A stretch of 63,815 nucleotides of DNA, the filler included, from Octopus bimaculoides (Eukaryota): assembly GCF_001194135.2 (NCBI RefSeq). It is 5 parts of 3 records of this genome, joined end to end, with 100 filler letters (N's around TTAATTAATTAA, not from the genome) between each part and the next. Parts side by side here need not be neighbours in the genome. Positions count along the whole stretch, not along the records: positions 1 to 26,706 come from NC_068986.1; 4 more parts are not named here. One strand, 5' to 3'. Under the pieces are notes generated by a model that made no database searches, had not been told where the DNA came from, and was given only the letters and a program-made list of their open reading frames with translations. Shown piece by piece: positions 1 to 63,815 of the stretch (its first letter is position 1; each line of letters opens with the position of its first letter). Made by a program: the position numbers and the translations under genes.

Positions 1-289
1 TATATATATATATATATTATTTAAAAGAGTTCCAACTCTGTCTGCTTTTTATGTTTTATTTATATCCTTATAAAATTAATGTGGGATATAGAATATAGAA
101 TACATAATATAAATAGTAAAATGATCACTATCTGTATATCAGCTCACCTGGATTTCTCTTATAGCCACTCTTGGCATCGTGGATCTAATCCTGGATGGAG
201 AATATGGAGCTTAAGCTCAATTCATTTGAGCACTACAATGTGTTTTCTATACTGAGCATATCTACATTTCATTAATTGTCTGTATATCA

Positions 290-1175
290 TCATCATCATC
301 ATTCAACATCCACTCTCCATGCTGGCATGGGTTGGATGGTTTGACAGGAACTGGCAATACCATGGGCTGCACCAAGCTCCATTGTCTGCCTGGCATGGTT
401 TCTATGGCTGGATGCCCTTTCTAACCTTACAGAGTGTACAAAGCAACCTTACAGAGTGTACTGGGTGCTTTTTATGTGGTCACAGCACCAGTGCTTTTAA
501 CATGACACCAGCACTAGTGCTTTTTATGAGGCACCAGCACCAATATCAATTCTGCTGTGGTGGGCGGATCTTCTTGAGAACAGAAATGCATCAGATATCT
601 CAGTCTTTGTCATCGCATTTTCAGGGCTCAGTGTCTTGAGATTGGCCTTCAGTACCTTGTCTCAAGTCTTCCTGGATCTGCCTTTTCCACAAGTTCCATC
701 CACTTCAAGTGATCAGTATTTCTGTATGCAACTGTCTACATCTATATGCATCACATGACCAAACTAGTGCAGTCTTTTCTCTTGCACACATTTAATTCCT
801 CTTATGTATAACTTTTCTCTCAATACACTAGCACTCTATCCAACATATACACTGACATTGTATATACACTGGCATACTAAATTCATGCCTCTCTAGTCTT
901 TACATGCCTTCTGCATTTAGGGCCCACTTCACACTACCATTGCTGTTCATATACATGCATCATACAATATTCCTTTCACTATAACAGAGAGACTTTTGGT
1001 TGCCAACAGGTAAAAGCTCTCTGAATTTTCTTTATCCTATTCTTATTCTAGCAATTACATTTTCCATGCATCCTTTCCTACAGCTAATTAGGTAGCAGAA
1101 ATTATGCACTATCCAATCTAAAGGGGATAACTTCGCCTCACCCAAGGTTTTTCCCATAACAAACAATCTTCTAAA
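290..1175 (-). mobile_element. Degenerate RTE LINE 3' fragment with terminal (ATG)n tail
   Basis: Minus-strand translation resembles ...ENVIARIRIG.RKFRELLP... and GTCG.GRSRKT; tail motif matches other RTE copies. Confidence 0.8.
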
Positions 1176-2049
1176 TATACATGCATATGTATATATGTGT
1201 GTGTTTGTGTGTATGTGAGTGCGTATGTGTAAGTATGTATGTATTTATACAAATACATGTGTGTGTATATATATATATATATATATNNNNNNNNNNNNNN
1301 NNNNNNNNNNNNNNNNNNNNNNNNNNNNNNNNNNNNNNNNNNNNNNNNNNNNNNNNNNNNNNNNNNNNNNNNNNNNNNNNNNNNNNNNNNNNNNNNNNNN
1401 NNNNNNNNNNNNNNNNNNNNNNNNNNNNNNNNNNNNNNNNNNNNNNNNNNNNNNNNNNNNNNNNNNNNNNNNNNNNNNNNNNNNNNNNNNNNNNNNNNNN
1501 NNNNNNNNNNNNNNNNNNNNNNNNNNNNNNNNNNNNNNNNNNNNNNNNNNNNNNNNNNNNNNNNNNNNNNNNNNNNNNNNNNNNNNNNNNNNNNNNNNNN
1601 NNNNNNNNNNNNNNNNNNNNNNNNNNNNNNNNNNNNNNNNNNNNNNNNNNNNNNNNNNNNNNNNNNNNNNNNNNNNNNNNNNNNNNNNNNNNNNNNNNNN
1701 NNNNNNNNNNNNNNNNNNNNNNNNNNNNNNNNNNNNNNNNNNNNNNNNNNNNNNNNNNNNNNNNNNNNNNNNNNNNNNNNNNNNNNNNNNNNNNNNNNNN
1801 NNNNNNNNNNNNNNNNNNNNNNNNNNNNNNNNNNNNNNNNNNNNNNNNNNNNNNNNNNNNNNNNNNNNNNNNNNNNNNNNNNNNNNNNNNNNNNNNNNNN
1901 NNNNNNNNNNNNNNNNNNNNNNNNNNNNNNNNNNNNNNNNNNNNNNNNNNNNNNNNNNNNNNNNNNNNNNNNNNNNNNNNNNNNNNNNNNNNNNNNNNNN
2001 NNNNNNNNNNNNNNNNNNNNNNNNNNNNNNNNNNNNNNNNNNNNNNNNN

Positions 2050-2077
<28 letters not shown>

Positions 2078-2080
<3 letters not shown>

Positions 2081-4871
2081 AAACCTGTCAGTCACCTAGT
2101 CACCTACCATTCTGGCAGACACTCTAGCCAAATTGACTACATCCTCGCCAGAAAAAGGGAAAGGTGGCTGCTTATAAATGCCAAAACCTTCCCAGGTGAA
2201 TAATTACATAGACTAAGTAGTTAGTGACTTCAGGATTAGGGCCAAGTGGTTGCCCAGAAGACGACCAGCTTGGAGAAGAAGGGTCTGGAAGCTCAAAGAC
2301 CCTGTGAATGGACAGAGATTTAGACACTTATTACTCGAAGCCTTTGACGAAATAGAGGGGGATGTAGCTTCACACGATATAGAAGACAACTGGACGTTTC
2401 TACGGGACAACCTGCTGAGGACCACTTACCAGATCTGTGGATGGTGCAAAGTCCCCTCTTGACCCAAAATAACGTGGTGGTGGAACAATGTTGTTGACAG
2501 GGCTATTAGACAAAAGAAACAGGCTTGGAAGGACTGGAAGAACAGTGGTAGCAGACTGCCAGAGGGAAGCTAAGCGACAGGTTTATTTAGCCAGAGGGGA
2601 AGCAGATAAGAAAAACTTTGCCAATGTTCTGCGCCGTGAGAGCCAAAGACTTGAAGTATTTCGTGTTGCAAGACAGTGTGTGAGAGAGAATTGTGAGAGA
2701 AATGTGTTCGCATGGATGATGGTACGCTTGCACTAAACGAGGCTGCAAAGAAAGAGGTATGGAGACGCCACTACGAAAGGTTGCTCAATAAAGAGAATGA
2801 ATGGGAGGAAGAGAGTCTGCCGAATGTCAACCCAACAGAGGGACCAGCTATCCGAGTTGACAGTACCAGGGTNNNNNNNNNNNNNNNNNNNNNNNNNNNN
2901 NNNNNNNNNNNNNNNNNNNNNNNNNNNNNNNNNNNNNNNNNNNNNNNNNNNNNNNNNNNNNNNNNNNNNNNNNNNNNNNNNNNNNNNNNNNNNNNNNNNN
3001 NNNNNNNNNNNNNNNNNNNNNNNNNNNNNNNNNNNNNNNNNNNNNNNNNNNNNNNNNNNNNNNNNNNNNNNNNNNNNNNNNNNNNNNNNNNNNNNNNNNN
3101 NNNNNNNNNNNNNNNNNNNNNNNNNNNNNNNNNNNNNNNNNNNNNNNNNNNNNNNNNNNNNNNNNNNNNNNNNNNNNNNNNNNNNNNNNNNNNNNNNNNN
3201 NNNNNNNNNNNNNNNNNNNNNNNNNNNNNNNNNNNNNNNNNNNNNNNNNNNNNNNNNNNNNNNNNNNNNNNNNNNNNNNNNNNNNNNNNNNNNNNNNNNN
3301 NNNNNNNNNNNNNNNNNNNNNNNNNNNNNNNNNNNNNNNNNNNNNNNNNNNNNNNNNNNNNNNNNNNNNNNNNNNNNNNNNNNNNNNNNNNNNNNNNNNN
3401 NNNNNNNNNNNNNNNNNNNNNNNNNNNNNNNNNNNNNNNNNNNNNNNNNNNNNNNNNNNNNNNNNNNNNNNNNNNNNNAATTCAAGACAGGATACCCCTG
3501 GGAGCTCCTCTATGCTGATGACCTTGCACTAATTGCTGAGTCACTATCAGAACTAGAGGAGAAATTTCAGGTGGGAAGCAAGGACTAGAATCGAAGGGCC
3601 TTAGAGTCAACCTAGCTAAAACCAAAGTCCTAATAAGTAGGAAGGTAGAAAAAACAAAACCCCTTCAGGTAGATGGCCCTGCTCGATCTGTAGAAAAGGC
3701 GCCGGTAGAAACTCTATAAGATGCACCCAGTGCAAGCTATGGACACATAAGAGGTGCAGCAATACCAAAGGAAGGTTAACTAGGAAGTTAGTTTTTGTAT
3801 GTAGCAAATGTTCGGGAGCAATAAACATTGTAAATGTGCAGAAAACAACTTCTGCCACATTCCAGGGAGAAAAACTAGACGTAGTTGATAACTTCCGTTA
3901 TCAAGGTGACCAAGTCAGTAGTGGGGGAAGGTGCACTGAAAATGTAGCTGCTAGAATAAGAATAGCCTGGGCAAATTTCAGAGAGCTCTTACCTCTGCTG
4001 GTGACAAAGGGCCTCTTGCTCAGAGTAAAAGGCAGACTGTATGACGCATGTGTACGAACAGCCATGCTTCATGGCAGTGAAACATGGGCCGTGACTGCTG
4101 AGGACATGCGTAGGCTCGCAAGGAATAAAGCTAGTATGCTCCGATGGATGTGTAATGTCAGTGTGCATACTAGATAGAGTGTTAGTACCTTGAGAGTTAA
4201 ACTTACGAAGCATCAGTTGTGGTGTGCAAGAAAGACGATTGCGCTGGTATGGTCATGTAGCAAGAATGGATGAGGATAGCTGTGTGAAAAAGTGCCACAC
4301 CCTAGCAGTTGAGGGAACCTGTGGAAGAGGTAGGCCCAGGAAGACCTGGGATGAGGTGGTGAGGCATGACCTTCGAGCATTTGGCCTCACCAAGGCGATG
4401 GCTTCTGACCGAGACCTTTGAAAATATGCTGTGCGTGAGAAGACCCGGCAAGCCAATTCAGACCTAAATCTCAGCCAACCCACTTATGCGAAACTTCCTT
4501 CATAGGACACTAAACTCCGCTTGCGAAGACCTATTGAGGCAAGTGAAATCGAAATCGAATTAAATTCGACGNNNNNNNNNNNNNNNNNNNNNNNNNNNNN
4601 NNNNNNNNNNNNNNNNNNNNNNNNNNNNNNNNNNNNNNNNNNNNNNNNNNNNNNNNNNNNNNNNNNNNNNNNNNNNNNNNNNNNNNNNNNNNNNNNNNNN
4701 NNNNNNNNNNNNNNNNNNNNNNNNNNNNNNNNNNNNNNNNNNNNNNNNNNNNNNNNNNNNNNNNNNNNNNNNNNNNNNNNNNNNNNNNNNNNNNNNNNNN
4801 NNNNNNNNNNNNNGAACTGGCTCCCGTGCAGGTGGCACATAAAATACACCATTTTGAGACTGGTTGGCGTT
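2078..4871 (+). mobile_element. RTE-clade LINE (APE C-term, linker, RT, PHD-like finger, 3'UTR), frameshifted, spanning two gaps
   Basis: TYHSGRHSSQIDYIL (APE end), YADD at 3511-3522, GSETWA and GRGRPRKTW motifs; multiple stops and frameshifts. Confidence 0.93.
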
Positions 4872-5760
4872 AGGACCAAGTCAGTAGTGGGGGTGGGTGC
4901 GCTGAATGTGTAGCTGCTAGAATAAGAATAGCCTGGGCAAAGTTCAGAGAACTCCTACCTCTGCTGGTGACAAAGGGCTTCTCGCTCAGAGTAAAAGGTA
5001 GACTGTATGACGCATGTGTACGAACTGCCATGCTACATGGCAGTGAAACATGGGCCATGACTGCTGAGGACATGCGTAAGCTTGCAAGGAATGAAGCCAG
5101 TATGCTCCGATGGATGTGTAATGTCAGTGTGCATACTCGACAGACAGAAAAGTTGGACCTAAGAAGCATCAGATATGGGATGCAAGAGAGACGACTGCAC
5201 TGGTATGGTCATATGGTGAGAATGGATGAGGATAGTTGTATGAAAAAGTGCCACACTCTAGCGGTTGAAGGAACCTGTGGAAGAGGTAGACCCAGGAAGA
5301 CCTGGGATGAGATGGTGAAGCATGACCTTCGAACATTAGGCCTCACCAAGGCAATGACTAGTGAAATATGCTGTGCTTGAGAAGACCCGCCCGGCAAGCC
5401 AAGTGAGACCATAACCCGTGGCCTCTGCTAGGGTGTAACCAGCCCACTTATGCATACCTTTCCTTCGTTGGACAATAAACTCTGCTTGCGAAGACCTATT
5501 GAGGCAAGTGAAATTGAAATCGAAATCAAATTTGATGATAGCACCACCTGACTGGCATCCGTTCTAGTGGAGCGCTAAGAGCACCATCCAAGTGTGATCG
5601 TTGCCAGGGTACCTGAGTTGCTCCCGTGCCGGTGGCATGTAAAAAGCACCATTCAAGTGTGATCGTTACCAGCATCGCCTTACTGGCATTTGTGCCGGTG
5701 GCACGTGAATAACAATATTCAAGCAAGGACATTGCCAGTGTCGCTGGACTGGTTCCTGTG
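4872..5760 (+). mobile_element. Second 5'-truncated RTE copy joined to the previous one
   Basis: ORF 4967-5380 (LYDACVRTAMLHGSETWA...), followed by 3'UTR repeat units. Confidence 0.9.
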
Positions 5761-5903
5761 CACATATATATATATATATGTATGGGTGCATATGCGTGTG
5801 TATGCATGTCATCATCACCATCATTACAATCATCATTTAACATACTTATGTTAATGTGTACATGAAGATATAAATATGTATAATAATAAATACACATAGA
5901 TAG

Positions 5904-5937
<34 letters not shown>

Positions 5938-6479
5938 ACATATGAGAGTACAGGCATGGCAGTGTAATTAAGAAGCTCGCATCCCATTGACAGTGTGATC
6001 TCTTGAACAAGGGTCTTCTACCAGAGCTTTGTGGTGTATTTGGTTGATGGAAAGGAACCTGTAATATGTATACATGTATATGAGTGTGTGTACCGTGTAT
6101 TGGAATCGTACAATTGTTGTTAACAAGCATCACAGTCGTAAAAGCGATGTTTTTTATTTCCGCTCTTGTATGAAACTCATGAAATCATGCCCGTCCAAGG
6201 GCAAATAACTTGCTTGGAAACAGGTGAGTGTCGTCGATAGGATGGGCATCCAGCCATAGAAAATCTGTCTCAATAAATTTAGTCCGACTCGTGCAAAGCT
6301 AGAAAAGTGGACATGAAAATGACGGCGACGGCGGGGAAAACGACGACGACGTATTTCATGGATCATGTGAAAGCTGGTTTGAAAACTGGTGTTGTTGTTT
6401 ATACTGTGTAGAGATCCATAAAATAAGAATAGGAGTGAAATTAGTCCTCGGAATCGATATGATCAACTAAAAGCTTTTG

Positions 6480-6790
6480 ATGACGAATTTTCAGCGAGGA
6501 TATAGACCAACAGTAAATCAAAGAGTAAAAGAATATATGTATAATTGGGTCCACGCGGAATCTTTTTCGTTTTCTCCAACCATAAAATCTTAACCTGAAA
6601 ATTTTCAAAAAGCGTACTTTTGATATAGTTGATATCGTAGAAGGTAGACTATAAAAATTATTTGCTGGAGATCCGCGAGGAAGATTTAATCCACAATCCA
6701 ATGAAGATTGATAGTGGTCCAAGCAGAATTGTTGAAGTAGACGAAACTGTATATTCTACGAGAAAATACAACCGGGGTTCAAATGTTAGT
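6480..6790 (+). mobile_element. Merlin (IS1016/ISXO2-like) DDE transposase fragment
   Basis: VDYKNYLLEIREEDLIHNPMKIDSGPSRIVEVDETVYSTRKYNRG (6644-6778) matches the Merlin signature IGGPG.IVE.DE....RKYNRG. Confidence 0.7.
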
Positions 6791-7944
6791 GGGTTTTCGA
6801 CGGTATCGTTGGAAAAAAACAAAAAAAAACATCCAAAGCGTCACTGTGTTAGGTATAAAAGACACACACACACACACACACCACGCACTCACACAAGCGT
6901 GATCGCACGTATACACATACACACCCGTACATACATATACGCACATGTTCACACAGACACATCCTCGCGCGTGCACAATTGAAACAGAGTTGTCTCCCTG
7001 TGTATGCATATTGCATAGTATTGTCGAAATTAAAAAATACTTTAAATTGGGTCCTATGTCTTTTAAGGGCAAGACACATTGCCTTAAAAAATCTGTATGA
7101 TCGTACCTTCGATTATAGATATGTTTGAAAGGATTGACCTGGAGCTAAACAACACTATTTAAAAATATATGTATTGAACGGATGATATGCTGTATTTTTT
7201 AAATAATGAGTGTTTTATCGAATTACAGAAGGAAAAAGTCGATGAAATTTGTTTGAAATATGAACTCGAAGAATGAATTAATTCGTTTACATTGTTTCTT
7301 GACTATATGATTTACATCTTCCTGAAGCTTTTCAACTGACAAACTCTGCTCTCTTTCCTCTTTTGTCTGCGACCTTCAGTATATTCTTTCTCTGCCTGTA
7401 TTCTAGTGTTCTATTACGATTTGTCTAATATTCTAACGCTCAATATTTAAATGTATTTTCTGAAGATTTAAAATCTGTCTGTATGCACACACGCACACAC
7501 ACACACTGTTGCGCTAATATGGGAGAAGGATACCATTTTAACTGGTTCTCTGAGTTAATCAATAGTATGTGTTATTACAACGATATTGGAAGTATATTCA
7601 CTGTATGCTGAACCTGATAGATAGTAATAAAATTAAGGAAAATTCTATAAATAACTTCATACAATATATTTTATGAACATATTTAATCCTATTGCTTAAG
7701 GATTGGGAAGTAAATTCCTGTAATTGTTATATTTCCTTTACTCGTGATAAATAAGTAGTGAGTTTGCTATGGCATGGGTGATAACTTGTCAATATAAGTT
7801 CCAAGAGCACTAGAGCTATGACAGTCTAGTGGTCCTTATCTCACACTGGAGAAGTTCGAGGTAACTGAGGAGGAAATGAGACAACATTAGGCTGGTCATT
7901 GACACTATCAGCAGGCTTAACAGCTGCAGCTGGGTGGAATAAAT

Positions 7945-8132
7945 TAGCCTGAAGAATGAATTAAGTTTCAATTACTTACCTTACTGATGCTGCTTCCAAA
8001 CAATGATTTCTTTCAAGTCTCTAATATGATGGTAAGATTGCTGTATATCAGTTTCTGTTGACTAACTAATATATGAAATGACATGATGAAGAGATTCTTG
8101 TATAACAGAGAATTTGGATTTCTTGGACAACA
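7945..8132 (-). mobile_element. Tigger/pogo transposase C-terminal remnant
   Basis: KKSKFSVIQESLHHVISY...HIRDLKEIIVWKQHQ...KLNSFF; continues the 8870-10152 fragment across the TA site. Confidence 0.6.
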
Positions 8133-8765
8133 CAGGGCTTTGCAAAAGTCCTGTTACACTCGGTTTTGAGTCTTTCAAAAGGTTTTCGTCTGTGATAGAA
8201 AAAGTGCTGTCAAACATACTGAAAGTTTTACTTTTCCAACATGTGTCATTAAAACGTCTTTTCCATTGTGTACAAATCAAGATCTTTGCTCTCTTGTGCA
8301 CAGGCCACAACAAGTCTGACATCACCAAGTGGCTCAATGTTGGTTGGATGACTGTCCACAGAGTCGTGAACAGGAAAGACCTCAAAGATCGACCTTCATT
8401 AGGCAGGCCTCAAGTTGTCAACTGGTTGACTGTGAGAAAGGCCTACAAAAATTATCTGAAGCTCAAAATGACTGTGCTCACAAAGAGCAACATCTTGGTG
8501 GCCATAGTGTCCAGGGCCATCAAAGAGGAAAGCAGCAAGAGCTTGAAGTGTGTGGAAAGGCTTCTGCTCACTGATTATATGCAAAAGCAATTTGGGGAGC
8601 ACTATTGTCACTTTCTCAATGACTTGAAGTGTTATGGCAATCAGATTCTCACGTTTCTTATGATAAAAAACCTTTACATTTGATCTGATCATCAACAAGC
8701 AGAACGCAATCAGTTTCAGCCTGGACATCTCTGAGATCTGCTATGTGTCCTGACCAAGCACCCTG
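8133..8765 (+). mobile_element. maT/DD37D-like mariner, 5' half (TIR, HTH, first D region)
   Basis: TIR cagggctttgcaaaagtcctgttacac; HTH (GHNKSDITKWLNVGWMTVHRV, DRP..GRP); ...KTFT..IINKQN..SFSLDISEICYVS.TKHP. Confidence 0.88.
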
Positions 8766-8869
8766 TACATGGCTTGTGCAGTTCTCATTCTCTCTCTTCT
8801 TCTCCCTCTCTTATTTCCATTGATATTTCTGTGATTAAGTATTTTTAGCTTCATATTTCATAGCTTGGC

Positions 8870-10152
8870 TTCAAGGGATAGAAATGTGATTTCCTTGGTA
8901 CCTAGAAACTGCTTTGGTAGTGAGAGTTTAAGAAAAATGTGTGTTAAAATGACAAACACTTTTGGATATATGCATTTTCTTTGCAAGATAATGTTGATGC
9001 AAATTCTAAATAATCATCTGTTGGCATAAGAACATGTATGAGAACTACAAGAGGTACAAATCTTGAGTAAGCAGTGACAAAGTGGTTTATTGACCAATGA
9101 TGCCGTGGTGTATAAAGTGCTGCTGTCAAGTTAGCTCAGCTTTTAGGCAACAAGAATTTAGAAGCAAAGACAAGTGGTTGACTTTTTAAAAATCACTATA
9201 AAATTTGGTGATAAAATTATGGAGAAATAGACAATGCAGCAACTGAAGGAATCATTCCTTACGGGAAGAGGTCAAATGACTCAATTATGCATGAAATTCT
9301 CATTTTCTAAAACATAATGGTGTGGGGGCAGGAACAGAGTTGCTTTGATCATTACAACCTTCAAAATATCCATGTTTCTATGAATAAAGACTCCACGTCT
9401 GGTTGTAAATGAAATAAGGAATGTTTCATGGCATTGTGTTGCACAAATAGTACGCATCTTTTAAAGTTAGCAGTCAGGAGGTTAGTATATCTGTGTGATT
9501 GAAAGACAATGTACTGACAACCAGAAATTACAGTTCAAAATGCATGTCTTTAACAATTGTTACTTTTTCCTTGCATCTCATTTCTGTAGCACATAACTAC
9601 CAGGAAGATGTCTCCAAACTTTCTAGTGGTGAGGTGAAGATGCTCCTAATTTTAGACAATGCATTTGCTCAGTCAGTAAGTCACCAATTTGTCATTAATG
9701 AGCATGTTCTTACCCCACAATGGCACTTGTATTATCAAGCCAACAAATCAAAGTATGGTCATAGCATACAAGACACAATACCAGCGAAGATAGTTAAACA
9801 AAGTTCTCATGGTGTTAGAAGAGGACAGACAATCTTGGAAAGAAACATGAAGAGTAAGAACAGTCAATAACATTTTGAACTACAATCACAATTTGGCAAT
9901 ATTCAATTTAGCAGCTTTATTCTAGGCAATGAACATTACAGCTCAACCCAATATTTAGAAAAATTTTCTGCATGATATGAAAATAATATACATTTTTGAA
10001 GGATTTGGTACACGGAACTCTTATAAGTATTTCAGAGGGCAGGCAAAACAGTTGTCACAAAGATCAGCATCAGAGCCTGGCTATAATATGAAATGTTATG
10101 AAAAGAAGAAATAGTAAAATTTGTGTTAGAGCTGGCATGGATAAAAACAGAT
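8870..10152 (+). mobile_element. Decayed Tigger/pogo transposase (CENP-B HTH + DDE_1), inside the inverted block
   Basis: ALCCTNSTHLLKLAV; NYQEDVSKLSSGEVKMLLILDNA; MFLPHNGTCIIKPTNQSMVIAYK (FLPPNTTSIIQPMDQG-like); NYN..AIFNLAA. Confidence 0.78.
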
Positions 10153-10154
10153 TA

Positions 10155-10735
10155 CTGGGCTTTGCGAAAGTTCTATTACACTTGTTATGACGCTCTGAAC
10201 AAAGGACACAATGATAGTTTTATTGCTGTTAGACACATTTTTATTGTTTTAACATATAAATATATGTTTAAATATTAATATCAATCAATGTGGCTGCCTT
10301 CAGCAGTGAGCACACACTCCAGGCGAGATCTAAAGGCCACACATACATTGTGGATGAAGTCCTTCCTCATGCTGGCCCACATGCAGTTGATGGAGGACTT
10401 CAGCTCATCAACGTTGCTGTGGTGGACCTTGCAAGTCTTGCCCTCGACATGTGCCCACACCCTGTAGTCAAGGGAGTTGACTGCAGTGGCCAAAAGTCAG
10501 ACCAGAAGTTCATGTCTGACCCTAACCATTCTTACATGGTCTAGGCCATGTGGGCAGGGGTCACTGTCCTACTGAAAGACAGTTTGCCTTCTTCGTGATC
10601 TTTCTCACCCAGGGCAGGACTTTTGTGGCCAAGATGTCCCTTTAGTTGCTGCAATGAGCCTGTAACCAGCCACAAACCACACCAGCAGCATCTTCTTGCC
10701 ATTCGAAGCCATAACGCTGAGCATCATCAAAGAAG
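10155..10735 (-). mobile_element. maT/DD37D-like mariner, 3' half (inverted) with TIR and TA
   Basis: SLMMLSVMASNGKKM...VFQ.D...NSLDYRVWAHVEGK...FRSRLECVLTAEGSHID*; TIR at 10155-10183 preceded by TA. Confidence 0.88.
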
Positions 10736-10750
10736 TCACAACAAACACCA

Positions 10751-11828
10751 CTGTACATGACTTGTACAGCTCTAACAAGCTACTCCTCTACTCCTAGCTT
10801 CCTTTGAGACCACTAGATAAGAGAGTGGGAAACCCTGTTGAAAACTTTCTCCAGGTCGACAAAAGCTAAGTACAATGGTTTACTTTTGCCCAAATACTTT
10901 TCTTGCAACTGTCTCACTAGGAAGATGGTATCTGTGGTACTTCTCTCAGGCAGAAAACTAAACTGCATCTCATCTAGTTTAATTCTATTCCTAATCAACT
11001 GAGCTATAACTTTCTCTGTAATTTTCATGACCTGGTCCAGCAATTTGATACCTCTGTAGTTGTTTCAATCTAAGGCATCACCTTTACCCTTGTAGCAGCT
11101 GACTATAATACTGTTACACCAGTCTTTGGGGATGACGCTCTCCTGAATAACTTGATTAGCTATGCGAGCGACTAGGCTGAATCCCACGCCACCAGATATT
11201 TTAATCATCTCAGCAGTGATACCCAATGGTCCAGGGGCTTTCTCAGCCTTCTTATCATTAATTGCCTCATCTATTATTCTGCTATCAACTGTGATGGCTA
11301 GTTCCTCAATTGATTTGATATTTGAAAGACTCTCCTTCTCCCAATTATTCTCCACATTTAATAACCTTTCATAATGGCATCTTCATGCATCTTTCTTTTC
11401 TGAGTCATTAAGTGCAAGCATTACCATTATTCATTTGCAAACATTTCTCACCCACCACATCTCTATTCTCTCTGATACACTACTTTGCAATCATGCTGTA
11501 GAACATTGGCAAACCTCTCATCTTCTGCTATTCCTTTTGCTATGTAAACGTCTCACCTAGCCTCCCTTCTGGCTCCCTGATAATGCTTCCACCGTTTTCC
11601 CAGTCTTTCCAAGCCTGTCTCTTTGCTTTCATAGCACTGTCCACTTCCTTGTTTCACCACCATGTCACCCTTGGCCTAGCTGGGACTTTGCATGTCTCGC
11701 AGGAACTTGCAGTTGTCCTCTGAGCTATTTTTCCCTTCTTCCTCCTTCTCTCTATCATCAGAAGCTTCCAGTAGAATGTCTTTAAGTTTTTGTTGGTTTG
11801 CTGGGTCTTTGAGCTTCCATAATCTTTT
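10751..11828 (-). mobile_element. RTE LINE internal fragment (linker + RT N-terminal half)
   Basis: KAPGPLGITAEMIK; DEMQFSF..STTDTIFLVRQLQEK..LYLAFVDLEK; RAVQVMY. Confidence 0.9.
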
Positions 11829-11829
11829 C

Positions 11830-11975
11830 TGCATAGTCCACCAAATTCACTCACAAAGCATTGGTCAACCCAAGGCTATAATAGAAGACTTTTACCCAAG
11901 ATATTGTGCAATGGGACTAAACTTGAAACCACATGACTGTAAAACAAACTTCTTAATCACATAGCCATGCCTGGC
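11830..11975 (-). mobile_element. tRNA-derived SINE family B, head fragment
   Basis: Similar to the 5' part of the copies at 23367-23772 and 55931-56411. Confidence 0.7.
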
Positions 11976-12379
11976 TGCTGTTTTTAGGAAGTCAAGTATA
12001 CACAGTGCAGGCTCTTCCAATTGTGCAATTCAATGTTTTGTTATCTACAGAGTTGTCCGATGTTATGTTGTCATTTGTAGTATGTTGTCTTTTGTAGGGC
12101 AGTGTTACTTTATGTTGCCTTGCCTTTTGTCTATGGTGCTGTATAGTGTTGTCTAACATTGTTGCTGTCTTTCATAGTATGATATTGTGTAGTGTTGCTT
12201 TGTTTAATGTTGGTTTGTTGTGTTGTAATTTGAAGCACCTTCTCTCCTAATCAATTTTCACTTATTCTCATCATGCCAAACAAGTCATTCAATTATTTAT
12301 CAATGTAAATATTGAAATACCACTGTTTTGCAACATGAGGTGGTATTTTATCTTCTCACCGACTCAGCATGCTTGTACT

Positions 12380-12530
12380 TAGTAATCAGATAAATGACTG
12401 GCGTAACAGTACAGCTATCAATGATGAGTGGGTGAAACTCTTTCAAGGAATAGGGAACAACTGTGGGGAGCTAATAGCACTAGATTGTGTGACAGAAGAA
12501 TTTAAGATAATATGAAAATCTTCATGGCTA
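12380..12530 (+). mobile_element. Possible Penelope-like RT fragment
   Basis: NQINDWRNSTAINDEWVKLFQGIGNNC resembles the NQW.NT..VI.WF motif of PLE RTs (by eye). Confidence 0.35.

Positions 12531-26660: not shown

Positions 26661-26668
<8 letters not shown>
26013..26668. repeat. Long imperfect inverted repeat (arms about 26013-26180 and 26501-26668)
   Basis: Reverse complement of the left arm aligns with the right arm over ~165 nt, including the (TAT)n tail; roughly 75-80% by eye. Confidence 0.8.
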
Positions 26669-26706
<38 letters not shown>

Positions 26707-26750
26707 NNNNNNNNNNNNNNNNNNNNNNNNNNNNNNNNNNNNNNNNNNNN

Positions 26751-26762
26751 TTAATTAATTAA
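26751..26762. other. Assembly spacer TTAATTAATTAA between N runs (also 38861-38872, 55361-55372, 58736-58747)
   Basis: Identical six-frame-stop 12-mer centred in ~100-nt gaps, four times. Confidence 0.95.
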
Positions 26763-26808
26763 NNNNNNNNNNNNNNNNNNNNNNNNNNNNNNNNNNNNNN
26801 NNNNNNTA

Positions 26809-27170
26809 ACAGCTTGATGCCTCTGTAATTATTTGTATCTAAAGCGTCACCTTTACCTTTGTAGCAGTTGACTATGATGCTGCTACACCAGTCATTGGGT
26901 ATGACTCCTTCGTGTATCACCTGGTTCGTAATACGGGTGACTAGGCTATAGCCAACACTGCCAGATATTTTGAGCATCTCTGCAGTGATTCCTGATGGGC
27001 CGGGGGCTTTCCCGGTCTTCATACTCTTAATTGCTTTATCTACCCTGGTACTATCAACTCGGATAGCTGGTCCCTCTATTGGGTCGACATACGGCAGGCT
27101 CTCTTTCTCCCATTCATTCTCTTTATTAAGCAATCTATCGTAGTGGCATCTCCAGACCTCTTTCTTTGCA
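26809..27170 (-). mobile_element. RTE LINE internal fragment
   Basis: KKEVWRCHYDRLLNKENEW...KAPGPSGITAEMLK...NYRGIKLL; cut by a gap. Confidence 0.9.
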
Positions 27171-27385
27171 AGGAACCACATCCACTTATCTTCCCTAATC
27201 TGTTCTTTATCAACATCAATCTGATAATCCACTCTAATCCCTTAACCATTCTTTATAGAGCAATTTCTTTCTATTCTCTTTCAGAATTATCTCAGATCTA
27301 TTTTAGTCAACAGAGGCAAAGACCAAAGTTAACTGAATAACATAAGCTATTAAGAGGTTTGGTAACTTATCAATTAGGTGAACAA

Positions 27386-27577
27386 CAGTTCATCTTTGGC
27401 CCTAAAAACCAGTTCATCTTTGAGCCCAAAAAGCAGTTCATCTTTGGCCCTAAACAGCAATTCATCTTTGGGCCCAAAAAGCAGTTCATCTTTGGCCCTA
27501 AACAGCAATTCATCTTTGGGCCCAAAAAGCAGTTCATCTTTGGCCCTAAACAGCAGTTCATCTTTGGCCCTAAAAAT
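27386..27577. repeat. 24-bp minisatellite, 8 units, alternating A/B (48-bp higher order)
   Basis: cagttcatctttggccctaaacag / caattcatctttgggcccaaaaag. Confidence 0.95.
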
Positions 27578-27864
27578 TGAATGCAACATCCCTTAGTTAC
27601 TTAATGAGAGAAAAAGAAAAAAACAAAACAAATGGAGATAAATGAAACTACAAATACACACACAAACAAAACATACACATGAACATAAAGCTACACACAC
27701 ACACACACACACGCACACACACAAACATCCATACAGCAAGCTGTCTGGAAAAGCTGAATTTAAAAGACAGTTTCATGATGACATAATTCAACACAACCAT
27801 TGCAACACACATGGACACAACGGTGTTTGAGAAAAACCATTTTATGTTGCAGCTTAATATGAGA

Positions 27865-28062
27865 GAGAAAGAGAGAGAGAGAGGGAGAGAAAGGGAGAGA
27901 GAGAGAGACAGAGACATACAGAGAGAGAGAGACAGAGACATACAGAGAGACAGAGACATACAGAGAGACAGAGACATACAGAGAGAGAGAGACATACAGA
28001 GAGACAGAGACATACAGAGAGAGAGAGAGAGACAGAGACATACAGACAGACAGACAGAGAGA
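27865..28062. repeat. (GA)n compound repeat with gagacagagacataca units
   Basis: Direct inspection. Confidence 0.9.
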
Positions 28063-28091
28063 ACTTGAAGTCAATGAAAGTAATGTCTTAC

Positions 28092-28166
28092 CTCTCCAAC
28101 AAGTGGAGTATTTAATCTGATTAATGGTTTCCGTCCTCGACAAATAAATTCTGGACCATTGGATTC
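28092..28166 (-). CDS. Exon 7: ESNGPEFICRGRKPLIRLNTPLVGE
   Basis: Acceptor atttttattttcctatgttttag|, donor GAG|gtaaga; 75 nt, phase 0-0. Confidence 0.8.
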
Positions 28167-29699
28167 CTAAAACATAGGAAAATAAAAATAAAATCATAAA
28201 AATTGATTGTCTAATTTACAAATTGGTGACTTCACAGAAATACCATAGAAGACTCAGTAAAGTGACTTGATCTGCTAGGAGAAACAGCCATTAGATAATG
28301 CTGTCTGGGTGGTCATGGCCAAAATGTCTTTGATCATAGGTTTACTCATCTGGAGCTGACTCGGGGTTAAACAACACTACAGGGATATAAACTGTGCCCA
28401 GAAGGTTTTGTCTAATTTCAGGAAAAATCAGTCACTGACCCCTAATTAAGGTGTACCCCAAAATATGTCACAATGGAGGGGAACAATTACAGATGATGAA
28501 AGGGATCTCAAAGACAGAACAATTTTAATTAATTTACAAATCATAATTAGTTAAAACCATAAAGTTACTCATTTTTTTTCTTTTTTTACATTTTGAGTGT
28601 TTTAATAAAAATATTTAATTAAGTTTTAATTATAATTAACTGAAATTATAAAGCTGCTGGTATTTTGTACATTTTGATTGTCCTCATTTAACATTTGTTT
28701 TCCATGCTGGCATGGGTTGGACAAAACATTTAATGATAAAAGTTACATTTAAACACCATTTGAGCGTGGCCATTGCCAGTACCACCTGACTGGCCCTCGT
28801 GCCGGTGGCGCGTAAAAAGCACCCACTACACTCTGCTTAGTGGCTGGTGTTAGGAAGGGCATCCAGCTATAGAAACTCTGCCAGATCGGATTAGAACCTG
28901 ATGTAGCCTGCTGGCTTGCCAGTCTTTAGTCAAATAGTCCAACCCATGCTAGCGTGGAAAACAGACGTTAAATGATGATGATGATGATGATTTGATATTC
29001 TGCTGTCAGTTGATGACTAATTTCTACCGAAATCCAGGAAGGTGAGTTGTAGGAGACAAAGGAATAACAAGTTCAAATTTCGGCACACTTTCAGTGGAAA
29101 AAGTCAATTACATCAACTCCCCAGGGATCAGCTAGTACTGCTTTTATTGATCCTGAAAGGGTGAAAGGCAAAGTTGCATGCTAACGATTCTGCCAGCTCG
29201 CTACCTTTAATAATAATAATAATGGGTTCAAATGTCGGTATATTACCAGGAATTTCAGGGGATGGGCTAAGCTGATTAAATCAACCCCAGTGCATGACTG
29301 GTATTCATTTTATCAACCCTGAAAGGATGAAAGGCAAAGTCGACCTTGGCAGAATTTGAACTCAGAACATAAAGACAGACAAAATTCTGTTAAGCATTTT
29401 GCCCAGCATACCAAAAATTCTGCCAGTTTTTCTACCTTAGAGGAAAAAGGAATATTACCAAAAGTTTTTATGAGCAAACCCTGGTGAGTTTATAGAGGAA
29501 ATCTCATGAAAAGGTAACAAGATGGCAGAAAGGGGTTCAATTAAAAATGGTTTCAAATTTTCACACAAGGTCGGTAATTTTGAGAGATAGGGGTCAGTCA
29601 ATTATATCAACCTCAGTACTTGACTGACCCTGAAAGAATGACAGGTAAAGTCAACCTAAGCAGCATTTGAACTCAGAGCTTCATCGTAGCCTCATTTTC

Positions 29700-29955
29700 T
29701 CCTTCACAGTTGTCTCCCATGGCATATTACTCTCCTTTCTGTTGCATTTGTGTCTCATGAAAATATATTTATCATTTACATGTTATATATGTTAATACCA
29801 CAGTATTGACCAGACTATAAAACATGGTTACACGTCATTGGAAATTTCCCCAAGACACCTGATGAAGGCTGGACGGTATATCAGCTGAAACGTTGTGTTA
29901 ACAACAAACAAGATGAGGACAAATATCCGTCAAATGTAAATAATGTAAATAATTC
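29700..29955 (+). mobile_element. Penelope-like element terminal (pLTR) fragment
   Basis: Contains CTGATGA...GAAAC hammerhead core and (AATGTAAAT)2 end; PLE assignment from the known PLE-hammerhead association. Confidence 0.65.
29854..29899 (+). ncRNA. Minimal type I hammerhead ribozyme
   Basis: Stem I GACAC/GUGUU; CUGAUGA; 6-bp stem II GGCUGG/UCAGCU; GAAAC; palindromic AACGUU in place of stem III. Confidence 0.7.
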
Positions 29956-31310
29956 CTCATATCTTAAATATAGAAATGCATTTTGCATTGTTTTAGCTTT
30001 GAAATGATGGCACCTTTGCTGGCTAGCCAAGTAGGCCTACTTTTATCCCTGACTAGCAAAGCTAGTTTGTTGCAGGGTGACCCCCTATTTACAGCTGAGT
30101 GGACTGCAGCAATGTGAAACAAAGTGTTTTGCTCAAGGACACAGTACACTGCCCAGTCCAAGAATCGAACCCATGATCTAGTGATTGTGAGTGCAATACC
30201 CTAACTGCAAGGCCATGTGCCTTCACATTCATCATCATCATCCTCATTTAGAGTCTGTTTTCCTTGCTGGCATGGGTTAGACGGTTTGACTGGAACTGGT
30301 AAGCCAGAGAGCTGCACCAGGTTCCAGTCTGATTTGATATGGTTTCTACAGCTGGGTGCCCTTCCTAATGCCAACCACTCCACAGAATGTACCAGGTGCC
30401 TCTAACGTGTCATCAGCACAGGTATCTATATCGTATGTAATGTTATATTTATTACATCATCATCATCAGACATCTGTTTTCCCTGCTGGCATGGGTTGGA
30501 CAGTTGGACAGGAACTAGCAAGCCCACACCAGGCTCCGTTTGTCTGTTTTGGCATGGTTTCTAAGGTTGGATGCCATTTCTAATGTGCCAACCACTTTCC
30601 AGAGTGTGCTGGGTGCATCTTACATGGAACTGGCACAAGTATCTTTTACATGGTGCCCTCTATGTGGCGCCAGCACAATTGCTTCTTACATAGTTCCAGC
30701 ATGAAACTAAAGCAACATCATCATCATTCAACATCTGTGTCCCATGCTAGCATGGGTTGGACGGTTTGACAGAATCCAAGAATCCCGTGGACTGCATTGT
30801 GCTCCTGCGTCTGGTTTGTTTACTAAGTGCTTTTCTGGTGCCACCGACACTAGAGATCATGAAACCTCATAGAGGGACAGCTTTATGCTAGGGGACAGAG
30901 TGTGAGAAGGGGCAGGAAGCAGGTTCTTGTTGTAGGGGAGCCACATGGCTACTTGCATGGAAGAAAGAGAGAGAGAGAATGCTCTAAAGGAGCGGCAAAG
31001 AAGAAAACAGACATACAAAGTGGAGATGAGGTGTCCAGGTGGCCCCTGAAGGTACAAGGTGAGTTGAAGTGAGTGGGGGAGAGAGGAACTAGGAGTGTGG
31101 GTGGGTTTGGGGGGTCTGCAGAGTGTATGTGTATATGTGGTGGTGGTGGTGGTGTTGGGGAGATGGAGAAATTGGAGAGGGGAAAAGGTAGAGGCCACAA
31201 CTGCAAAGATTGGAAAGGGTTGAAGGAAAGATGTGAGAACTGGGGGTGGTGGGGGATGACCATTGATGCAAATTCTAATGAAAAGACTTCTGAATAAAAC
31301 AAAGACTTAC

Positions 31311-31464
31311 TTTGGTGTTGAGGAAGGAATCATCTCCGTGAGAGCTAAGAATGCTGCTGCTGGGGCTTCGAGGAATTTGGTTGTACAATGAAGTACCAAG
31401 AGTATGTTCAGTCATTGCTTTTATTGAGGGTGGTGCATAGGGCAGTGTTGGGTCAGTTTCTGAT
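31311..31464 (-). CDS. Exon 6: (R)SETDPTLPYAPPSIKAMTEHTLGTSLYNQIPRSPSSSILSSHGDDSFLNTK
   Basis: Acceptor ttttgttatattttgtag|, donor AAA|gtaagt; 154 nt, phase 2-0, exactly bridging exons 5 and 7. Confidence 0.88.
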
Positions 31465-32715
31465 CTACAAAATATAACAAAAATGGTAAATACACTTCAA
31501 GAGGAATGGTACAACAAAATATATTCCCAACATTTTATTACTAATAGCCATCATCATAATTTTGACACCCACTTTTCCATGCTTGCATCGTTCAGAGGAA
31601 ACTTGTTGAAGCAGGTTTTCTACAGCTTGATGCTCTTCCTGTCACCAACCTTCAACTGTTTCCAAGCAAGGTAGTATTTCTTGTTGTCCTCCAAAACAAT
31701 GAACAGCTCCATGACCAGACATGTTTTTGTGGAAGATTACATAAGCAGGACACTATTTGTATGAAAAGTGACTTGGGTCTTTTAATCAGTCCTCAAACAT
31801 CAAGAGAAATCACACACAAAATTTCCATCTAATAATTCACATGGCATAGCATTGGTCATCCTATGGCCATCGTAGAAGACACCAGTTGACATGGCCATGC
31901 TGTGACTATTCATTTGATAAAATGGAAACTCGTTGGATTCCTTCACAGTTTACAACCAACTAAATATCAGCTGCTTAATTCAATAATAATAATAATATTA
32001 ATTCTTTTGAATAAAGGAACACATAACATGAAAGGGGGGATAAAATGGATTATGTGAACCCTAGTATTTTACTGGTATGTTTTTATTGACCATATATGAA
32101 TAAGAGATAAATTTATCTTTGGTCGGATTTGAAATCAGATTGTCAAGATGTAAATTCCGAAACTGCAAATTCTATCCCCTCTCCCACTCACCCTACCAAT
32201 TCTGCCAATTTACCAACCAACATAGCAATTTCTCCACCATTCTAGCAATCCATTCTAACCATCACTCAACTACTTTAGCCAGTCCACTTCCATTCTGATA
32301 CCAATATTGACCAATGTTTATTTTATTGGACCTCACAACATCGGAAGATGAAGTTGATCTCAACAGGATTTACCAAAATAGAAACCAAAATATTCTTTGA
32401 TCAAAAATGAGCTGATCAAAGTTTACATTCAAGTTTTATGGAACAAAAAGAAACCACCAATTCATTCTTGAAAACAAATCCAGCAGGTTTTAATCTAAAA
32501 CTATACACTAGTTATATATATATGTATATATATATATATATATATAGCTTACTGTTCTAAACAAACCATGTGCCCAGAGCCCAAAGATTGTTTGGAGACA
32601 CAAGGCACATTATAAAAATCTGCCTAACCACATGTTTCAATGGCAAGAATTTGTTAGTAATTCTTATTTTGATACAGAGGTTATATTAAATGATATGCTT
32701 TGATATCTAATTTTT

Positions 32716-32766
<51 letters not shown>

Positions 32767-33281
32767 TATACATATATACACACACACACGCACCAATTAC
32801 ATACAATAAAACTATGCAGTAGTTATATAGCACAGCAGAGCGGTGATGGCTATGGTTGGGCTACTCGACTACTGGTTTAACATAAACCAAGACACCAGAT
32901 ATCCAATATCTAGAACTGTAAACTGCTTCCAAACATTTTATTGGTTATTTTTACTCAAAGAGTTGACGTGGGTCATCTAACAACAATAATTTGAAGAAAA
33001 TTTAACATGAGTCCTTTTTTTTTTCTCCTTTTGCAAGAATAAATAACGTCATTTGCTAAAATCTTGCCAAAAGATTTTAATAAACTATTTTTAATGGTAG
33101 AACTTGAATTAGATAAAACCATATAAATAATCGTGTGCAAAGTATTTGGTTAAAAAAAGACCTTTGGAGAGGAAAAAAAATCAAATGGTTTATGTTGGTC
33201 TCAAGCTGTTCACTTCCTGCAGACAACCAAATTCTTTTGAGTTTTTTTTTATTGAGTTGATATAAAATTGATTGAACTTAC

Positions 33282-33414
33282 CTCATGGAATTTGGCTCAT
33301 GTTGGAAAAAAGACATCTCACTGCTAATAATACTGTCCCGATCAGACCCACGAGGTCCAAGCTTAAAGGCCAGATCATTTCCATAGACACTGTTGAGATC
33401 TGGTAAATAAGTTC
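33282..33414 (-). CDS. Exon 5: (G)TYLPDLNSVYGNDLAFKLGPRGSDRDSIISSEMSFFQHEPNSM
   Basis: Acceptor gttttatttttcag|, donor GAG|gtaagt; 133 nt, phase 1-2; other two frames are closed. Confidence 0.9.
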
Positions 33415-34092
33415 CTGAAAAATAAAACTGTTTCACCTCAAATTTTTGCCAGAATTTAGAGAATGAATAATTTGTGGCAGATCACCAAGAATCCTAACAA
33501 TAACGAATCTATTTATTCTGAATTCATTTTGGTAGACTGGAACATGAATAACGGATTGCATCTCCTCCCTTTTAGACATTCGTAACAGGTACAATCCATT
33601 GATATAAAAGGGCTTTGAGATACAATGTTTCAGCCTTATTGTATGTCTCCTTAGTCAAAGTTATCCCCTCCACTTACTGAACTGGGGAGCTCTTGCTTAT
33701 AGAAACCAGCAAACAAAATACTTGCTGATGTCTGGCAAACCAATAATAATTTACAGGGAGGAGCATGCACGACAGCTGATTCTTATAAACAAAAGCTCAT
33801 TCTGAGGAGACACAAAATAAGGTCAAAACATCTTGGTATTTCAAAACTCCCCCATACAATGGTAAATTACATCTTATGAACAAAAGCTGACTGAAAAGAG
33901 GAGAGGTCCTCTATTGACATTTAATAACAGCACTCAGATATTCACATTCAAATCTGCCAGAATCTATTATGGATGAATAAATATCTAATTGTTTACAGAT
34001 GCCTTTTCTTGATGTAACAACTCTGGGAAACTCTGGAACCTCATTATTTGTCTTGAAGAAAGAGGAACCAAATCTAGGATACTTTAACTAAA

Positions 34093-34600
34093 CAAGTGGT
34101 TCTCAACTGAGGTCCATATTGGTTTTTGGGGGTCTATAGAAGATCTTGTTAAAATTTATATGCAATAAACTGGAATTTTATTTCGGTTTTGGATTTGGTT
34201 TGCAAGATTCTTTATGTGAGTTCTTGTGTTGAAGCATATTCTGTTGTGTCTGGGGAGAGTCATTCTCTTTCGGTGCCTTATAATTTAACACACTCACTGG
34301 TAAAATTTCTGCTTATTTCTTTTTTATTTTTCTAAAATTTTTCTGAAAACCATTTTAGAAAAATAAAAAGGAAATAAGTGCAAATTTTCCCGGTGAGTGT
34401 TAAATTATGAGGCACCAAAAGAGAATGACTCTCCCCAGACACAACAGAAACTGGTTATACTTCTATAATATGCAAAATATTTTAACAATTTTTTTATATA
34501 ATTCCTAATAATGTGTAATTATGAATTTAGAAAAGGGTTTTTTCTTAAACATCAAAAGACTAGGAGGGTCTATCAGACTAAAATAGGAAGGAAATCCGGT
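34093..34600. mobile_element. hAT/Charlie-like MITE remnant, interrupted at 34174-34447
   Basis: Left end caagtggttctcaac resembles the CAGTGGTTCTCAAC TIR; right TIR not found. A similar end occurs at about 51624. Confidence 0.3.
34174..34447. repeat. Fold-back insertion with ~100-bp arms (34239-34338 / 34352-34449), flanked by a 7-bp direct repeat
   Basis: Arms are near-perfect reverse complements; aaactgg at 34167-34173 and 34448-34454. Confidence 0.9.
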
Positions 34601-34873
34601 ATTATAATAATGTCTCTAGGCAACCATCTATTGACTGCATGTCCATGACTTTTTATACATTCCACATAATTATGAACATTACAACTATTATGTAATTCTT
34701 CCAGAAACAGCCGTTGAGTTAAAAATGATGCATTCTTCCCTTAGTTTTCTATATTTTCTATACTCTGTGTAAAAGTAAATTTATTTGTTAATATAGATAA
34801 ATATCTATATGTCTGTCTGGATATATTTAGTTTTTGTGTCTATATATATCCCTACATATAGCTATATGTGTAA

Positions 34874-34918
<45 letters not shown>

Positions 34919-35174
34919 TTAGATAACAAGCTTCATTGTGTTTATCTGCATCACTTTCTCTCTCTCTCTCTGATGATGATGACGATATCCGTGAAGCCTG
35001 AATTTCATCATACTTACCATATTTTCATCACTACCTCAAGACACCTTAATGATGTTGGAACGAGTTCTTCAACAATTACAAGACAACTTCAAGACCATAA
35101 GATCAGAAAGATGTCTTGAGATGAGGAACTCCACAACCACACAGAAGCATTTGAGAAAGTGTAGGATAACTAAC

Positions 35175-35597
35175 CTTGCACGGCCGATATACCAGAAGTA
35201 ACTGATCTTGTATCGGAATAACTGTCGGATGTATCACTAGGCCAAAGACATCCTTCTTCAATGGGGTGATGACGCACAGCCTGCAATTTGCGCTGTCGTT
35301 CTTTGAGTTGTAAATATTTGCCATATGCCGGAGTGTGAGCAAGATGGCTGGGAACCTCAGATACAGAACTAATTGATGGTGGATGTTTCGATGAAGTCAG
35401 GCTGGTAGAATCAGCTGATGTGTCTGATCTGTAGAGAGATGTGACGTTGATTGCTGGAGAAGTAGATGAAACTGGCAGGTTTAATGATGTGAGTTGGTCG
35501 TCAATTTTTTGTGGTGGCTGGACAGGGGCAGAAAAACTGCTGGCAATTTGAGAAATTCTGTCCACATTGGACGCAATATCGGATTCGATTTGTCCAA
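35175..35597 (-). CDS. Exon 4: Ser/Pro/Thr-rich, (V)GQIESDIASN...AYGKYLQLKERQRKLQ...SGISAVQ
   Basis: Acceptor ttctctttattacag|, donor CAAG|gttagt; 423 nt, phase 1-1; lies in ORF 35170-35631. Confidence 0.92.
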
Positions 35598-35826
35598 CTG
35601 TAATAAAGAGAATCTCGTTATTTAACATCAAGAAATTATAATTAACAAAGGGTGTTCATGGTTTAGCACAGATGTCATGTTACTTCTCCATTACAGATCG
35701 TTAAATTTAAATTTGAAACTGTTAATGAAATGAAAAACTTTGGTAACCAATTAGTACTTCTGTTAACGAAAGCAGAATTAGGATTAGGGTTATGAAATGA
35801 TAATGAGTGGATGTTGGGTAAGATCG

Positions 35827-36050
35827 AGTGAAGTGAGGCTGGGTGGTGGGAGGCTGGGTTGAGTGAGGTTGGGTGGAGCAAAGTTGGGTAGAGAGAGGCT
35901 GGGTGGAGTGAGGCTGGGTGGAGTGAGGCTGGGTGGAGTGAACTAGGTGGAGTGAACTAGGTGGAGTGAACTAGGTGGAGTGAGGTTGGGTGGAGGGAAG
36001 CTGGGTGGAGTGAGGCTAGGTGGAGTGAGGCTGGGTGGAGTGAGATTAGG
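35827..36050. repeat. G-rich 15-bp (and 14-bp variant) minisatellite, about 15 units
   Basis: gtggagtgaggctgg / gtggagtgaactag. Confidence 0.92.
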
Positions 36051-36391
36051 CCAAGGAATAAGCCTACAGTATGAGCCTAGACAGTATAATTCAATCTAGT
36101 GGTCTATTGCTTCTACAAAGTCAATGCCCATATATGGACAACTGAGACAGTCATCATCATCAACATCATTTAATGTCCAATTGCCATGCTGGCATGGGTT
36201 GGACAATTTGATAGGAACCAATGCACTGCAGGACTGTGTCAGGCTTCCTTGAAGTCTTTAGTATGGGTTCTATGGCTGGATGCCCTTCCTGACACCAACC
36301 ACTTTACAGGGAGCCCCAGGTGGTTCTATTAAGAATTATTGCAACATTGAAACAAATGATAGACTAAATTTTAAATGGAACCAATACTTAC

Positions 36392-36587
36392 CATTTCTAC
36401 GTAATCTGAAACTTTGTCTGGCAGGAGACTGAGAGCGTGACCTATCATGGTCTTTTTTCTGATAAGGATTACGGCGCTTGTGTTTACGAGATGCCTTACG
36501 ACTCTTTAAAGAACGCCTGTTGAGAGTGCTTTGTCGACTTTGGTCGCTGCTGCTGTTTTGGTAGTAATCATAGTTCCAGTAGGACAA
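36392..36587 (-). CDS. Exon 3: LSYWNYDYYQ...SRKASRKHKRR...RSRSQSPARQSFRLRRN (basic/RS-like)
   Basis: Acceptor ctttcactgtgtcttcag|, donor AATG|gtaagt; 196 nt, phase 0-1; lies in ORF 36336-36587. Confidence 0.9.
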
Positions 36588-36867
36588 CTGAAGACACAGT
36601 GAAAGAGATAATGGTGGTTAGGGTTGAGGTTTCAAGCCACAGTGAAGTAGTCATAGTGTTATAATAATGTCATACAATTTACATTATACTACAATATATT
36701 TATACATTATGTAATAAATAGCTATACAATATATATTTATATTAATACATTTGTAGACTGTACATTATTACAATATTTTTTTTTTCATGCTCATAATTAC
36801 AATTAACAAAACTAATAGCAAACGAGATGTATTTTATTTAAACAAACTAACTGGAGATTGTACTCAC

Positions 36868-36969
36868 TTCATTTTGACTGCCCATGACGGATTTGTTTAA
36901 TCTTGCGACACATTGAGAAAAACTAGGGGCACGATTTAAGGCCCGCTTCTGAGACTGGAGAGAACAAGC
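36868..36969 (-). CDS. Exon 2: ACSLQSQKRALNRAPSFSQCVARLNKSVMGSQNE
   Basis: Acceptor ccatttcctttaacag|, donor GAA|gtgagt; 102 nt, phase 0-0, open frame. Confidence 0.85.
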
Positions 36970-37169
36970 CTGTTAAAGGAAATGGTTTTCAAATCAGTTC
37001 AAATACAAGAACACAAGAGGTGGCTCATTCATGAGAAATAATGATCAGGTTGGGAGTATAATCAAACATTTGGCGATGGAAACTTTTTAATATAATTTGT
37101 TTTGTTATTTTATGAAATGAAAGACACTCAAACATATTTTTGTACTCCAGGTTTTGTTGCTGGCAGAAA

Positions 37170-37622
37170 AGGTAAGACTTTTCCATGTGTGGGTTGTTGC
37201 CAGTGCCGCCTAAATGGCTCCCCATGCTGGTGGCACGTAAAAAGCACCATCAGAACATGGTCGATGCCAGCCTCCCCGCCCTGACTGGCTCCTGTACTGG
37301 TAACATGTAAAAAGTACCATCCGAACGTAGCCGATGACAGTGCCGCCTGACTGGTTCTCCATGCTGGTGGCACATAAAAAGCACCATCCAAATGTGGCCA
37401 ATGCCAGAGCCACCAGACTGGCCCTCATGCCAGTGGTACATAAAAGGCACCCATTACACTCTCGGAGTGGTTGGCATTAGGAAGGGCATCCAGCTGTAGA
37501 AACACTGCCAGATCAGATTGGAGCCTGGTGTGGCCTCCTGGCTTGCCAGTCCCCAGTCAAACCGTCCAACCCATGCCAGCATGGAAAGCGGACGTTAAAC
37601 GATGATGAGGATGATGATGATG
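37170..37622 (+). mobile_element. Family A element with four ~66-bp tandem units and complete tail
   Basis: Units ...ctggtggcacgtaaaaagcacc...; ends ccaacccatgccagcatggaaagcggacgttaaac(gat)n. Confidence 0.85.
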
Positions 37623-38367
37623 TCTTAATTACTAATTAACCAATTATTAAATAAACTAAGTTATCTTCAGGTACAGTCCTCATACTGGATGTTTCTGTAT
37701 ATCTTATTCAATGTGAAGGCACATGGCTTAGTGGTTAGGGTGTTGCACTCACGATCATTGTATCATGGGTTCAATTCTCAGACTAGGTGGTGCGTTGGGT
37801 TCTTGAGTGGAAACTTCATTTCATGTTGCTCCAGTCCACCCAGTTGTAAATCAGTAACTTTGTACATTTTAAATATTTGTATTGTGGTGGTGATTTGAAA
37901 CCAAACTGCCAGGTAACTGGTCAGACATCATGACCAAGCCATAATACTTCACATGATTGGTCTATTAAGTAGCCAATCAGCATGAAGCTACCACATGATT
38001 CAATCTTATAGAATCTCCTGATTTCCTTTTAAAAGACCACTTTTAGAGGTAATTTATTACAGAATGCTGAAGCAGTTGAATGACCAGTCTCTCCATGCTT
38101 GCCAAACCAGACGGCTCAGATAGATGACCAACAGCCTCCATCACCATGGAGATAGCACAATTGTTGTCAGATATGATAGGCAAACAACATGTTGCTGTAC
38201 CAATAGCTTTCTGCTATCTCAGAGCAGAATCGCTCATCCGTTCTGCAATCACTGTTGTTGTTAACTGTAAAAGGCCAACAGAGTTAAATGTTTGCAGATG
38301 TGTATCAGTCACTTCTTTGTATGTACATATGTATGTATGTATGTGTGTGTATGTGTGTGTGTATGTA

Positions 38368-38425
<58 letters not shown>

Positions 38426-63589: not shown

Positions 63590-63815
63590 CTGGTCCTAAG
63601 ATACCCAAAAAGTTAAACGTTGCAAACTTTAAATTATCAAGCAACTTGCAAAGATTCCACGACGCTATAGAAAGTATTAATCTTGACCCAAACAATTTAT
63701 GGGAAGATTTCAAAACAAAAGTATTTCTGGCTGCAAGTTCGTCAGTGGGATTTAAATCTCATAAATCCAGAGATTGGTTCTCAGATAGATCAGCAGAAAT
63801 TCATGATCTACTTTT
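63590..63815 (+). mobile_element. RTE (BovB-like) linker fragment running off the window
   Basis: KLNVANFK...LWEDFKTKVFLAASSSVGFKSHKSRDWF. Confidence 0.7.

What the first reader, a model, noticed from the sequence alone, without database searches (positions are those of the whole stretch)
7945..10774. A ~2-kb inversion (8766-10735) reconstructable from a mariner nested in a Tigger
Seen directly, three independent lines. (1) The mariner 5' half on + ends ...AAG CAC CCT G at 8765 and the 3' half on - starts CT TCT TTG ATG at 10735; joined, they give KHP-A-SLMM with no base lost. (2) The two TIRs (8133-8161, 10155-10183; 24/29 identical) are in direct rather than inverted orientation. (3) The host Tigger reads + inside the block up to the TA at 10153-10154 and continues on - outside the block from 8132, rejoining as ...KNRL-LSKKSKF. 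Inference: the mariner inserted at a TA in a minus-strand Tigger and the block was later flipped. This is a base-resolved structural variant, possibly polymorphic.
Basis: partly seen in the sequence, partly recalled or inferred. Interest (0 to 1): 0.72.

Follow-up and report, generated by a model that had tools for sequence, protein, structure and literature searches.

The report
Old small inversion splitting nested transposons
A roughly 2-kb stretch of transposon debris, probably in an octopus-type genome, was flipped long ago, and the cut can be placed to the base because it split a transposon in two; it is a tidy but ordinary structural change with a recognisable DNA-repair scar.

Summary
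Joining 8133-8765 (+) to the reverse complement of 10155-10735 gives a 1214-bp Tc1/mariner-superfamily element. It is colinear end to end with intact relatives, with no gap at the join (TKHP|ASLMM against invariant TKHPASVMM). Both halves are equally diverged from an intact 1275-bp relative (74.3% and 74.9%). Relatives carry the same 28-bp terminal repeat flanked by TA, so 8133 and 10155 are true termini that now lie in direct orientation. The host is a decayed pogo-superfamily (DDE_1) element; the "Tigger" family itself was not tested.

- **Filler, not flipped DNA.** 8766-8785 is a 20-bp copy of 10754-10773, which lies inside a LINE reverse-transcriptase gene next to the other breakpoint. The copy was primed on a shared CTG. 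This is the signature of end joining with a templated insertion, so the flipped DNA is 8786-10735.
- **The far end is not clean.** The LINE is cut mid-gene at 10736, its 3' part is absent nearby, and the host element's 5' terminus is missing.
- **The event looks old.** The filler differs from its template at 3 of 20 bases, much like the two terminal repeats differ from each other. Polymorphism is therefore unlikely.

No inverted repeats lie at the breakpoints. Misassembly cannot be excluded without reads but is unlikely. Interest is low to moderate.

The parts
7822..8130 (-). 3' part of the decayed pogo/Tigger-like host element (C-terminal coding remnant and 3' untranslated end). The left limit is tentative: a candidate terminal repeat CAGTCTAGTGGTCCTTATCTCAC at 7822.
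   Evidence: Read by eye on the - strand..LSKKSKF...LKEIIVWKQ..LKLNSFF, then stops. The candidate terminus at 7822 is unique in the window and has no partner. No tool-based homology supports this part.
8131..8132 (.). Degenerate copy (CA) of the TA target-site duplication of the inner element.
   Evidence: Relatives are flanked by TA.
8133..8765 (+). 5' half of the Tc1/mariner-superfamily element: terminal repeat 8133-8160, helix-turn-helix region and first part of the catalytic domain, ending ..TKHP + G.
   Evidence: It is 74.3% identical to intact element L001, and the terminal repeat matches the family.
8763..8765 (+). CTG microhomology shared by the mariner-type break end and the LINE (10751-10753). 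It lies within a 10-of-12 imperfect match, CAAGCACC-CTG against CAAACACCACTG.
8766..8785 (+). 20-bp filler TACATGGCTTGTGCAGTTCT: a templated copy of LINE bases 10754-10773 in the same orientation, now matching at 17 of 20.
   Evidence: D4. (0 of 2956 random pairs reach 20/23). (only two copies in the window); read on the - strand it encodes TAQAMY, against RAVQAMY in the LINE family. It is not part of the mariner-type element.
8786..10152 (+). Flipped block, part 1: 5' part of the pogo/Tigger-like host element. About 80 bp of untranslated leader are followed by a decayed transposase with many frameshifts and stops. Its 5' terminal repeat is absent.
   Evidence: Frame-corrected translation hits Pfam DDE_1 at E=2e-5, 24.7 bits; a single frame gives E=0.013. 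No terminal-repeat partner was found.
10153..10154 (.). TA target-site duplication next to the 3' terminus of the inner element.
10155..10735 (-). Flipped block, part 2: 3' half of the Tc1/mariner-superfamily element (from ASLMMLSVMASNGKK.. to the stop, 3' untranslated end and terminal repeat 10155-10182).
   Evidence: It is 74.9% identical to L001, and its 3' end resembles that of L003/L004.
10736..11835 (-). LINE fragment (reverse transcriptase of the RVT_1 + PHD type), cut within the RT after ..VQVMYSGVCC at 10736. It holds the template (10754-10773) for the filler. The right limit is approximate, about 11835-11990.
   Evidence: RVT_1 hit at E=5e-7 covering profile positions 6-106 of 205 and ending near 10753. 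Homologues continue ..MYRGATSKVRVNN... The 3' part was not found nearby.

Best explanation
This is a fossil of an old, probably fixed, inversion of about 1.95 kb in transposon-derived, apparently non-coding DNA of an octopus-type genome.

Order of events. A pogo/Tigger-like element sat on the - strand. A 1.2-kb Tc1/mariner-superfamily element then inserted into a TA in its 3' coding part. A LINE fragment lay, or came to lie, on the far side.

The rearrangement. Later the DNA broke at least twice: once inside the mariner-type element (between today's 8765 and 10735) and once at or in the LINE (left of today's 10736). The intervening piece was re-ligated in reverse by end joining.

The proximal join. 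The 3' end ...CACCCTG first annealed to the resected other end at a CTG lying 15 nt in from that end. It was extended by 20 nt on the LINE strand, came off, and was then ligated to the flipped fragment. That left the filler at 8766-8785. This is the pattern described for polymerase-theta-type (alternative) end joining.

The distal join. The join at 10735|10736 is blunt. The LINE's 3' part and the host element's 5' terminus were lost in the same event or earlier.

Shown: the split, its exactness, the orientation of the termini, the filler and where its template lies, and the absence of breakpoint inverted repeats. Inferred: the repair pathway, the order of the steps, and the age.
For: The rejoined element is colinear with intact relatives at protein level and at DNA level. 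There is no indel at the join and both halves are equally diverged.

The terminal repeats match the family termini, which carry a TA duplication, yet here they lie in direct orientation.

The 20/23 direct repeat sits at both breakpoints. None of 2956 random window pairs reached that score, and the motif occurs only twice in the window.

The copy at 10751-10773 lies in frame inside a LINE RT. The copy at 8766-8785 has no LINE context on either side, so the direction of copying is LINE to junction.

The polarity fits extension of the left end's 3' terminus on the bottom strand of the right end, as read directly from the sequence.

The microhomology lies at the 3' terminus and 15 nt into the other flank, and the insertion is 20 bp. 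Both fall in the ranges reported for polymerase-theta end joining: a search of up to about 15 nt into each flank and templated insertions of 3-30 bp (PMC7165422). Extension of one break end on the other with minimal priming is also described (PMC4032859).

Against the family consensus RAVQAMY, two of the three filler/template differences are derived in the filler and one in the template. The two copies therefore diverged independently after copying. Their divergence (3/20) is similar to that between the two terminal repeats (5/29), which are perfect in intact relatives.

The longest exact inverted match around the two breakpoints is 7 nt. There are no N runs between 4814 and 26706.
Against: - The ancestral partner of 10736 cannot be reconstructed. 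The LINE's 3' part and the host element's 5' terminus are missing, so the event may have had more than two breaks, or the LINE may already have been truncated.
- A replication-based template switch would leave the same scar.
- Dating rests on 3 differences in 20 bases, so the error is very wide.
- No reads, second assembly or orthologous locus could be obtained. Neither correctness of the assembly nor fixation is demonstrated.
- The host element's continuity left of 8132 rests on reading by eye.
Confidence: 0.6

Rival explanations
1. The inversion is the same, but it arose by replication-based template switching (fork stalling and template switching, or microhomology-mediated break-induced replication) rather than by rejoining of two double-strand breaks. 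The nascent strand copied the mariner-type element up to 8765, switched on the CTG microhomology to the LINE for 20 nt, then switched to the opposite strand.
For: The junction shows microhomology plus a short templated insertion. Such insertions are also attributed to template-switching replication (PMC8421209, abstract listed). Missing material at the distal side fits a complex, multi-switch event.
Against: The other junction (10735|10736) is blunt, and the mariner-type element lost no base. That is simplest with a single clean break whose two ends were both kept. The insertion length and the position of the microhomology fit end joining equally well.
Confidence: 0.2
2. The inversion is an assembly artefact and does not exist in the animal.
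For: The window comes from a draft assembly with three runs of N and is repeat-rich. No reads or second assembly could be consulted, and none of ten open reading frames from the region is on record elsewhere.
Against: The region 4814-26706 has no gap. The breakpoints share no inverted repeat longer than 7 nt that could mislead an assembler. The 20-bp filler differs from its template at 3 positions, which an assembler would not invent. No other copy of either transposon exists in the window to be confused with.
Confidence: 0.05
3. There was no inversion. Two independent, oppositely oriented, truncated copies of the same Tc1/mariner family happen to lie 2 kb apart.
For: Truncated transposon copies are common in this window.
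Against: The two fragments are complementary to the base and in frame, and they have equal divergence from a relative. One is flanked by TA and the other by CA. Their outer flanks continue one another as the two parts of one pogo-like element (and reading by eye). Coincidence at a single base in a 1.2-kb element is about 1 in 1000 before the other agreements are counted.
Confidence: 0.01
4. The inversion was caused by recombination between inverted repeats, by aberrant transposition using transposon ends, or by LINE twin priming.
For: Transposons are present at and around both breakpoints. Most human inversions under 2 kb are LINE twin-priming products (bioRxiv 10.1101/2021.12.20.472354, abstract listed).
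Against: There are no inverted repeats at the breakpoints. Neither breakpoint is at a transposon terminus: 8765 is mid-element and 10736 is mid-RT. The inverted DNA is not LINE sequence, and the LINE is truncated at its 3' side, the opposite of what target-primed reverse transcription leaves.
Confidence: 0.03

Closest known systems
End-joining inversions with templated insertions (polymerase-theta-mediated / alternative end joining scars)
   Same: There is a terminal microhomology (CTG). The 20-bp insertion is identical in origin to DNA flanking the other break end. The template starts 15 nt from that end. The polarity fits 3' extension on the resected partner (PMC7165422, PMC4032859).
   Different: The enzyme cannot be tested. 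The template is at the other break of a two-break rearrangement rather than across a single break. The scar has since diverged at 3 of 20 positions.
Tc1/mariner superfamily elements, nearest spacing classes DD37D (maT) and DD34D (mariner)
   Same: The element is about 1.2-1.4 kb with 28-bp terminal inverted repeats and a TA duplication. Intact relatives carry a helix-turn-helix plus DDE_3 transposase of about 331 aa.
   Different: Intact relatives have 36 residues between the second and third catalytic D, not 34. No phylogeny was done. The copy here is dead: it has stops, frameshifts and a deleted start region.
pogo superfamily (Tigger, pogoR, Passer and others; PMC7386202)
   Same: It has a DDE_1-type catalytic remnant, a conceptual protein of about 490 aa, and a reading that resembles the helix-turn-helix and C-terminal regions (by eye).
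   Different: The DNA-binding motifs were not detected by hmmscan. The terminal repeats are not paired, and assignment to the Tigger family was not tested.
Inversions with inverted duplications from staggered breaks, and inversions by recombination between inverted repeats
   Same: A short duplication is associated with the breakpoints.
   Different: The duplication here is direct, single and 20 bp, and no inverted homology lies at the breakpoints. Neither model fits.

Membership tests
Tc1/mariner superfamily | Terminal inverted repeats of the family at both ends | tested here: met
   8133-8160 and 10155-10182 match the perfect termini of intact relatives L001, L003 and L004. Here they lie in direct orientation because of the flip.
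Tc1/mariner superfamily | TA target-site duplication | tested here: inconclusive
   TA at 10153-10154 but CA at 8131-8132. Relatives are flanked by TA on both sides. One substitution would explain the difference.
Tc1/mariner superfamily | Helix-turn-helix plus DDE_3/DDD transposase of about 330-345 aa | tested here: met
   100% coverage and 48-56% identity to 331-335-aa proteins that carry DDE_3. The decayed copy itself gives only weak helix-turn-helix hits.
mariner family proper (DD34D) | 34 residues between the second and third catalytic aspartates | tested here: not met
   The spacing is 36 residues in seven intact relatives.
pogo superfamily / Tigger | DDE_1 catalytic domain | tested here: met
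   PF03184 at E=2e-5, 24.7 bits against a cutoff of 22, on the frame-corrected + strand translation.
pogo superfamily / Tigger | CENP-B_N and/or HTH_Tnp_Tc5 DNA-binding motifs | tested here: inconclusive
   hmmscan reported neither at E<=1. By eye there is a ..WF..KA..LG...AK.SG.LFKNHYKI pattern. The element is heavily decayed.
pogo superfamily / Tigger | Paired terminal inverted repeats with TA duplication; placement in the Tigger clade | tested here: not met
   The candidate 3' terminus at 7822 has no partner in the window. No homologues were retrieved for a tree. The 5' terminus appears to be lost.
Clean two-break inversion | Both junctions, when un-flipped, restore continuous ancestral sequences | tested here: inconclusive
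   The proximal junction restores the mariner-type element exactly. The distal junction would place a host-element leader against a LINE cut mid-RT, and the missing parts are not nearby.
Templated-insertion end joining (polymerase-theta type) | Junctional microhomology plus a 3-30-bp insertion copied from DNA flanking a break end | tested here: met
   There is a CTG microhomology and a 20-bp copy of 10754-10773, with the template starting 15 nt from the other end. Reference ranges are from PMC7165422.
Templated-insertion end joining (polymerase-theta type) | Dependence on polymerase theta | not testable with these tools
   This needs genetics.
Inversion by recombination between inverted repeats | Inverted homologous segments at both breakpoints | tested here: not met
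   The longest exact inverted match is 7 nt, and no inverted pair lies at the breakpoints.
LINE twin-priming inversion | The inverted segment is LINE sequence with an intact 3' end | tested here: not met
   The inverted DNA is DNA-transposon sequence, and the LINE is truncated at its 3' side.

The most novel reading that the evidence does not exclude
The locus preserves a datable, base-resolved germ-line repair event in a cephalopod. The scar shows one break end being extended on the other break end of a two-break rearrangement before the excised piece was re-ligated in reverse. If this holds up, split nested transposons could be mined genome-wide to catalogue ancient small inversions and their repair signatures in lineages where no population or outgroup data exist. 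A second possibility is that the inner element belongs to a Tc1/mariner group with unusual 36-residue spacing and apparently intact copies in marine samples, which has not been placed in the current family scheme.
Probability: 0.35. Interest if true: 0.4.

Novelty: new member of a known kind. Interest (0 to 1): 0.3.

Why it matters
The locus has no evident function, being dead transposons inside dead transposons. Its value is methodological. Because the break fell inside a transposon whose full sequence is known from relatives, the breakpoint, the absence of base loss and a 20-bp templated filler can all be read directly. That gives a clear example of alternative end joining shaping an invertebrate genome. 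It also shows that the naive 'reverse-complement the block' reconstruction is off by 20 bp at one edge and incomplete at the other. For annotation, the two half-elements should be recorded as one split copy.

Tried and rejected
- **Independent records of the junctions.** Ten open reading frames from the region, including ones spanning each junction, were looked up by exact sequence. None is in the collection, so there is no second assembly and no direct identification of the organism.
- **Homologues of the host element.** A 402-aa conceptual translation gave no hit.
- **Exhaustive representative search for the host element.** I ran no further search on short exact reading frames, which would be too weak.
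- **Six-frame Pfam scan of 7600-12400.** It gave only weak hits before frame correction.
- **Missing 3' part of the LINE.** A translated search of the window found other copies on the + strand at 3490-4451, 4874-5390 and 23791-24636, but nothing adjacent on the - strand.
- **Partner for the candidate host-element terminus at 7822.** None was found.
- **Extended similarity of the flanks outside the two mariner-type termini.** This would have suggested a duplication, but only the terminal repeat itself aligns.
- **Possible extension of the filler to about 8805.** The alignment there is low-complexity and gapped, so it was left open.
- **DNA of the best LINE homologue.** The look-up for P0059 failed. 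The Octopus sinensis LINE copy stops short of the template region.
- **Models considered and rejected.** Staggered-break, inverted-repeat recombination, transposase-mediated and twin-priming models were rejected on anatomy.
Full report
**What is there**

The piece is a draft-quality, repeat-rich animal sequence. It has three runs of N (1287-2049, 2873-3478, 4572-4813) but none between 4814 and 26706.

Its LINE fragments are closest to predicted proteins of Argonauta hians and Octopus sinensis. A random O. sinensis locus shares several of the window's repeat families at 70-85% identity. The source is therefore probably an octopod, though the species was not identified. Exact look-ups of ten local reading frames found nothing.

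**The inner element**

The + strand from 8133 and the - strand from 10735 down to 10155 carry the two halves of one Tc1/mariner-superfamily element.

- *Protein level.* A conceptual protein made by joining them retrieved seven intact transposases of 331-335 aa, each covering 100% of the query at 48-56% identity. In the alignment the join (..LTKHP | ASLMMLSV..) falls in a run of invariant columns (K161, P163, A164, S165, M167, M168) with no gap.
- *DNA level.* The 633 + 581 = 1214-bp rejoined element aligns end to end with an intact 1275-bp element recovered from a public run (L001). Identity is 74.3% for the 5' half and 74.9% for the 3' half. The join reads GACCAAGCACCCTG|CTTCTTTGATGATG against GACCAAGCACCCAG|CCTCTGTGATGATG.
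- *Termini.* Intact relatives end in perfect inverted repeats (CAGGGTCTTGCAAAAGTTCTGTTACACT in L003/L004, CCGGGCTTTGCAAAAGTTCTGTTACACT in L001), and L003/L004 show the TA duplication. The window's two copies, 8133-8161 and 10155-10183, match this sequence and each other at 24 of 29 positions, but they lie in direct orientation. TA flanks the 3' terminus (10153-10154) and CA flanks the 5' terminus (8131-8132).

The name 'mariner' holds only at superfamily level. Intact relatives have 36 residues between the second and third catalytic aspartates, not the 34 of mariner proper.

**The host element**

Inside the block the + strand carries a badly decayed transposase.

- A single frame gives a weak DDE_1 hit (E=0.013).
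- A hand frame-corrected translation of 8865-10100 gives DDE_1 at E=2e-5 and 24.7 bits, above Pfam's 22-bit cutoff. DDE_1 is the catalytic domain of the pogo superfamily, which includes Tigger (PMC7386202).
- The DNA-binding motifs were not detected, and no homologues could be retrieved. 'Tigger' as a family is therefore untested.
- The continuation on the - strand left of 8132 is supported only by reading. The join ..KNRL|LSKKSKF.. is in frame once one TA is removed, and about 45 codons further on there is a C-terminal-looking ..LKEIIVWKQ..LKLNSFF before stops accumulate.
- The total conceptual length (about 430 + 60 codons) is reasonable for a pogo-type transposase.
- A possible 3' terminus, CAGTCTAGTGGTCCTTATCTCAC at 7822, has no partner anywhere in the window. 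The host element's 5' terminus is therefore missing.

A second direct repeat sits on both breakpoints: 8763-8785 CTGTACATGGCTTGTGCAGTTCT and 10751-10773 CTGTACATGACTTGTACAGCTCT, matching at 20 of 23 (family D4). None of 2956 random pairs of windows from the same contig reached 20/23, and the best reached 19 once. The degenerate 20-mer occurs only at these two places in the window.

The right-hand copy is native sequence of a LINE on the - strand.

- The RVT_1 match covers profile positions 6-106 of 205 and ends at about 10753.
- The reading ..GVEE*LVRAVQVMYSGVCC aligns with ..GVEEWLVRAVQAMYRGATSKVRVNN.. in homologues.
- The LINE thus runs to the very breakpoint at 10736 and is cut in the middle of its reverse transcriptase. 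Its 3' part is not on the - strand anywhere nearby.

The left-hand copy has no LINE context. To its left is the mariner-type element, whose relatives continue with different sequence. To its right any similarity is low-complexity and uncertain.

The direction of copying is therefore LINE to junction, and 8766-8785 is a 20-bp filler, not part of the flipped ancestral DNA. The shared CTG (8763-8765 and 10751-10753) lies within a 10-of-12 imperfect match, CAAGCACC-CTG against CAAACACCACTG.

**Mechanism**

The polarity is what one expects if the left break end was processed as follows:

1. The top-strand 3' end ...CACCCTG annealed to the resected bottom strand of the right break end, at a CTG 15 nt in from that end.
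2. It was extended by 20 nt on that strand and then dissociated.
3. It was finally ligated to the far end of the excised fragment. The fragment's near end (the mariner-type 3' half) was joined bluntly to the right end at 10735|10736.

This matches the published description of polymerase-theta-mediated end joining. That pathway searches for microhomology from the 3' terminus up to about 15 nt into each flank, and aborted synthesis leaves templated insertions of 3-30 bp (PMC7165422). One break end being extended on the other with minimal priming is also described (PMC4032859).

The pathway is an inference. A replication-based template switch would leave the same scar and is the main rival.

Several other models do not fit.

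- Recombination between inverted repeats is excluded by the absence of inverted homology; the longest exact inverted match is 7 nt.
- Staggered-break models predict inverted duplications at both ends, not one direct 20-mer.
- Transposase-mediated models need breakpoints at element termini, which these are not.
- LINE twin priming inverts LINE sequence and leaves an intact 3' end, the opposite of what is seen.

**Limits of the reconstruction**

Un-flipping 8786-10735 restores the mariner-type element exactly. At the other side, however, it places about 80 bp of host-element leader directly against a LINE cut mid-gene.

Either the LINE's 3' part and the host element's 5' terminus were deleted in the same event (three or more breaks), or that junction was already rearranged. 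This cannot be settled without an un-inverted orthologue.

**Age**

The filler and its template must have been identical when made, and they now differ at 3 of 20 positions. Against the LINE family consensus (RAVQAMY), two of the changes are in the filler and one is in the template, so both copies have drifted.

The two terminal repeats, perfect in intact relatives, differ at 5 of 29. On these very small numbers the inversion is old and not much younger than the insertion of the inner element. The estimate has a wide error and is not a substitute for population data.

**Artefact?**

There are several reasons to doubt misassembly.

- There is no gap in the region.
- The breakpoints carry no inverted repeat that could mislead an assembler.
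- The filler is a diverged copy rather than an exact one.
- No second copy of either DNA transposon exists in the window.

I rate misassembly at about 5%, but only reads can exclude it.

**Verdict**

It needs four corrections: the block edge, the distal end, the age and the family names. The kind of event is well known, and the locus has no apparent function. Its merit is as an unusually legible example of a repair scar.

Noticed in passing
window 1287-2049, 2873-3478, 4572-4813: Three runs of N show that this is a scaffolded draft assembly. The finding itself lies in an uninterrupted stretch, 4814-26706.
   Followed up: partly
window 3479-4571, 4814-5762, 23791-24975 (+ strand); 2271-2863 (+): There are several further LINE fragments of the same RT + PHD-finger type. 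Two 3' parts that are 82% alike lie on either side of the N run at 4572-4813, and a third is 88% like the first. None is the missing 3' part of the LINE at 10736.
   Followed up: partly
L001 (Logan SRR19345946), L002-L004 (TARA ocean metagenome scaffolds and Logan ERR10921348): These are apparently intact relatives of the inner element, with open 331-332-aa transposase genes, perfect 28-30-bp terminal repeats and a TA duplication. They have 36 residues between the last two catalytic aspartates, a spacing I did not find among the named Tc1/mariner families in the papers consulted. No phylogeny was done.
   Followed up: partly
proteins P0021 and P0059: Reverse transcriptases labelled Escherichia coli and Herbaspirillum sp. 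are 71-73% identical to this animal LINE. One of them carries a PHD finger. They are most likely animal DNA contaminating bacterial or metagenome records.
   Followed up: no
window 11836-11973 and 23636-23772; O. sinensis L005 5085-5204: A short unclassified repeat (72-79% identity between copies) abuts the 5'-truncated end of the LINE fragment. It recurs in the window and in Octopus sinensis.
   Followed up: no
window 26009-26177 and 26503-26672: An inverted repeat of about 170 bp at 82% identity, with arms about 325 bp apart, lies near the end of the piece. It is next to a simple TA-type repeat at 26664-26706. It may be a foldback or miniature element.
   Followed up: no
window 8235-8260 (relative to L001 positions ~140-165): The inner element has lost about 19 bp covering the start codon of its transposase. 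It also carries stops and frameshifts, mainly in the 3' half, so it was dead or decayed long ago.
   Followed up: partly
window 12064-12097, 12219-12235: Tandem 17-mers (TATGTTGTCATTTGTAG) lie in a T/G-rich low-complexity stretch just beyond the LINE fragment.
   Followed up: no
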